From the NCBI RefSeq assembly GCF_036500625.1, contig NZ_DASYBQ010000012.1: a DNA stretch of 64,000 nucleotides; one strand, given 5' to 3'. A program made the translations under genes and the position numbers. Source of the DNA: Pseudonocardia sp. Lineage in GTDB: Bacteria; Actinomycetota; Actinomycetes; Mycobacteriales; Pseudonocardiaceae. The notes under the pieces are model-generated. The model saw only the letters and a program-made list of their open reading frames with translations. It did no database searches and was not told where the DNA came from. Shown piece after piece: positions 1 through 64,000 of this stretch; the first letter of the stretch is position 1, and each line of letters starts with the position of its first letter.

Positions 1-226
1 AGTCGTCGTCGCCCAGCGAGTGGACCAGGTAGTAGACCGCCTCGCAGCCGGCGAGCGCGCCAACCAGCTCGCGCGCATCGTGCACGTCACCGAACACCGG
101 ATCACCGGCACCGGCGTACGACTCGGGATGCCGCGTCATCGCCCGGACGGTGTGCCCCGCGCTCGCCAGCTCGGGGCACAGTCGCTTACCGATGAACCCG
201 GACGCGCCGGCAACCAGCACCTTCAT
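1..226 (-). CDS. NAD(P)H-binding / NAD-dependent epimerase-dehydratase family protein (5' part only, runs off window)
   Basis: Not in the ORF track. Manual translation gives MKVLVAGASGFIGKRLCPELASAGHTVRAMTR, with a Rossmann GxxGxxG motif. Confidence 0.8.
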   Translation of the reverse strand, partial: MKVLVAGASGFIGKRLCPELASAGHTVRAMTRHPESYAGAGDPVFGDVHDARELVGALAGCEAVYYLVHSLGDDD

Positions 227-377
227 CACACAACCCCGCCCTCTCCGGGAGCACCGCGGGTGCTCGTCCCGATGCCGCTCGCGCGGACCACCCAGCTGGA
301 CTCGATGAAGTGTCAAGTACCCAGACCCGCCGCGGTTAAGCAGCGGGGTGCCCAGTGCCACATCGTTCCGGCGGGCC

Positions 378-2087
378 TCAGGCCGGGGTGCTGGCCCGAA
401 GCCACACCGTGGTGTCGGCGGGGACTCGGCCGTCCGGTGTCAGTGCGCCGCTGGCCAGCAGGATCGTGGCGCCATCCGGCGGCGGTGTCGGCTCGGCCGT
501 GACGTTGCTGAGGCAGCTGAAGTCCCGGCCCCGGCGGAAGTGGAGCACGCCCTCCGGCCCCGGTTGCCACTCCAGCGCGGTGCCCGTGCCGATCTCCCGC
601 CGCAGCCGCAGTGCCTCCCGGTAGAAAGCCAGCATCGAGTCGGGCCTTGCCAACTGCGCCTCGACGGTGTACTCCCGCCAGTGCGCCGGCTGCGGCAGCC
701 ACGGCGGCGCGGCCGCGCCTGCCGGGCTGAAGCCGAACGGCGGTTCGTCGCCGGCCCAGGGCAGCGGCACCCGGCAACCGTCCCGGCCCCGCTGGGAGTG
801 ACCGGAGCGCGCCCAGATCGGGTCGTCCAGCACCGCCTCGGGCAGGTCCTCCACCTCGGCAAGGCCAAGCTCCTCGCCCTGGTAGAGGTAGCAACCGCCG
901 GGCAGCGCGAGCATCAACAGGGTGGCCGCCCTGGCCCGGCGCTCGCCCAGCGCCAGGTCCGCCGGCATGCCGTGCAGGTCGTCGAGCGAGTGCGCCGGCC
1001 GGGGCCGCTGCGCCCTGGCGTAGCGCGACACGTGCCGGGCCACGTCGTGGTTGGACAGCACCCAGGTCGGCGGCGCACCCACCTCGGCGTGCGCGGCCAC
1101 CGTGGTGGTGATCACCTCGCGCAGCTGGTCGGCCAGCCACGGCGCGCACAGGTAGTCGAAGTTGAACGCGGTGTGCAGCTCGTCGCGCCGCAGGTAGCGG
1201 ATCAGCCGCTCCGGCCGGTCCACCCACGCCTCCGCGACGAACACCCTCGGGTCGGGGTAGGAGTCGGCCACCGTGCGCCAGGCGCGGTACACCTCGTGCA
1301 CCTCGTCGCGGTCCCAGAACGGGTGTTCCCCTTCGCGGGCCCGGACCGTGCCCAACAGCCCGGGGCCGTCGTCCGCATCCCGAGGCAGGCCGAGGTCCGG
1401 CAGGCCGGCGGCCTTCGCCAGCCCGTGCGCGACGTCGATCCGGAAGCCGTCCACCCCCCGGTCGAACCAGAACCGCAGGGTCTGCTCGAACTCGGCGTGC
1501 ACCTCGGGGTTGGTCCAGTCCAGGTCGGGCTGTTCGGGGGCGAACAGGTGCAGGTACCACTCACCGTCGCGCAGCCGGGTCCAGGCCGGGCCGCCGAACA
1601 CGCTCGGCCAGTCGTTCGGCGGCAGTTCGCCGCCCTCGCCCCGGCCGGTCCGGAACAGGTACCGCCGCCGGGCCGGCGAGCCCTGGCCCGCCGCGAGTGC
1701 CTCGGTGAACCAACGGTGCCGGTCCGAGGTGTGGTTCGGCACGATGTCCAGTATCACCCGCAGTCCCAGCGCGTGCGCCTCCCGCAGCAGCGCCTCGGCA
1801 CCGGCCAGGTCGCCGAAGCGGGGCTCGATGTCCCGGTAGTCGGACACGTCGTAGCCGGCGTCGGCCATCGGTGAGGGATACCAGGGGCTGATCCAGATGG
1901 CGTCCACGCCCAGCTCGGCGACGTGCGACAGCCGGGCCCGGATGCCGTCAATGTCGCCCAGCCCGTCGCCGTTGCCGTCGGCGAAGCTGCGCGGGTAGAT
2001 CTGGTAGATCACCGCATGGCGCCACCAGTGCGGGTCGGCGCCGGCCGCCTCGGCGGTGTCCGGTACCCCAGCGGTGCGATCGGCCAT
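378..2087 (-). CDS. GH13 alpha-glucosidase / alpha-amylase family glycoside hydrolase
   Basis: WWRHAVIYQIYPRSFADGNGDG, GYDVSDY, DIVPNHTS, catalytic GFRIDVAH, EAW and SNHD motifs. Start placed at ATG 2087 (track ORF starts 2105). Confidence 0.93.
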   Translation of the reverse strand: MADRTAGVPDTAEAAGADPHWWRHAVIYQIYPRSFADGNGDGLGDIDGIRARLSHVAELGVDAIWISPWYPSPMADAGYDVSDYRDIEPRFGDLAGAEALLREAHALGLRVILDIVPNHTSDRHRWFTEALAAGQGSPARRRYLFRTGRGEGGELPPNDWPSVFGGPAWTRLRDGEWYLHLFAPEQPDLDWTNPEVHAEFEQTLRFWFDRGVDGFRIDVAHGLAKAAGLPDLGLPRDADDGPGLLGTVRAREGEHPFWDRDEVHEVYRAWRTVADSYPDPRVFVAEAWVDRPERLIRYLRRDELHTAFNFDYLCAPWLADQLREVITTTVAAHAEVGAPPTWVLSNHDVARHVSRYARAQRPRPAHSLDDLHGMPADLALGERRARAATLLMLALPGGCYLYQGEELGLAEVEDLPEAVLDDPIWARSGHSQRGRDGCRVPLPWAGDEPPFGFSPAGAAAPPWLPQPAHWREYTVEAQLARPDSMLAFYREALRLRREIGTGTALEWQPGPEGVLHFRRGRDFSCLSNVTAEPTPPPDGATILLASGALTPDGRVPADTTVWLRASTPA

Positions 2088-2157
2088 GTATGCGGTTCCC
2101 CCCACCGGTCGACTGGCCTGAACCGTTCAAGTGTAGCGAGCCGCAATCCCCGGGCAG

Positions 2158-2193
2158 CCGACTGGCGAGCGGCCCGCGCCGCTCGCCAGTCGG
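2158..2193. terminator. Perfect 15-bp GC-rich hairpin, probable terminator of the DoxX gene
   Basis: ccgactggcgagcgg (2158-2172) / ccgctcgccagtcgg (2179-2193), 6-nt loop, 12 nt past the DoxX stop. Confidence 0.65.
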
Positions 2194-2205
2194 GTGGTAT
2201 CGGTG

Positions 2206-2646
2206 TTACCGGCCGACGCGCACCAGCTCGCGCAGGGCCGCGCTGCGCAGGTAAAGCCCGCCCCAGAGCAGCACAGCCAGGTAGACCGGGAACAGTTGGA
2301 AGCCCAGCAGCGGCATGTCCAACCGCAGGTTGGCGCAGACCGCGCCGCCGAGGTATCCGGTGATCACCAGCGCGCCCAGCGCGGCGGTGCGCGGAATCGT
2401 GTACAGGACCACGCCGAACAGCAGCAGCGCACCCATCACCTGGACGCTGTGGTCCGGGAAGCCCATCTGCACCGTGCCCCGCACGACGGCCGGCACCCGC
2501 AGCAACTTGGCGACCGAGTCGAACAGCAGGAACAGCCCGGCCAGCACACTGAGCACCACCCCGGTGCGCGCGGCGGACCGGCGCTCGAACCACGAGCTGG
2601 ACGTTGCGGTGGTGGCGGCGGTCTCGTTGTTGGCGATGGCGGTCAT
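2206..2646 (-). CDS. DoxX family membrane protein
   Basis: Four hydrophobic segments with LFLLFDSVAKL...LYTIPRT...GALVITGYLGGAV pattern. RBS GGAAGGA upstream. Confidence 0.85.
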   Translation of the reverse strand: MTAIANNETAATTATSSSWFERRSAARTGVVLSVLAGLFLLFDSVAKLLRVPAVVRGTVQMGFPDHSVQVMGALLLFGVVLYTIPRTAALGALVITGYLGGAVCANLRLDMPLLGFQLFPVYLAVLLWGGLYLRSAALRELVRVGR

Positions 2647-2818
2647 CGGATCGGTCCTTCCGGAAGGGCTGGCCGCCGGAGGATTTCCGGCGCTCGACCA
2701 TGCGTCGAACTACCCACGGATAGACCGACAACCGCGGCAAAACTCATCGAAGAGCCTCACTCAACTGACCCGAGGCGCTCCTGCCCGAGACACCCGCCCC
2801 GCGCGCTAGTGTCCGCGG

Positions 2819-3526
2819 ATGCGGTGGGACCGGGCCGAGCGGCCCCCGGCCTGGCAGTGGGCGCTGGTCACCGGAGCGTCCAGCGGGATCGGAAAGGCCA
2901 TCGCCGAGCGGCTGGCCACCGGCTGGGTGAACGTGGTCCTCGTGGCGCGGCGGGCCGCTGACCGCGGACCGGCACCCGATCGAACTGCTGGTCAACTGCG
3001 CGTGCGGCGGGTTGGCCGGCCCGCTACTCGCGCACCCGGTGCAGGAGCGGCACTACGAGGCGGAGCTGAACTGCGTCAGCGTGCTGCGGTCGAGCCACGC
3101 CGCCGCGGCCGCGATGGTGGCGCGCGGGCGGGGCACCATCCTCAACGTGGCCTCCGAGCTCGGGTTCTTTCCGTTCCCGGGCGCCGCCGTGTACAGCGCG
3201 GGCAAGGCCTTCGTGCTCAACTTCAGCGCCACGCTGCGCCACGAGTTGCGCGGCACCGGTGTCGGCGTCACGAGTACTGTCACCCCGGCCCAACCCGCAC
3301 CGAAGGCGCCGGTCGGGCCGGGGTGAGCATGGCCGGGCTACCCCGCTGGCTGCTCGCCGAGCCGGACCGGGTCGTTGCGGCGGCACTGGCCGTGGCACAC
3401 GCGGGCACGGCACTCGAACAGGTCACCGGGTGGAACTCGGCCATGACGGCGGAGCGCCACGTGCCGGACCGGCTCCTTCAACCGCTGCTCGACCGCGTCT
3501 TCCGGCGGTTTACCCAACTGCGCTGA
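2819..3526 (+). pseudogene. Short-chain dehydrogenase/reductase pseudogene (internal deletion plus frameshifts)
   Basis: ALVTGASSGIG in one frame. IELLVN, LNVAS and YSAGK (YxxxK) in a second frame. CHPGPTRTE returns to the first frame. Confidence 0.75.
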
Positions 3527-3597
3527 ACACCGATCATTGACACCGTGACCGCGTGACGGCCCGACATGCCCCAAGGTGTCACAGGCGCCACGGTTTC

Positions 3598-4077
3598 TTA
3601 ACGACTCGGCGAGAAGTAGTCTTGTAGCATAGTTGTCGACCATTTTGCCTGTCGGACTTTTCCACGCGGACCAAACTCGCTGAACCACGGTTTGATGTCG
3701 AGGACAGGTGTTCCGTCGACCGCATCGAGGTCTTCAACTAAGAGATCAAGTCCGTTCACTTCGATCAATTTGCATCGCGAAACCCCGAGCCAGTTGATTC
3801 GACGCATGTTCCGATGGCCAAAGATTCCAACCTCTGGCCAGTCGGGGTTATTGCGTGGACGTCGCGCCCCAAGATGGAGGTCACTTGGGTCCGTTAGATG
3901 GAATCGAAACACTATCTCCAGGTGAGAGAAATCTTCCAACCCCGCGGTGGAATCTACGTTGAAGCGATCACCGTCTATTCGGATGATTGAACGCGTACCA
4001 CCCCAGTAGTCGTCCGTGGGATCTGCTCGGCCTCCAACCACGTATGCCACTGCATCAACCCCGAATGATTCGACCAT
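3598..4077 (-). CDS. TrmO/YaeB-like SAM-binding methyltransferase-family protein (short form)
   Basis: GLEDFSHLEIVFRFH, GIFGHR..R.NWLGVS and LDAVDGTPVLDIKPW resemble TrmO family motifs. Low GC. Confidence 0.8.
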   Translation of the reverse strand: MVESFGVDAVAYVVGGRADPTDDYWGGTRSIIRIDGDRFNVDSTAGLEDFSHLEIVFRFHLTDPSDLHLGARRPRNNPDWPEVGIFGHRNMRRINWLGVSRCKLIEVNGLDLLVEDLDAVDGTPVLDIKPWFSEFGPRGKVRQAKWSTTMLQDYFSPSR

Positions 4078-4111
4078 ACTAGCGTCGCTCCTAGAGAGTG
4101 AGTTACCATAT

Positions 4112-5635
4112 TCAGGACGGCGATGAGTCGGCGAGATATGTTACGGCCATGTATTCCAATTCGCGCGCGACCGCGTCTTCCTTGCTGAGGGGTAGTAGCG
4201 TCGCCCGCATTTCCGAGACCACTCGCCTGGTCCGCCCGGAGCGCACACCCTGCATAGCATCGAGACACTTCGACCATACGGCACATGCTTCGTATATCTC
4301 GCCTTGACGAGCCTTTATGGCACCAAGGTACCCCAGTGTGACCGCATGGGTTCGGGTGAACTTCGATGCATCCCGCAGGTTTATGCTTCTCTGGAATTTC
4401 TCATCCGCCCCAGGTAAGTCTCCAAGGTCTCGCAATGTGCAAGCAGTTTCATGCGCAAGGCTTGCTTCAGAAAAGAAGAACACCCGATTCGGCTCAGGGG
4501 ATTCAGGGCTCGCCTTCGACAGATCGCCTTCCGCTCGGAGCAGGACCGATGATGCCCTGCCACCTTCACCCCTTACAGCCAATGATCGGGCATGGATGAC
4601 TCCCAGCAGCGCGCGTTCACGGGAACTCGCCCTGCTGTATCGGTCGCCCTCAACTGATGCGGTTGCCAGATCGTAAGCCTCAGCCGAAAAACCCAAATCT
4701 AGAGATTGATGAGCCATTGCGCGAAGTACATGGCCAATCAGGGGCGGATCGTTTGCCTCACTTGCCAATTTAACCGCGTGAGCGAAAAGATCTTTCGCCA
4801 ATGCATGGTCGGAGTCGTCAAATGCCATCCAACCTGCTAGATAAGCAAGTTCACCGGCAGCGGACAGCATTTCACATCGGGTCCGCTCCGCCGCGTACAC
4901 GCCGTTCAGTTGAGGAATGACGTCAGATTTCAGATACTCCATGACGGCGCTACGGCCGTGGCCCCCTCCTCTCCGTTGATCGGTGCGAGAAAACAACAAA
5001 GTCATCTCGCGGACGACCTCGACATCACCCGAACCGATCCGGCGACTCAGTGAGCGACTGCTAGTCCCCGTATGTGCCGCCAACAGCTGATCTGGCGACC
5101 GGGGAACTACTAGCTCATCAAGCAAGATGGGCGCCCTCGACCCCTGCCCACTCTGATGGTTGCTCGCAAAGCGGCTCTGGTTGGGCATGTCAAACCACAG
5201 CATGTCCAACGGGAGTTGTAGAACCTTAGCCCAGTCGATCAGGATATCAAGGCGGGTTTCCGGCCTGGAGCGGTTCTCGATCTTACTGACCTGCGCCTGG
5301 GTAAGGCCCAACCAGCGCCCAAGAGTTTCCTGATTGAGCGCCTTTCCGAACATTTTCAGGTGCCGAGGATGAGTGCGGTAAGCGGTAAAGACCCGGCCCA
5401 TGTCCCTGCTCCGGAACGCTGCCCGGAACTGATCCGTCTCAAAGAAATCACGACTATGTGCAGCGGGCGCATCGCGCAGCTGGTCATGCTGCTCACGGTG
5501 GCATTTACCGCACAGCCGGGCATTGTTGTCAGCGGCGAGCGGAACACTACAGGATTGGCAGCGGCCTCCCGCGTCCACGCCGGCACTTCCCGCGACGAGG
5601 GGCGCTCGACGTTGCCGCGAACCCGCAGCGTCCAT
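4112..5635 (-). CDS. XRE-HTH regulator with N-terminal CxxC-CxxC and C-terminal NsdA-like TPR region
   Basis: CQSC..CGKC, then LNQETLGRWLGLTQAQVSKIEN (HTH), then the GGG..R, ELAYLAGWMAFD and FF.EASLAHE..C.LRDLG pattern of actinomycete NsdA-like regulators. Confidence 0.75.
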   Translation of the reverse strand: MDAAGSRQRRAPLVAGSAGVDAGGRCQSCSVPLAADNNARLCGKCHREQHDQLRDAPAAHSRDFFETDQFRAAFRSRDMGRVFTAYRTHPRHLKMFGKALNQETLGRWLGLTQAQVSKIENRSRPETRLDILIDWAKVLQLPLDMLWFDMPNQSRFASNHQSGQGSRAPILLDELVVPRSPDQLLAAHTGTSSRSLSRRIGSGDVEVVREMTLLFSRTDQRRGGGHGRSAVMEYLKSDVIPQLNGVYAAERTRCEMLSAAGELAYLAGWMAFDDSDHALAKDLFAHAVKLASEANDPPLIGHVLRAMAHQSLDLGFSAEAYDLATASVEGDRYSRASSRERALLGVIHARSLAVRGEGGRASSVLLRAEGDLSKASPESPEPNRVFFFSEASLAHETACTLRDLGDLPGADEKFQRSINLRDASKFTRTHAVTLGYLGAIKARQGEIYEACAVWSKCLDAMQGVRSGRTRRVVSEMRATLLPLSKEDAVARELEYMAVTYLADSSPS

Positions 5636-5960
5636 TCGATCCCCCGCCAAGGTTGTGCACTACCCCTCTGACCAGCCTACCTAGCCCCTAAGCGCTGCCA
5701 TCACCAGGTCACTGGTGTCAGCCCGCTGAGCCTGGGTGCCTTGACACGTCGTGTCCCCCTCGTCACACCAGAACGTCGTGCTCACCGCGGGAAACCTTGA
5801 GTCATCGTCGCACATTCATCATGGGAAAGTCGGGGTATCAGCCCCATCGGTGAATGTCCGTGCGGCGGAGAGGACACCCGCAGGTCGGCCGAGGGGTTGG
5901 CCGAGATCGCGGTTGATCGCGCGCCGATCTCTTGGTTCAGCCTTCCGGACTCGCTTGGCT

Positions 5961-7781
5961 TCAGCCCTCGGCGAGCTCCGCGGCGGCCAACCACTGCTCC
6001 TCGACCTGTGCCCGCTCGCTGACCACGGAGCGCAGCTCGGCATCCAGAGTGAGCAGCCGGGTCGGATCGGTGGCCGCCTCGGCCAGCGCCGCGTGCAGCT
6101 CGCCCTCCCGCACGGTCAGCGTGTCCATCCGCCGCTCCAACCGGCGAGCCTCCTTCTGCGCGTCCCGCCGCTCGGCGGAGCTCGAAGCCGAGCCCGAGGA
6201 CGCCGGCTGGACGGCCGGGGGCCCGGTTGGTTGTCCGGCCGGCGCCGAGGATGCCGACACGGCGGCGGCGCGGCGCGCCAGGTACTCCTCGATGCCACCC
6301 GGCAGGTGGGTGATCCGGCCGTCGCCGAACAGCGCGACCACGGTGTCACAGGCCCGCTCGATCAGGTACCGGTCGTGGCTGACCACGACCAGGGTGCCCG
6401 GCCAGCCGTCCAGCAGGTCCTCGAGCCGCTGCAGGGTGTCGATGTCCAGGTCGTTGGTCGGTTCGTCCAGCAGCAACACGTTCGGCTCGCTCATCAGCAG
6501 CCGGGTCAGCTGCAGCCGGCGCCGCTCGCCGCCGGACAGCTCCGCCACCGGGGTCCACTGCCGGGCCGTCGGGAAGCCGAGCCGCTCCAACATCGAGGAC
6601 GCGGACAGCTCGTGCCGTCCGACCGTGACGAACCGGGCGATCTGCTCAACCGCCTCGAGCACCCGCAGCGAACCCGGCAGGTCGACCAGCTCCTGGCTCA
6701 GGTGCGCCAGCCGCACGGTCTTGCCGGTGACCAGCCGCCCGCCGTCCAGCGCCCGGGTGCCGTCCAGTGCCCGCAGCAGCGTGCTCTTGCCCGAGCCGTT
6801 CACCCCGACGAGCCCGATCCGGTCCCCCGGCCCCAACCGCCAGGTCACCCGGTCCAGCAGCAGCCGGTCCGGGACCTTCAGCGTGGCGTCCTCCAGCTCC
6901 AGCACGAGCTTGCCAAGCCGTGCCGAAGCGAACGCCATCAGCTCCGGGGTGTTGCGCGGGTCCGGCTCGCCGTCGATCAGCGCCTCGGCCGCCTCGATGC
7001 GGAAACGCGGCTTCGAGGTACGGGCCGGCGGGCCCCGGCGCAGCCAGGCCAGCTCCTTGCGGGCCAGATTGCGCCGCCGCTCCTCCGCCGCGTCGGCCTG
7101 CCGGACACGCTCCGCGCGGGCATACACCCAGTCGGCATACCCGCCGAGGTAGGACTCGACGGTCCCATCGGCCACCTCCCAGGTGCGGGTGCACACCGCG
7201 TCCAGGAACCACCGGTCGTGGGTGACCACCACGACGGCGCAGCGCCGCATGGCGAGGTGGCGGGCCAGCCAGGCAATGCCTTCCACGTCCAGGTGGTTGG
7301 TCGGCTCGTCCAGCACCACCACGTCCGACTCGCCGACCAGCGCGGCCGCCAGCGCCACCCGGCGCCGCTCACCGCCGGACAAGCCGTCGACCTGGCGCTC
7401 CAGGTCGGTGATGCCCAACCCGGCCAGCACCGTGCGCACCTGGGGCAGCCCGGCCCACTCGTGCTCGGCGGACCGGTCGGTCACCCCCAGCGGGGCGAGC
7501 ACCACGTCCCGCACCGCCGCGCCGGCCGGCAGCTCGTTGTGCTGGCTGACCAGCGCGACCCGCAGCCCACGCAGCCGGCTTACCCGCCCGGAGTCCGGCT
7601 CCCTCGCGCCGGTCAGCACCTCCAGCATGGTCGTCTTGCCGCCGCCGTTGAGCCCGACGACACCGATCCGGTCGCCGGCCGCGACACCGAGAGATACCCG
7701 GTCCAGCAGCACCCGGGACCCGTCGCCGGGCACGGTGGCGGTGACCGCCTCGAAGTTGATCAGGTTGGTGGGGTCCGCCAT
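5961..7781 (-). CDS. ABC-F family ATP-binding protein
   Basis: Two NBDs (GLNGGGKT/LSGGE/LDEPTNHLD and GVNGSGKS/LSGGE/LDEPTNDLD), no transmembrane segments, C-terminal coiled coil. Start MADPTNL at 7781. Confidence 0.92.
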   Translation of the reverse strand: MADPTNLINFEAVTATVPGDGSRVLLDRVSLGVAAGDRIGVVGLNGGGKTTMLEVLTGAREPDSGRVSRLRGLRVALVSQHNELPAGAAVRDVVLAPLGVTDRSAEHEWAGLPQVRTVLAGLGITDLERQVDGLSGGERRRVALAAALVGESDVVVLDEPTNHLDVEGIAWLARHLAMRRCAVVVVTHDRWFLDAVCTRTWEVADGTVESYLGGYADWVYARAERVRQADAAEERRRNLARKELAWLRRGPPARTSKPRFRIEAAEALIDGEPDPRNTPELMAFASARLGKLVLELEDATLKVPDRLLLDRVTWRLGPGDRIGLVGVNGSGKSTLLRALDGTRALDGGRLVTGKTVRLAHLSQELVDLPGSLRVLEAVEQIARFVTVGRHELSASSMLERLGFPTARQWTPVAELSGGERRRLQLTRLLMSEPNVLLLDEPTNDLDIDTLQRLEDLLDGWPGTLVVVSHDRYLIERACDTVVALFGDGRITHLPGGIEEYLARRAAAVSASSAPAGQPTGPPAVQPASSGSASSSAERRDAQKEARRLERRMDTLTVREGELHAALAEAATDPTRLLTLDAELRSVVSERAQVEEQWLAAAELAEG

Positions 7782-7782
7782 G

Positions 7783-8772
7783 TCAGCCCCGCGCCGGGGG
7801 TTGGCGCGGCGTACCGCTCGGAGCCGGTTCGGTGTTGTCCACGATGCGGGCGCCGGGCACCGGCCCGTGCGCCACCCGCACCGCGCGGCACACGCCGAGC
7901 CCGGCCAGCTCGACGGCCGCGCTGAACGCGGACTCCTGGTCCGCGCAGAGGAACGCGCAGCTCGGACCGGACCCGGACACGATGCCGGCCAGCGCGCCCG
8001 CCTCCACACCGGCGCGCAGCGTGCGCCGCAGCGTCGGCTCGAGACTCACCGCCGCTGCCTGCAGGTCGTTGGACAGCAGCAGGGCGACCCGGCGCGGGTC
8101 ACCGGAGGCCAATGCCTCCAGCATCGGCTCGACCGGGCCGCACCTGGCCGGCACCATCGGGGAGCCGGCCACGCCGCGCAACCGGTCCAGCTCGGCGAAC
8201 GCCACCGGGGTGGACAGCCCGCCCCGGTGCAGCGCGATCACCCAGTACTGCGGATGGCGGGTCAGCACCGGCACCAACTGGTCACCGCGCCCGGTGCCCA
8301 GCGCGGTCCCGCCGTGCAGCGCGAACGTCACGTCGCTGCCGATCCGCGCGGCAAGTCCGCCGAGCTCCTCGCGCGAGAGGTCGAGCTTCCACAGCGCTGA
8401 CAGCCCCACCAGGGCGGCCGCCGCGTCGGCGCTGCCACCGGCCATCCCGCCGGCAACCGGGATGGCCTTGCGCAGCACCAGCCGGACGTCCGGGGCGCGG
8501 CCGGCCAGCTCGGCCAGCTCCCGCACCGCGCGCCAGGCAAGGTTGCGCTTATCGGCCGGCACCTCCAGGGGCGTACCGGCGGCACCTTCGCCGTGCACCT
8601 CGACGCCCGGCTGGTCACTCGCCGCGACGGTGACCTGGTCGAACAGGCTCACCGCGTGGAACACGGTGGTCAGATCGTGGTACCCGTCGTCGCGCGCCGG
8701 GCCGACCGCCAGGTGCAGGTTCACTTTGGCCGGCACACGCACCGTGACCGGGGGCGGCAGCAGTGCAAGCAC
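7783..8772 (-). CDS. ispE: 4-diphosphocytidyl-2-C-methyl-D-erythritol kinase
   Basis: [36 protein letters not shown] and VSGSGP motifs. Follows rsmA. GTG 8772 lies 7 nt after a TAGAGT -10-like hexamer. Confidence 0.95.
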
Positions 8773-8837
8773 ACCGATCACTCTACGTGCGCCGCGCCGA
8801 CCCCGGGCCCGGCACACCCCCAGCCCCCAACCGCCCA

Positions 8838-8905
8838 CGCCGCGCACCCTGCGTCCGCGCCGCGCATGGTGCACCGTGCGCGGCGTAGGCGCGAGGTGCG
8901 CGGCG
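8838..8905. terminator. Nested long hairpin between rsmA and ispE
   Basis: Outer arms cgccgcgcacc 8838-8848 / ggtgcgcggcg 8895-8905. Inner arms cgccgcgca 8858-8866 / tgcgcggcg 8877-8885. Confidence 0.5.
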
Positions 8906-8911
8906 CCGCGG

Positions 8912-9739
8912 TCAGTGCGACTCAGCGGCGGCTATTCGGGCGAAGTCTTCGATGGAAAGGCGCTCGGCACGGGTGTTCGGGTCGACCCCGGCCGCGCGCA
9001 GTAGCTGCTCAGCGGCGCTCGGCGAGCCGGCCAGGCCGGCCAACGCGCCGCGCAGGGTCTTGCGGCGCTGCGCAAAGGCCGCGTCGACCACGGCGAACAC
9101 CCGCTCGCGCGACGCTGTCGTCGCCGGTTGGGCGCGGCGGCGTACCGCAAGCAATGCCGAGTCGACCCCGGGCACCGGCCAGAACACCGACCTTGGCACC
9201 GGCCCGGCCCGGCGTGCCTCCGCGTACCAGGCCAGCTTCGCGCTCGGGGCGCCGTACTCCCGGCCGCCGGGCGGCGCGGCCAGCCGGTCCACCACCTCCG
9301 ACTGGATCATCACCAGCCCGGTGCGCACCGACGGCAACTGCTCCAGCACGTGCAGCAGTACCGGCACGCCGACGTTGTAGGGCAGGTTGGCCACCACCGC
9401 GGTCGGCTCCCGCCCGGCCGCCACGTCGCCGGGCCGCAGCCGCAGCGCGTCGCCGGCGTGCACGCTCAGCCGGCCGGCCAGCGTGGGTGCTCGCTCCGCG
9501 ACGGTGTCGGGCAGCGCGCCGGCCAGCACCGGGTCGATCTCCACGGCCAGCACGGCGGCGGCCACCGGCAGCAACGCCAGGGTCAGCGAACCCAGCCCGG
9601 GGCCGATCTCCAGCACCACGTCCTCGGGACCGAGCTCGGCCAGCCGGACGATCCGGCGCACCGTGTTGGCGTCGTGCACGAAGTTCTGCCCGAGCCGTTT
9701 GGTCGGCCGGACGACCAGCCGCCGCGCCAGCGCGCGCAC
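8912..9739 (-). CDS. rsmA: 16S rRNA m6,2A1518/1519 dimethyltransferase (start uncertain)
   Basis: [34 protein letters not shown] and FWPVPGVDS motifs. rpfB-rsmA-ispE synteny. Frame homology extends to about 9760, but the first canonical start is GTG 9739. Confidence 0.93.
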
Positions 9740-9770
9740 CTCGGCCGGCCCGAGCAGCGCGGAAGCCTGC

Positions 9771-10955
9771 TCAGGGGGCGGTGTCGGCGCGGCTGGCCCC
9801 GTCGCCGGGGAAGCCGAGCTTGCGGGAACAGGCCGGCCACGCGCCGTACCCGCCCCTGGCGTCCCGGACCTTCTGGGCAACCGCGATCTGCTCCTCCCTG
9901 CTCGCCTGGTTCGGCAGTGCGGCGTACTTGGTTCCGCCGTAGGCCCGCCAGGTCTGGGCGTCGAACTGGATGCCACCGTAGTAGCCGTTGCCGGTGTTGA
10001 TTCTCCAGTTACCGCTCGACTCGCAGGACGCCAGCCGGTCCCACACCGCGCCGGCCGGCACCCGAGGTGCCTGTGAGCTCGGTTTGGTGCCCACCCGGAC
10101 CACCCTGGGCTGGGCCTGGCTGGTCACCCGCTCGCTGAGGAGTTCGCGGCTGGTCTCGGTGCCGCCTCGCACCACCACCTGGTACGTGCTGGTCAGCTCG
10201 CCCGGTTCACCCGGCTGCAGCACCACCTCGGCGTCCTGGGCCAGGTTCGGGTCCTGGATGCGCTGCACCGGCGGTGGGATGGCCCTGGTCACGTTGAGCC
10301 GCCCCCGGCCGCTGCGCACCACGGCGACCTGGTCGCCGTCGTCCAGCGGGCTGTCCGGGCTCGGTTCGGCGACGTCCTCGTCGCCAAGCGGCCGGCCCAG
10401 TTCGGCGAGCATCCGGCGGGCCGTGCCGGCCCGGGTGGTCACCGAGCGGGCCGGGCCGGCGCCGTCGGTCAGGGTGACCGTCCGGGTCACGTCGACGGTG
10501 AGCTGCATTCCGCTCAGCGGTATCGGCTGGCCGAGGGACACGGACACATCGCTGCCGGTCACGTTGAGGTCCAGGCTGTGCATGGCGTCGCGCACGGTGG
10601 CAGTGGTGGTCCAGATGTCGCGCCGCTGCCCGTCCTCGATCAGCGTCAGCGGCCGGGCCCGGTTCAGGATGATGTGGTCGCCGTCGTCGACCCCGGTGGC
10701 GCCGTCCGGTTCCAGCCGGTCCCTGGCGCCAAGGCTCAGCCCGGCGGCGTGCACCGCCTGGCGCACGGTGACCGCGAAGGTGTGCACGGTCCGGGTCTGG
10801 CCGTCCACGGTGAGGGTGACCTTCTTGCTCACCCCGAGTAGCACCCCGCCGGCCAGCAGCAGCAGAAACATCGCCGCCACCAGCGCCAGTGCCACCGGGC
10901 GTTGGATCACTGGACATCCGTTCCGCCGGGCCGGCCCGGGTGGGCCAGCGGTCAC
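9771..10955 (-). CDS. rpfB: Resuscitation-promoting factor RpfB (DUF348 repeats, G5, transglycosylase)
   Basis: N-terminal [10 protein letters not shown] (DUF348), VVRVGTK (G5), [26 protein letters not shown] (Rpf domain). Start could be GTG 10910. Confidence 0.92.
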
Positions 10956-11031
10956 GGGACGCTAACCAGCGCCGAGATCACCTCGTGGGCGATTGCCCGG
11001 CTGTACCCCGAATGGAGTAGCGGGTGGTCGA

Positions 11032-11907
11032 CTACCGCGGCTGGCCGATGCGGAACAACTGCTCGGCGTTTCGACCGGTCGCCTCCGCGATGCGCCCGGC
11101 GTCGACCGACCTGGCGTCGGCGAGGCCGCGCACCGTCCAGGGCAGGCAGTACGGCTCGTTGGCCTTGCCCCGGTGCGGATGCGGGGTGAGGAACGGGGCG
11201 TCGGTCTCCACCAGCAGCAGCTCCTCGGGCAGCAGCACGGCCGCCTCGCGCAGCGCGGCCGCGTTACGGAAGGTGACCGGGCCGGCGAACGAGGTGTAGT
11301 AGCCGGCGTCCGCGCAGGCCCTGGCCAGCTCCGGCCCGCCGGAGAAGCAATGAAAGATCACCCGCTCCGGGGGACCCTCGGTACGCAGCACCGCCAGCAC
11401 GTCGTCGTGCGCGTCCCTGTCGTGGATCATCAGCGGCTTGTCCAGCAGCTTGGCCAGCTCGATGTGCCAGGCGAACACCTCGCGCTGGGTGGCAGGGTCG
11501 GCGCAGTCCGGGTCGTGACGGGGCCAGTAGTAGTCGAGCCCCGTCTCGCCGACCGCGACCACACTCGGTGCCCCGGCCAACGCGGCGATCTCCGCGCGGG
11601 CCGCGTCGGTCGCGGTGTTGGCCCTGGTCGGGTGCAGTGCCACGGCGGCGGACACCCGGGCGTCGGCCTCGGCGGCGGTCAGCACCCACCGGGCCGAGGC
11701 GAGGTCGTCGGCCACGGTGACCACCGCGCGCACCCCGACGGCCGCCGCCCTGTCCATCGCGGCCCGCACCTCCTCGGGGCGCACCGCGCCGCAGGCGTCC
11801 AGGTGGGTGTGCGCGTCGATGGTGCCCGGCTCGGCGAGCGGCTCCGGCGCCGGTGGCCTGCGCCCTCGTGAGTGTTGAGGATCGCTCTGGCGTTCCTCAA
11901 CACTCAC
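11032..11907 (-). CDS. tatD: TatD family deoxyribonuclease
   Basis: [30 protein letters not shown] and LVETDAPFL motifs. GTG overlaps the metG TGA (GTGA). Confidence 0.93.
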
Positions 11908-11913
11908 GAGGGC
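11862..11913. repeat. Perfect 20-bp inverted repeat (REP-like palindrome) across the metG/tatD junction
   Basis: gccctcgtgagtgttgagga (11862-11881) and tcctcaacactcacgagggc (11894-11913) are exact reverse complements. Confidence 0.9.
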
Positions 11914-13706
11914 TCCGTGCGGATGGGCGCCCAGTCCGGGCCGGTCTCGCCCAGCTTCGTGTCCAGCTTGCGGAACAGCGGCGACGGCTTGGCCAGTGGC
12001 CGGCCGACCTCGATCGGGCTGGACTCCCAGCGCGCCTGCTCGCCGGCGTAGTCGCCGGTCAGCACCGGGTACGCCGGACCGTCGCCGAGGTCGTCGACCT
12101 CCCGGATCTCCGGCTGGGCGGCCCACACCCCGCTGCCGCCCAGCGCCTCGTGCACCTGCTGCGCGGCGTGCGGCAGGAACGGGGTGAGCAGCGTGTTCGC
12201 GTCCTGGACCACCTGCAACGCGGTGTGCAGCACGGAGTCCCGACGCTCCGGGTCGTCTGTGAGCTTCCACGGCTCCTGGTCGGAGAGGTACTTGTTGGCC
12301 GCCGACACCACCCGCAGCGCCTCGCCGAGCGCCTGTTTGAACCGGCTGCGCGCGAGCAGCCCGCCGACCTCGCCGAAGCCGGCCTTCGAGGTGGCCAGCA
12401 GCGCGGCGTCCGCTTCGGCAGGGGCGATCGGCTTCGGGATCGCGCCGACGTTGCGGTGCGCCATCGAGATGGACCGGTTGACCAGGTTTCCCCACTCGTT
12501 GGCCAGCTCGAAGTTGGTCCGGCGGACGAACTCCTCCCAGGTGAAGTCGGTGTCCTGGTTCTCCGGCCCGGCCGCCGAGATGAAGTAGCGCAGCGCGTCC
12601 GGGCCGTACTCGCGCAGGAAGTCGCCTACGTAGATCACCGTGCCGCGCGAGGTGGAGAACTTGGAGCCGCTCATGGTGAGGAACTCCGAGGACACGATCT
12701 CGTCGGGCAGGTTCAGCGTGCCGAACGCGCCCGGCTGGCCGCCCTTGTCGCCCGCCCCGTTCTGGCCGAGCAGCAGCGCCGGCCAGATCACCGAGTGGAA
12801 GACGATGTTGTCCTTGCCCATGAAGTAGTACCCGGTCGCCGCCGGGTCGCACCACCACTGCTGCCAGGAGTCGGGGCTCTGCCCATAGCGGCGGGCCCAC
12901 TCCACGCTCGCCGACAGGTAGCCGATCACCGCGTCGAACCAGACGTAGAGCCGCTTCATCGGCTGGTCCCGCCAGCCGTCCAGCGGGATCGGCACACCCC
13001 AGTCCAGGTCGCGGGTGATCGGGCGGGGCTTGAGGTCGGAGATCAGGTTGGCGGAGAACTTGAGCACGTTCGGCCGCCAGTCGCTGCGGGTGGACAGCCA
13101 TTTGCCGAGCGACTCGGCGAACGCCGGCAGGTCCAGGAAGAAGTGCTCGGTCTCGGTGAACTTCGGCGTCTCACCGTTGATCTTGGAGCGCGGGTTGATC
13201 AGGTCGGCCGGGTCCAGCTGGTTGCCGCAGTTGTCGCACTGGTCGCCGCGCGCGCTGTCGTACCCACAGATCGGGCAGGTGCCCTCTATGTAGCGGTCCG
13301 GCAGGGTGCGCCCGGTGGAAGGGCTGATCGCGCCCATCGTGGTCTTTGCCACGACATAACCGTTGCGGTGCAGCGCCAGGAACAGGTCCTGAACCACCTG
13401 GTAGTGGTTGCTGGTGGTGGTGCGGGTGAACAGGTCGTAGGCCAGGCCGAGGCCCTGCAGGTCGCCCACGATGACCCGGTTGTACTTGTCCGCCAGCGCA
13501 CGGGCGGACAGGCCCTCGGCGTCGGCCTGCACCTGGATCGGTGTGCCGTGCTCGTCGGTGCCGGAGACCATGAGAACCCGGTTGCCCGCCATCCGCTGGT
13601 AGCGGGAGAAGACGTCGGAGGGCACACCGAAACCGGAAACATGGCCGATGTGCCGGGGGCCGTTGGCGTAGGGCCACGCCACGGCGGTCAGCACGCGGGA
13701 ACTCAT
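11904..13706 (-). CDS. metG: Methionine--tRNA ligase
   Basis: [12 protein letters not shown] (HIGH), GTDEHGTPI, Zn-knuckle [22 protein letters not shown] and KFSTS motifs. Confidence 0.97.
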
Positions 13707-13712
13707 GTGACA

Positions 13713-13718
13713 AGCCTA
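13713..13718 (-). promoter_or_regulatory. -10 hexamer TAGGCT 6 nt before the metG ATG (leaderless promoter)
   Basis: The same TAGGCT-N6-start arrangement occurs at rsmI (18688-18693), mauE (50144-50149) and smpB (54431-54436). Confidence 0.6.
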
Positions 13719-13782
13719 TGCGCACCAGGCCACCGGGTATTTCCGGGTGAAGACTGTCGGCGGGCCGTGCGACGCTGCGCGG

Positions 13783-14343
13783 GTGAAGACCCAGTACTAC
13801 ACCGCGACCAGCATCGACGGCTTCATCGCCGACCCGGACAACTCACTGGACTGGCTGCTGCGCTTCGGCGACGGCAGCGGCGACACCTACAGCGCGTTCA
13901 TCGCCAAGGTCGGCGCGATCGCGATGGGCTCGACCACCTACCGGTGGATTCTGGACCATCACATCTACCCGGACGCCGACCATCCCCGGCCGTGGGACTA
14001 CACCCAGCCGACGTGGGTGTTCAGCACTCAGGAGCTGCCAGCTCTACCGGGCGCCGACATCCGGTTCGTCCGGGGCGACGTGGCCCGGGTGCACGCCGAG
14101 ATGACCGAAGCGGCCGCCGGCCGCAACATCTGGGTCGTCGGCGGGGGCGAACTGGCCGGCCAGTTCCACGACCACGGCCTGCTCGACGAGCTCATCCTCG
14201 GCTACACACCGGTAGCCCTCGGCGGCGGCGCGCCGCTGCTGCCGAGGCGGATCTCCGAACCGCCGATGGAGCTGGTCGACGTCCGGCGGGACGGCCCGTT
14301 CGCGCTGCTCACCTACGCCGTCGGCAGTGCCGGGCGCAGTTGA
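13783..14343 (+). CDS. Dihydrofolate reductase family (RibD C-terminal domain) protein
   Basis: YYTATSIDGFIAD, AMGSTTY, NIWVVGGGELAGQF and LLDELIL..PV.LG.G.PL motifs. Confidence 0.88.
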   Translation: MKTQYYTATSIDGFIADPDNSLDWLLRFGDGSGDTYSAFIAKVGAIAMGSTTYRWILDHHIYPDADHPRPWDYTQPTWVFSTQELPALPGADIRFVRGDVARVHAEMTEAAAGRNIWVVGGGELAGQFHDHGLLDELILGYTPVALGGGAPLLPRRISEPPMELVDVRRDGPFALLTYAVGSAGRS

Positions 14344-14368
14344 CCACTGCAAACAACACTGCCAGCGA

Positions 14369-14399
14369 CACGGCCAGCGCGTGCGGGGCTCTGGCCGTG
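14369..14399. terminator. 9-bp hairpin between convergent genes
   Basis: cacggccag / ctggccgtg between the RibD-family and VOC stop codons. Confidence 0.4.
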
Positions 14400-14417
14400 C
14401 CGCGTCGGCGTGGGTGC

Positions 14418-15197
14418 TCAGCCCTGCTCGGGCAGCGGGCTGTGCAGAGCGAACACCGCGCCGAACGGGTCGGTGGCCATCGCGATGCGGCCGAACGGTG
14501 TGTCTTCGCCGGCCATCAGCACCTGCCCCCCGCCGCGCTGGGCCGCGGACACCGCCGCGTCCACGTCGGCGACGCTGAAATAGACCACCCAGTGGCTGGG
14601 TGTGCCGTCCGGAGCGCCCATCATGTTGCCCATCCCGCCGCCGGGACGCTCGCCGACCGAGAACGTGGCGTAATCATCCAGGCTCATGCCGGGCACCGGT
14701 TCGTAGGTGTAGCCGAACACCGCCTGGTAGAAGCGGCGCCCTTCCGCCACGTCGGTGAGCCGCGCGTCCTCCCAGACCATCGAGCCCGGCTCGTCGACCA
14801 CCTGGGTGCCGATCTCCTGTCTGCCATGGAACACACCGAACGCGCCGCCGGTGCTGTCCCGCGCGACCGCGATCCGGCCGACCTCGTCGAGGTCGAACGG
14901 GTCGGCCAACAGGGTGCCACCGTTCTCGGTGATCAGCTTGGCCGTGGCGTCGGCGTCGTCGGAGGCGATGTAGACCAGCCAGGCGGTGGGCTGCTCAGCG
15001 GCCTGCATCGGGCCGATGCCAGCGACCGAACGCCCGTCGACCTGGCACATTCGGTAACCGCCGTACTCCGCATCGGTACCTGCGAAACTCCAGCCGATCA
15101 CCGAGCCGTAGAACTCCAGCGCGGCGTCGATGTCCGGGACGGAGATGTCGACCCAGTTGGGTGTGCCGGCGGGCCAGGATGTGTCACGGGTGGACAT
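14418..15197 (-). CDS. VOC family protein (tandem glyoxalase/bleomycin-resistance domains)
   Basis: GTPNWVDIS.PD..AA..FYG...GW, W.VY.A.DD.DA and G.FG motifs, repeated in the second half. Confidence 0.88.
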   Translation of the reverse strand: MSTRDTSWPAGTPNWVDISVPDIDAALEFYGSVIGWSFAGTDAEYGGYRMCQVDGRSVAGIGPMQAAEQPTAWLVYIASDDADATAKLITENGGTLLADPFDLDEVGRIAVARDSTGGAFGVFHGRQEIGTQVVDEPGSMVWEDARLTDVAEGRRFYQAVFGYTYEPVPGMSLDDYATFSVGERPGGGMGNMMGAPDGTPSHWVVYFSVADVDAAVSAAQRGGGQVLMAGEDTPFGRIAMATDPFGAVFALHSPLPEQG

Positions 15198-15344
15198 GGT
15201 GTGCCTCTCAAGAGAAGTACGAGGTTCGAATGGGTGGCCATCAAAGCACCGAGCACCGACAACTTCCGCCGCCATTTCAGTGCACCCGTGCCCGGCGCGG
15301 ATTTCGTCACCAGGTATTCACCTGAGGCTGCCAAGCTGACGATC

Positions 15345-16733
15345 ATGCGAGCGTCCAGTGTCCTGCTCAGTGCGGCGTTGCTGGCCGCATGCGCCGCCGG
15401 CTGCGCGAACTCACCGGCTCCGGCGCCGGCCCGAGCACCGGGCGCCGCCGGGCCGCCGGCGGCCACGAGCGGCGCGCCCGCGCCAACGGCTCCGACGGTG
15501 CTGGCCGATGCAACGCTGCCGCGCGTCCCGCTTGCCGAGTTCTCCAACGGGCTGCTGCCCCGTGCTGTGCCGGACGACCACGGCATCGCGCTCGGCGGCA
15601 TCGGCAGCGACCTCTACCCGGCGAGCGCGCCCGACGAGTACTGGATGATCACCGACCGGGGGCCGAACGGCCAGGTCAAGGTCGACGGCGCCGAGCGAAG
15701 GACGTTCCCGGTTCCCGGGTTCGACCCGGCCGTCCTGCGGGTCAGGGTGGACGGCCCGGTGCTGCGGGTGCTGCAGGCGATCCCGATCACCGCCACCGAC
15801 GGCCAGGCGGTCACCGGCCTGTCCAACACCGCCGGCCGCGACGAGTCGCCCTACGACCTGACCGGGCGGACGCTGCTTCCACTGCACCCCGGCGGGCTGG
15901 ACACCGAGGGACTGGTGCGCACCGGCAACGGCGAGTTCTGGGTGTCCGAGGAGTACTCGCCCTCGATCGTGCACCTGTCCTCGTCCGGGCGGGTGCTGGC
16001 CCGCTACGTGCCCGGCGGCCTGGCGCTGCCCGACGCCGGGTACCCGGTGTTCCCGACCCTGCCGGCGATCCTGTCGCACCGCCAGGGCAACCGGGGTTTC
16101 GAGTCGCTGGCGCTGAGCCCGGACGGGCACACGCTGTACGCCGCGCTGCAGAGCCCGCTCGCGCTACCCAGTGACAAGGCCGGGGACAAGGCCGGGGACA
16201 AGGCGGGCGGCCGGTCCCGGGCGGTTCGGGTGCTCGCACTGGACACCACGTCCGGGCGGCCCAGCGCCGAGTACGTCTACCCGCTGCAGGACGTCACTGG
16301 GTTCGACCCGTCGGCCGGCGGCGACGAGTCGGCCATGAAGATCAGCGCGATGGCTTGGTACGGCCCGGACCAGCTGCTGGTCGACGAGCGGACCGACAAC
16401 GTGGCCAAGCTCTACGTCGTACGGCTGTCCGGCGCGACGAACGTGCTGGGCGGGCCGTTCGACTCGGCCACGCACACCCCGGCGCTGGAGCAGGCCGACC
16501 TGGCCGCCTCGTCGGTCACGCCGCTGGGCAAGACGCTGCTGCTCGACCTGACCGCCCAGGTGCCCAACCTGCCCGAGAAGATCGAAGGACTGGCGGTGCG
16601 CGACCCGAAGACCCTCGCCGTGGCCAACGACAACGACTTCGGCATGACCGAAGGGCCCGGAGCGTTCGGCCCGGACGGCCGGCTGCGTGACTCCGGTGTC
16701 CCCTCCCGCCTGTTGGTGCTGCGGCTGCCGTGA
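15345..16733 (+). CDS. Esterase-like activity of phytase family lipoprotein
   Basis: C-terminal part of the 11853-16733 track ORF. Lipobox-like LAAC/AAGC, then GGIGSDL, TDRGPN, DTEGL, SEEYSP, NRGFES, EKIEGL and NDNDFG motifs. Confidence 0.85.
16173..16208 (+). repeat. 12-nt in-frame tandem repeat (DKAG x3)
   Basis: gacaaggccggg x2 plus gacaaggcgggc. Confidence 0.8.
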
Positions 16734-16786
16734 ACTTGCGCCAGCCGCCAGGGAAGGGTCGAGCCGGGATACGCGTTGCAAACGGG

Positions 16787-17863
16787 GTGGCGCACTTCGA
16801 CATCCCGTTCTCCGTCCTCGACCTGGCCGTGGTCGGCTCCGGCTCGACGCCCGGTGCCGCGCTGAGTGGCACGATCGAGCTGGCCAGGCGCACCGAGCAG
16901 CTCGGCTACCAGCGGTTCTGGGTAGCCGAGCACCACAACATGCCGGGCATCGCCAGCTCGGCGCCCCCGGTGCTCATCGCGCACCTGGCCGCCGCCACCC
17001 GGTCGATGCGGGTCGGCTCCGGCGGGGTGATGCTGCCCAACCACGCGCCGCTGGTGGTCGCGGAACAGTTCGGCATGCTCGAGGCGCTGCACCCCGGCCG
17101 GATCGACCTCGGCATCGGTCGGGCACCGGGCACCGACCCGGTCACCGCGCAGGCGCTTCGCCGCACCGCGAACGCGCTGTCCGTGGACGACTTCCCCGAG
17201 GAGTTCGCCGCGCTGGTCGGCTACTTCAGCTCGGCGAACGACCGAGGGGTGCACGCGGTGCCGGCCTTGGGCAACAAGCCGGATGTGTGGCTGTTGGGCT
17301 CCAGCGGCTACAGCGCCCAGGTCGCCGGGATGCTCGGCCTGCCGTTCGCGTTCGCGCACCACTTCAGCGCGACGAACACGCTACCCGCGCTGGCGCTGTA
17401 CCGGGAGCAGTTCCGGCCCTCCGCCCGGCTCACCGAGCCCTACGCGATGGTCTGCGCCTCGGTGGTCGCCGCGCGGGACGACGAGCGGGCCCGCTACCTG
17501 GCCGGCCCGGGTGGGTTGTCCTTCCTGCAGCTGCGCCAGGGCAGACCTGGCCTGATGCCCACCCCGGCACAGGCCGCCGGGTACGACTACAACGAGATGG
17601 AGCGCGCGTTCGTGGCCGACCGGTTCGCCAACCAGATCATCGGCGGGCCGGACACCGTGTTCAAGGGCATCACCTCGCTGCTGGAGCAGACCCAGGCCGA
17701 CGAGCTGATGGTCACCACGATGGTGCACGACCCCTCGGACGCCCGGCGCAGCCACGAACTGGTGGCCGAGCTGGCCGAACTCTCGCCGCCGGCGAGCCGG
17801 TCCAGCGGCGACCAGGCGGCTTATCCGTCCGTTGCCGACCCTTCGGGCAACGACGCCGCGTAG
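16787..17863 (+). CDS. LLM class flavin-dependent oxidoreductase (luciferase family)
   Basis: [48 protein letters not shown] and WLLGSS motifs. Confidence 0.92.
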
Positions 17864-18681
17864 AGCTCCCGTTTCGACACGCCGGAGCCGGCGGCCACCG
17901 CGTTCACCGCGTCCTTGTGCCGCAGGCCGCCGGCCACCTGTTCCCGCACCTGGGCGGCCAGCTCCGCCAGCGGCGCCTCGGCCGGTTGCGCGCCGGCGAG
18001 CACCACGGTGATCTCGCCGCGCACCTCCTCGTCGCGCGCCCATCCGGCGAGCTCGGCCAGCGAGCCGCGCAGCACCTGCTCGTAGGTCTTGGTCAGCTCC
18101 CGGCACACCGCGGCTGGACGGTCCGGACCGAGCACCTCGACCGCGTTGTCCAGCGTGGCGGCCAGCCGGCGAGGCGACTCGAAGAACACCGAGGTGCGCG
18201 GCTCGGCGAGCAACCCGGCCAGCCACCGCCGCCGCTCGCCGGGCCGGCGCGGGGCGAAGCCCTCGAAGCAGAACCGCTCACACGGCAGCCCTGACACCGC
18301 CAGCGCGGTGGTCACCGCCGAGGGCCCCGGCAGGCAGCTCACCGGTAGCTCGGCCGCCACACAGGCGCTGACCAGGCGGAACCCCGGGTCGGATACCGAG
18401 GGCATGCCGGCGTCGGTGACCACCAGCACGGTCTGGCCATCCCGCACCGCATCCACCAACGCCGGCGCCCTCGCGGCCTCCACCGCGTCGTAGTAGCTCA
18501 CCACCCGCGCGCTCAGCGTGACTCCCAGCGCAGTGGCAAGGTGGCGGAGCCTGCGGGTGTCCTCGGCGGCGATCACGTCCGCCCCGCCCAGCGCGGCGAC
18601 CAACCTGGCCGAGGCGTCCCCGGGGTCGCCGAGCGGTGTCGCGGCCAGCAGCAGCCGCCCGCCAGCACCCTCGTCCGCCAC
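17821..18681 (-). CDS. rsmI: 16S rRNA (cytidine1402-2'-O)-methyltransferase
   Basis: [44 protein letters not shown] and CRELTK motifs. Divergent from pmt, as is usual in actinobacteria. Confidence 0.95.
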
Positions 18682-18807
18682 CGCGCCAGCCTAACCTCCT
18701 CCGGGGCCTGTTTCGTCGATCATCGAAGGCCGGGCAGCGCGCGAGGCCGCGACACGTGCCGCGACGGGCCGCCTGCGCACTCGCGGGACCCTCTACGCTC
18801 GGTTGCG

Positions 18808-20385
18808 ATGGTGTCCGTGCAACCGCCCCCCACCCGCCTGGCCCGGGCGGGTGCCCTGCCGGTCGGGCCGCGCCCGCCGGCGTGGCCGCCCGGACAGACC
18901 GGCTTCCCGCTGGACCGGCCGATGCCCGCGGACCGGTTGCGCGGTTGGCTGTTGGCGATCCTGCTGACGGTCATCGGCGGGATCCTCCGGTTCTACCGGC
19001 TCGGCCACCCCACCGACGGCGGCACGCCGGTGTTCGACGAGAAGCACTACGTGCCGCAGGCCTGGCAGATGCTGCGCAACGGCGGCGTCGAGGACAACCC
19101 GGGCTACGAGCTGGTGGTGCACCCGCCGCTGGCCAAGCAGCTCATCGCCCTCGGCGAGTGGTGGCAGGGCTACGACTCGATCGGTTGGCGGGTCAGCGCC
19201 GCGCTGGCCGGCACGCTCTGCGTGCTGTTGCTGGTGCGCATCGCCCGCCGGATGACCCGCTCGACCCTGCTCGGAGTGCTGGCCGGCGCCCTGCTGCTGT
19301 GCGACGGGACCAGCTTCGTGCAGTCCCGGATGGGCATGCTCGACATCTTCCTGACCCTTTTCGTGCTGGCCTCGTTCGGTGCGATGGTGTTGGACCGGGA
19401 CGAGGTGCGGGCCCGGATGGCGATCGTGGTCGCGCAGGGGCGGGTGCACGACTCGCCGTTCGGGCCCCGGATGGGGGTGCGCTGGTGGCGGTTCGCCGCC
19501 GGGGTGCTGATCGGCATGGCCTGCGCGGTGAAGTGGTCCGGGGTGTACTGGGTGGCCGCGTTCGGTGTGCTCTCCCTGGTGTGGGACCTCACCGCGCGCC
19601 GGGCCGCCGGTGTGGCGCGCCCGTGGTCGGGTGTGCTGGTGCGCGACGTCGGGCCCGCGTTGTGGGCACTGGCCGCCGTCCCGGTACTGACCTACTTCGC
19701 CGGCTGGTGGGCCTGGTTCGCCAGTGAGACCGGCACCGACCGCTACGAGGTGGGCCAGGACATCGGCCCGGGTGGGCACTTCTCGTTCGTGCCGGCCGCG
19801 CTGCGGTCCCTGTGGTACTACAGCGCCCACGTGCTGTCCTTCCACGAGGACCTCACCACGTCGAAGACCAACCCGCACCCGTGGGAGTCCAAGCCATGGA
19901 CCTGGCCGATGAGCCTGCGCCCGATGCTCTACTACCTCAACACCAACGACCGGTCCTGCGGCGCCAACGACTGTGTCAGCTCGACGATGCTGATCGGCAC
20001 CCCTGCCCTGTGGTGGACCAGCCCGGCCGTAGTGGTTTGGGCGCTGTGGCGGGTGGCCGCCAGGTTCGACTGGCGTTACGCCGCGGTGCTGGTCGGCTAC
20101 GGCGCCGGGTACCTGCCCTGGTTCCTCGACATCGACCGGCAGATGTACTTCTTCTACGCCACGCCGATGGCCCCGTTCCTGGTGCTGGGCATCACGCTGG
20201 CATCGGGCGACGTGCTGGGACGGGCCTTGGCCGGTGCCGAGCGGCGGGCCACCGGCCTGCTGCTCGTCTCGCTCTACCTGGGTCTCGCGGTGGCCAACTT
20301 CGCCTGGCTGTGGCCGATCATGGTCGGCGACTCCATCACCGCCGCCCACTGGAACGCCGAGATGTGGCTGCCTTCTTGGCGGTGA
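18808..20385 (+). CDS. pmt: Dolichyl-phosphate-mannose--protein O-mannosyltransferase
   Basis: FDEKHY, VVHPPLAK, SRMGMLD, KWSG and HPWES.PW.WP motifs with multiple TMs. Confidence 0.93.
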   Translation: MVSVQPPPTRLARAGALPVGPRPPAWPPGQTGFPLDRPMPADRLRGWLLAILLTVIGGILRFYRLGHPTDGGTPVFDEKHYVPQAWQMLRNGGVEDNPGYELVVHPPLAKQLIALGEWWQGYDSIGWRVSAALAGTLCVLLLVRIARRMTRSTLLGVLAGALLLCDGTSFVQSRMGMLDIFLTLFVLASFGAMVLDRDEVRARMAIVVAQGRVHDSPFGPRMGVRWWRFAAGVLIGMACAVKWSGVYWVAAFGVLSLVWDLTARRAAGVARPWSGVLVRDVGPALWALAAVPVLTYFAGWWAWFASETGTDRYEVGQDIGPGGHFSFVPAALRSLWYYSAHVLSFHEDLTTSKTNPHPWESKPWTWPMSLRPMLYYLNTNDRSCGANDCVSSTMLIGTPALWWTSPAVVVWALWRVAARFDWRYAAVLVGYGAGYLPWFLDIDRQMYFFYATPMAPFLVLGITLASGDVLGRALAGAERRATGLLLVSLYLGLAVANFAWLWPIMVGDSITAAHWNAEMWLPSWR

Positions 20386-20390
20386 CCCCT

Positions 20391-20421
20391 GTAGCGATCC
20401 GTAGCACTATGCGGCTACCAT
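20391..20421 (+). promoter_or_regulatory. Probable TA operator and leaderless promoter
   Basis: GTAGC-N8-GCTAC palindrome at 20401-20418, extra GTAGC at 20391, and TACCAT at 20416-20421, 6 nt before the antitoxin GTG. Confidence 0.55.
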
Positions 20422-20427
20422 ACCTGC

Positions 20428-20724
20428 GTGACCAGGAAAATCACCCAGCGAGAGCTGCGCAATGAGATGCCAGCGATCATGCGGGCCATCGAGGACGGCG
20501 AACAGTTCATCCTGACCCGCAACGGCACCCCCATCGCCGACCTCATCCCGCACGCCCGCCCGCACGCCGAGCCCCGAGGCATGACAGGCGCGGAGCTGAT
20601 GGAGGCCGCTAGAACACTCCCGAAGATCGACGCGGCAGAGTTCTTCGCCGACATCGACCGTTACGTCGATACCGACCCCTTCCGTGGACCGGGCGAACCG
20701 GAACGCACGGAAGAATCGCGGTGA
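20428..20724 (+). CDS. Phd/YefM family antitoxin
   Basis: KITQRELRN...IMRAIEDGEQFILTRNGTPIADLIP. Overlaps the toxin start (GTGA). Confidence 0.9.
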   Translation: MTRKITQRELRNEMPAIMRAIEDGEQFILTRNGTPIADLIPHARPHAEPRGMTGAELMEAARTLPKIDAAEFFADIDRYVDTDPFRGPGEPERTEESR

Positions 20725-21122
20725 CGCGGTTCCTGCTCGACACTTCGGCGGTCATCGACCCACCCACCACTGTGCGGGGCAGCGGCGACGAGTACGTGGT
20801 CAGCGCCATCACCATCGCCGAGCTCAACGTGGGCATTCATCAGGCGCTCGACCCCGTCGAGCTGACAGCCCGAGTCGGCCGTCTCCAGTGGCTCGCCCGC
20901 TCGGGCTTGGTGCTGCCGTTCACCGAGTCGGCTGCCCAGGCATACGGCCAGCTCTATGCGATGGTGATCGCTACTGGACGTAATCCTCGACGGCGGCAGA
21001 TGGACCTGCTGATCGCCTCGGTGGCAGCTGCCAACCAACTGCCACTCCTGACCCGCAACGCCAAGGACTTCGCCGATCTGACACCGCTCATCGACTTAGT
21101 TGACCTACAGAAACAGGATTAA
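20721..21122 (+). CDS. vapC: VapC-type PIN domain toxin
   Basis: LLDTS, SAITIAEL and D.LIAS.A....LPLLTRN.KDF acidic PIN tetrad. Confidence 0.92.
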   Translation: MTRFLLDTSAVIDPPTTVRGSGDEYVVSAITIAELNVGIHQALDPVELTARVGRLQWLARSGLVLPFTESAAQAYGQLYAMVIATGRNPRRRQMDLLIASVAAANQLPLLTRNAKDFADLTPLIDLVDLQKQD

Positions 21123-21127
21123 CCCGC

Positions 21128-23446
21128 TCAGTAGGGGCCGACGGACTCGATGTTGGCGACGGTGAACTCGCGTTCGGCGTCGCGTAGGTGGCACCAGGAC
21201 TCGACCCACCTGCCGTAGAGCTGCAGCGGCTGGATGGCCCGGACGGTGCGGTTGCCGCTCTTGTTCCGGTAGGTGATCCGCACGTCGTGCTGGTGTTCGA
21301 TCGCGTCCGCCAGCAACAACAGCTCGGCGCTGTTGAGCCTCGGGTTCAGCTGGGCGAGCAGCTCGACGGTGTCCGAGTCGACGACGCCGTCCGAACCGGC
21401 GGTGGGCGCGGTGCGCAGTCGCCTGGCCAGCTCGGCCGCGGCCACTCGCGACCGGCCGGGTACCGAATACCGGGCAGGCCCAGCGGCCTGGTGTTCGGCG
21501 TGGGCCTCGACGATGACGGAGCCGCTGGAGTCCTCGGCTACCGGCGCGAAACCCGCGGCCCGCACTTTCGCCAGCACCTCGTCGAGGTCGAACGGGCTGG
21601 ACAGTACCGTCGGCGCGAGCTGACCGAACTGCAGCCGGGCCAGCGCCTTGGTGTGCAGCAGCTCGGTGACCAGACCCGGCTCCGCGGTCAGGCAGCTGCG
21701 CATGCCGCGAACCCGGATGGCGCCGTGCCGCCGGGCGGTGTCGTTGATCAGGTACTCCAGCGGCTGGGGCACCGCCCGGTCGGACAGCGCCGCCAGCTCG
21801 GCCAGCAGCTCCGGCGCCTGCCAGCCGGCATCCAGTGCGCCGCGAACACTGGCCGGGCTGAACCGCCACACACTGGCCGCGCCACGTGCCTCGCTCACCG
21901 CCGCGACGGCGAGCAGCCGGGACACCGAGGCGCTGGGTTCTCCGGACACCACCGCGGTCAGGTCGGACTGCAGGATCACCGAGCAGGCCGCCTCGGGCAG
22001 CAGCGGCGCGCATCGTTCGCCGAGCCGCGCCACCTGGTCCTCCTCGGCCGAGGAGGGTGCCGCCAGCAGCTGTTCGCCCAGCTCGCAGATTCGGTCCTCA
22101 CCCGCGACACCGAGCAGCTCGGCCTCCCGCACGGCGGCGGCCACCCTCGCGTCCCGCTCGGCCTCGGGGTAGCCGTGCAGCGGGCAGAACCAGTCGATCT
22201 CCCGGCCCGCCGCGCGCACCGACCCGCCGGGCCGGGCGGCGGTCAGCATCGCGCGGCGCATCAGGCCGGCCGCCGAGGCCAGCGGCAACGGCGGCGGCTG
22301 CTCCTTGTCGTCGTCGACGGTCCGGTGCGTCGGCGCGAAGTCCAGCGCGAGCCACGCGGCGGCAACGGTCGCCCAGCGATGCCCAGGGGCTGCCTCCCGC
22401 CATGCCGGGTAGGCGTCGGTCGGCGCGTAGCCGGACTCGACGTGGCCCAGCAGACCCGCCGCGCTGGCCAGGTCGATACAGAGCACCAGCATCTCCCCCG
22501 GGATGGACAGCCGGCTGGTCAGCCGGGTGCGCTCCCTGGTCCCGATGCCACCTTTCTTCAGCGCGGACAGCGGGGTGTGCGCGGCGGCGTCCAGCAGTCT
22601 GGTCAGCGCGCGCAGCAGTTCCGAGGCGGCGGCCTGGCCGGTACGCAGCGCCGCCGAGGGCTCCGCGCCCGCTTCGGCCAGCTGGGGCCTTGCCGGCAGG
22701 GTGAGGGGCTGCTTGGCGAGCCAGTCCGCCAGCGCCACCTCCCAGGGCAGCTCGGTACTGCCCTGCCCTCCGAGCAGCAGACCGGCCCTGACCAGTTGCC
22801 CTGCCACCGCACGCCGGGAGTGGAAGTCCGCCGAGGTGAAATAGATACCCTCGTCGAAGCCGCGCAGCGCGTTCAGCTCGCGGCGCGCCCCGGCGGGCAG
22901 CGCGGCGATCACCTTGGCGATCCGCCGGTGGTCCGACATCGCCTCGGCGATGCTCCCGATCAACTCCGGCTTGCGCAGGTGATTCGCCTGGATCCCGAGC
23001 GCGGTGGCGGCGACCCGCAGGTCGTCCGCGTACACGGTCTTGGCGATCTTCGCTACCGGGCGGCCACCGCCGATCCCGGCCGCCCAGTGCATGGCCAGCC
23101 GCTCGGGCAGCCGAAGGATATCGCCTTCGAACCAGGCCATCCCCCGGCGGCAGAGCTCGCCGCACGCGTCGCGGACCTCTGGTTCCGGCGCGGCCAGCAG
23201 GGACGCAATACCCGACACCGTCGCGCCGTCGCCGAGCACCGCGCTCATCTGGCCCACGGTGTGCAGGTCCAGGGTCAGTACCCGCAGCGCGGCGGCCAAC
23301 GAGTCCGGGCCGCCGAGCCGCTGCTCGAGCTGCGCGAAGCCGCGCGGCACCGGCTCGATACAGACGTCCGCGCGGGCGCCGAGCAACTCGACCAGCGCCG
23401 AGTCGTCGAGCCCCGCCAGGTACCGGGCGAATCCTGCACTGCTCAC
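21128..23446 (-). CDS. Helicase-associated (XPB-partner-like) domain protein with C-terminal WYL domain
   Basis: ILQSDLTAVV.G...WRFSPASVRGALDAG...VPQPLEYLIND.ARRHG (Helicase_C_3-like). C-terminal ITY....R.IQP...WCHLRDAEREF (WYL). Confidence 0.85.
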   Translation of the reverse strand: MSSAGFARYLAGLDDSALVELLGARADVCIEPVPRGFAQLEQRLGGPDSLAAALRVLTLDLHTVGQMSAVLGDGATVSGIASLLAAPEPEVRDACGELCRRGMAWFEGDILRLPERLAMHWAAGIGGGRPVAKIAKTVYADDLRVAATALGIQANHLRKPELIGSIAEAMSDHRRIAKVIAALPAGARRELNALRGFDEGIYFTSADFHSRRAVAGQLVRAGLLLGGQGSTELPWEVALADWLAKQPLTLPARPQLAEAGAEPSAALRTGQAAASELLRALTRLLDAAAHTPLSALKKGGIGTRERTRLTSRLSIPGEMLVLCIDLASAAGLLGHVESGYAPTDAYPAWREAAPGHRWATVAAAWLALDFAPTHRTVDDDKEQPPPLPLASAAGLMRRAMLTAARPGGSVRAAGREIDWFCPLHGYPEAERDARVAAAVREAELLGVAGEDRICELGEQLLAAPSSAEEDQVARLGERCAPLLPEAACSVILQSDLTAVVSGEPSASVSRLLAVAAVSEARGAASVWRFSPASVRGALDAGWQAPELLAELAALSDRAVPQPLEYLINDTARRHGAIRVRGMRSCLTAEPGLVTELLHTKALARLQFGQLAPTVLSSPFDLDEVLAKVRAAGFAPVAEDSSGSVIVEAHAEHQAAGPARYSVPGRSRVAAAELARRLRTAPTAGSDGVVDSDTVELLAQLNPRLNSAELLLLADAIEHQHDVRITYRNKSGNRTVRAIQPLQLYGRWVESWCHLRDAEREFTVANIESVGPY

Positions 23447-23498
23447 AGCGCGTCATTCTCGCCCTCGCCGCCGAACGACCTCGGTTCGGGGCTCGGGT

Positions 23499-24002
23499 TC
23501 AGCCGACCGGCTGGCCGTACATCTCGCCGAGCGGATCGGAGATCAACTCGACCCTGGCACCGTCCGGGTCGCGCAGGTAGATGGACGTGCCGCTCTCCAG
23601 CAGGTACTCGGTACCGGCCGCGTCCAGCCGCTCACGCGCCGCCTGCCAGCTCTGCGGCGTCACCGAGATGGCCAGGTGGTGCAGTCCGCCCAACACCTCG
23701 GCGTATGCGCCGGGGTCGACCCCTGGCAGGTCGAAGAAGGCCAGCGCGTTGCCGTGGCCGAGGTCGAAGAAGAAGTGCGTTGAGCCGGGCAGGTCCCGGT
23801 TCTCGATCACCTCGGTGAGCGGGAAGCCCAGCACATTCTGGTAGAACTCGACGGTCCGGCGGACATCGGCGCAGATCAGCGCCGTGTGGTGGATACCGCG
23901 GCCGGCGCTGGCCGGGCGCCGCCCGCGCGGCAACAGAAACTCCCGCCGGACCTCCTCGCGCCGCGCCGCGAGCTGATCCAGTTCCGCCGTGCTGGCTGCC
24001 AT
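23499..24002 (-). CDS. VOC family protein
   Basis: GIHHTALIC.DV..T..FY..VLG, HFFFD.G.G..LAFF, LHHLAI and YLRDPDG..VEL motifs. Confidence 0.88.
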   Translation of the reverse strand: MAASTAELDQLAARREEVRREFLLPRGRRPASAGRGIHHTALICADVRRTVEFYQNVLGFPLTEVIENRDLPGSTHFFFDLGHGNALAFFDLPGVDPGAYAEVLGGLHHLAISVTPQSWQAARERLDAAGTEYLLESGTSIYLRDPDGARVELISDPLGEMYGQPVG

Positions 24003-24064
24003 CTCAGTGCCGCCGCTCTCTCCCCGCCCGGCGCCGGTCGCCGTGCCGCCTTCCGAGTCTGCCG

Positions 24065-24622
24065 CTACGGCGAGCCGGTCACCAGGGTTTCCTCCGGGGG
24101 TGGCAGGTTCTTGGCGTACACCGGGGCGCCGGCGTCCGAACCGACCGGCCACGGCCGGTAGCCGGTGATCTCGAAAAGGGCCCGCGCGGCCCGCCGCCCA
24201 TGTCCGATACGCACCGCCACCCGCCGGTAGCCGTCCTCCTCGGCGGCGCCTTCCAGCTCGGCCAGGATCAACCTGGCCAGACCGGCGAGCTGCGAGCCGG
24301 GCACCACGTACATCCGGGTGATCTCGACGGTCTCACCGGCGGGGTCGGCGGCGAACTGCCGGTAGCCGCCGCATCCGGTGGGCCGGCGGTTGACATACGC
24401 CACGAGCAGCAGCCCGCCCTCGCCGGTGGCGCAGTCGTCGGCGGCCGGGCCGGCACCGGGCTCCTGGGTGCCGCCCTGCGCGGCGGCAAGGGCCAGCAGC
24501 GGCGCGGCATCCTGGTCGCCCTCGTGCCGCACGTGGAACTCCACATCCGGCTGCCCGAGCTTCCGGTCCACGGCTGGTCGCTCCACACTCGACTCGCGAC
24601 GCCCAAGAACCGGCCGTCTCAT
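24065..24622 (-). CDS. GNAT family N-acetyltransferase (start uncertain, possibly GTG 24571)
   Basis: GCGGYR, EITRMYV.P, LAELE..A...GY and A..LF...GY motifs. Confidence 0.75.
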   Translation of the reverse strand: MRRPVLGRRESSVERPAVDRKLGQPDVEFHVRHEGDQDAAPLLALAAAQGGTQEPGAGPAADDCATGEGGLLLVAYVNRRPTGCGGYRQFAADPAGETVEITRMYVVPGSQLAGLARLILAELEGAAEEDGYRRVAVRIGHGRRAARALFEITGYRPWPVGSDAGAPVYAKNLPPPEETLVTGSP

Positions 24623-24665
24623 CCCGGTAGCCGCATTCGCGGCTGGCCGGCGACAGGTGCGCTGG

Positions 24666-25625
24666 TCAGCTCCGTCTCGGACCCGCCGCTGTGCTCAACG
24701 CCACAGCCAGCCCGGACAGCACTATTGCGACCAGCGTATCGCGGGCCAGCCACCATGGCGACGGATCCGCGCCGACCAACTGGCGGATGGCGGTCCCGAC
24801 CGGCGGCAGCCACGGCTGGGTGCCGGTCGCAAGGGTGACGGCGCAGGCGGCGAGCAGCGCCCAGCCGGGCCGCCGGACCAACGGCCTTGCGCACAGCAAC
24901 CCCACCGAGGTTCCGGTGGTCGCGCTCGTCTCGCCAACCAGGCGTGCCAGCTCGGCGCGGCGGCTGGCCGGCAGCGACACCGTGACCGTCACGGGAGCGT
25001 CCCGGTAACCGCCGGGCGGGTCCGCCGCCAGGTGGCCGCCTTCCAGGCGCAAACGTTGTCCTGGCAGCTCGTCGCAGGCGCCGGTGTGGTCGGTGACCAG
25101 CACCGCCGCGCCACCGAGCGCCGTGGCGGCCACTGCCTCGGTGAGCAGCGGCACCGCCTCGACGTCCAACCCGGACCACGGTTCGTCCAGCACCACCAGC
25201 GCACTGTCCGCGACCAGGGCGGCCACCAGCGCGACCCGTTGCGCGTTGCCCTTGGACAGCATGGCCATCGGCGCGCTCGGGTCACCGGTGAAACCGAACC
25301 GGTCCAGCAGCCGCTCGCCGCGGCGCGCCGGGCCTCGCAGCCCGCGCCCGTGCACCGAGGCGAGATGGCGCAGGTAGCCGCGCGGGGTCAGCCGCTGCCC
25401 GCCAGGGAACCGGTCCGGTACATACCCGACCGAGCAGGGCCGGCCGAGTACCCGGCCTTCGGTCGGTGCGGTCACCCCGGCCGCGATGCGCAACAACGTC
25501 GACTTGCCCGAGCCGTTCGCACCGCGCAGCACCGTCACCTCGCCGGCCGGCACCCGCAGCGTCACCCCGTCCAGCACGGTCCGCCGCCGGTAGCGTTTGG
25601 CTACCCCCACCAGGTGCACACTCAC
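24666..25625 (-). CDS. ABC transporter ATP-binding protein apparently fused to the C-terminus of a membrane protein
   Basis: GANGSGKS, LSKGN and VLDEPWSGLD motifs, then a hydrophobic tail (VGLLCARPLVRRPGWALL...WLPPVG). GTG overlaps the upstream TGA. Confidence 0.75.
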   Translation of the reverse strand: MSVHLVGVAKRYRRRTVLDGVTLRVPAGEVTVLRGANGSGKSTLLRIAAGVTAPTEGRVLGRPCSVGYVPDRFPGGQRLTPRGYLRHLASVHGRGLRGPARRGERLLDRFGFTGDPSAPMAMLSKGNAQRVALVAALVADSALVVLDEPWSGLDVEAVPLLTEAVAATALGGAAVLVTDHTGACDELPGQRLRLEGGHLAADPPGGYRDAPVTVTVSLPASRRAELARLVGETSATTGTSVGLLCARPLVRRPGWALLAACAVTLATGTQPWLPPVGTAIRQLVGADPSPWWLARDTLVAIVLSGLAVALSTAAGPRRS

Positions 25626-26017
25626 CGTCGGCTCGACCACCAGGTGGTGGCCGCGGTCGCCGGCAGCCCGCGCAGGAAGCCGAGGGCTTGGCTCCGCCGT
25701 GCCGAGGGCTGGCGCTCGGCATCCAGCACCGAGGCCACCTCGGCTAGCCAGTCCTCCCGCGCGCAAGGCGGCAGCGCCAGCCGGACCGGGAGCAGCCAGC
25801 GGGGCACCGCCGGATCGCGCACCGCCGGATCGAGCACCGCCACGCCGCCCCGCGCGACAACGGCGACGAGCAGCGCAACCGCCGCCGCCAGCCAGCTGGA
25901 CGCGGCGGGCAACGCCAGCTCGGCGGCGCAGACCAGCACGGTCAGGCCGGCAACCAGCAGGGCCCGCCGTAGGCCCACCGTCGTCAGCGACCGGCGCGGA
26001 CAGCGCGGCCGGCTCAT
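25622..26017 (-). CDS. Hypothetical membrane protein
   Basis: Two hydrophobic segments followed by LPP.ARED WLAE. Stop is translationally coupled to the ABC ATPase. Confidence 0.5.
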   Translation of the reverse strand: MSRPRCPRRSLTTVGLRRALLVAGLTVLVCAAELALPAASSWLAAAVALLVAVVARGGVAVLDPAVRDPAVPRWLLPVRLALPPCAREDWLAEVASVLDAERQPSARRSQALGFLRGLPATAATTWWSSRR

Positions 26018-26189
26018 CCCGGGCTCCGCCGAACCCGCACATTTCGTCGTCGGGGGTCGAGAACACCGACAGCACCGCCTGCATCCGTACCGTAACCCCG
26101 GGACTCGACATAGAGAGAACTCTACATAGCTTCCAGCTCCCCGAAGTCGCTCACCCAATTCTGTCGGTGCGCGGTGCCAAGCTCCGCGC

Positions 26190-26627
26190 ATGGTTGAGCC
26201 CGCACCTCGTTCCGGTCCGTTCTGGGAGGTGGTCGAAGGCCGTAGCCCGCCACCGCCGGCCGCGGCGATGCTCGGCTGGCGGGTGGTTCGGATCGATCCC
26301 GAACGCGGCGAGGTCGAGGTGCACTTCACCGCCACCGAGGCATTCACCAATCCACTGGGCAACATCCAGGGCGGTTTCCTGGCCGCGATGCTCGATGACA
26401 CGGTCGGTCCCGCGCTCGTCGCCACCCTCGCCCCGGGTGAGTTCCCGCTCACCTTGGAGCTCAAGGTCAACTATCTTCGCCCGGCGCGCCCGGGCCGGCT
26501 ACGCGGCTCGGGACGGGTCGTGCACCGCGGCGGGACGGTCGCGTTCCTCGCCGCAGACCTGGCTGACGAGGCCGGGCGAGTTCTGGCAACGGCGTCGGCC
26601 ACGGCTCGGATCATCACACCGCGCTGA
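26190..26627 (+). CDS. PaaI family thioesterase
   Basis: NPLGNIQGGFLAAMLDD, TLELKVNYLRP and V.RGG.VAF hot-dog fold motifs. Confidence 0.9.
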   Translation: MVEPAPRSGPFWEVVEGRSPPPPAAAMLGWRVVRIDPERGEVEVHFTATEAFTNPLGNIQGGFLAAMLDDTVGPALVATLAPGEFPLTLELKVNYLRPARPGRLRGSGRVVHRGGTVAFLAADLADEAGRVLATASATARIITPR

Positions 26628-26641
26628 CCAGTGCTCGGGCG

Positions 26642-27220
26642 CTACGTGTGGGTGGCTACCGGGGGCAGGTCGGTGAGCGGGGCCGGGGGCCACTGGTCGG
26701 GGTGCGTGCCGAGGGTGTTGAGCTGTCGGACTTGCAGGGCGCACCAGGGTGAGACTCTGATCGTGTCGCTGATGACGCCCTCGGAGAGCTCTGTCCAGTC
26801 GATCCACCGGGCGTTGTTGACCTCCGAGGGGTTGAGTCGCGGCTCGGCGTTGGTTCGGGCGGCGAGGACCGGGCACATCTCGTTCTCGGTGATTCCGTTG
26901 TCCATGCTGGCGCGGTAGCGAAAGCGTGGCAGCACGAGGGTGAGCTGGGCGGTGGCGATGCCCAGTTCGCCGTGCAGGCGGCGGGCGACCGCGTCCAGGA
27001 GTGCCTCGCCTGGCGCGGGGTGTCCGCAGCAGCTGTTCGTCCAGACCCCTGGCCAGGTCTTCTTGGACAAGGCGCGCTGGGTGAGGAGTAGTTGATCGTT
27101 GTTGTTGAACAGGTAGCAGGAGAACGCGAGATGCAGCGGAGTGCGGTGACCGTGCACGGTTGCCTTGTCTGCTACTCCGGTCGGTCGGCCCGATTCGTCG
27201 AGGAGTACGACCTGTTCCAC
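26642..27220 (-). CDS. idi: Isopentenyl-diphosphate delta-isomerase (type 1)
   Basis: VVLLDE, VH...TPLHLAFSCYLF, QRA..K.TWPG.WTNSCCGHP, ENE.CPV and SPW motifs. RBS GAAAGG. Confidence 0.95.
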   Translation of the reverse strand: MEQVVLLDESGRPTGVADKATVHGHRTPLHLAFSCYLFNNNDQLLLTQRALSKKTWPGVWTNSCCGHPAPGEALLDAVARRLHGELGIATAQLTLVLPRFRYRASMDNGITENEMCPVLAARTNAEPRLNPSEVNNARWIDWTELSEGVISDTIRVSPWCALQVRQLNTLGTHPDQWPPAPLTDLPPVATHT

Positions 27221-27268
27221 CGGTGACCTTTCTGTCTGTACGGGGTGCGGGTGTGCCGGACCGGGCGG

Positions 27269-28393
27269 TTACCGGTCGCGGTGGGTGAGCAGCGCAGCCA
27301 GCGCACACAGCGTGCCGGCGGCCTCGGCGCTGGGCTGGGCGCGTTGCAGGTGTTCCAGCGCGCGGTCGCGGAGTCGTTCGGCTTGGGTCTGGCTGTAGGT
27401 GCGTCCACCCGCTTGATCGATCAGCTCCGCGATGTGGGTGAAGTCGGTGTCGCAGGTGATCTGGTTGGGTTGGTAGCGGATCCGCAGCTGCGCCGCGGCC
27501 GCGGTGTCGGTGCTCAGGGCAGCCACGACGGGTAACGACTTCTTCGTGTTCCGCAAATCCGAATAGGCCGGTTTCCCGGTGAGCCTCGGGTCGCCCCAGA
27601 TGCCCAACAGGTCGTCGATGTGTTGGAAAGCCAGGCCGAGCGCCACCCCGAAGCGGCGCAGCGCCTCGATCCGCTCACCGGTGGCGCCGGCGAACAGTGC
27701 ACCGAGTGCGCAGCAGCAGCCCAACAGGGCCGCGGTCTTCCCCCGGGCCATGTCCTCGCACTGGGCAAGCTCGACGTCGTCGCGGCCCTCGAAGCTGATG
27801 TCCGCGTGTTGGCCGGCGATCAGCTCGACCACGGCCGAGGAGAGCCAGCGGGCCGCTCGCGCCGCGCTGGAGTGCTCGCTGGTAGCCAGTACGTGGAAGG
27901 CTCGGGCCAGCAGAGCGTCGCCGGCCAGGATCGCCGGGCCGGAGCCGAACATGGTCCAGGCGGTGGGCCGGCCCCGGCGCGTGGTGTCCCTGTCCATCAC
28001 GTCGTCGTGCAGCAGGGAGAAGTTGTGGATCAACTCCACCGCGACCGCCGCGGGCAACGCCACGGTCGCCTCGCCGCCCACGGCCTGGGCGCAGGCCAGT
28101 ACCAGCGCGGGCCGGATCGCCTTACCCTGCCCCACGCCGTGGCCCGTGGAGCTGCTACCCACCGGGTTGCCACCGGCGATGGTGCGCGACGGCGTGGGTG
28201 GGTCGATCCAGCCGAAGTGGTAGTCACAGATCTCTCGTATTGACTCCGGCAGTGCGGCCACGACCGCGCGCAACTCCGGTTCGACCCGTTGTCGGGTCTC
28301 GGTGAGCACCGCCGAGGCCGTGCGCGCCTCGGCGGAGTTCGCGCCGGCGGTGACGGCCGTGGCGCTGGAGCCGGTTGTCGGTGTGCTGGCCAT
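27269..28393 (-). CDS. Short-chain polyprenyl diphosphate synthase (FPP/GGPP synthase type), encapsulin-operon associated
   Basis: GKAIRP, HNFSLLHDDVMD...RRGR (FARM), GQHAD, KTAAL, FQHIDDLLGIWGD (SARM) and KKSLPV motifs. Confidence 0.92.
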   Translation of the reverse strand: MASTPTTGSSATAVTAGANSAEARTASAVLTETRQRVEPELRAVVAALPESIREICDYHFGWIDPPTPSRTIAGGNPVGSSSTGHGVGQGKAIRPALVLACAQAVGGEATVALPAAVAVELIHNFSLLHDDVMDRDTTRRGRPTAWTMFGSGPAILAGDALLARAFHVLATSEHSSAARAARWLSSAVVELIAGQHADISFEGRDDVELAQCEDMARGKTAALLGCCCALGALFAGATGERIEALRRFGVALGLAFQHIDDLLGIWGDPRLTGKPAYSDLRNTKKSLPVVAALSTDTAAAAQLRIRYQPNQITCDTDFTHIAELIDQAGGRTYSQTQAERLRDRALEHLQRAQPSAEAAGTLCALAALLTHRDR

Positions 28394-28400
28394 GTCGGGT

Positions 28401-30800
<2,400 letters not shown>

Positions 30801-32291
30801 CTACCGTCGCTTGGCGGTGCCGCCACGCCGTTGCGCCGGCGGATCGGCGGCCTCGGCCGGTAGCTGCCGACCTATCTCGGCGTGTTCGAGCATGCCGATC
30901 GCGTCGGGCACCAATACCGCGGCGGAGAAGTAGGTCGAGACCAGATACGACATGACCGCCTTCTCATCGATGCCCATGAACCGCACGTTCAACCCCGGCT
31001 CGTACTCATCGGGCAGCCCGGTCTGGGTCAACCCGACCACTCCCTGGTTGTCCGCCCCGGTCCGCAGCACCAGGATCGAGGAGGTGCCGTGCTCGGTCAC
31101 CGGGATCACCGGACACGGCAGGATGGGCACGCCGCGCCACGCGGGTGCGCTGTGCTCGCCCATCGGCACGCTGTCGGGGTAGATCCCGCGCCGGCTGCAT
31201 TCGCGGCCGAACGCCGCGATCGCGCGCGGGTGGGCCAGGAAAAAGCGCGAGTCCCGCCGCCGACACAACAGTTCGTCGAGATCGTCGGGGGTGGGCGGTC
31301 CCTCGACCGGGGCCAGACGCTGGGAGTAATCCACATTGTGCAGCAAGCCGAATTCCGGGTTGTTGATCAGCTCGTGTTCTTGGCGTTCGCGCAGCTCGGC
31401 GATGGCGAGTTTGAGCTGGTGTTCGATCTGGTTCATCGGTTCGTTGAATAGATCCGCCACCCGTGAATGCACTCGCAGCACCGCCTGCGCGACCTGCAGC
31501 TCGTACTCCCTCGGTGATCTCTCGTAGTCGACGAACGTGGAGCTCAGCACCGGCTCACCCGAATGCCCCGCCGCGACCTGCAGCGAGGCTTCGCCACCTC
31601 GCCCACGCGCCTGGCCCGCCATCGCCGAGAACCGCCGTAGGTGGGCCTGCAGCGACGGCGACTGCTCGACCGCGGTTTCGAATTCCGCGCGCGGAAGCAC
31701 CAGCACGGTGCACGCGGTCGCCGCGGTCACAGTCGTGTGCCAGGTGGCATCGGAGTCGGTCAACGCGGTCGCGCCGAAATAGTCCCCGTCGGCGAGCACA
31801 CCAAGAACCTGATACTGGCCGTAACGGTTGGGCCCCGAGCGGGTCAGCCGACCGTGCGCGATGACAAACACCTCATCCACCGCCGCCCCGGCTTCTACCA
31901 CCGTCACCCCGGAGTCGATCTCGCGTTGGGCGAACCGGCCCGCCAGCCCTTCCAGCACGTCGGCGTCGTCATAGCCGCGCAGGGCGGGGAACTCGGCGAG
32001 CTCGGCGGGGATGATCGTGGCGGCATCGGCGGTCTGCGCCACGTCGATGCGCCCGTCACCCACCGCGTAGGACACCCGCCGGTTCACCCGGTACGTACCG
32101 CCCTTGACCTCGACCCAGGGCAGAATCCGCTGCACCCACCGGTTGGTGATGCCCTGCATCTGTGGTGGCGTCTTGGTCGTGGTCGCCAGATTCCGCGCCG
32201 CGGCGGTCCCCAGAGCCGTGGGCACTTGACCATTGCGCCCCGCACCGTTCTGCGACTGCGCCTCCTGCTCCGAGCCTGTGTCCACCGACAT
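30801..32291 (-). CDS. Family 2B encapsulin shell protein (HK97-type capsid with inserted cNMP-binding domain; EshA-like)
   Basis: [25 protein letters not shown]...LPWV.V.GG.YRVNRR, internal cNMP-binding domain, FVDYE..PREYEL, LHSRVADL.N.P.NQ, FGLL.N, G.RTG....GVVGL and [13 protein letters not shown] motifs. RBS GGAGGGG. Confidence 0.92.
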
Positions 32292-32769
32292 CGAACCCCT
32301 CCATCCGGCATCGTGTGCCGTTTTGATTCGCCGCGTGATTTCGACAATCGACCGTGGTGCCGCGGCCGGCGCCATACTCGAAGATCAAATCCTGGCCCAC
32401 GCCGAGCACCAGCTCCGCCACTACTAAACCCAACCAGCACAATGACTCGCTGAGCAACACCGGCTACACCGAAGTAGCAACTCCGCTGAACGGTCTTGCG
32501 CGGATTAGTTATCACAGCTACCGGTCTCTCACCGAACAAGCATGCCGATAGCGGGTGTCTGGCCGACCAGGTAAGCACCCTCGGATCGGTTACCACCCAG
32601 TATTTCGCAATACAGGTCCCGCGTTCCGCTCGGTGGGCCGCCCACAACGTGGGCGAATCGCCTTGGGCGGAAGTGCGGATCTTTTCCGACAGAGCTGATT
32701 TCTATTAGGCTTCATTTACGTCTGATTAGCAGAATTTCTACTCTCTCCGCGTACCGCACGCCACGGCGG

Positions 32770-34548
32770 CTACGTGGTGGGCGGGAGCGGTGTGGGGCGC
32801 TTGGCGATAGTGATCGGCGGCTCGATCAGCTCCGAGACCGGCTCCACACCGTCGGCCGGGTGGAACCAGCGGCGGTCCTCGGTCACCTGGTCGGGGCGGG
32901 TGAACTCCCAGTGCGCCGCGCGCTGCACCTTCACCGGGAACACCGTGAGCGTGCCGTCCGCCGCGATGCGCAGCCGCAGGAAGCACTTGTAGTCCTGGAT
33001 GCCCTGCGCGGAGAACAGTTCGTCGGTGTTCACCCCGCGCGGCCCGATCCGGTCGGCCAGCAACAGGTAGAGCGCCACCACCAGCGGACCGAGCAGTGCG
33101 CCGACCACACCGCACAACAGGGCCACCGCGACCGAGCGCGGCTCCGACGACACGCCAAGCGCGCGCCCGGCCAGCTGACCGAGGATCACGGTGACAACCA
33201 CCACGACCAGGTGCAGCACCGTGTGCAACAGGCCCACCCAGCGGCCCAGTGCGGCGTGCCGCTCGCCGCCCTGCCCGGTGAACGCGGTCAGCCCGAGCCA
33301 CACCGCGCCGGCGAGCAGGATCGCCAGCACCAGGCCGGGCACGTCCAGCGCCACCCAGTGCGAGCGACCCAGCCGGGGCAACGCCTTGCCGATGGCGGCC
33401 CCGAGCAGCAGGTACAGCACCGCCGGCACCGCCCAGAACTTGGGGCTGCGGAAGACGGCGCCCAGGATGCCAGGGCGCAGCCGCTTCGAAGTGGCCGCGT
33501 CCGGGTAGCGCCGCTGGAGCTGGTAGGGCACCGGGGCGTGCTTGTTCAGGTCCTGGGACTGCTCAGGAGGCAGGCTCAGCGTCTCGGGCAGATGGTGGGT
33601 CGGGTACAGGTACGCCCCGCCGCCGCCCGCGGTGATCTTCTGCTGGCCGGCCGCGTCCTGACCCTGGTAGCGGGCGTAGTGGTGCAGGTCGCCGGACAGC
33701 GACAGCCGCAGCATGGCCCGGTCAGGGACCACCGTGCGCTCGAAGTACTCCAGCGGCGCATAGCCCTCCGGGTTGTCCGGGCCGGACTCCACCCAGGACG
33801 GCATCGCCCAGCACAGGATGATCGACTCGTCCGGTTGCACCCGGGTGGCCATGTCGCGGAAGTAGTCCAGCTGCGGCTCGTCGAGGTCGTCGCCCAGCGC
33901 GACGTCGATGCCCCACAGCCACCAGCCGTGCGGCAGCTTCACCGCGAAGTAGCTGCGGGTCTGCTCGGTCTTCCAGCCGCCGATCCAGCGCTGTTGGCAG
34001 AACTGGCGCAGGAAGCTGGTCAGGCCGTCATACCAGTCATGGTTGCCCGGCAGCGCAACGAGCCAGCGGGGCCGGTCGGTCCAGGGCAGCATCGAGCGGT
34101 AGGGCCCGACGAGCCGGTCGTTGTAGTTCGCCGCCGAGGCCACCGGGTAGGCCTCGTCGCCGCCCATGATGAGCAGCGTGCCGGCCTGGGTGTGGTGCGT
34201 GCCGTGCTCGCCGGACAACTCCAGCCGCTCGGCGGCCAGCTGGCTCGCGACGGTGGCGGCGCCGTCGAAGCCGTCACCGATGTCGGCCACGTAGTCCAGC
34301 CAGAACGGCTCGCCCGCATCCGGCTGCTCGGAAAGGTCGAGCGGGTCGCCAGACTCGGTGCGCTCCAGCTCACGGCGGTCGGCGAAGCTGCCGAACAGCG
34401 TGGACACCGCCACCGACGCGCCGGTGCGGGCCAACATGGCGGGGGCGAGCCAACGCACTCGAGGTCGCGGGGTGAAACCCAGGTCGCCGGCCTTCGGGGA
34501 GCCGGGGCGCGACGGTGGCTGCTGGCCTGGTTCGGGTAAACGCTGCAT
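32770..34548 (-). CDS. Membrane-anchored metallophosphoesterase
   Basis: DYVADIGDG, MGGDEAYP, LPGNHDWYDG and LSGDLHHY calcineurin-like motifs, with C-terminal TMs. Confidence 0.85.
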   Translation of the reverse strand: MQRLPEPGQQPPSRPGSPKAGDLGFTPRPRVRWLAPAMLARTGASVAVSTLFGSFADRRELERTESGDPLDLSEQPDAGEPFWLDYVADIGDGFDGAATVASQLAAERLELSGEHGTHHTQAGTLLIMGGDEAYPVASAANYNDRLVGPYRSMLPWTDRPRWLVALPGNHDWYDGLTSFLRQFCQQRWIGGWKTEQTRSYFAVKLPHGWWLWGIDVALGDDLDEPQLDYFRDMATRVQPDESIILCWAMPSWVESGPDNPEGYAPLEYFERTVVPDRAMLRLSLSGDLHHYARYQGQDAAGQQKITAGGGGAYLYPTHHLPETLSLPPEQSQDLNKHAPVPYQLQRRYPDAATSKRLRPGILGAVFRSPKFWAVPAVLYLLLGAAIGKALPRLGRSHWVALDVPGLVLAILLAGAVWLGLTAFTGQGGERHAALGRWVGLLHTVLHLVVVVVTVILGQLAGRALGVSSEPRSVAVALLCGVVGALLGPLVVALYLLLADRIGPRGVNTDELFSAQGIQDYKCFLRLRIAADGTLTVFPVKVQRAAHWEFTRPDQVTEDRRWFHPADGVEPVSELIEPPITIAKRPTPLPPTT

Positions 34549-34703
34549 GCACCGATGATCGCTGCTGCCGGGCCGAACGCCGGGCTGAAATCGCCGACCG
34601 AGTCCCGTCCGGTTGGTCACCCGACCCGACATCGACACCGGGCTGAGCGCGCCAGGGCCGAACCGTCCCCCCGGCACACCGGCGCACCGGCCAGAATGGA
34701 GCC

Positions 34704-35108
34704 GTGCACCTACTCGATCCGCAAGACCCCCACACGGTACTGAACGGCGAGCGGGTGTGTGAGGCGATCGCCCACCTGCCCGACGCCGAGACGCTGCACG
34801 ACTGGGCAACCCGGTTCGCGTTGCTGGCCGACCACACCCGGTTGGCGCTGCTGCTGTGCATCCACCACGCCCGCGAGATCTGCGTGTCCGACCTGGCCGC
34901 CGCGACCGGGGTCAAGGACAGCACGGTCTCGCAGGCACTGCGCCTGCTGCGGGCGCACGGCGTGGTCGGGACCCGCCGCGACGGTCGCGCCATCCACTAC
35001 CACCTGACCGACGACGAGCGGCTGCGCGCGCTACTGGACTGCCTGCCAGGAGCGCACGACGAGCCGGCGCACCCGGGGAGTCGCGACCACGGGCTGGTGC
35101 AGAGCTAG
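34704..35108 (+). CDS. ArsR/SmtB family transcriptional regulator
   Basis: FALLAD.TRL.LL, EICVSDLA, VSQALR.LR..G.V..RR.GR...Y.L motifs. Confidence 0.9.
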   Translation: MHLLDPQDPHTVLNGERVCEAIAHLPDAETLHDWATRFALLADHTRLALLLCIHHAREICVSDLAAATGVKDSTVSQALRLLRAHGVVGTRRDGRAIHYHLTDDERLRALLDCLPGAHDEPAHPGSRDHGLVQS

Positions 35109-35109
35109 A

Positions 35110-35215
35110 CGGCGCCGAGAAAGTGCCGTGCGTCGTGCACGACCATCGTGTTGCCCGAACACCGAGGTGGCCCCTCGTCGATCCCGACTGAGCAGTAGAG
35201 CAGCCGCCGAAGAAG
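35110..35215 (-). pseudogene. Remnant of a cbtB-like cobalt transporter subunit
   Basis: Reading across one -1 and one +1 slip gives LLY..VGIDEGATSVFG-NTM..VHDARHFLG, resembling the CbtB C-terminus. No start and no terminal FPCH. Confidence 0.5.
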
Positions 35216-35247
35216 ATATCTGTTCAGATGATTAGCGAGGTACGAGG

Positions 35248-35817
35248 GTGCGCGTGGTGCTGCTCTGTCACGCCGCCACCGCGGCGAGCCGGACCGTCTC
35301 GTTCGCCGGTGACGAGCCGCTGGAAGCCGGCGGGATCGCCAGCGCAACGGCGATGGCGGGTTCGCTTCCGAGGATGGACTCGGTCGTGCGCGCGCCGTCG
35401 ACGCGGTGCCGGCAGACTTCCGAGGCCCTCGGGCTGGCCGAGCTGGCCGTGCCCGTCGAGTCGCTGGCCGGCTGCGACTTCGGCGCCTGGACCGGTCGCA
35501 CCCTCGACGAGGTGCTCGCCAACACCCCGGGCGCGGTGACCAGCTGGCTCACCGAACCGGCGGCCAACCCGCACGGCGGGGAGAGCATCACGGCGCTGCT
35601 GGCCCGGGTCGGACACTGGTTGGACGGGTTGGCCGGGGTACGGGCGGTGCTCGCGGTGGTCGACCCCACGGTGGTCAGAGCGGCGATCGTGCATGCCATC
35701 GACGCCCACCCCCGGTCGGTGTGGCGCATCGACGTCGCCCCGCTGAGCCGGGCCGTGCTGGTCGGCGATCCCGGCCGCTGGTCGCTGCGCGCGCTGCACC
35801 CTGCCAGACCCTCCTGA
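35248..35817 (+). CDS. Histidine phosphatase family protein
   Basis: LLCHA (RHG variant), F..DEPL, AP..RC.QT, D.GAW.G, W...P...PHGGES and W.IDVAPL motifs. Confidence 0.85.
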   Translation: MRVVLLCHAATAASRTVSFAGDEPLEAGGIASATAMAGSLPRMDSVVRAPSTRCRQTSEALGLAELAVPVESLAGCDFGAWTGRTLDEVLANTPGAVTSWLTEPAANPHGGESITALLARVGHWLDGLAGVRAVLAVVDPTVVRAAIVHAIDAHPRSVWRIDVAPLSRAVLVGDPGRWSLRALHPARPS

Positions 35818-35829
35818 GTGGCCATCGGC

Positions 35830-36270
35830 TCAGCGCTGGGGACCGGCGGCCAGGGTGCAGAGCCACTCGGTGGAGGCGTCGAGTACCCGGTCGGCCCGCG
35901 CCCGGTCGGGCAACGCCGCTACGCCGCGCAGCGCGGCCGGCGGCTCCGCGCCCAGCTCGTCCAGACAGCGCTGCGCAGCGTCCCGTAGATCAATGAGGAT
36001 GGCCCGGTAGAGACGGGTGAGCGTGCCGGCGGCGGCCAGCTCGGCGCACGCCGGCTCGGGCAACGCGGCGAGCCCGGCGATCGTGCGGCGGCGAATCGCC
36101 ACAGCCTCGGCCAGGCTGGCGACCGCGCCCGGCCGGCCGGGCGCAGCGGCACAGTTGGGGCAGGTCAGCGCAATGCCCGCGACCAGCACACCGCTGGCCG
36201 ACACCACGAACCGGTGCCGGTCCTCGGTGGGACAGGCCGCGCCGCTGGGCCACGGACCCGCTGAATTCAC
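35830..36270 (-). CDS. Hypothetical protein
   Basis: 146-aa ORF with plausible helical composition and one CPxC. No family recognised. Confidence 0.4.
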   Translation of the reverse strand: MNSAGPWPSGAACPTEDRHRFVVSASGVLVAGIALTCPNCAAAPGRPGAVASLAEAVAIRRRTIAGLAALPEPACAELAAAGTLTRLYRAILIDLRDAAQRCLDELGAEPPAALRGVAALPDRARADRVLDASTEWLCTLAAGPQR

Positions 36271-36726
36271 GCTTCCTCCTCGTCACCAGATCAGCTGACT
36301 CGCCGGCTCCCAGCGGCGAAATATGGGCCCGATGGATACGCACCGGTCACCAGTTCACGCCGACGAGTGATCCACAGCATGATGTCAGCCACCCTGATCG
36401 GGCGGAGACGGTGACACGCTGAAACAACCGGTTGACGGCAGAACCACCCCCCGAGGCGCCGGCCGAGCCGTCCGGGTGAACGCCGAACGGGTTGCCGCCA
36501 CGACGGGGACGCACCGCCCCAGCCGGCCGGGCCGGCGTACGGCACCGGGTCTGCCTGCGCATTTCCCCGTCGTATTCGGTGGATTACTCCTTTCGCCGAG
36601 TTCTGTTACTCCTGGGCTGTTCGGGTGGAGCACAGAAAAGCACGAAACGAATTCCGGTCGGGCGCTGATGAGCCAAGCAGCAGCCACCCCGAGGCTGCGA
36701 CAGCCAGGAATGAGAGGGAATTTCCG

Positions 36727-36900
36727 ATGTCACACTTGAACATCTCGATCCTCAGCGGTAACGGCGGCAGGGCTCGCGGCGGCCACCGCCCCGAGCCGTC
36801 CCGCTCGCACCGCGACGATGACTGCCACCGCCCGCTCAAGCGGCACTGCGGCGACCCGTGCGGCGGCGGCCGGGGCGGCCGCGGCGGCCACTGCAAGTAG
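36727..36900 (+). CDS. 57-aa Cys/His/Gly/Arg-rich small peptide
   Basis: RBS GAGGGA 7 nt before ATG. Strong G/C at third codon positions. Sequence MSHLNISILSGNGGRARGGHRPEPSRSHRDDDCHRPLKRHCGDPCGGGRGGRGGHCK. Confidence 0.65.
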   Translation: MSHLNISILSGNGGRARGGHRPEPSRSHRDDDCHRPLKRHCGDPCGGGRGGRGGHCK

Positions 36901-36907
36901 GCGACGC

Positions 36908-36948
36908 GGCGACCGGTCCCGCCTGAGCCCCCGGGCGGGACCGGCGCC
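36908..36948 (+). terminator. Stem-loop between the small peptide gene and the ABC exporter
   Basis: ccggtcccgcc (36913-36923) / ggcgggaccgg (36934-36944), extendable with a bulge. Confidence 0.55.
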
Positions 36949-36965
36949 GACCCGAACGCTCCCCC

Positions 36966-39512
36966 ATGGCCACACATCGCAGACCAACCGGGCGGCCCGC
37001 TCCCCCATCGGCCGACGCCGAGGCCGACTCCGTCGAGACCACCACGCTGCTCGCCGTGGTCCCGCCCAAAGATTCCCTGGTCGAGACCGCCCCCTCGGCG
37101 AGCGTGCGCAGCATCTTCCGGGCTTTCTGGCCGGACACGGCAGGTTTCCGGGTGCGCCTGGTGCTGAGCCTGCTGCTGGTGGGTGTCCCGCCGCTGCTGG
37201 CGGCCGCCGGAATCTACCTGGTCAAGATTCTCATCGACGACGTGCTCACCCCGCGTGACCTGAACCGCTTCCCGGTGGTCGCCGCCGCGTTCCTCGCGGT
37301 CACCGTGGCGGAGGGCGTGCTTTCGTTCGCCGACGAGTACCTGAACGCCTGGGTCGCCGAACGGTTCGTGCTGGTGCTGCGGTCCCGGGTGTTCGACCAC
37401 TTACAGGGCCTTTCGCTGACCTTCTTCGAGAATCACCAGCTGGGCGACATCGTGAGCCGGTTGAGCGGAGACGTATCGGCGATCGAAGAAATGATGCTCT
37501 CCGGCCTCAACCAGGCGCTCACCTACCTATTCCAGATTCTGTTCTTCGGCGGCGCGCTGTTCTTCCTGGACTGGCGCCTCGCCCTCGCCGCGCTGGTTGC
37601 CGCACCCGGTTTCCTGCTGCTCGCCCGGTTCTTTTCCCGACGGATCAAGGACGCATCGCGGGAACGGCGCCGCCGGGCCGGCTCGATCACCGCGGTGGCA
37701 CAGGAGAGCCTGCACAACGTGGCGCTGGTGCAGGCCTACAACCAGCAGCGCCGGGAGTCGGCACGCTTTCACCGGGAGAACCTTGGCAGCTTCACCGCGC
37801 AGCTGCTGGCCACCAAACTGGAGGCGCTGTTCGCGCCGTTCACCGATCTGCTGGAGGCGATCGGCATGCTGGCGGTGGTGGGCATCGGCGTGCGGGAGCT
37901 GATCGCCGGCCGGATGACGCTGGGCAGCCTGCTGGTGTTCCTCGGTTACCTGACCCAGCTCTACGGCCCGATCAGCGGGGCCGGTCACCTGGCCAACTCG
38001 ATCTACTCGGCCAGCGCGGGCGCGGAGCGGATCCTGGAGGTGCTCGGCACCGAACCGGACGTGTGCGACCCGGCCGACCCGGTGCCGATGCCGAATGTCC
38101 TCGGCGCGGTGCGGGTGGACCGGCTGAGCTTCCGCTACCCGGGCAGCCCACTGCACACCCTGCGGGAGATCGCCTTCCGGGTGGACCCCGGCGAGACGGT
38201 GGCGGTGGTCGGCGCGAGCGGCGCGGGCAAGTCGACGCTGCTCAGGTTGCTGATGCGGCTGCACGACCCGTCCTCCGGCGCGGTGCGCCTCGACGGCGTG
38301 GACACCCGGTCGATGCGGGTCGCCGACCTGCGCGACAACCTTGCGGTGGTGCTGCAGGAGACGCTGGTCTTCGACGGCACTGTCGCGGAGAACATCCTGT
38401 GGGGCAGGCCGGACGCAGCGCCCTCGGACGTCGTCGCGGCCGCGAAGGCGGCGGACGCGCACCAGTTCATCCTCGGTCTGCCCGGCGGCTACCACACCCG
38501 GATCGGGCAGCGCGGCATGATGCTGTCCGGCGGGCAGCGCCAACGCATCGCGCTGGCCAGGGCGATCATCCGGGACGCGCCGGTGCTGTTGCTGGATGAG
38601 CCGACCACCGGCCTGGACGCGGCGGCCAGCCAGCGGGTCCTCGCGCCGCTGCGGCGCGCGATGCGCGGGCGCACCACGATCGTCATCTCACACAACCTGC
38701 TGACGGTGACCGACGCCGACCGGATCGTCTATCTGGAACGGGGTCGGGTCGCCGGCTACGGCACGCACCGCGAGCTGCTGGAGACCGCGCCCGGTTACGC
38801 CGAGCTCTACCGCCTGCACCATCCCGTCGTCCCCCGACCGGTGGCCGCGCCGACCACGACAACACCGACCACGGCAGCACCGGGTGTTGCCGCGCCGACG
38901 AACCCGCCACGCCCGGTACCCCGTCCCCGGCCCGGGACGGGGCCGACCGAGGCCGGGCGGACCGGGACCGGGCCGGGGAACCCGCCGACCAACCCACCGC
39001 ACCCGGTACCCCGACCACGCCCCCATCCGACTCCGGTGCCCCGGCCTCGCCCGACACCGTTCCCCCGGCCCAAGCCCCCTGCGCCGCCGGCACTTCGCCC
39101 GGCGCCCGCGCCCGGCCCGACATCCGGCCCGCGCCCAGCACCCGCCGCGTGGACGAGGCCGGCGCCCAGCCCGCTGCCCCGCCAGCGGCCGGAACCAGCG
39201 GAACAACCGGAAGCGCCGGAGCAGACTGCCCGCTACAGCGTGGAGACCCTGCCGGTCGCGCACGGCAGGTTGGTGGCAGCGCGCCGTCCGGCACCGGCGG
39301 TGCGCGGGGTAGCGGCGGTGCGCGGCGAGCCGGCGTCCGCCGCCATACCGGTGCCCCGGGGAACGCCGACGGCGCGGCAGCGCCCGGCACCGTCGTCGGT
39401 CCGGACTCCGCCGCTGAGCTGGCTCGATGACGACCCCATCGCGGAGGAGTCCGGCGAGGAGCCCACCTTCGACTGGTGGTCCACCGACCCGCCGGGCAGC
39501 CAGCACCGCTGA
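36966..39512 (+). CDS. ABC exporter (fused TMD-NBD) with long Pro/Arg/Thr-rich C-terminal tail
   Basis: Six-TM ABC membrane domain, GASGAGKS, LSGGQRQR, LLLDEPT and ISH motifs. About 230 aa of low-complexity tail follow the NBD. Confidence 0.9.
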   Translation: MATHRRPTGRPAPPSADAEADSVETTTLLAVVPPKDSLVETAPSASVRSIFRAFWPDTAGFRVRLVLSLLLVGVPPLLAAAGIYLVKILIDDVLTPRDLNRFPVVAAAFLAVTVAEGVLSFADEYLNAWVAERFVLVLRSRVFDHLQGLSLTFFENHQLGDIVSRLSGDVSAIEEMMLSGLNQALTYLFQILFFGGALFFLDWRLALAALVAAPGFLLLARFFSRRIKDASRERRRRAGSITAVAQESLHNVALVQAYNQQRRESARFHRENLGSFTAQLLATKLEALFAPFTDLLEAIGMLAVVGIGVRELIAGRMTLGSLLVFLGYLTQLYGPISGAGHLANSIYSASAGAERILEVLGTEPDVCDPADPVPMPNVLGAVRVDRLSFRYPGSPLHTLREIAFRVDPGETVAVVGASGAGKSTLLRLLMRLHDPSSGAVRLDGVDTRSMRVADLRDNLAVVLQETLVFDGTVAENILWGRPDAAPSDVVAAAKAADAHQFILGLPGGYHTRIGQRGMMLSGGQRQRIALARAIIRDAPVLLLDEPTTGLDAAASQRVLAPLRRAMRGRTTIVISHNLLTVTDADRIVYLERGRVAGYGTHRELLETAPGYAELYRLHHPVVPRPVAAPTTTTPTTAAPGVAAPTNPPRPVPRPRPGTGPTEAGRTGTGPGNPPTNPPHPVPRPRPHPTPVPRPRPTPFPRPKPPAPPALRPAPAPGPTSGPRPAPAAWTRPAPSPLPRQRPEPAEQPEAPEQTARYSVETLPVAHGRLVAARRPAPAVRGVAAVRGEPASAAIPVPRGTPTARQRPAPSSVRTPPLSWLDDDPIAEESGEEPTFDWWSTDPPGSQHR

Positions 39513-39525
39513 CCCGGCGCCCGGG

Positions 39526-40371
39526 TCATGGCGGCGGCGGTTGGGTGACCTGGTGCAGGCTGAGCATGCCGTCCGGCGGCCCGCTCGGCGCCCATTCACC
39601 GGTGGCCGCCGTCCAGGTGGCGCCGTTCACCGTGACCCGGTCGATGCCGAAGCGCACCGCGTGCGCGACCAGCCAGTTGCCAAGCGCCCTTGCCCGCTCG
39701 GGGGGATGTTGGCCGGTCAGCGCGGCGGTACCCAGCTCCCGTTTCGCCTCGGTCACCAGGACGACCGAGGGGGCGCCGACCTTGATGTCGTGGCAGGTCA
39801 GCGACGCCTCCGCCTCGCCGGTCAGCGCGGCCGCCAACACTCGGGCCCTCGGCTCCCACTGCGCGTACGCCAGCGGAGCGGCCGAGTGCTGCACCAGCTG
39901 TGCCGCCTTGGTGACATCGATGTCGGCCCAGTTCGGCTGCAGGCGCAGGCGCAGGTAGAAGGCGGTCGCCGCGTAGACCGGGTCGGCGATCTGGTCCGGC
40001 GTGCCCCAGCCCTGCGAGGGCCGCTGCTGGAACAGCCCGATCGAGTCGAGGTCGCCGTAGGACAGGTTGTGCAGCCCGGACTCCTGCAGCGCGGTGGCAA
40101 TGGCCACCGTGACGGCGTGGTCCGGCATGCCGAGCTTGCCACCGACACCCGCGATCGTCGCGGCGTTCTCCGCCTGCTCAGGGCTCATCGCGAAGTCCGA
40201 GAACGTCTCAGCGTCCGAGCCGGGCGCGGCCGTCACCGACGCGGTACAACCGGGCGGCGGGTGCGCGAGCGGGCTCGTCCAGTACAGCACCGAGGCCACG
40301 ACGACGAGCAGCACCAGCGCCGCCGCGCCACCGGCCAGCGCTCGCGCGGCGCGTGTCGACGGCAGCCTCAC
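39526..40371 (-). CDS. Secreted or membrane-anchored protein with lysozyme-like actinobacterial domain
   Basis: N-terminal TM, then A.TIA...AIATA.QES.L.NL.YGD.DS.GLFQQRPSQGWG...Q..DP.YA...FY and AAQ.VQ.S motifs. Confidence 0.7.
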   Translation of the reverse strand: MRLPSTRAARALAGGAAALVLLVVVASVLYWTSPLAHPPPGCTASVTAAPGSDAETFSDFAMSPEQAENAATIAGVGGKLGMPDHAVTVAIATALQESGLHNLSYGDLDSIGLFQQRPSQGWGTPDQIADPVYAATAFYLRLRLQPNWADIDVTKAAQLVQHSAAPLAYAQWEPRARVLAAALTGEAEASLTCHDIKVGAPSVVLVTEAKRELGTAALTGQHPPERARALGNWLVAHAVRFGIDRVTVNGATWTAATGEWAPSGPPDGMLSLHQVTQPPPP

Positions 40372-40520
40372 CCGGCCAGATTAGTCCGACCCCGTTAACG
40401 CCCCGCTGACCCGTCCGCAAAGCCAGTCTCAGGCTCGCCGTCCGACGTGTTGCCTCGTGCCCCGCATCGGCATAGCCTCGAATCGATCTGAACCAACGGC
40501 ACCACTGATCCGAGGTCAGG

Positions 40521-40958
40521 ATGAAGGTCGACTCGATCCTGCGTGCCAAGGGGCACGACGTGGTCACCATCCAACCGTGGGCAACAGTCGAGGCCGCGCT
40601 CGAGCGCTTGATCGGTCCGCCCCGGATCGGCGCCCTGGTGGTCACCGGTGTACCACGCGGCTTCACCGGCGTGCTGGTCGAACGGGACGTCATCAAGGGG
40701 TTGCGGACGCACGGCTCGGCGCTGCTCGAACAACGGGTGTCGGACGTGATGTCGCGCCACGTGCCGACCTGTTCACCGGACGACTCGGTCAGCAGCATCA
40801 TGGTGCGGATGACGCAGAGCCGGTTCCGCCACGTCCCGGTGCTGCAGCACGGCGAGCTGGTCGGGCTGATCAGCATCGGTGACGTAGTACGCAACCGGCT
40901 CGACGAGATGGAGCTGGAGACCAACGTGCTCCGCGACCTCTACGCCGCGCGGCACTGA
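40521..40958 (+). CDS. CBS domain-containing protein
   Basis: Tandem CBS motifs: IGALVV, G.LVERD, V.DVMS and RHVPV...GELVGLISIGDVV. Confidence 0.92.
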   Translation: MKVDSILRAKGHDVVTIQPWATVEAALERLIGPPRIGALVVTGVPRGFTGVLVERDVIKGLRTHGSALLEQRVSDVMSRHVPTCSPDDSVSSIMVRMTQSRFRHVPVLQHGELVGLISIGDVVRNRLDEMELETNVLRDLYAARH

Positions 40959-40976
40959 CGGCTCGGGAAGCACCGG

Positions 40977-42113
40977 CTAGCGAGATCCTCGGATGCCCTT
41001 GGCCGCCAGCCTCGGGATCACCTCGGCGCCGAACTGCTCCAGCTCACCGACGTAGTCCACGAAGGACAGCGTCATGCCGGCCAGGCCGGCCCGGTGGTAG
41101 CGCCCGATCTCGTCGGCCACCTCGTCTGGCGTGCCGATCAGCGGGCAGGTGCCGTGTCCGGCGGCGAACCGGGGCCGGAAAGCGCCCAACATCTCCTTGG
41201 TGAACGACTGGGCGTGCAGGCCCTGTAGCCGCATCAGGTTGTCCACCGCATCCCAGTCGGCGTGCTCCTCGGCGTAGTAGTGCAGGTAGTCCAGCGCCTC
41301 GGCGCGGGTGGGCCGGCAGACCACGTGCGCCGGGCTCATCACGCCGACCTCGCGGCCGTAGTCGAGCCGCGCCTTGCTGGTGAGCCGCTCGACCAGCGCG
41401 GCGCCCTCCCGCGCATCCCCGATGATGGTGAACACGTAGTTGGCGTTGCGGGCCGCGAAGTCCCTGCCCTGCTCGCTCGACCCGGCGTTGAGCACCGGCA
41501 GCACGCCCTGCACCGGCAGGGCGTTGAGCACCGGCAGCACGCCCTGCACCGGCTTCGGCTCGGCCTCCACGTCGCGCAGGGTGAAGTAGCGCCCGGCCAG
41601 GTCGAACCGGCCCTTGCGGGTCCACAGCTCCCGGACGTGCTCCCACCATTCCTGGGCCATTGCGTAGCGGTCGTCGTGGTCGGCGGGCAGGTCAAGGCCC
41701 ATCGAGGCGTACTCCGGCTGGTTCCAGCCCGCCACGATGTTCACCCCGGCCCTGCCGCCGCCGACATGGTCCAGCGTGGCCAGCTGTTTGGCGCTGACCA
41801 CCGGGTGGTTGAACGCGGTGTGCACGGTCGCGAACACCACCACCCGACTGGTGTTGGCGAGCAACCCGGTCGCCCACGGCACCGGCTCCAGCACCGAACC
41901 GTGGAAGTTCGTGACACCGCCGTAGCCGATCCAGCGGGCGATGGGCAGTATGAAGTCGATCCCGACCCGGTCGGCCACCTCGGCCATCCGCAGGTTGTCC
42001 GCCCAGCTGGCACTCCACCGTTCCGCGATGGTGGTCACCGCAAGGCCGCCGGAACAGTTCGGCGCGAAAAGCCCCAGCTTGAAGTCCGTACCGTCAACCA
42101 GCGCGTTACCCAC
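40977..42113 (-). CDS. LLM class flavin-dependent monooxygenase
   Basis: KLGLF..N, F.LP.ARW.GYGG, T.H..F.HP...AKQ.AT.D..GGR.G.NIV.GW and NAG.S..G..FAA motifs. GGAGG RBS before GTG 42113. Confidence 0.9.
   Translation of the reverse strand: MGNALVDGTDFKLGLFAPNCSGGLAVTTIAERWSASWADNLRMAEVADRVGIDFILPIARWIGYGGVTNFHGSVLEPVPWATGLLANTSRVVVFATVHTAFNHPVVSAKQLATLDHVGGGRAGVNIVAGWNQPEYASMGLDLPADHDDRYAMAQEWWEHVRELWTRKGRFDLAGRYFTLRDVEAEPKPVQGVLPVLNALPVQGVLPVLNAGSSEQGRDFAARNANYVFTIIGDAREGAALVERLTSKARLDYGREVGVMSPAHVVCRPTRAEALDYLHYYAEEHADWDAVDNLMRLQGLHAQSFTKEMLGAFRPRFAAGHGTCPLIGTPDEVADEIGRYHRAGLAGMTLSFVDYVGELEQFGAEVIPRLAAKGIRGSR
41484..41553. repeat. 36-nt in-frame tandem duplication within the LLM gene
   Basis: 34 identical nt at 41484-41517 and 41520-41553, giving PVQGVLPVLNA twice. 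Confidence 0.9.
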
Positions 42114-42243
42114 CGCAACCTCCCCCAGGCCCAGCCGCCCACCGTACGGCCTCGGCCGGGCATACACCGGTCGATTTGCCGCCGCCAGCCGGCAGGGCGC
42201 TGGATGACGCCGGTGAACCTCGCGGCGGCCGCGGTCGGGGTGG

Positions 42244-43329
42244 TCAGCGGGCGCGGTGTGGGCGCGGTATGAGCTCCACGTCCACCGGCCTGGTCGGCTC
42301 GTTGGCGGCCCGCACCGTCTCGGTCACGATCTCGTGGTCGGGTGACAGGTGGCAGACCGGGTCGGTGCTCGCGGCGTCGCCGGTGAGCTGGAACGCCTGG
42401 CAGCGGCAGCCCCCGAAGTCGATCTCGCGGCGGTCGCAGCTCCGGCAGGGGTCCGGCATCCAGTCGGTGCCCCGGAACCGCTCGAAGACCGGGGCCCGGG
42501 TCCAGATCTGTTCCAGCGAGTCCTCCCGCACGTTCGCCCTCGGCAGCGGCAGCGCGTGCGCGGCGGGGCAGGGCAGGGTGTCGCCGTTGGGCGTCACGGT
42601 GAGCTGGCGCTTCGCCCACCCGCCCATGCAGGGCTTGGGGTACTGGCTGTAGTAGTCCGGGATGACATAGATGACGTCCATGCGTCCCTTCAACCGCTCG
42701 CGAGCGGCCCGGACCACCGTTTCCGCCTGTTCGAGCTGTTCCCTGCTGGGCAGCAACGCGTCCCGGTTGCGCCACGCCCAGCCGTAGTACTGCGTGTTGG
42801 CCAGCTCGATCCGGTCCGCCGCCAGCTCCTCGGCCCAGTCGAGGATGGGCTCGATCCGGTCGATGTTCTGCCGGTGCAGCACCACGTTCAAGGTGAACGG
42901 CCAGTCCAGCTCCTTCACCAGCCGGGCCGCCTCGATCTTGCGCTGGAACGATGGCGTGCCGGCGATCCGGTCCGAGGCGGCTGCCTCGTCGGCCTGGATG
43001 CTGATCTGGACGTGGTCGAGACCGGCCGCCTTGAGCTGCTCGGCGCGGCGCCGGGAAAGGCCGAGCGCGCTGGTGATCAGGTTGGTGTAGAGGCCGAGCT
43101 CGGTAGCGCCGGCCACGAGCTCCACGAGGTCACGGCGCAGCAGCGGCTCACCGCCGGACAGGTGAGCCTGCAGGACGCCGAGGTCCCTCGCCTCGGTGAG
43201 CACCCGGAGCCACTCCTGCGTGCTCAGCTCCCCCGAGTAGTCGGCGAGGTTGACCGGGTTGGAGCAGTACGCACAGGCCAGCGGGCAGCTGTAGGTGAGC
43301 TCGGCAAGAAGTCCGAAAGGTCTATCCAT
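42244..43329 (-). CDS. pqqE: PqqA peptide cyclase (radical SAM, SPASM)
   Basis: LLAELTY.CPLACAYCSNP (CxxxCxxC), SGGEPL, NTQYYGWA..NR, PKPCMGGW and DFGGCRCQAF motifs. Confidence 0.96.
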   Translation of the reverse strand: MDRPFGLLAELTYSCPLACAYCSNPVNLADYSGELSTQEWLRVLTEARDLGVLQAHLSGGEPLLRRDLVELVAGATELGLYTNLITSALGLSRRRAEQLKAAGLDHVQISIQADEAAASDRIAGTPSFQRKIEAARLVKELDWPFTLNVVLHRQNIDRIEPILDWAEELAADRIELANTQYYGWAWRNRDALLPSREQLEQAETVVRAARERLKGRMDVIYVIPDYYSQYPKPCMGGWAKRQLTVTPNGDTLPCPAAHALPLPRANVREDSLEQIWTRAPVFERFRGTDWMPDPCRSCDRREIDFGGCRCQAFQLTGDAASTDPVCHLSPDHEIVTETVRAANEPTRPVDVELIPRPHRAR

Positions 43330-43669
43330 CACTGATCTCCACACACCGCTTGGCGACCAGGCGGGCGAGGAACCGCCGCACCTCGCCGTCCAGCACGTAG
43401 TCCGCCACCCGGTTGTACCGGTCCCGCAGCTCGGTCACGATCTCGGTGACCGTCCGCTGCCCGTCGCAAAGGCCGATGATGTCCGCGCCGGTCGCGTTCA
43501 GCACAACGATAGTCTCCGGCCGCAACAGCACGTGCTGCTCACGCGCCCGGTCGAACGACAGCCGAACGTGCGGCGCCAGCCGGGGACGGCCCGACGAGGG
43601 CACCGGCGGACTCACCGCCGTGCCACCCGAGGGCTCCTCCACCGGACCGGAGCTACTCGACATAGGCAT
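43322..43669 (-). CDS. pqqD: PQQ biosynthesis peptide chaperone
   Basis: [13 protein letters not shown]....LN.TGA.I..LCDG.RTV (RRE domain). Located between pqqC and pqqE. Confidence 0.92.
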
Positions 43670-44339
43670 GCTCGATCGCGTCCATCATGCTCCAGAGCAC
43701 ATCGCACTTGAACGACAACGCCGCCACCGCGCGCGCCTGGTCCTCAGCCGAGCGGCAGTACTCGGTCACCACTTCGAGAGCGTGCTCGGAGTCCCGGGGG
43801 GCCTGGCGCAGCCGGGCCCGGAAGTAGGCAAGGCCGTCCCGCTCGATCCACGGGTAGCAGCGCTCGAACGCGGCGAGACGCTCGGACATCAGGTCCGGCG
43901 CGAACAGTTCGGTCAGCGAGGACGCCACCGCCTCGACCCACGGCCGGGTGCGGGTGAACGTGACGTAGGCGTCCACGGCGAACCGCACGCCCGCCGCGAC
44001 GTGCCGCCCGTCGCGCACCTCCTCGCGGGTCAACCCGGCCGCTTCACCCAGCCGCAGCCAGGCCTCGATGCCGCCCTCCCCCGGCACCGTGCCGTCGTGA
44101 TCGACGATGCGGCGGATCCACCGTCGGCGCACCTCGAGGTCTGGGCAGTTGGACAGGATCGCGGCGTCCTTGCGCGGGATGTTCTCCTGGTAGTAGAAGC
44201 GGTTGGCCACCCAGCCCTGGATCTGGCGGCGGCTCAGCTGGCCGGCGTTCATCCGGACATGGAAGGGGTGCTGGTCGTGGTAGCCGCTCGACTGCGCGCG
44301 CAGCGCCTCGACGAAACTGTCGGTCTCTGTAGTCGTCAT
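43653..44339 (-). CDS. pqqC: Pyrroloquinoline-quinone synthase
   Basis: [48 protein letters not shown] and FK.D.LW motifs. Confidence 0.96.
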
Positions 44340-45233
44340 CTAGACCTCTACCTCTAGCCCGTCCATGGCCACTTCCATACCACGCTCCTCGACAATGCGC
44401 CGCTCCGGCGCGTCATCCAGCAGGATGGGATTGGTGTTGTTGATGTGGATGTAGATCTTGCGCTCGATGGGCAGCGGTGACACCAGTTCCAGGCTGCCGC
44501 CCGGGCCGTCGATCGGCAGGTGCCCCATGTCGCGGGCGGTTTTACTTGCCAGGCCGAGCCGCACCATCTCGTCATCGCGCCAGCAGGTCCCGTCGATGAG
44601 CAGGCAGGCACAGTCGTCCATCTGGGCACGGACCTCCGCTGTGAGCTGCTGCACGCCAGGCAGGTAGACCAGCGCCCGGCCGCTGCGCTCGTCGGTCAGC
44701 CGGTATCCGACCACCCGCCCCTGCCGCGAGCCATGGCCGAAGCGGGCCCGCTTCTTCGTGGGCACGTCGAAGGCCCGGTAGGACAGCCCCGCACCGAGCG
44801 GCACGTCGGCCCCGGGCACGACCTCCTGCCATTCGACGGGGCAGTAGCGCTCCAGCGTCGGCAACAACGCCGAGCCCTCGCACAGCGTCTGGTGCGCCGA
44901 GCCGGTGGTGTGCAGCCGCAACCCCCGCCCCTCACGCAGCAGCAGCAGGCCGAGCGTGTGGTCCAGCTCGGCATCGGTGAGCAGCACCGCCTCCAGCGGC
45001 GTCGCCCTGTCGTCACGGGGATGCAGCGCGGGGAACGACTCGATCTGCGCCCGGATGTCGGGTGAGGCGTTGAAAAGGAACCATCGCCGGTAGTCGGCAC
45101 TCACCGCGATCGAGGACTGGGTGCGGGCCTGGCCGGGACGCTCGCCCGAACGGACCGCCCGGCAGGTCGGGCAGCTGCAGTTCCACTGCGGGAAGCCTCC
45201 TCCCGCCGCCGAGCCGAGCACCCGCATCCACAT
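44340..45233 (-). CDS. pqqB: PQQ biosynthesis protein B
   Basis: VLGSAAGGGFPQWNC.C..C, RTQSSIA, NASPD, LTD.E.DHTLGLL.LRE, GH and IHINNTNP motifs. Confidence 0.96.
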   Translation of the reverse strand: MWMRVLGSAAGGGFPQWNCSCPTCRAVRSGERPGQARTQSSIAVSADYRRWFLFNASPDIRAQIESFPALHPRDDRATPLEAVLLTDAELDHTLGLLLLREGRGLRLHTTGSAHQTLCEGSALLPTLERYCPVEWQEVVPGADVPLGAGLSYRAFDVPTKKRARFGHGSRQGRVVGYRLTDERSGRALVYLPGVQQLTAEVRAQMDDCACLLIDGTCWRDDEMVRLGLASKTARDMGHLPIDGPGGSLELVSPLPIERKIYIHINNTNPILLDDAPERRIVEERGMEVAMDGLEVEV

Positions 45234-45282
45234 CCTGGCGGTCCACTCCTGTCCAACCGGTGTTCGTGACCAACAGACTGGG

Positions 45283-45308
45283 GGTGCCGGGCTCTGGAGC
45301 CCGGCACC
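45283..45308. terminator. Stem-loop between pqqA and pqqB
   Basis: ggtgccgggctc / gagcccggcacc, about 20 nt downstream of the pqqA stop. Confidence 0.65.
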
Positions 45309-45328
45309 ACCTGTCGTCTACTCGTCCG

Positions 45329-45424
45329 CTAGTCGTCCATCTGGGCGACGTACATGGTCACCTCGGGTGCGACCGCGATTTCTTCGAACTCCGGGGTTTC
45401 CCACGCATGTGGCTGAGACTCCAT
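45329..45424 (-). CDS. pqqA: PQQ precursor peptide (31 aa)
   Basis: Manual translation MESQPHAWETPEFEEIAVAPEVTMYVAQMDD with W.TP and ExxxY (EVTMY). AGGAGG RBS at 45435-45440. Absent from the ORF track. Confidence 0.93.
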   Translation of the reverse strand: MESQPHAWETPEFEEIAVAPEVTMYVAQMDD

Positions 45425-46419
45425 ATAACTACAACCTCCTTTCCGCCGATCTGGTGCCGAAAGACGGCACTACTTCCGGCCGGGCCAGAAGTGGACCTCC
45501 TCGCCCTCCTTGTCCGGGTGGATCCGTGGCTTGACGTCACCGCTCGGGCTGATCTCACCCAGCGTCCACCATGTGGCAGGAGAGCACCGAGGGATCCCAG
45601 TCAGCTGATCGGGCGGGATCCGAATTTCGGCGCGCACACTGCTGGCGAGCAGCTCCTCAGCGTGTGCGATGCCTCCGGCGACGGGCAACCGGCCCAGTGT
45701 AGGCCCCATTTTGCCGGCGTCGCCTCCTGAACCCGACTCCAATAATGCATATGTATGTCTTCTTGATCTACTATACGTACGGAGCGTATCACCGGAGATA
45801 TTGATGGTCAAGGGTTGAATTTATCATGGCTTAACCTGGCCAAAATATATGTCCGCGGGTTGTCGTCCGGTCAAGGCATGCCCTCTCCCTTCTGGTCTTC
45901 TCGAGCCCCGACACTTATGATCTTCCCCGTTCGGAAAACCACCGGAGCCAACCTGTTAACGTCACGAAGAAATCGACACGATGCGGCACGTCGGGCCCTA
46001 TCGGCATGCCATGGGCCTCGCATTTCTCGACACGTATTCGGGCGCGGGAGCGACGGCGCCTGCCGCAGGTGAACCATGCGCGGTCGAGATGTGCCGCTCG
46101 GAGTCCCGCCACACCGTTCCGCCAGGACAGGCATCGGCTGCGCTCCCTGGCCAAACGAGCTCCGCTCGCTGCCACCCATGATCAACCTTAAGCCAACTCA
46201 AACCATAGCCGCAGCTCACAGTCGGTTTCGCCATCCCCTGACCAGTATCCGGCGGCCGAGCAGCGCCACAACACCGGGCCTTCAGTGGCCCGCTGTCCAC
46301 TCGAGCCGAAGGCCACTTTGATGCAGTTTGGGCTACCAGGCTGACATGAGGAGGGATTTCCGCGACGACCTCTATCTTCATTCCCGGGGCGACGCCGCTG
46401 ATATACAGCGCGGAGAAGC

Positions 46420-46880
46420 TGATCGGCTACCTCGTCGCGCCCTCGGCCTTGTGTTCGGCACCGCGATCTCGTTCAGCGGCATTGTGCTCGCGCTCGCCGC
46501 AATTCTCACCCCCCACCAAAGTACGGGTTCAACGCGATTACATCGCCATCTTTGCCGCCGCGCCGCCCGTGATGGTCGCACTCACACGGGCCGCGCCGCT
46601 CACAACAATCGACGGCATAATACTGGTCGCGCTTGTCGTACTGTTTATCATCTACCTCGCCACACCGGAGGGCGGTCGGGAAACACAGGTGTTCCGAAAC
46701 GCCGAAGTGTACGAAGAACCGGTGGAGGCGGACGCCAGAAAAAGACGATGTCCGCCGGGCGGTGGAACCGGTCCGCAGAGGTGCGCCCGCAGATCGGGGT
46801 GCGGAACGTGATCGGCAGCCTTGTCTTCTCGATCACTGGCAATCTGGGCGTCATTTTGCTCGCGGGCGGCGGTCGCCGTC
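46420..46880 (+). pseudogene. Fragmented sodium:calcium antiporter (CaCA family)
   Basis: ALGLVFGTAIS..GIVLALAAILTP, VQRDYIAIFAAAPPVM...DGIILVALVVLFIIY and NVIGS...NLG lie in alternating frames. Confidence 0.5.
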
Positions 46881-47323
46881 GGTCCCGACATGATCAGATG
46901 GCATCTACCAGTGCTTATCGTGTCGACGCGGGGCTCCTGAGCGTCTGGCGAGCCGCCGAGGCGGGGCACATCTACAAGTGATCGAGTAGGTGAATTGAGC
47001 TGGTGATACTGATGGCGGTCAATCACCTGCCTGGTTTACCGGGTAAGTACGAGCCTAAACTGGACCCGGTCAAGGAAAAGCCGCCAGGTCGCGAGGAACG
47101 ACGAAGAGCGGGACGGGCATTCATTACCTGGCTCTCACCAGCCCGGCTGAACCGCGGGCCCATCAAGCCTGGCGTTCGTCACGCTCAGTAAAATACGACA
47201 GCCCGGCCGCCCCCACGCAACGAACGTGAGGTACTTCCCGAGCGAAGCCGATCTTCCCGACGATGTAGAGGGTGGCGATCCAAACGCCGCTCAACCGGCT
47301 CGATCAAACGAGCAAGAAATTCC

Positions 47324-47399
47324 TGGTGGAGCTGAGGGGACTCGAACCCCTGACCCTCACACTGCCAGTGTGATGCGCTACCAGCTGCGCCACAGCCCC
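47324..47399 (-). tRNA. tRNA-Ala (GGC)
   Basis: GGGGCTGTGGCGCAGCTGGTAGCGC, anticodon arm TCACA-CTGGCAG-TGTGA, GGTTCGAGTCC and encoded CCA. 76 nt. Confidence 0.97.
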
Positions 47400-47551
47400 T
47401 ACAAATGAACAATTTACCGGATGGCCGCTGGCCTCCCGCGGCGGGGGCCCGCTGAGGCGCCCGAACGGTATTAGTGCCCGTCCCGTGGGTTCGATGCCGG
47501 GCCAGCGCGGCCGGCTGGATGATCCACCGGACAGGCCCTAGTGTCGGCCCT

Positions 47552-48901
47552 GTGACGCGACCACTGTGGGCCCCGCCTCAGCTCGTCGACCCCGATGCTG
47601 AGGGATGTGACCCGCAATGGCGCCGTGACCTGCAACAACGACGACTGCGTGAGCTGGTGGACCGGCTGCTGCGGGCCGAAGGGCTACAGGCACGGCGGCT
47701 TCGGGCGGCGGGGGTGCACGCCGGCACCGATGTCTCGCTGGACGAGCTGGCCGCACTGCCCACGGTGCGGAAGGCGGACCTCTGGGAGCACTACCCGTGG
47801 GGGCTGCTGGCCGCGCGCCGGGAGGACATCGTCTGCTTCCACGGGTCGTCCGGCACCAGCGGCCGCCCGACGCTGGTGCCCTACACCGCCGTCGACATCG
47901 CTGTCTGGGCCGAGGTGATGGCCAGGGCGCTCGGTGGTGGCGGGGCCGACCGGTCCAGCGTGATCCAGGTGGCGTACGGCTATGGACTGTTCACCGGCGG
48001 CCAGGGTGTGCACCACGGCGGTATGCGGCTGGGTGCCACGGTGCTGCCGATGTCTGCCGGCATGACCGACCGGCAGCTGCGGCTGCTGGCCGACCTGCGG
48101 CCCGACGTGTTGTGTTGTACCCCGTCCTACGCGATATACCTGGGTGAGGCGCTGCGGGCCTCCGGGGTGGCGCCGGGTGCCGCCTCTCCCATCGTCGGCC
48201 TGTTCGGTGCCGAGCCGTGGACCGAGGGGATGCGCCAGCAGATCGAGTCGCTGCTCGGGCTGCGCGCCCTGGACATCTACGGGCTCTCCGAGATCATCGG
48301 TCCCGGCGTGGCGTGCGAGTCGCTGGACTCCGGTGGACTGCTCAACGTGGCCGAAGACCATTTCTACGTGGAAGCCGTGGACAACGAGGGCAACCCGGTG
48401 CCTGACGGTGTCGCGGGCGAGCTGGTGTTCAGCACGCTGACCAAGACCGGGATGCCGCTGCTGCGCTACCGCAGCGGGGACATCGCCACCCTGCACCCGC
48501 CGAGCCCAGAGTCACCACGCACGCTGCGGCGGATGGGCAAGCTGCTCGGCCGCGCCGACGACATGCTGGTGATCCGGGGGGTCAACGTGTTCCCCAGCGA
48601 GATCGAAGCGGTACTGCTGGCCGACCGCCGGGTCGGCCCGCACTACCTGATTGTTGAAGATCGGCGAGTGCCGACCCGCCCGGAGCTTCGGGTCGCGGTG
48701 GAACCGATGGCCGACACGGTGGATAAGGACACGTTGCGCGACGAACTGGTCGCGGCGCTGCGGCGGTCACTCGGGGTGGGCTGCGTGGTGCGGGTGGTAT
48801 CCCCCGGCAGGCTGCCGCGCACCGAGGCCGGGAAGACGACGCGCCTCGAGCGTTGGAGTGAGGACGGCCGCGAGCCCAGCAGGTGGCAGGAGCTGTTCTG
48901 A
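47552..48901 (+). CDS. paaK: Phenylacetate--CoA ligase
   Basis: HGSSGTSG.PT, YGYGLFTGG.G.H.G, CTPSYA, GAEPW, DIYGLSE, LLRYR.GD and GR.DDML.IRGVNVFPS motifs. TAGTGT 7 nt before GTG 47552. Confidence 0.9.
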   Translation: MTRPLWAPPQLVDPDAEGCDPQWRRDLQQRRLRELVDRLLRAEGLQARRLRAAGVHAGTDVSLDELAALPTVRKADLWEHYPWGLLAARREDIVCFHGSSGTSGRPTLVPYTAVDIAVWAEVMARALGGGGADRSSVIQVAYGYGLFTGGQGVHHGGMRLGATVLPMSAGMTDRQLRLLADLRPDVLCCTPSYAIYLGEALRASGVAPGAASPIVGLFGAEPWTEGMRQQIESLLGLRALDIYGLSEIIGPGVACESLDSGGLLNVAEDHFYVEAVDNEGNPVPDGVAGELVFSTLTKTGMPLLRYRSGDIATLHPPSPESPRTLRRMGKLLGRADDMLVIRGVNVFPSEIEAVLLADRRVGPHYLIVEDRRVPTRPELRVAVEPMADTVDKDTLRDELVAALRRSLGVGCVVRVVSPGRLPRTEAGKTTRLERWSEDGREPSRWQELF

Positions 48902-48912
48902 GGGGCCGGCGC

Positions 48913-49590
48913 TTACTTCGTCAGGTTGGTCAGCCAGGAGTCGTCGGAGATGTCGGCGAACTTGCCGTTGGCGATGACCGTCGGCGTGCCGAAGCCGTCC
49001 GAGCCCTCGGCCCGGATCGACGGGTCCTTGGTGGCCCGCAACGTCTCGCCGCTCACCGCCTTGTTGAACTTGCCCTGGGTCACGCACTGCGCGAAGGAGC
49101 CGGGCGCACCGACCTGTTGGCCCTTGGCGATCAAGTCCTGGTTGCTGAGCCCGGCGGAGCCCTCGCCCGGCGCCTCGGCAAAGAGCTTCTGGTGGTACTG
49201 GGGGAAGACCCCGGCCTCGGCAGCACACAGGCTGGCATTCGCCGCGCGCAGCGAGTAACCGGTCGGGGTGGTGTTGCGGTTGAGGATATCCACCGGGTGG
49301 TAGACGACCTGGATCTTGCTGTCGTTGATCGCCTGGGACATCTTGCCACCGTCCCTGGCCTCAAACGCCTTGCAGAACGGGCACAGGAAGTCCTCGTACA
49401 CGTCCACCTTGTTGGCTGCGGGCTTGCCGGCGACCACGGTCGCCCCTTGCACCGTCGCGGTGTAGCTAGCGGAGGAGCTGTCGGAACTGGAGTTGCTGCG
49501 CAGCGAGACCACGGCCCAGCCGACCAGCACGACAACGACCAGCACACCGACCACGATGTAAGTGACGTTGACCTTACTCTTCTGCGCCAC
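48913..49590 (-). CDS. Membrane-anchored DsbA/thioredoxin-fold protein
   Basis: N-terminal TM, VDVYEDFLCPFCK (CxxC) and GTPTV motifs. Confidence 0.9.
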   Translation of the reverse strand: MAQKSKVNVTYIVVGVLVVVVLVGWAVVSLRSNSSSDSSSASYTATVQGATVVAGKPAANKVDVYEDFLCPFCKAFEARDGGKMSQAINDSKIQVVYHPVDILNRNTTPTGYSLRAANASLCAAEAGVFPQYHQKLFAEAPGEGSAGLSNQDLIAKGQQVGAPGSFAQCVTQGKFNKAVSGETLRATKDPSIRAEGSDGFGTPTVIANGKFADISDDSWLTNLTK

Positions 49591-50137
49591 GTCGGTGACC
49601 TCCTCCGCCCTGCGGCTGATCTTCTCCTGGGGTGAGTAAGTGCTCCAGCGCGAGCAGGGTACGTGGCCTGACAACTAACCAGACCGCGAGGATGAGAAAC
49701 CCTGTGTCACGAAGCAGTTCCGTACCGTAGCTGGTCTGGTCCGGGGCAACGGCACCGCCACCGCCGAAACAGCCGCAGTCGATGGCCAGGCCCCGCGCCC
49801 ATGCCTGCGCCACGCCGAACATGAACGCCAGCAACACCATGGCGGAGGTGACGGCCACCTGGCGCACGCCAAGTCCCATCAGCAGCAGCACACCGAGCGT
49901 CAGCTCGAACCAGGGCAGCACGCCGGCGACCACATCGGCGACCTCGCCGGGCAGCAACTGGTAGGCGTGCACCGCGACCGTGGTCTCAAGCTGGTTGCTG
50001 GCCTTGATCGTGCCGGAGACCAACCACACGAGGGCAAGACCCAGACGCACCGCGGTGCCGACCATGTCCAACACCCTGTCCGACCGAGTGCCGGGCACGG
50101 CGCTTCGGTCGGGATGCAGAGATACGTCTGGCGACAC
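49574..50137 (-). CDS. MauE/DoxX family membrane protein
   Basis: RLGLA.VWL.SG..K, V.AYQLLP, LP..EL.LG.LLL.G, QAWARGL.IDCGCFGGGG and LRD motifs. Confidence 0.9.
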   Translation of the reverse strand: MSPDVSLHPDRSAVPGTRSDRVLDMVGTAVRLGLALVWLVSGTIKASNQLETTVAVHAYQLLPGEVADVVAGVLPWFELTLGVLLLMGLGVRQVAVTSAMVLLAFMFGVAQAWARGLAIDCGCFGGGGAVAPDQTSYGTELLRDTGFLILAVWLVVRPRTLLALEHLLTPGEDQPQGGGGHRRGAEE

Positions 50138-50199
50138 GTCAGTAGCCTAGGACATACCGCCAAATGGATGATTCACCGGTCAGCGAAAGTGCCCGCCGG

Positions 50200-50249
50200 G
50201 CGCGGGGCCAGCAGGCGCGCGCGGGGCCAGCAGGTGAGCCTGGCCCCGC
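50200..50249. terminator. Hairpin with duplicated left arm downstream of mshB
   Basis: gcgcggggccagcagg at 50200-50215 and 50219-50234, with inverted cctggccccgc at 50239-50249. Confidence 0.4.
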
Positions 50250-50436
50250 CAGTTGCTGGAGACCACCGACATGCCACTCGACCTGGTAGCCAACCGGGCC
50301 GGCTCCAGCGCAGCCGCTTCGCTGCGTGAGCACCTGCGCCGACGCACCTCCACGACGCCGTCGAACTACCGCCGCTCGTTCCGCGACCGCGTCGCGCGGT
50401 CAGCGAGCCGGTGAGCACCGAACGCCGCAGCGGCGA

Positions 50437-51321
50437 TCAGGCCAGGCCGGCAAACAGGTCGTCCTCCCAACCCTGCTCTCCCGGCCCCGCCGGGCCGCGC
50501 GCACCGTGCACGAGCTGGAAGTGTTCGTAGCGGAACTGTGCCCCCTTCACGAACCGTGCGAAGAATCCATCATCCAGGTTGACCTGGCTTCGATAGGCAC
50601 GCAGCGCGGCCAGCTTGGCCGGCAGGTACTCCTCGCCGTCCAGCCGAGCGGTGATCTTGTCATCAGTCGCGCCCGGCATCTGCTCGGCGAACTCGGCGCC
50701 GACCTCCTCGGCCATCTTCAGCACCGCCGAGCGCGGCACCACCGACCAGTACACCTTGGGCACCCGCCACGGCTCACCCAGCTCAGGGGCATATTCGGGG
50801 TCGGCCGCCGGCGTGATCGCGGCCATCGTGACCCGGTGCGCCTGGATGTGATCCGGATGGCCATAGCCGCCGTGCGGGTCATAGGTGACCACTACGGTGG
50901 GCTGCTCCCTGCGCAGTACCTCGACCAGGGCGCGCACCGGCTCTGTCAGCTCCGCGCGGTAGAACGCCCGCTGGTGCTCGTTCTCCGGCGTGCCGACCAT
51001 GCCGCTGTCCCACCACCGGCCGGCGCCTCCAAGCCACACGTAGCGCTTGACACCCAGCTCGGTCATGGCGGCGGCCAACTCCGACTCGCGGTACTTGCCC
51101 AATGCATCGGGCCCCGCGTCACGCAGCTGCGCCAGATCATCGGCCACCACCTCGCCCCGCTCGCCCCGGGTGCAAGTGACCAGGCAGACCGGCACGCCCT
51201 CGGACGCGTAGCGGGCCATGGTGGCCCCGGTGCCGGTGGTTTCGTCATCGGGATGGGCATGGACCAGCACTAGCCGCCGGGCGGCGGCCTCGCTGCTGGA
51301 TTCGCTGATGGGCTCTGTCAC
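50437..51321 (-). CDS. mshB: MshB-like GlcNAc-Ins deacetylase (PIG-L family)
   Basis: LVHAHPDDET, VTCT.GE.GEV, DSGM.G and TYD..GGYGHPDHIQAH motifs. Lacks the Mca-type ESSKG. Confidence 0.78.
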   Translation of the reverse strand: MTEPISESSSEAAARRLVLVHAHPDDETTGTGATMARYASEGVPVCLVTCTRGERGEVVADDLAQLRDAGPDALGKYRESELAAAMTELGVKRYVWLGGAGRWWDSGMVGTPENEHQRAFYRAELTEPVRALVEVLRREQPTVVVTYDPHGGYGHPDHIQAHRVTMAAITPAADPEYAPELGEPWRVPKVYWSVVPRSAVLKMAEEVGAEFAEQMPGATDDKITARLDGEEYLPAKLAALRAYRSQVNLDDGFFARFVKGAQFRYEHFQLVHGARGPAGPGEQGWEDDLFAGLA

Positions 51322-51466
51322 GCACACAGTCGACCACGGCACCCCGACAATTTCACCTCTCTGGCCATCGACCGGTCGAGGTGGGAAGTGCGCGGGCAGC
51401 CACGGTGATCCCCGCGCACCTCACGTCGTCGCGGCGGCGTACCGCCATCGCGGCACACGGCTGCGA

Positions 51467-51745
51467 TCAGAACAGGTTCTTGATCGCGTCCTTGAGCGAG
51501 TGCACATCGCTGACCTTGTCCTTGGCCCCGTCCACCTTGTCGCCGGCGGAGTCCTTGGCGTCCGACAGCTTGTCGCTGCCCGAGTCCTTGGCATCCGACA
51601 GCTTGTGGCTGGCGGAGTCCTTGGCTGACTGAACCTTGTCCTGGACGCCGTAGTCGCTGTCCGAGGCGCTCGCCACGCCCGCGATACCGAGTGAACCGAC
51701 CACAGCAATCGCCGCCGCCAGGGCAATGCGCTCCGTACGACCCAT
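51467..51745 (-). CDS. Small secreted protein with LEA-like 11-mer repeats
   Basis: Signal peptide ending ASA, repeats AKDSASHKLSD/AKDSGSDKLSD/AKDSAGDKVDG, and GGAGGAG RBS. Confidence 0.8.
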   Translation of the reverse strand: MGRTERIALAAAIAVVGSLGIAGVASASDSDYGVQDKVQSAKDSASHKLSDAKDSGSDKLSDAKDSAGDKVDGAKDKVSDVHSLKDAIKNLF

Positions 51746-51858
51746 GACTTCTCCTCCACATGACCAGCTGAGCGGGTTGGCAAAACGACGAACGGTCCCC
51801 GAGCCGCACGACCGCTATAACAGTGCGACCCAGTACCAGTTACGCGGCTACTCAGTGT

Positions 51859-51874
51859 TGTGGGTTAGATCACA
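51859..51874. promoter_or_regulatory. CRP/GlxR-like site
   Basis: TGTGG-gttaga-TCACA is a 9/10 match to TGTGA-N6-TCACA, in an AT-richer region about 115 bp upstream of the LEA-like gene. Confidence 0.4.
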
Positions 51875-52029
51875 TATCACAGGCATCGGGCAGTAATCAT
51901 GCGCCTCATATATCTCATCTCCCGGGATTAAGGGGTAGATAAGGTCGTCTAGCTCGCTACAGAGGACACCCATTCAGCATCCGGCGATGGCACTCCCCAC
52001 CTCAATTTGCGCAGCCGGGCGGTCGGCGG

Positions 52030-52330
52030 AGGGCGTCCACCTGGTAGATCGCGCCGAGATCGCCGGACAGGTTGGCACGCACGGTTCTGGTGACCTCGTC
52101 GGCCAGCACTACCTCATGGCCGGCCGGCCAGCAATGCCTGCATCGTCCGTTCCTCGGCGTCCTGAGGGGCGATCTTGGGCACATCCGTCCACGCGGCCAG
52201 GTCGGTGTCCACGAAGCCGCAGTGGCACCAGGCCCGGATCGGGCACGCCGCCCGGGCTGCGCGCCCCCGCATGAACCTTCGCGGCATCGTGCTCGATCAA
52301 CCTCCGGGCGAACTCCAGCGAACCCGGCAA
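52030..52330 (-). pseudogene. SDR oxidoreductase remnant (N- and C-terminal pieces joined by a large deletion)
   Basis: LEFARRLIEHDAAKVHAGAR...DPGLVPLRL abuts GFVDTDLAA..DVPK..P...LAG.HEVVLADEVTR.VRA.LSGD. Confidence 0.6.
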
Positions 52331-52374
52331 CCAGCCAGCTGAGCACAGCGAAAGCGAACGAGCCGACCCAACCA

Positions 52375-52457
52375 GCCGCTGAGCGCCAGCGAAGTCGGCG
52401 GCCCCATCACGGGGGTGCCGCTGAGCGCCAGCGAAGTCGGCGGCCCATCACGGGGGT
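52375..52457. repeat. Two tandem ~42-bp direct repeats next to a REP-like GC-rich element
   Basis: gccgctgagcgccagcgaagtcggcggcccc(c)atcacgggggt at 52375-52416 and 52417-52457. Confidence 0.85.
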
Positions 52458-52518
52458 CGGGGGGCGGAGCCCCCGGCCGGGGTGTGGGGGTTGGACCCCC
52501 ACAGGACAGCCGAGACGA

Positions 52519-52550
52519 GGCCCCGCTCGCGCGTTCCGCGAGCAGGGGCC
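52519..52550 (-). terminator. Probable ssrA terminator hairpin
   Basis: ggccccgctcgcg / cgcgagc(a)ggggcc, 10 nt beyond the tmRNA 3' end. Confidence 0.55.
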
Positions 52551-52560
52551 ACCCACCTCG

Positions 52561-52937
52561 TGGAGGTGCCGGGAATCGAACCCGGGTCCTCCGGCGCATC
52601 ACAAGGGCTTCTCCGTGTGCAGTCCGCCGTGCCTCTACTCGGATCCACCGGTCACGCGGACGAGCCGGTGTGACGATCCCAGCCGCTGTTTGATGTCCCG
52701 CCCGACCCCGCGACCGGGTTGGACGGTGAGTCCCCTAGCTGATGCCGGACACCGGAGCGGGGACGCCTCCGGGCCGACAGACGCTAGCTCTCGCTCAGGC
52801 GGCGAGGGCGAATGCGTCGCGCTTAACCTGTTGGTTGGCGCTTAATTGTTTTGCGACGGGTGGTTAACGAGCTCATCGTCGCCTTCCTCGACACGCTTCC
52901 CCTTGATCAACGTCCGAAGTCGAAACCGTTCACCCCC
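52561..52937 (-). ncRNA. ssrA: tmRNA; tag peptide (A)NQQVKRDAFALAA-type at 52795-52839
   Basis: 5' GGGGGTGAACGGTTTCGAC, 3' GGTTCGATTCCCGGCACCTCCA, resume context TAAGC-GCC and FALAA* tag end. Adjacent to smpB. Confidence 0.95.
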
Positions 52938-53009
52938 TGGTACTTGTGTAACCGCTCCAGGGTAACGCGTCGGTCCAACGGGATCTTCCCTCGGCTCGGG
53001 AGGTCTCGA

Positions 53010-53954
53010 CTAGGACTGCGATCCGGTGTCCGCGAGGCCGAGCAGCCGGCGCGGGGTCTCGTACAGCACCCTGCGCAGGAAGGGCACACCGAGTCGGTCG
53101 TCCGACTCGGCCCATCGCTGGATGACCCGCAACTGCTCGGCATAGTGGTACGGCAGTTGCGGGTAGTCCGAACCGAGCACAAGGCGGTCGCCCAGCCCGG
53201 CGAGCAGTGCCGGCCAGTCCGCCGGCAGCGGCATCAGCTCCTCCATGAACGCGGTGCCGACCATCGTGGTGTCCAGGTGGACCCGCGCGTAGCGCTGGGC
53301 GAGCTCGAGCGCGCCGGAGTAGTCCGGCATGCCGGCGTGCGCGAGCACCGCGAGCAGGCTCGGGTGCGCGTCCAGCACCTCGGCGAACACGTCGAGGCCG
53401 GTGTAATTGCCGCGCAGCGGGCCGTGCCCGCAGTGCACCACCACCGGCACGCCGGCCTCGGCCAACATCCGCCACGCAGGGGTGAGATACGGGTCACGCG
53501 GATCGAACCCGCCGACCTGGACGTGCACCTTCACACAGCGAGCACCGGCGCCCAATGCGGCGCCGAGATAGTCCTCGACCCCCGGCTCGGGATAGATCGT
53601 GGCGGTGGGCACCGCCTCGGGGGTGCGCGCGGCGAAGTCCAGCACCCAATTGGTCAGCCAGGCCGCCATGCCCGGCTTGTGTGGGTAGACCAGCGGCGCG
53701 AACCGTTGCACGCCGAGCTGGCGTAGCAGCTCGACCCTGGTCGGCTCGTCATAGCGGTAGGTGATCGGCCACGGCTTGCCGTAGTGCTGTTCGGCGTTGT
53801 CGAAGTAGGCCCAGACCTTGCGCAGCACCCGCTCGGGCAGGAAGTGCACGTGCATGTCCACCAGCCCGGGCAGGCCGAGCTCGGCGAGCCAGCGGGGCAC
53901 GTCGGCGTCGTCGGTGGGCGGGCTGGGCAACGCGCTGTCGGTGCCCTGTTTCAC
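53010..53954 (-). CDS. Amidohydrolase family protein
   Basis: VDMHVHF, K.HVQVG, HCGHGP, LAHAGMP, LDTTM and LGSDYP motifs. Confidence 0.9.
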
Positions 53955-54424
53955 ACCATGCCCTTGGCGCGCCGGCCCAGGGCCCGGGTGATCTCCCGTT
54001 CGGCGTCGCGCTTGGCCAGATCCTGGCGCTTGTCGTGGCTCTTCTTGCCTCGGGCGAGCGCCAGTTCGACCTTGACGTTGCCGTCGGAGAAGTACATCGA
54101 CAGCGGCACCAGGGTGAGCCCACCCTCGCGCGTCTTGCCGATCAGACGCTCGATCTCGCCTCGGTGCAGCAGCAGCTTGCGGGTGCGGCGCGCCTCATGG
54201 TTGGTCCAGCTGCCCTGGGTGTATTCGGGGATGTGCACGTTGCGGAGGAAGATTTCGCCGTCGTCCACCGTGGCGAACGCGTCGACCAGTGATGCCCGGC
54301 CCAACCGCAGACTCTTCACCTCGGTGCCGACCAGCATGATCCCGGCCTCGTAGGTGTCCAGGATCGCGTAGTCGTGCCGTGCCTTCCGGTTGGACACGAT
54401 CACCTTCCGGCCCTTTTCCCGCAT
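53951..54424 (-). CDS. smpB: SsrA-binding protein
   Basis: [38 protein letters not shown] and ARGKK.HDKR motifs. Confidence 0.97.
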
Positions 54425-54505
54425 CACTCCAGCCTACCGGTGCGATCGCACACGTTCTTCGCCATTCCGGCCCATGGGGTCTCCGCGCGGTGCTTGCCTA
54501 GCGGT

Positions 54506-55753
54506 ATGGACTGGACTGGGTACCGGGGCCGAGGTGGCGGCGCGCTGAGCGGCGACCTTGCGCGCAAGGCGGTACCGATCGGCGTGCTCGTCGCCGTGGT
54601 TGTGCTGATCATCACCGTGGTTGTGGTGATTTCCCCCGTAGGCGGCGCAGCCTTCTTCGGACCGATGCTCGCCAAGGGCGGCCACCACTCCAAGAGCCAC
54701 TCCAAGAGCCACTCCAAGAGCAAGAAGGACAGCTCCTCGGACGACTCGTCGTCGGACAGCTCCTCCGACGACTCATCCTCGGGCGACTCCTCGTCCGACG
54801 ACTCGTCCTCCGGTGGCTCTTCTTCCGGCGACTCGGGCGGCTCGACTTCCGGCGGCTCCTCAGGCTCGTCCGGCGACTCCACCTCCGGTGGCTCCTCAGG
54901 CTCGTCCGGCGACTCCACCTCCGGTGGCTCTACCGCGAATGGATCAGGCTCCGGCGGGTCCAGCTCCGGCGGGTCGGGTACGAGCGGGGCTGGCTCGGAC
55001 AACTCCGGTTCGACACAGCAGAACGCCGGGTGCACCATGGTCATCACCGATATGTCCGGTCTGGACAACGCAATCAACAACGCGAAGCCGAACGATGTGA
55101 TCTGTGTGCGGATCAACAACCAGACCATCGGCGGCAACGGCTCGACGAGCGGCGGCAACAACAGCTCGACAGGCAACAACAGCTCCAGCGGCAACAACGG
55201 CTCGACAGGCAACAACAGCTCGACAGGCAACGGCTACAACGGCAACTCGGCTAACGGCTCCAGCAACGGGGTATCGGTGAGCCCGTCAGCGCTACCGACC
55301 GGGCCGGCGAAGCAGGAACACATCTGGCTGACCGGATACTCCTGGCAGGACAACACTCCGCCCGGCTCGTCCATCGTCAGTCACCCGATCCTGCACAAGG
55401 AGGCCAGCGGTACCGGCACCTACGAAGACCCGATCACTGTCGCGGTTCCTGGGCAGGGCAATGGCATCTGGAAGGCCGGCGGGCGGTTCTACCTACCTAC
55501 GGTCCAGCGCTACGTGATCGTCGAGGACACCGGGGCCAGCCCGCCGCACTCCGGCGAGGACGGGCATCTCGACATGTGGATCGGCGGCCAGGGCGGAAGC
55601 AAGTCCGCCACCGACAGCTGCATGAACAAGATTACCGGTGACAACGTGCCCGCCCAGTACAACCCGCCGCCGAACCTGCCAGTACTCAGAGGACCGATCT
55701 ACGGCAACGGCGGCTGCAACATCCCCAGTGGCGGGGGCGCGTCCAAGGACTGA
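54506..55753 (+). CDS. Secreted or membrane-anchored protein with Ser/Gly/Asn-rich linker and C-terminal 3D-like (double-psi barrel) domain
   Basis: N-terminal TM and a long low-complexity tract, then TGYS.QDN.PPGS, YEDPITVA, IVEDTG and HLDMW (three Asp motifs). Confidence 0.6.
   Translation: MDWTGYRGRGGGALSGDLARKAVPIGVLVAVVVLIITVVVVISPVGGAAFFGPMLAKGGHHSKSHSKSHSKSKKDSSSDDSSSDSSSDDSSSGDSSSDDSSSGGSSSGDSGGSTSGGSSGSSGDSTSGGSSGSSGDSTSGGSTANGSGSGGSSSGGSGTSGAGSDNSGSTQQNAGCTMVITDMSGLDNAINNAKPNDVICVRINNQTIGGNGSTSGGNNSSTGNNSSSGNNGSTGNNSSTGNGYNGNSANGSSNGVSVSPSALPTGPAKQEHIWLTGYSWQDNTPPGSSIVSHPILHKEASGTGTYEDPITVAVPGQGNGIWKAGGRFYLPTVQRYVIVEDTGASPPHSGEDGHLDMWIGGQGGSKSATDSCMNKITGDNVPAQYNPPPNLPVLRGPIYGNGGCNIPSGGGASKD
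54686..55230 (+). repeat. Intragenic tandem repeats
   Basis: cactccaagagc x3 (54686-54721), a 36-nt unit x2 (54854-54925) and ~18-nt GNNSST units (about 55153-55230). Confidence 0.8.
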
Positions 55754-55758
55754 GCTCG

Positions 55759-56658
55759 CTAGAGGCGGACGTAGAGCCGTAACGTGACGTAGCCGGTAAC
55801 TGCCGCGATCCCAGTGCCCAGCACGAACAGCAACGGCGACACAGCCAAGATGTCCGAGTACTGGACGATCGGGATGACCCCGTCGCCGAAGCCGCTGGTG
55901 ATCGCCTGGTCCAAGAACAACCCCTTGCCCAACAGCAGGCTGCCTACCGCGAGGGCGGTGCCCAGTACACCGGTGACGGCCGCTTCCAACAGGAAGGGCA
56001 GCTGCGTGTACCAGCGGGTGGCTCCCACCAGCCGCATCACGCCAACTTCGGTGCGCCGGTTGAACGCCGACAACTGGACCATGTTCGAGATCAGCAACGC
56101 CGCCGCCAACACCTCGACCAGCGCCAGGGTGAACACCACGTCCCGGATGGTGCGCAGGAAGCTGAACAGCCGCTCGACCACGTCACGCTGGTCGGTGATC
56201 CGCGCCACCCCGACCTTGCCGGCCAGCAGCTTGGCCAGCTGGGTCGACTGGTTCGGGTCGACCAGTTTGACCCGCAGCGACGCCGGCAGACCCTGCGGGC
56301 GGGCCAGCGTGGCGAGCGTCTGCCCCTGGAACAGGCGCTGGAAGCGGGCGTAGGCCTGCTGCTGGTTCTCGTAGGTCACCGCGGCGACCAGGGGCGAGGA
56401 CTTCAGCACGTCGCGTAGTCCCGCGCAGATGCTCTGCGAGCAGTCCTGGTCGTGAATGGACACGTCGAGAGTGAGCGAGACGACCACCTCCAGGCGGTCG
56501 CCGTAGAGGTTTTGGGTCTGGTCGATGGTGTGCACCGCAAGCATGCCGGTGCCGAGCAGGCCCAGCGAGATCGCGGTGGTCAAGATCATCGCGATGGTCA
56601 TGGTGATATTACGGCGCAGGCCGGTGACGACCTCGCGGAACAGGAAGTTGAAGCGCAT
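55759..56658 (-). CDS. ftsX: Cell division permease FtsX
   Basis: GLRRN.TMT.AMILT, ISNMVQLSAFNRR.EV..MRLVGA.RWY.QLPF..E motifs. Follows ftsE. Confidence 0.96.
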   Translation of the reverse strand: MRFNFLFREVVTGLRRNITMTIAMILTTAISLGLLGTGMLAVHTIDQTQNLYGDRLEVVVSLTLDVSIHDQDCSQSICAGLRDVLKSSPLVAAVTYENQQQAYARFQRLFQGQTLATLARPQGLPASLRVKLVDPNQSTQLAKLLAGKVGVARITDQRDVVERLFSFLRTIRDVVFTLALVEVLAAALLISNMVQLSAFNRRTEVGVMRLVGATRWYTQLPFLLEAAVTGVLGTALAVGSLLLGKGLFLDQAITSGFGDGVIPIVQYSDILAVSPLLFVLGTGIAAVTGYVTLRLYVRL

Positions 56659-56661
56659 CGC

Positions 56662-57351
56662 CTACCGACCCACGCCGTAGACGCCACGGGTCTCGTCCCG
56701 TACGACCCTTCCCATTGCCAGCTCGACCACGCGACGGCGCATCGAGTCAACGATGTTGTGGTCGTGGGTGGCCATCAGCACCGTTGTACCGGTCCGGTTG
56801 ATCCGCTCCAGCAGCAACATGATGTCCTGGCTGGTCTCCGGGTCCAGGTTTCCGGTGGGCTCGTCGGCAAGTAGCACCAGTGGCCGGTTCACAAATGCAC
56901 GCGCCAGGGCAACTCGCTGCTGCTCGCCGCCGGAGAGCTCATGGGGCATCCGGCCGGCCTTGCCCTCGAGACCGACCAGCTCGAGCACCTCGGGCACCAC
57001 CTTGCGAACGGTGCGGATGGGCTTGCCGATGACCTCCAGCGCGAAGGCCACATTCTCCGCGACCGACTTGTTGGGCAGCAGCCGGAAATCCTGGAACACG
57101 CAGCCCACCCGCTGACGCAGCCGGGGGACCCTGCGGCGGGGCAATGTCGTCACGTTCCATTCCGACACGAACACGTCACCGCTGGTCGGCAGGTCCTCAC
57201 GCAGCAGCAGCCGCAGGAACGTCGACTTGCCGGAGCCGGACGGCCCGATCAGGAAGACGAACTCGCCCTCACCGATGTTCACCGACACGCGGTCCAGCGC
57301 CGGGCGCGTGGACGTCTTATAAGACTTGGAGACGTTCTCCAGTCGAATCAC
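56662..57351 (-). CDS. ftsE: Cell division ATP-binding protein FtsE
   Basis: [37 protein letters not shown] and MATHD motifs. Confidence 0.97.
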
Positions 57352-57402
57352 GGAGCGCGAGCCTACTAGGGTCGCGTTCGCGGCACGTCAGCGCGCGGTG
57401 TC

Positions 57403-58518
57403 TCAGCGGTCGGAGTGCTGCTGGCGCCGCCACCGGATGCCGGCTTCCAGGAAACCGTCTATCTCGCCGTCGAGCACCGCCGAGGGGTTGCCCACCTCGA
57501 AGTCGGTGCGCAGGTCCTTGACCATCTGATACGGATGCAGCACGTAGGAACGCATCTGGTTGCCCCAGCTGGACCCGATGTCCTTCAGCGCGTCCATCTT
57601 GGCCTGCTCCTCCTGCCGCTGCCGCTCCAGCAGCTTGGCCGACAACACCGCCATCGCGCTGGCCTTGTTCTGCAGCTGAGAACGCTCGTTCTGGCACGAG
57701 ACCACGATGCCGGTCGGAAGGTGGGTCAGCCGCACGGCGGAGTCGGTGGTGTTCACGCCCTGGCCACCCGGCCCCGAAGAGCGGTAGACATCGACCCGCA
57801 GGTCCTTCTCGTCTATCTCCACGTGGTCGGTGGACTCGACCACCGGCACCACCTCGACACCCGCGAACGAGGTCTGCCGCCTGCCTTGGTTGTCGAACGG
57901 CGAGATGCGGACCAGTCGATGGGTGCCCTGCTCCACAGACAGCGTCCCGTAGGCGAACGGCGCATGTACCGCGAAAGTCGTCGACTTGATGCCCGCCTCT
58001 TCGGCGTAGGACGTGTCGTAGACGTCGACCGAGTACTGATGACGTTCCGACCAGCGCAGATACATGCGCATCAGCATCTCGGCGAAATCGGCGGCGTCTA
58101 CGCCACCCGCCTCCGACCGGATCGTGATCAGCGCGTCACGCTGGTCATACTCGCCAGAGAGCAACGTGCGCACCTCGAGCGCGCCGATGTCGGACCGCAG
58201 CTTGACCCGCTCCGCATCGGCATCGGCAAGGGCCTGAGAGCCCTCCGCGCCGTCGGTTTCTTCGGCCAGCTCGTAGAGCACCGGCAGATCGTCCAACCGA
58301 CGCCGGATCTCGGTCACATGCCGCAGCTGAGCCTGCGCCCGAGACAACCGGCTGGTCAGCGCCTGGGCGCGTTCCTGATCGTTCCAGAGGTCGGGCTGGC
58401 CCGCCTGTTCAGACAGCTCATCGACCTCGGCCCGCAGCTTGGCGACATCCAGCACCGCCTCGATCCCTTCGAGGGTGCCATCCAGGTTCTTAATCTCCGT
58501 TGCCACGTCGAGGTTCAC
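57403..58518 (-). CDS. prfB: Peptide chain release factor 2
   Basis: [20 protein letters not shown] (SPF) and [15 protein letters not shown] (GGQ). Continuous reading frame. Confidence 0.97.
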
Positions 58519-58622
58519 AACGGTCCAGGGTACGACCCAATGTGCCCGGCCGTTCGACCCACCGCCTCGGCGACTCGTGGCGATGCACCCAGAGGATCCG
58601 GTGAGCGTGTCGGGCGCGCCCT

Positions 58623-60131
58623 TCAGAGTGTGGGCGAGGTGCACTCGACCGTTACGGCGGCCTGATTGGGCACATCATCGGGATCAGCGTTCAGGCACCC
58701 CACATCTGAGAGCACACTGTCCAGGAACCGATCGTCCGGGAACCCGTCGTCCGGGAAACCCACATCTGAGAATCTCACGTTGAGGAACTCGGCATCAGGG
58801 AACTCGGCATCCGGAAATCCCACCTCGTGAAGTTCACTGCCTGGATCGCTACCTCCTTGGGGATAACTCAGCCGCGGCGGATACCTGGTGAACCGGTGAC
58901 CGGTGGGCGACCTCCAAGTGAGCCGGCCGTCGGGATCACGCGTGACGGACCAACCTGGGCTGTGTTTGAGCCGGTGATGGCTGCGGCACAGCGGGCCGAT
59001 GTTCCCCCCGCTGGTCGGACCAGTGCCTTCGCGCGCGTTGTGCGGGACGTGGTGGTCGATGTCGCAACGGTGGGCGGGCACCCGGCACCCTGGGTGGCCG
59101 CAGGTGTGGTCCCGGACCATGGCATGCCCGGCGAGAGGCGGCGGGGGCCGGTAGCGTGCGGTGCCGTAGTCGAGCAGTTGCCCGCTGACCGGGTCGGTGA
59201 CCAACCTCCGCCAGGTGCCTTCGGCGGCGAGCTGATGAGCGACTTCGGCGGGGATGGGGCCGTAGCCGGCCAGCTCGGCGGGTAGCTGGTCGAGCCCGAG
59301 CAGTGTGGTCAGCGAGACGGTGACGTGAATCTGCGCCTCGGCGCGGGAGCCCGAGCCGTCGGCCCGGTCGAGCACCAGGTCGACCAAGGCATCGGCGCGG
59401 CGATTATCCATCGATCGGTCCTCGCCCTGGCGGACCGCGCGGCGGGCGTAGTCGTCGAGCACACCGTGGATCGCGACTGCCTCGGCAGCGGGCAGGTATG
59501 CAGACAGCGTGGCCATGCCGTCGCGCTCTGACGCTAACCGGACACACCGTGCCCGACGTGCCCGCTCGGCGCGGCGGCGCAGCGCATCGGCGTCGAGCCC
59601 CGCGACCACTCGACGGGCGGTGCCTCGGATCTGACCGGTGGTCCGGCCAGAGGCATGCCACAGGATCTCTGCCTCGGCCTCCCCCAACAGCGCGGGGTCG
59701 AGCCCGGCCGTCTCGTCGGCGATCGCCCGTGCCGAGGACAGGCTGATGAGACCCGAGCCCAACGCGGACAGCACGGCCGGCAGGCGCTCGACCAGGGTGA
59801 GCGCATCGTCGACCCGAGCGGCGGCGGTCCGCGCGGCCAACCGGGTCATCGCGCCCACGCCGGCGCACACCGAGGCATACACCTGCTTCGGGTCGTCGCC
59901 GAACTCCGGATCGGTCGTCACCTCGGCGGCGAACCCGGCTATCTCCCGCACCTGGGCAGCCTGGGCGAACGCGATCACCTTCTCCCAGGCGCCGACCCGT
60001 TCGAGCCGTTCCGCGCAGTCGCCACCCTGCTGTTGGTCGAGCACCGTAGCCAGGAGCCCATCTGGCGCACAGGCAGACCACACCGGCCCCGCGGCCTCCG
60101 GAGCCTCGACAGCGCAATATGATTCGAACAT
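58623..60131 (-). CDS. DUF222 / 13E12-repeat family HNH endonuclease
   Basis: R.V......DGMA.L, R.DAL.DL, TDP..G..L..G...YRP, RD..C..PGC......CD.DH and N..PLCR.HH..KH motifs. Confidence 0.92.
58690..58825. repeat. 15-nt/60-nt periodic repeats encoding an xxFxD pentapeptide-like tail
   Basis: cccacatctgag recurs at 58699 and 58759, with a variant at 58819. Protein reads [45 protein letters not shown]. Confidence 0.75.
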
Positions 60132-60139
60132 GTGTTCGA
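60124..60139. promoter_or_regulatory. LexA SOS box
   Basis: TCGAAC-atgt-GTTCGA is a perfect match to the actinobacterial TCGAAC-N4-GTTCGA consensus and overlaps the HNH ATG. TAACCT -10-like hexamer 7 nt upstream. Confidence 0.85.
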
Positions 60140-60191
60140 GGTTAGCAGGTCATGCAAGGTCCCGGAAAGGAGTTTCTTCGCGGACTCGGCG

Positions 60192-60809
60192 TCAACCCGA
60201 GGACCGGGGCGGAGGGGAATCCGGCTCGCCCCGCCCAGACCCCACCGGAGGCGCGGGCCCGGCCCGCCGCTGACACACCAGCTCGAGGACGTGGTAGCCG
60301 ACCACGCCAAGCAGCAGTAACAGGGCCAGCCAGAAACCGACCCGGTTCTCGACCATGCCTTGCACAATCGTGGCAGGCAGGAAGGTGTCCCTCCGCAGCT
60401 CATCAACCGCGCCACTGTGCACCACGGTCTGGTTAATGATCAAAAGCAGCAACGCCGAACCGCCGGCGATGATGCTGCTCAAACTCTGCTGTCGCGGCCT
60501 GGCGCAGGTGAGGACGACTCCCGCGATGATCGCGAGGACAGTGAGCAGCGCCAGCAGCTGCCACGGCACCGATGCCTCCTGCTGCCTGCGCGCGAGGTAG
60601 TCGCTCATGCCGAGGGATGCGGTGATGTCCGGCGCGCCACCGAAGGCCAGGTCCCAGCCGCTGTAGCTGGCGCGCACGCTTCCGACCGGCGACTCGCAGG
60701 ACACCGTGAGGAACGGCAGCCCGAAACAGAGCAACGCCAGCAGGAAACCGGCTGGACTGATCACTCGACGCCCCGACCGAGCCTTGATCACCCCGCCAGC
60801 GTAGGCCAC
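60192..60809 (-). CDS. Hypothetical multi-pass membrane protein
   Basis: Four hydrophobic segments and LCF.LPF.TVSC. No function recognised. Confidence 0.65.
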   Translation of the reverse strand: MAYAGGVIKARSGRRVISPAGFLLALLCFGLPFLTVSCESPVGSVRASYSGWDLAFGGAPDITASLGMSDYLARRQQEASVPWQLLALLTVLAIIAGVVLTCARPRQQSLSSIIAGGSALLLLIINQTVVHSGAVDELRRDTFLPATIVQGMVENRVGFWLALLLLLGVVGYHVLELVCQRRAGPAPPVGSGRGEPDSPPPRSSG

Positions 60810-60845
60810 CGCCCCGCCGAAACCCCCAAAACCGCGACCGGGATG

Positions 60846-61925
60846 TCAGGACACGCCGGCACCGACCGCCTCGGCGATCGAGGAGTAACCGGCCTCCCGC
60901 ACCATCCGCGCCAGCCCCCGGTGGATCCGTCGGGGCCACAACCCGCCGCCGTAGATGAACCCCGTGTAGCCCTGCACCAGGGTGGCACCGGCTTGAATGC
61001 GCTGCCAGGCGTCCCTCGGCGTCTCGATGCCGCCGACCGAGACCAGCACCAGCCGGTCGCCGACCCGGGTCCGCAGCCGAACCAGCACCCGCAACGCACG
61101 CGAAGCCAGCGGCGCCCCGGAGATGCCGCCCGCGCCGAGCGCGGCGACCCGCGCGGTGTCGGTCGCAAGCCCGTCGCGCGAGATCGTGGTGTTGGTCGCG
61201 ATGATGCCGTCGAGACCCAACTCCATGGCGAGGTCGGCGACCGCGTCCACGTCCTCGTCCGCCAGGTCCGGCGCGATCTTGACCAGCAGCGGGACCGCCG
61301 GCCCCACCGCCTGCCGCACCGCGACCAACAGCGGCCGCAGCGCCTCGACCGCCTGCAGGTTGCGCAGGCCTGGTGTGTTCGGCGAACTGACGTTGACCAC
61401 CAGGTAGTCCGAGACAGGGGCCAGCGCGGTCGCCGAGGCCACATAGTCGGCGACGGCCTCGCTCTCCGGCACCACCTTTGTCCTGCCGATGTTGACGCCC
61501 ACCACGCCGCCGGTCCGGTCCCGGCGGGCCAACCGCGCCGAGACCACGGCCGATCCGGCGTTGTTGAAGCCCATCCGGTTCAGCAGGGCCCGGTCAGCGG
61601 TCAGCCGGAACAGTCGGGGGCGGGGGTTGCCCGGCTGCGCCCGCGCGGTCACTGTGCCGACCTCGACGAAACCGAAACCGAGCCCGCTGAGCGCGTCCGC
61701 GCCGAGGCCGTCCTTGTCGAACCCGGCGGCCAGCCCGAGCGGGCCGGCCAGCTCCAGTCCCAGCGCGCGCACCCGCAGCACCGGGTCCCGGGGCGCCAGC
61801 CAGCGGGACAGCAGCCGCCGCAGCGGCGGCACCAGCCCGACCAGCCGGATCAGCGCGAAGCCCACCCGGTGCGCGGTCTCCTCGGGTACGTGCCGCACCA
61901 CGAGGGCGAACAGGATTCGGTACAC
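60846..61925 (-). CDS. pyrD: Quinone-dependent dihydroorotate dehydrogenase
   Basis: [55 protein letters not shown] and GG.SG motifs. Confidence 0.96.
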
Positions 61926-62015
61926 CCGCACAGCCTGCCGCAACGCGTACCGACGTCCACGACCCCCCGGACGGTGGGCGTCACTCGGTAGGCATGACCC
62001 CGGGGGCCGCCGGCG

Positions 62016-62549
62016 TCACTCGGTGGGAATGGCCTCCAGCAGGGCGAGCACCGCGCGGTTGTGTGCCACCGCGAACTCGGCGATCACCCGGTCGTACGGC
62101 GACGACCCGTTGTCGGCCGCCGTCATCATGGCGGCCTGTGCCTCGGCGAGCCGCTCGGTGTAGGCCGCCCGGCCGCGGGTGATCAGCGCGCGCCGCTGCC
62201 GCACGGTCAGCAGCTCGGCGTGGCGCAACCGCAGGATCAATGGACTGCGCAGCTGGTCAGCGCCCTCAGCGGAGAGCAGCCACGCTTTGAACGCCCGCTT
62301 GCCAGCCGGGGTGAGGACGTACTGCTGTGACGCCCTTGGCCCCTGCTCCCCCAGCTCGAGCAGGCCTGCCTGTGCCAGTGCCGGCAGTTCCCGGTACACC
62401 TGGCTGCGGGTGACCGAGAAGAATGTGCCGAACCGCTGCCCCGCCGCCGAGACGAGCTGGCCCCCGGTCATCGGCCTCGCGTGCAGCAGCCCGAGCAACG
62501 CGGCCGCCGTGGCGTTCACTGATCCGATCCCAGCTTTCACCTCGGTCAC
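62016..62549 (-). CDS. PadR family transcriptional regulator
   Basis: LLGLL...PMTG, SQVYREL..L...GL and Y.LT..G..AF..WL motifs. Confidence 0.88.
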   Translation of the reverse strand: MTEVKAGIGSVNATAAALLGLLHARPMTGGQLVSAAGQRFGTFFSVTRSQVYRELPALAQAGLLELGEQGPRASQQYVLTPAGKRAFKAWLLSAEGADQLRSPLILRLRHAELLTVRQRRALITRGRAAYTERLAEAQAAMMTAADNGSSPYDRVIAEFAVAHNRAVLALLEAIPTE

Positions 62550-62751
62550 ACGGCCACCGTGCCACGGTCCTCTCGACGCTGTCCACAGTGGTCCGCCCCC
62601 CACCCGATGGGTGACCTGAATTGCGACCTATACTCCCGCGAACAGGTACGGGGGCGTAGCCGAACGTACGCCGGGCGGAGTCGTACCGGACCCTGGTCCA
62701 TGACAGGTCCGAGCCGACCGGATACCGGCTTGGACGAGGAGCGAGGCGCCC

Positions 62752-63732
62752 ATGGCCGTTTTCCTTGCGCGCAGGTTGGCCAACTACCTGGTGTTGTGCA
62801 TTCTGGCGACCTTTCTGGCCTACGCACTGGCATCGTTGACCTTCCGGCCGCTCGACCAGCTCGAGCAGCGCCAACCACCGCCGCCGGCCAGCACCATCCA
62901 GGCCAAGCGCCTCGAGCTGCACCTGGACGAGCCGATCCCGCAGCGGTTCGGTGTGTGGGCGGTGGGCGTGGTGACCCGGGGCGACTTCGGCAGCACGGTC
63001 GCCGACGCACCGATCAACGCCGAGCTGTGGCGCCGGGTCGGCATCAGCTTGCGGCTGTTCCTGCTGGGCACGGTGGTCGGCGTGCTGGTCGGCGTGCTGG
63101 TCGGGGTGCTCAGCGCCATCCGCCAGTACAAGCTGTCCGACCATGTGACCACGCTGGCCTCGTTCCTGATCCTGTCCACCCCGGTGTTCGTGATCGGCAC
63201 CCTGCTCAAGGTGGCCTGGCTGCCGATCAACCAGGCCACCGGCACCCAACTGCTGTATTTCAACGGCGAGTCCACGGCGGGTTTCAGCGGCACCTTCTTC
63301 GACTCGGCCGTGGACCGGGTGCAGCACCTGGTGCTGCCCACCGTATCCATCGCGCTCGGCCTGATCGCCTACTACAGCCGCTACCAGCGCAGCGCCATGC
63401 TCGACGTACTAGGCAGCGACTTCCTGCGCACCGCGCAGGCCAAGGGGCTGACCAGGCGCAAGGCGCTGCTCACCCACGGGCTGCGCACCGCGCTGATCCC
63501 GATGGCGACGCTGTTCGCGTTCGGCTTCGGCCTGCTGGTCACCGGCGGGGTGTTCACCGAGCGGATCTTCGGGTGGTTCGGCATGGGTGACTGGCTGATC
63601 GTCGGGGTGCAGACCCAGGACGCCAACATCATCGCCACCGTCACCCTGTTCATCGCGGTGCTGGTGCTGATCTCCGGCTGGTTGTCCGACGTGGTCTATG
63701 CCGCGTTGGACCCACGAGTGCGAGTGGGGTGA
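62752..63732 (+). CDS. Oligopeptide/dipeptide ABC transporter permease (OppB/DppB-like)
   Basis: GDFG, STP.F, H.VLP..S, R..MLDVL.SDF.RTA.AKGL (EAA loop) and E..F...GMG motifs. Confidence 0.93.
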   Translation: MAVFLARRLANYLVLCILATFLAYALASLTFRPLDQLEQRQPPPPASTIQAKRLELHLDEPIPQRFGVWAVGVVTRGDFGSTVADAPINAELWRRVGISLRLFLLGTVVGVLVGVLVGVLSAIRQYKLSDHVTTLASFLILSTPVFVIGTLLKVAWLPINQATGTQLLYFNGESTAGFSGTFFDSAVDRVQHLVLPTVSIALGLIAYYSRYQRSAMLDVLGSDFLRTAQAKGLTRRKALLTHGLRTALIPMATLFAFGFGLLVTGGVFTERIFGWFGMGDWLIVGVQTQDANIIATVTLFIAVLVLISGWLSDVVYAALDPRVRVG

Positions 63733-63736
63733 GCAG

Positions 63737-64000
63737 ATGAACCCGCAGCCTGTCGACTCCGGGCGGGACAACGGCCCGGTCGCGGTGGCCAGTGGCTCGA
63801 CCGCCCCGGTCAACGCCGAGAGCGCCGAAACCCTCGAACAAGTCGAGCACGTCGGGCGACGGCCGGCAACCCGGGGGCGGTTGGTGCTGCGCCGGCTGCT
63901 GCGCAACCGCCTCGGCCTGGCCGGCGCGGTCATCGTGGTGCTGCTGTTCGTCGGCGCGTTCCTGTCGCCGTTGATCACCCCGTGGGACTACCGCACCCAG
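63737..64000 (+). CDS. Oligopeptide ABC transporter permease (OppC/DppC-like), 5' part only
   Basis: Manual translation gives LRRLLRNRLGLAGAVIVVLLFVGAFLSP, typical of an OppC N-terminus. Runs off window. Confidence 0.85.
   Translation, partial: MNPQPVDSGRDNGPVAVASGSTAPVNAESAETLEQVEHVGRRPATRGRLVLRRLLRNRLGLAGAVIVVLLFVGAFLSPLITPWDYRTQ

What the first reader, a model, noticed from the sequence alone, without database searches (positions are those of the whole stretch)
36727..39512. Unrecognised Cys/His/RGG-rich 57-aa peptide with stem-loop and dedicated ABC exporter
Seen: strong RBS and coding-like codon usage. A short hydrophobic N-terminus (MSHLNISILSG-NGG) precedes a core with 4 Cys, 6 His, 13 Gly, 9 Arg, three RGG and three adjacent Cys/His pairs. 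An 11-bp hairpin follows, then an ABC exporter 65 nt downstream that carries an in-frame TTA (37401-37403). The same peptide-hairpin-partner layout occurs at pqqA-pqqB in this window. No modifying enzyme or C39 peptidase domain is present. Inference: an exported unmodified or disulfide/metal-stabilised peptide (bacteriocin-like, metallophore-like or spore-surface), or a RiPP precursor whose enzymes are elsewhere.
Basis: partly seen in the sequence, partly recalled or inferred. Interest (0 to 1): 0.75.

Follow-up and report, generated by a model that had tools for sequence, protein, structure and literature searches.

The report
Hypervariable micro-peptide with dedicated ABC exporter
A real 57-codon gene for a disordered Gly/Arg/His/Cys-rich peptide sits, followed by a hairpin, in front of an ABC export pump, and the same layout with very different peptide sequences recurs in more than ten actinobacterial genera, pointing to an unnamed family of mini-peptides that are either exported by the pump or control it.

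Summary
The small ORF (36727-36900, +) is a real gene. Its GC3 is 0.93, against 0.62 just upstream. It has a Shine-Dalgarno site. Its closest relative differs by 9 synonymous and 4 non-synonymous codon changes. It is the only ORF of this composition and GC3 in the 64 kb window. The hairpin, the 65-nt gap, the ABC half-transporter, the in-frame TTA and the pqqA parallel are all present. The TTA is not conserved and is not unusual here.

In all 32 actinobacterial loci with readable upstream DNA, the orthologous exporter is preceded by a 32-68-aa ORF and a strong hairpin. These ORFs share a short hydrophobic N-terminus and a low-complexity core that is almost free of Ala, Leu, Val and Ile. The core differs by lineage. 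No modifying enzyme, peptidase, immunity gene or regulator is co-conserved. No Pfam or NCBIfam family matches the peptides, and database relatives are all called 'hypothetical protein'.

Best reading (about 0.4): an unmodified, disordered peptide exported by its own ABCB-type pump, with the hairpin setting a high peptide-to-pump ratio. Main rival (about 0.3): a cis-acting leader peptide that controls pump expression. Function is untested.

The parts
36583..36726 (+). Conserved non-coding leader upstream of the small ORF (Pseudonocardia clade only). It contains an invariant 20-mer CTCCTGGGCTGTTCGGGTGG (36609-36628), GAAACGAATTC (36644-36654), GCGCTGATGAG (36663-36673), a UCCUUUC stretch (36588-36594) that can pair with the SD, and the SD GAGAGGGA (36712-36719).
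   Evidence: Alignments of 9 and 17 loci. RNAalifold pairs the CUUUU stretch with the SD. No Rfam family matches. The leader is absent in other genera, which have their own upstream sequences.
36680..36698 (+). Small RNA hairpin in the leader: GCAGCC-ACCCCGA-GGCUGC, with a conserved C-rich loop.
   Evidence: 95.8% of cells are paired, 3 of 6 pairs show compensatory double changes, 0 of 500 shuffles reach the covariation score, and slid controls drop to 32-49% paired.
36727..36900 (+). Small ORF of 57 aa. It has a hydrophobic N-terminus (MSHLNISILSG) and a disordered Gly/Arg/His/Asp/Cys core. In the clade, D30, D31, C33, R35, R39 and C56 are invariant.
   Evidence: GC3 0.93. There are 9 synonymous and 4 non-synonymous codon changes against L104. 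Gene callers predict it in six metagenome contigs. AlphaFold2 gives pLDDT 53 and no secondary structure.
36900..36960 (+). GC-rich stem-loop between the small ORF and the ABC gene (core stem 36913-36923 with 36934-36944). It has no U-tract.
   Evidence: Fold of -45 kcal/mol, z = -3.5. No canonical terminator by the consensus scan. A comparable hairpin follows the small ORF in every locus examined, starting 1-47 nt after the stop.
36966..39512 (+). ABCB-type (type IV fold) half-transporter of 848 aa. TMD aa 77-335 (about 37194-37970), NBD aa 399-548 (about 38160-38609), Pro/Arg/Ala-rich C-terminal tail aa 619-848 (38820-39509). There is no SD before the ATG.
   Evidence: Pfam. NCBIfam finds it MsbA-related but below every family cut-off. 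The closest solved bacterial structures are Sav1866, a 'multidrug resistance ABC transporter' half-transporter (5mkk, 6raf) and MsbA. The tail occurs only in the Pseudonocardia clade.

Best explanation
The small ORF and the ABC gene form a two-gene cassette: a peptide and its own exporter.

Shown:
- The small ORF is translated from a good Shine-Dalgarno site into a 57-aa peptide predicted to be disordered.
- The peptide has a short hydrophobic N-terminus and a highly charged Gly/Arg/His/Asp/Cys core.

Inferred:
- The strong stem-loop right after the stop ends or stabilises most transcripts. Only read-through transcripts reach the SD-less ABC gene, so much more peptide than pump is made. This is the arrangement seen at pqqA-pqqB in this same window and, from general knowledge, at lantibiotic and bacteriocin structural genes.
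- The homodimeric ABCB-type half-transporter exports the peptide without leader cleavage or modification. It probably recognises the N-terminus or generic features, and thereby also keeps the cytoplasm free of the peptide.
- Outside the cell the peptide acts through its bulk chemistry as a polycation, aromatic 'sticker' or metal-binding chain. It could be antimicrobial-like, or bind metals or surface polyanions. In the Pseudonocardia clade two invariant Cys plus His/Asp could form a disulfide or a metal site.
For: 1. The pairing small ORF, hairpin, ABC is conserved in all 32 actinobacterial loci with upstream sequence. These span Pseudonocardia, Nonomuraea, Amycolatopsis, Streptomyces, Gandjariella, Modestobacter, Janibacter, Actinoallomurus, Saccharopolyspora and Rubrobacteraceae, with exporter identity down to 36%.
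2. Nothing else is co-conserved across genera.
3. The whole peptide is under purifying selection. Nonomuraea pairs show 6-13 synonymous against 0-5 non-synonymous differences (dN/dS 0-0.08). The window against L104 shows 9 synonymous and 4 non-synonymous changes.
4. The design is bipartite. Residues 2-10 are rich in F/L/I/S/K, with the pattern M-[SGAT]-[LSF]-[FGL]-[KD]-h-h. Cores are 20% G, 23% R, 13% D, 8% H, 6% W and 5% C, but only 1.5% A, 1.2% L, 0.2% V and 0% I.
5. There is a strong SD on the small ORF, none on the ABC gene, and a stable hairpin between them. The hairpin lies after the stop at a variable distance of 1-47 nt. In the BmrB attenuator the terminator lies inside the ORF (PMC4191407).
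6. The same layout occurs at pqqA-pqqB in the window.
7. The exporter is of the ABCB fold, the fold of known peptide exporters (my own knowledge).
Against: - No secretion, processing or activity data exist.
- There is no C39 peptidase, no conserved double-glycine site and no immunity gene.
- The cassette is syntenic within Pseudonocardia, and the exporter tree follows taxonomy rather than peptide class. That looks more like a housekeeping function than an accessory weapon.
- Some cores are acidic or Ser/Gly/Thr-rich (Janibacter, L011, L012), so one shared extracellular activity is hard to name.
- Exporter TM-segment charge does not track peptide charge (rho = -0.06). This was a crude test.
- The AT-rich codons of the 'hydrophobic N-terminus' could reflect selection for an unstructured initiation region rather than a recognition signal (inference).
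- The hairpin has no U-tract.
Confidence: 0.4

Rival explanations
1. Cis-regulatory leader peptide. What matters is the act of translating the small ORF, or its nascent chain. Ribosome speed or stalling on hard-to-translate runs (Asp runs, Arg runs, Trp, Gly, Pro) would decide whether the downstream hairpin forms, and so whether transcription or translation continues into the ABC gene. This is how BmrB controls BmrCD in Bacillus subtilis and how MgtL-type leaders work.
For: - The architecture (small ORF, hairpin, ABC exporter) is the same as bmrB-bmrCD, where a small upstream ORF serves as a regulatory leader peptide (PMC4191407).
- The hairpin often starts within 1-20 nt of the stop, so a terminating ribosome could prevent it from forming.
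- Cores are enriched in residues that, from general knowledge, slow peptide-bond formation or destabilise ribosomes.
- The peptide sequence diverges far faster than the exporter. L010 and L032 have exporter TMDs 95% identical but small ORFs only 56% identical. This resembles the taxon-specific arrest peptides described in PMC7897499.
- The ABC gene has no SD of its own.
- The 5' arm of the hairpin can form alternative pairings with the ORF (window: -23.5 against -28.9 kcal/mol for the hairpin).
Against: - The hairpin lies after the stop, not inside the ORF as in bmrB. Its distance from the stop varies from 1 to 47 nt, which does not fit a mechanism that depends on ribosome geometry.
- There is no U-tract in the window.
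- Alternative pairings are expected by chance in DNA of about 70% G+C, and none is demonstrably conserved.
- Selection acts along the whole 32-68-aa peptide, and composition is biased throughout, not only at a C-terminal stalling motif.
- Most leader peptides are much shorter (my own knowledge).
Confidence: 0.3
2. Cytoplasmic small protein. It would act as a metal buffer like the His-rich protein Hpn, as a nucleic-acid or polyanion binder, or as an accessory regulator of the pump. The ABC transporter would export something else, for example a metal complex, or be modulated by the peptide.
For: - Pseudonocardia-clade members are rich in His, Asp and Cys, with invariant DDDC and a C-terminal Cys. 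Some have nine His.
- RGG/RG motifs bind nucleic acids (my own knowledge).
- An ArsR-family regulator lies 1.6 kb upstream and is syntenic in the clade.
- Small proteins that modulate transporters are known, for example MttS/MttQ (listed).
Against: - Metal-binding residues are not a general feature. Nonomuraea, Amycolatopsis, Janibacter and the Pro-rich members do not fit.
- There is no transmembrane helix, as is typical of transporter-bound small subunits.
- No predicted fold.
- The ArsR gene is conserved only through clade synteny, not with the cassette across genera.
Confidence: 0.12
3. RiPP precursor whose modifying enzymes are encoded elsewhere in the genome. The ABC transporter would export the mature product.
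For: - The bipartite leader-plus-core look and the precursor-hairpin-partner layout match pqqA in the same window.
- Cys, Trp and His are frequent modification sites (my own knowledge).
Against: - No modifying enzyme, RiPP recognition element or protease is co-conserved in any of the 38 loci compared, nor in the window neighbourhood.
- Cores are repetitive and vary in length, which is atypical for enzyme-templated cores.
- The N-terminal region of 6-10 residues is very short for a RiPP leader.
Confidence: 0.1

Closest known systems
Leaderless bacteriocins and phenol-soluble modulins with dedicated ABC exporters (aureocin A53/lacticin Q type, including the Actinomycetota members of PMC11580447; PSM-Pmt from my own knowledge)
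   Same: A small gene-encoded peptide is made without a cleavable leader and without modification. It is paired with an ABC transporter that exports it and protects the producer.
   Different: - Those peptides are amphipathic and helical, with hydrophobic cores. These are Gly/Arg/Asp/His/Trp low-complexity chains with almost no Ala, Leu, Val or Ile and no predicted structure.
- There is no sequence or family match.
- This cassette appears vertically inherited and syntenic.
BmrB leader peptide with BmrCD of Bacillus subtilis (ribosome-mediated transcriptional attenuation, PMC4191407)
   Same: A small upstream ORF sits in front of an ABCB-type exporter, with a strong stem-loop before the exporter gene.
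   Different: [quoted passage not shown]
- Here the hairpin follows the stop at variable distance and lacks a U-tract.
- Here a single half-transporter gene follows, not two.
Precursor-hairpin-partner operons such as pqqA-pqqB (present in this window)
   Same: A highly expressed small structural gene is followed by a stable hairpin, then the partner gene.
   Different: pqqA is followed by modifying enzymes (PqqB-E). This small ORF is followed only by an exporter.
Eukaryotic composition-biased host-defence peptides: Gly/His-rich shepherins, Trp/Arg-rich indolicidin and tritrpticin, Pro/Arg-rich apidaecin and oncocin, Gly/Tyr-rich nematode NLPs (resemblance from my own knowledge, not tested)
   Same: The cores found here fall into the same composition classes: (GRGGH)n, WGWG/WRRRWWW, PxPxP/R, and GYGRG repeats.
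   Different: - There is no homology.
- These are bacterial and ribosomally made, and have no signal peptide.
- Activity is untested.
- Some members are acidic or Ser/Gly/Thr-rich.
Hpn-type His-rich and MymT-type Cys-rich metal-binding mini-proteins (my own knowledge)
   Same: Small size, with His, Cys, Gly and Asp richness in the Pseudonocardia clade.
   Different: - Only two Cys are conserved.
- Metal-binding residues are absent in many other genera.
- The linkage to an exporter is not a feature of Hpn or MymT.

Membership tests
ABC exporter, ABCB / type IV fold half-transporter | N-terminal six-helix ABC_membrane domain fused to one ABC_tran nucleotide-binding domain | tested here: met
   PF00664, E = 1.5e-45 (aa 77-335), and PF00005, E = 1.2e-32 (aa 399-548). 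The closest solved bacterial half-transporters are Sav1866, 5mkk/6raf and MsbA.
MsbA, CydDC, HlyB or other named ABC equivalogs (NCBIfam) | Score above the curated family cut-off | tested here: not met
   The best match is TIGR02204 MsbA_rel at 447.8 bits, against a cut-off of 780.4. All other families are also below cut-off.
Class II bacteriocin or peptidase-containing ABC transporter system | C39 peptidase domain on the ABC transporter | tested here: not met
   No Peptidase_C39 among the Pfam hits. TIGR01193 and TIGR03796 are far below cut-off.
Class II bacteriocin or peptidase-containing ABC transporter system | Conserved double-glycine leader with a hydrophobic -4/-7/-12 pattern | tested here: not met
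   Gly runs follow the N-terminus in the Pseudonocardia clade, but their register is not conserved. They are absent in other genera.
RiPP precursor | Co-located modifying enzyme, RiPP recognition element or protease | tested here: not met
   Only the ABC gene is shared across genera in 38 loci compared. The window neighbours are an ArsR-type regulator, a histidine phosphatase, a CBS protein, a luciferase-like monooxygenase and unknowns. Enzymes encoded elsewhere in the genome cannot be excluded.
Leaderless bacteriocins (aureocin A53 / lacticin Q type) | Sequence or fold similarity: amphipathic helical bundle | tested here: not met
   No Pfam or NCBIfam match. AlphaFold2 gives no secondary structure, pLDDT 53. 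The core has almost no aliphatic residues.
Ribosome-dependent transcription attenuator (BmrB or trpL type) | Intrinsic terminator (stem plus U-tract) overlapping or close to the leader ORF | tested here: inconclusive
   A strong stem is present. There is no U-tract in the window. The stem lies after the stop, at 1-47 nt across loci.
Ribosome-dependent transcription attenuator (BmrB or trpL type) | Conserved mutually exclusive anti-terminator pairing | tested here: inconclusive
   Alternative duplexes exist (window: -23.5 against -28.9 kcal/mol). They are expected in DNA of about 70% G+C, and no conserved partner was found.
Translation-arrest 'monitoring substrates' (SecM, MifM, VemP, ApdA) | Upstream of a Sec or YidC component, with an N-terminal signal or transmembrane segment | tested here: not met
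   The downstream gene is an ABC exporter. The hydrophobic stretch is only 6-10 residues.
Known structured RNA family (for the leader) | Rfam covariance-model match | tested here: not met
   No relevant hit at E up to 10 over 36200-37100.
Metallothionein (MymT) or Hpn-like metal-binding mini-protein | Multiple conserved CxC/CxxC or poly-His clusters; demonstrated metal binding | tested here: inconclusive
   Only C33 and C56 are invariant. His-rich runs occur in some clade members but not in others or in other genera. Metal binding cannot be tested with these tools.

The most novel reading that the evidence does not exclude
Actinobacteria carry a widespread, unannotated class of gene-encoded, unmodified, intrinsically disordered low-complexity peptides, each exported by its own ABCB half-transporter. 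Their cores are Arg/Gly plus Trp, Tyr, His, Asp, Cys or Pro. The cores diversify rapidly and converge repeatedly on the same composition classes as eukaryotic host-defence peptides. This would make them a new bacterial family of secreted polycationic or 'sticker' peptides, antimicrobial or binding metals or the cell surface. In Pseudonocardia they would be controlled by a novel structured 5' leader RNA.
Probability: 0.3. Interest if true: 0.85.

Novelty: new variant of a known kind. Interest (0 to 1): 0.66.

Why it matters
If the peptides are exported, this is a large, hidden reservoir of genetically encoded, modification-free peptides in the phylum that supplies most antibiotics. Genome-mining tools miss them because no enzyme, peptidase or known precursor family marks them.

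The peptides could be synthesised directly and tested. The minimal peptide-plus-pump cassette would also be a simple model for how ABCB exporters handle highly charged, disordered substrates.

If the ORF is instead a leader peptide, it would be a phylum-wide nascent-chain sensor controlling an exporter of unknown substrate, which is also undescribed.

In either case the small gene deserves annotation. The database relatives found are all labelled 'hypothetical protein'.

Tried and rejected
- Direct homology search with the 57-aa peptide found only itself. A clade profile found nine hits, all 'hypothetical protein'.
- Pfam and NCBIfam returned nothing for the window peptide and 12 further representative small ORFs.
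- Rfam over 36200-37100 gave no credible match.
- The consensus promoter and terminator scan found nothing. A SigR/SigH-like GGAAT-N17-GTT seen by eye in some loci is not conserved, so I dropped it.
- The TTA (bldA-type) idea is rejected. The codon is not conserved, and TTA occurs in 7 of 49 window ORFs.
- The anti-terminator search gave energies that do not discriminate in GC-rich sequence.
- Charge co-evolution between the exporter TM segments and the peptide showed no correlation (rho = -0.06). The test was crude.
- Clustering exporters by peptide class failed: the exporter tree follows taxonomy, not class.
- Non-actinobacterial exporter homologues (33-42% identity) have no comparable small ORF.
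- AlphaFold2 on the peptide gave no structure.
- RNAalifold on the whole leader gave weak support (about -11 kcal/mol). Only the 36680-36698 hairpin shows covariation.
- Five literature searches found no description of this cassette. The library is incomplete, so this is not proof of novelty.
- The opposite-strand ORFs 36606-37400 and 36730-37008 are rejected as genes (GC3 0.75-0.76).
Full report
**1. What is at the coordinates**

The window is DNA of 69.6% G+C. Its closest relatives are Pseudonocardia: the exporter is 76% identical to that of P. spinosispora.

The small ORF runs from ATG 36727 to TAG 36898-36900. It encodes MSHLNISILSGNGGRARGGHRPEPSRSHRDDDCHRPLKRHCGDPCGGGRGGRGGHCK.

- GC at codon positions 1/2/3 is 0.67/0.62/0.93, matching the long genes of the window (GC3 0.89-0.92).
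- The 102 nt upstream in the same frame have GC3 0.62. Translation therefore starts at the ATG, which follows GAGAGGGA by 7 nt.
- Opposite-strand ORFs over the region have GC3 of about 0.75 and are discounted.
- Across the whole 64 kb, only three ORFs have a core that is at least 60% G/R/D/H/C/W/Y/N and at most 15% A/L/V/I/P/T. Only this one also has GC3 above 0.9.
- Gene callers predict the identical 57-aa protein on six metagenome contigs.

The stem-loop after the stop has its core at 36913-36923 and 36934-36944. Its fold is -45 kcal/mol over 76 nt, z = -3.5. It has no U-tract.

The ABC gene (36966-39512) starts 65 nt after the stop and has no recognisable SD. It encodes ABC_membrane, ABC_tran and a roughly 230-aa Pro-rich tail, with no C39 peptidase.

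The TTA at 37401 is in frame. All 11 orthologues compared use another codon there, and 7 of 49 window ORFs contain a TTA.

**2.

I fetched 80 loci encoding relatives of the exporter. In all 32 actinobacterial loci with readable upstream DNA there is a small ORF on the same strand just upstream.

- It is 32-68 aa long and starts at an ATG preceded by an SD-like site.
- In most loci its GC3 is well above that of its surroundings.
- A GC-rich hairpin of 10-17 bp follows the stop, starting 1-47 nt downstream.

Examples of the peptides:

| Lineage | Small-ORF product |
|---|---|
| Pseudonocardia | MSGLLNISDVLNFGGGHGGHGRGHGGHGGRGHGGDCDSRPRRRHHDNDDDCRRTKRHGGGRGGHCD |
| Nonomuraea | MTLGKLFPAHRSDWWGWGRRGCGRRRWWGGCGGGCGGGWRRRWWW |
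| Amycolatopsis | MGSFKPVHRDRYDSRRNDHDRSRRYNRNRRYGR |
| Modestobacter | MTYTKKSEKRPEWGGWWGGWGGHGGWWGGHGGWWGHKGW |
| Streptomyces thermovulgaris | MAFFDALFPTVNRGRDDDDYGYGRHGRGGWGDGYGRGGHGRGGHGRGGHGRGGHGRGGRGGHGGRGGR |
| Streptomyces (exporter only 36% identical) | MIFGLFGSRRGSFGGNHGGHGYGRGYGRGDYSYGRRGYGRGDYGYGRRGYGSYCR |
| Saccharopolyspora | MGFPIPFPGNGHPRPHFPERPQQPQPAPAPRR |
| Janibacter | a Ser/Gly/Thr-rich peptide |

Non-actinobacterial homologues of the exporter have nothing comparable. The finding therefore passes the test that could have refuted it.

**3. Are these real genes?**

- In Nonomuraea, small-ORF pairs differ by 6-13 synonymous and 0-5 non-synonymous substitutions (dN/dS 0-0.08). 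The adjacent exporter gives 0.10-0.15.
- In Pseudonocardia the small ORF evolves faster (dN/dS 0.3-0.7) and has many indels.
- The window's own closest relative, metagenome locus L104, differs by 9 synonymous and 4 non-synonymous codon changes.
- Within the Pseudonocardia clade M1, D30, D31, C33, R35, R39 and C56 are invariant. The motif is DDDC[HR]R.[LT]KR plus a Cys one to three residues from the C-terminus.

**4. Common design**

Residues 2-10 are rich in F, L, I, S and K, with a recurring M-[SGAT]-[LSF]-[FGL]-[KD]-h-h pattern. The rest is 20% Gly, 23% Arg, 13% Asp, 8% His, 6% Trp and 5% Cys. It contains only 1.5% Ala, 1.2% Leu, 0.2% Val and no Ile. From general knowledge, that is extreme for organisms whose proteomes are rich in Ala, Leu and Val.

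One caveat is my inference. The N-terminal residues use AT-rich codons, so part of this pattern may serve an unstructured initiation region rather than the peptide.

AlphaFold2, run with a clade alignment, gives pLDDT 53 and no secondary structure.

**5. Context**

- Clustering all high-GC3 ORFs from 38 loci shows that only the exporter is shared across genera. The flanks are conserved only through synteny within Pseudonocardia.
- Window neighbours are an ArsR-type regulator, a histidine phosphatase, two unknowns, a CBS protein, a luciferase-like monooxygenase and the pqq operon. There is no RiPP enzyme, peptidase or immunity gene.
- The exporter is a generic ABCB/MsbA-like half-transporter, below every NCBIfam cut-off. 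It is closest to Sav1866, the 5mkk/6raf half-transporter and MsbA among bacterial structures.
- Its Pro-rich tail is specific to the clade.
- The exporter tree follows taxonomy, not peptide class. Trp-rich cores occur in three separate exporter lineages, and exporters with 95% identical TMDs can have small ORFs only 56% identical.
- Net TM-segment charge does not track peptide charge.

**6. Mechanism**

Two readings fit the anatomy.

(a) Cargo plus exporter. This is supported by:
- the exclusive, phylum-wide pairing;
- selection along the whole peptide;
- the bipartite design;
- the strong SD, hairpin and SD-less partner, an arrangement also seen at pqqA in this window;
- the hairpin lying outside the ORF at a variable distance.

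(b) Cis-acting leader peptide, as for BmrB-BmrCD (PMC4191407). This is supported by:
- the identical gene order;
- the closeness of many hairpins to the stop;
- hard-to-translate residue runs;
- fast, lineage-specific divergence.

However, in bmrB the terminator and anti-terminator lie within the coding region. Here they do not, no U-tract is present, and no conserved alternative pairing could be shown.

I put (a) at about 0.4 and (b) at about 0.3. A cytoplasmic metal or polyanion binder or pump modulator is at about 0.12, and a RiPP precursor with distant enzymes at about 0.1. Export, activity and regulation are all inferred, not shown.

**7. Comparison with known systems**

In function, the cassette most resembles leaderless bacteriocin or PSM-type peptide-exporter pairs. 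In layout it resembles precursor-hairpin-partner operons. It is not a member of any of those families: there is no C39, no double-glycine leader, no modifying enzyme and no family match.

The core compositions parallel Gly/His-, Trp/Arg-, Pro/Arg- and Gly/Tyr-rich eukaryotic host-defence peptides. That resemblance comes from my own knowledge and was not tested.

No paper describing this cassette was found in five searches. Database relatives are labelled 'hypothetical protein'.

**8. The leader**

In the Pseudonocardia clade a roughly 145-nt non-coding leader (36583-36726) is strongly conserved. It includes an invariant 20-mer.

- A hairpin at 36680-36698 is supported by compensatory changes in 3 of 6 pairs. 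95.8% of cells are paired and 0 of 500 shuffles reach the covariation score. The region is therefore transcribed and structured.
- A UCCUUUC element can pair with the SD of the small ORF. Only one-sided changes support that helix.
- No Rfam family matches.
- Other genera have different upstream regions. By eye, Nonomuraea has a plausible promoter about 40-45 nt upstream. The leader is therefore a clade-specific regulatory layer, not part of the core cassette.

**9. Verdict**

The cassette is a real, conserved and unnamed gene pair whose mode of action remains open between exported cargo and cis-regulator.

Noticed in passing
window 36583-36726 (hairpin 36680-36698; invariant 20-mer 36609-36628): A clade-specific conserved 5' leader lies upstream of the small ORF. 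It has one hairpin supported by covariation and a possible anti-SD element, and it matches no Rfam family. It is a candidate new cis-regulatory RNA or operator region.
   Followed up: partly
window about 36468-36480: A second conserved block, CCGTCCGGGTGA, lies about 140 nt upstream of the similar TTCGGGTGGA in the leader. The two may be repeated binding sites or part of a longer transcript.
   Followed up: no
window 38820-39509: The ABC exporter carries a 200-440-aa Pro/Arg/Ala-rich C-terminal tail, only in the Pseudonocardia clade. The tail ends in a conserved PLRWS.[DE][DE]PF-like motif. Amycolatopsis and Saccharopolyspora have shorter tails with GQLF.P[DE].
   Followed up: partly
window 36945-36985: The exporter start (ATGGCCACACATCGCAG) is conserved in the clade but has no Shine-Dalgarno sequence. 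How it is translated is unclear.
   Followed up: no
window 42244-45424 (-): A complete pqqABCDE operon is present: PqqA (31 aa), a metallo-beta-lactamase-fold PqqB, PqqC, PqqD and the radical-SAM/SPASM enzyme PqqE. A stable hairpin lies between pqqA and pqqB.
   Followed up: yes
window 40977-42167 (-): The luciferase-like monooxygenase gene contains a perfect 11-aa tandem duplication (PVQGVLPVLNA twice) in its product.
   Followed up: no
window 34704-35108 (+): An ArsR/SmtB-type winged-helix regulator lies 1.6 kb upstream and is syntenic with the cassette within Pseudonocardia. This could matter if the His/Cys/Asp-rich peptide has a metal role.
   Followed up: no
L022 2464-2670; L037 and L039; L034 and L035: The Streptomyces thermovulgaris small ORF is a (GRGGH)n repeat peptide and sits just after a histidine-kinase gene. 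Gandjariella and a Rubrobacteraceae MAG each carry two paralogous small-ORF-plus-exporter cassettes.
   Followed up: partly
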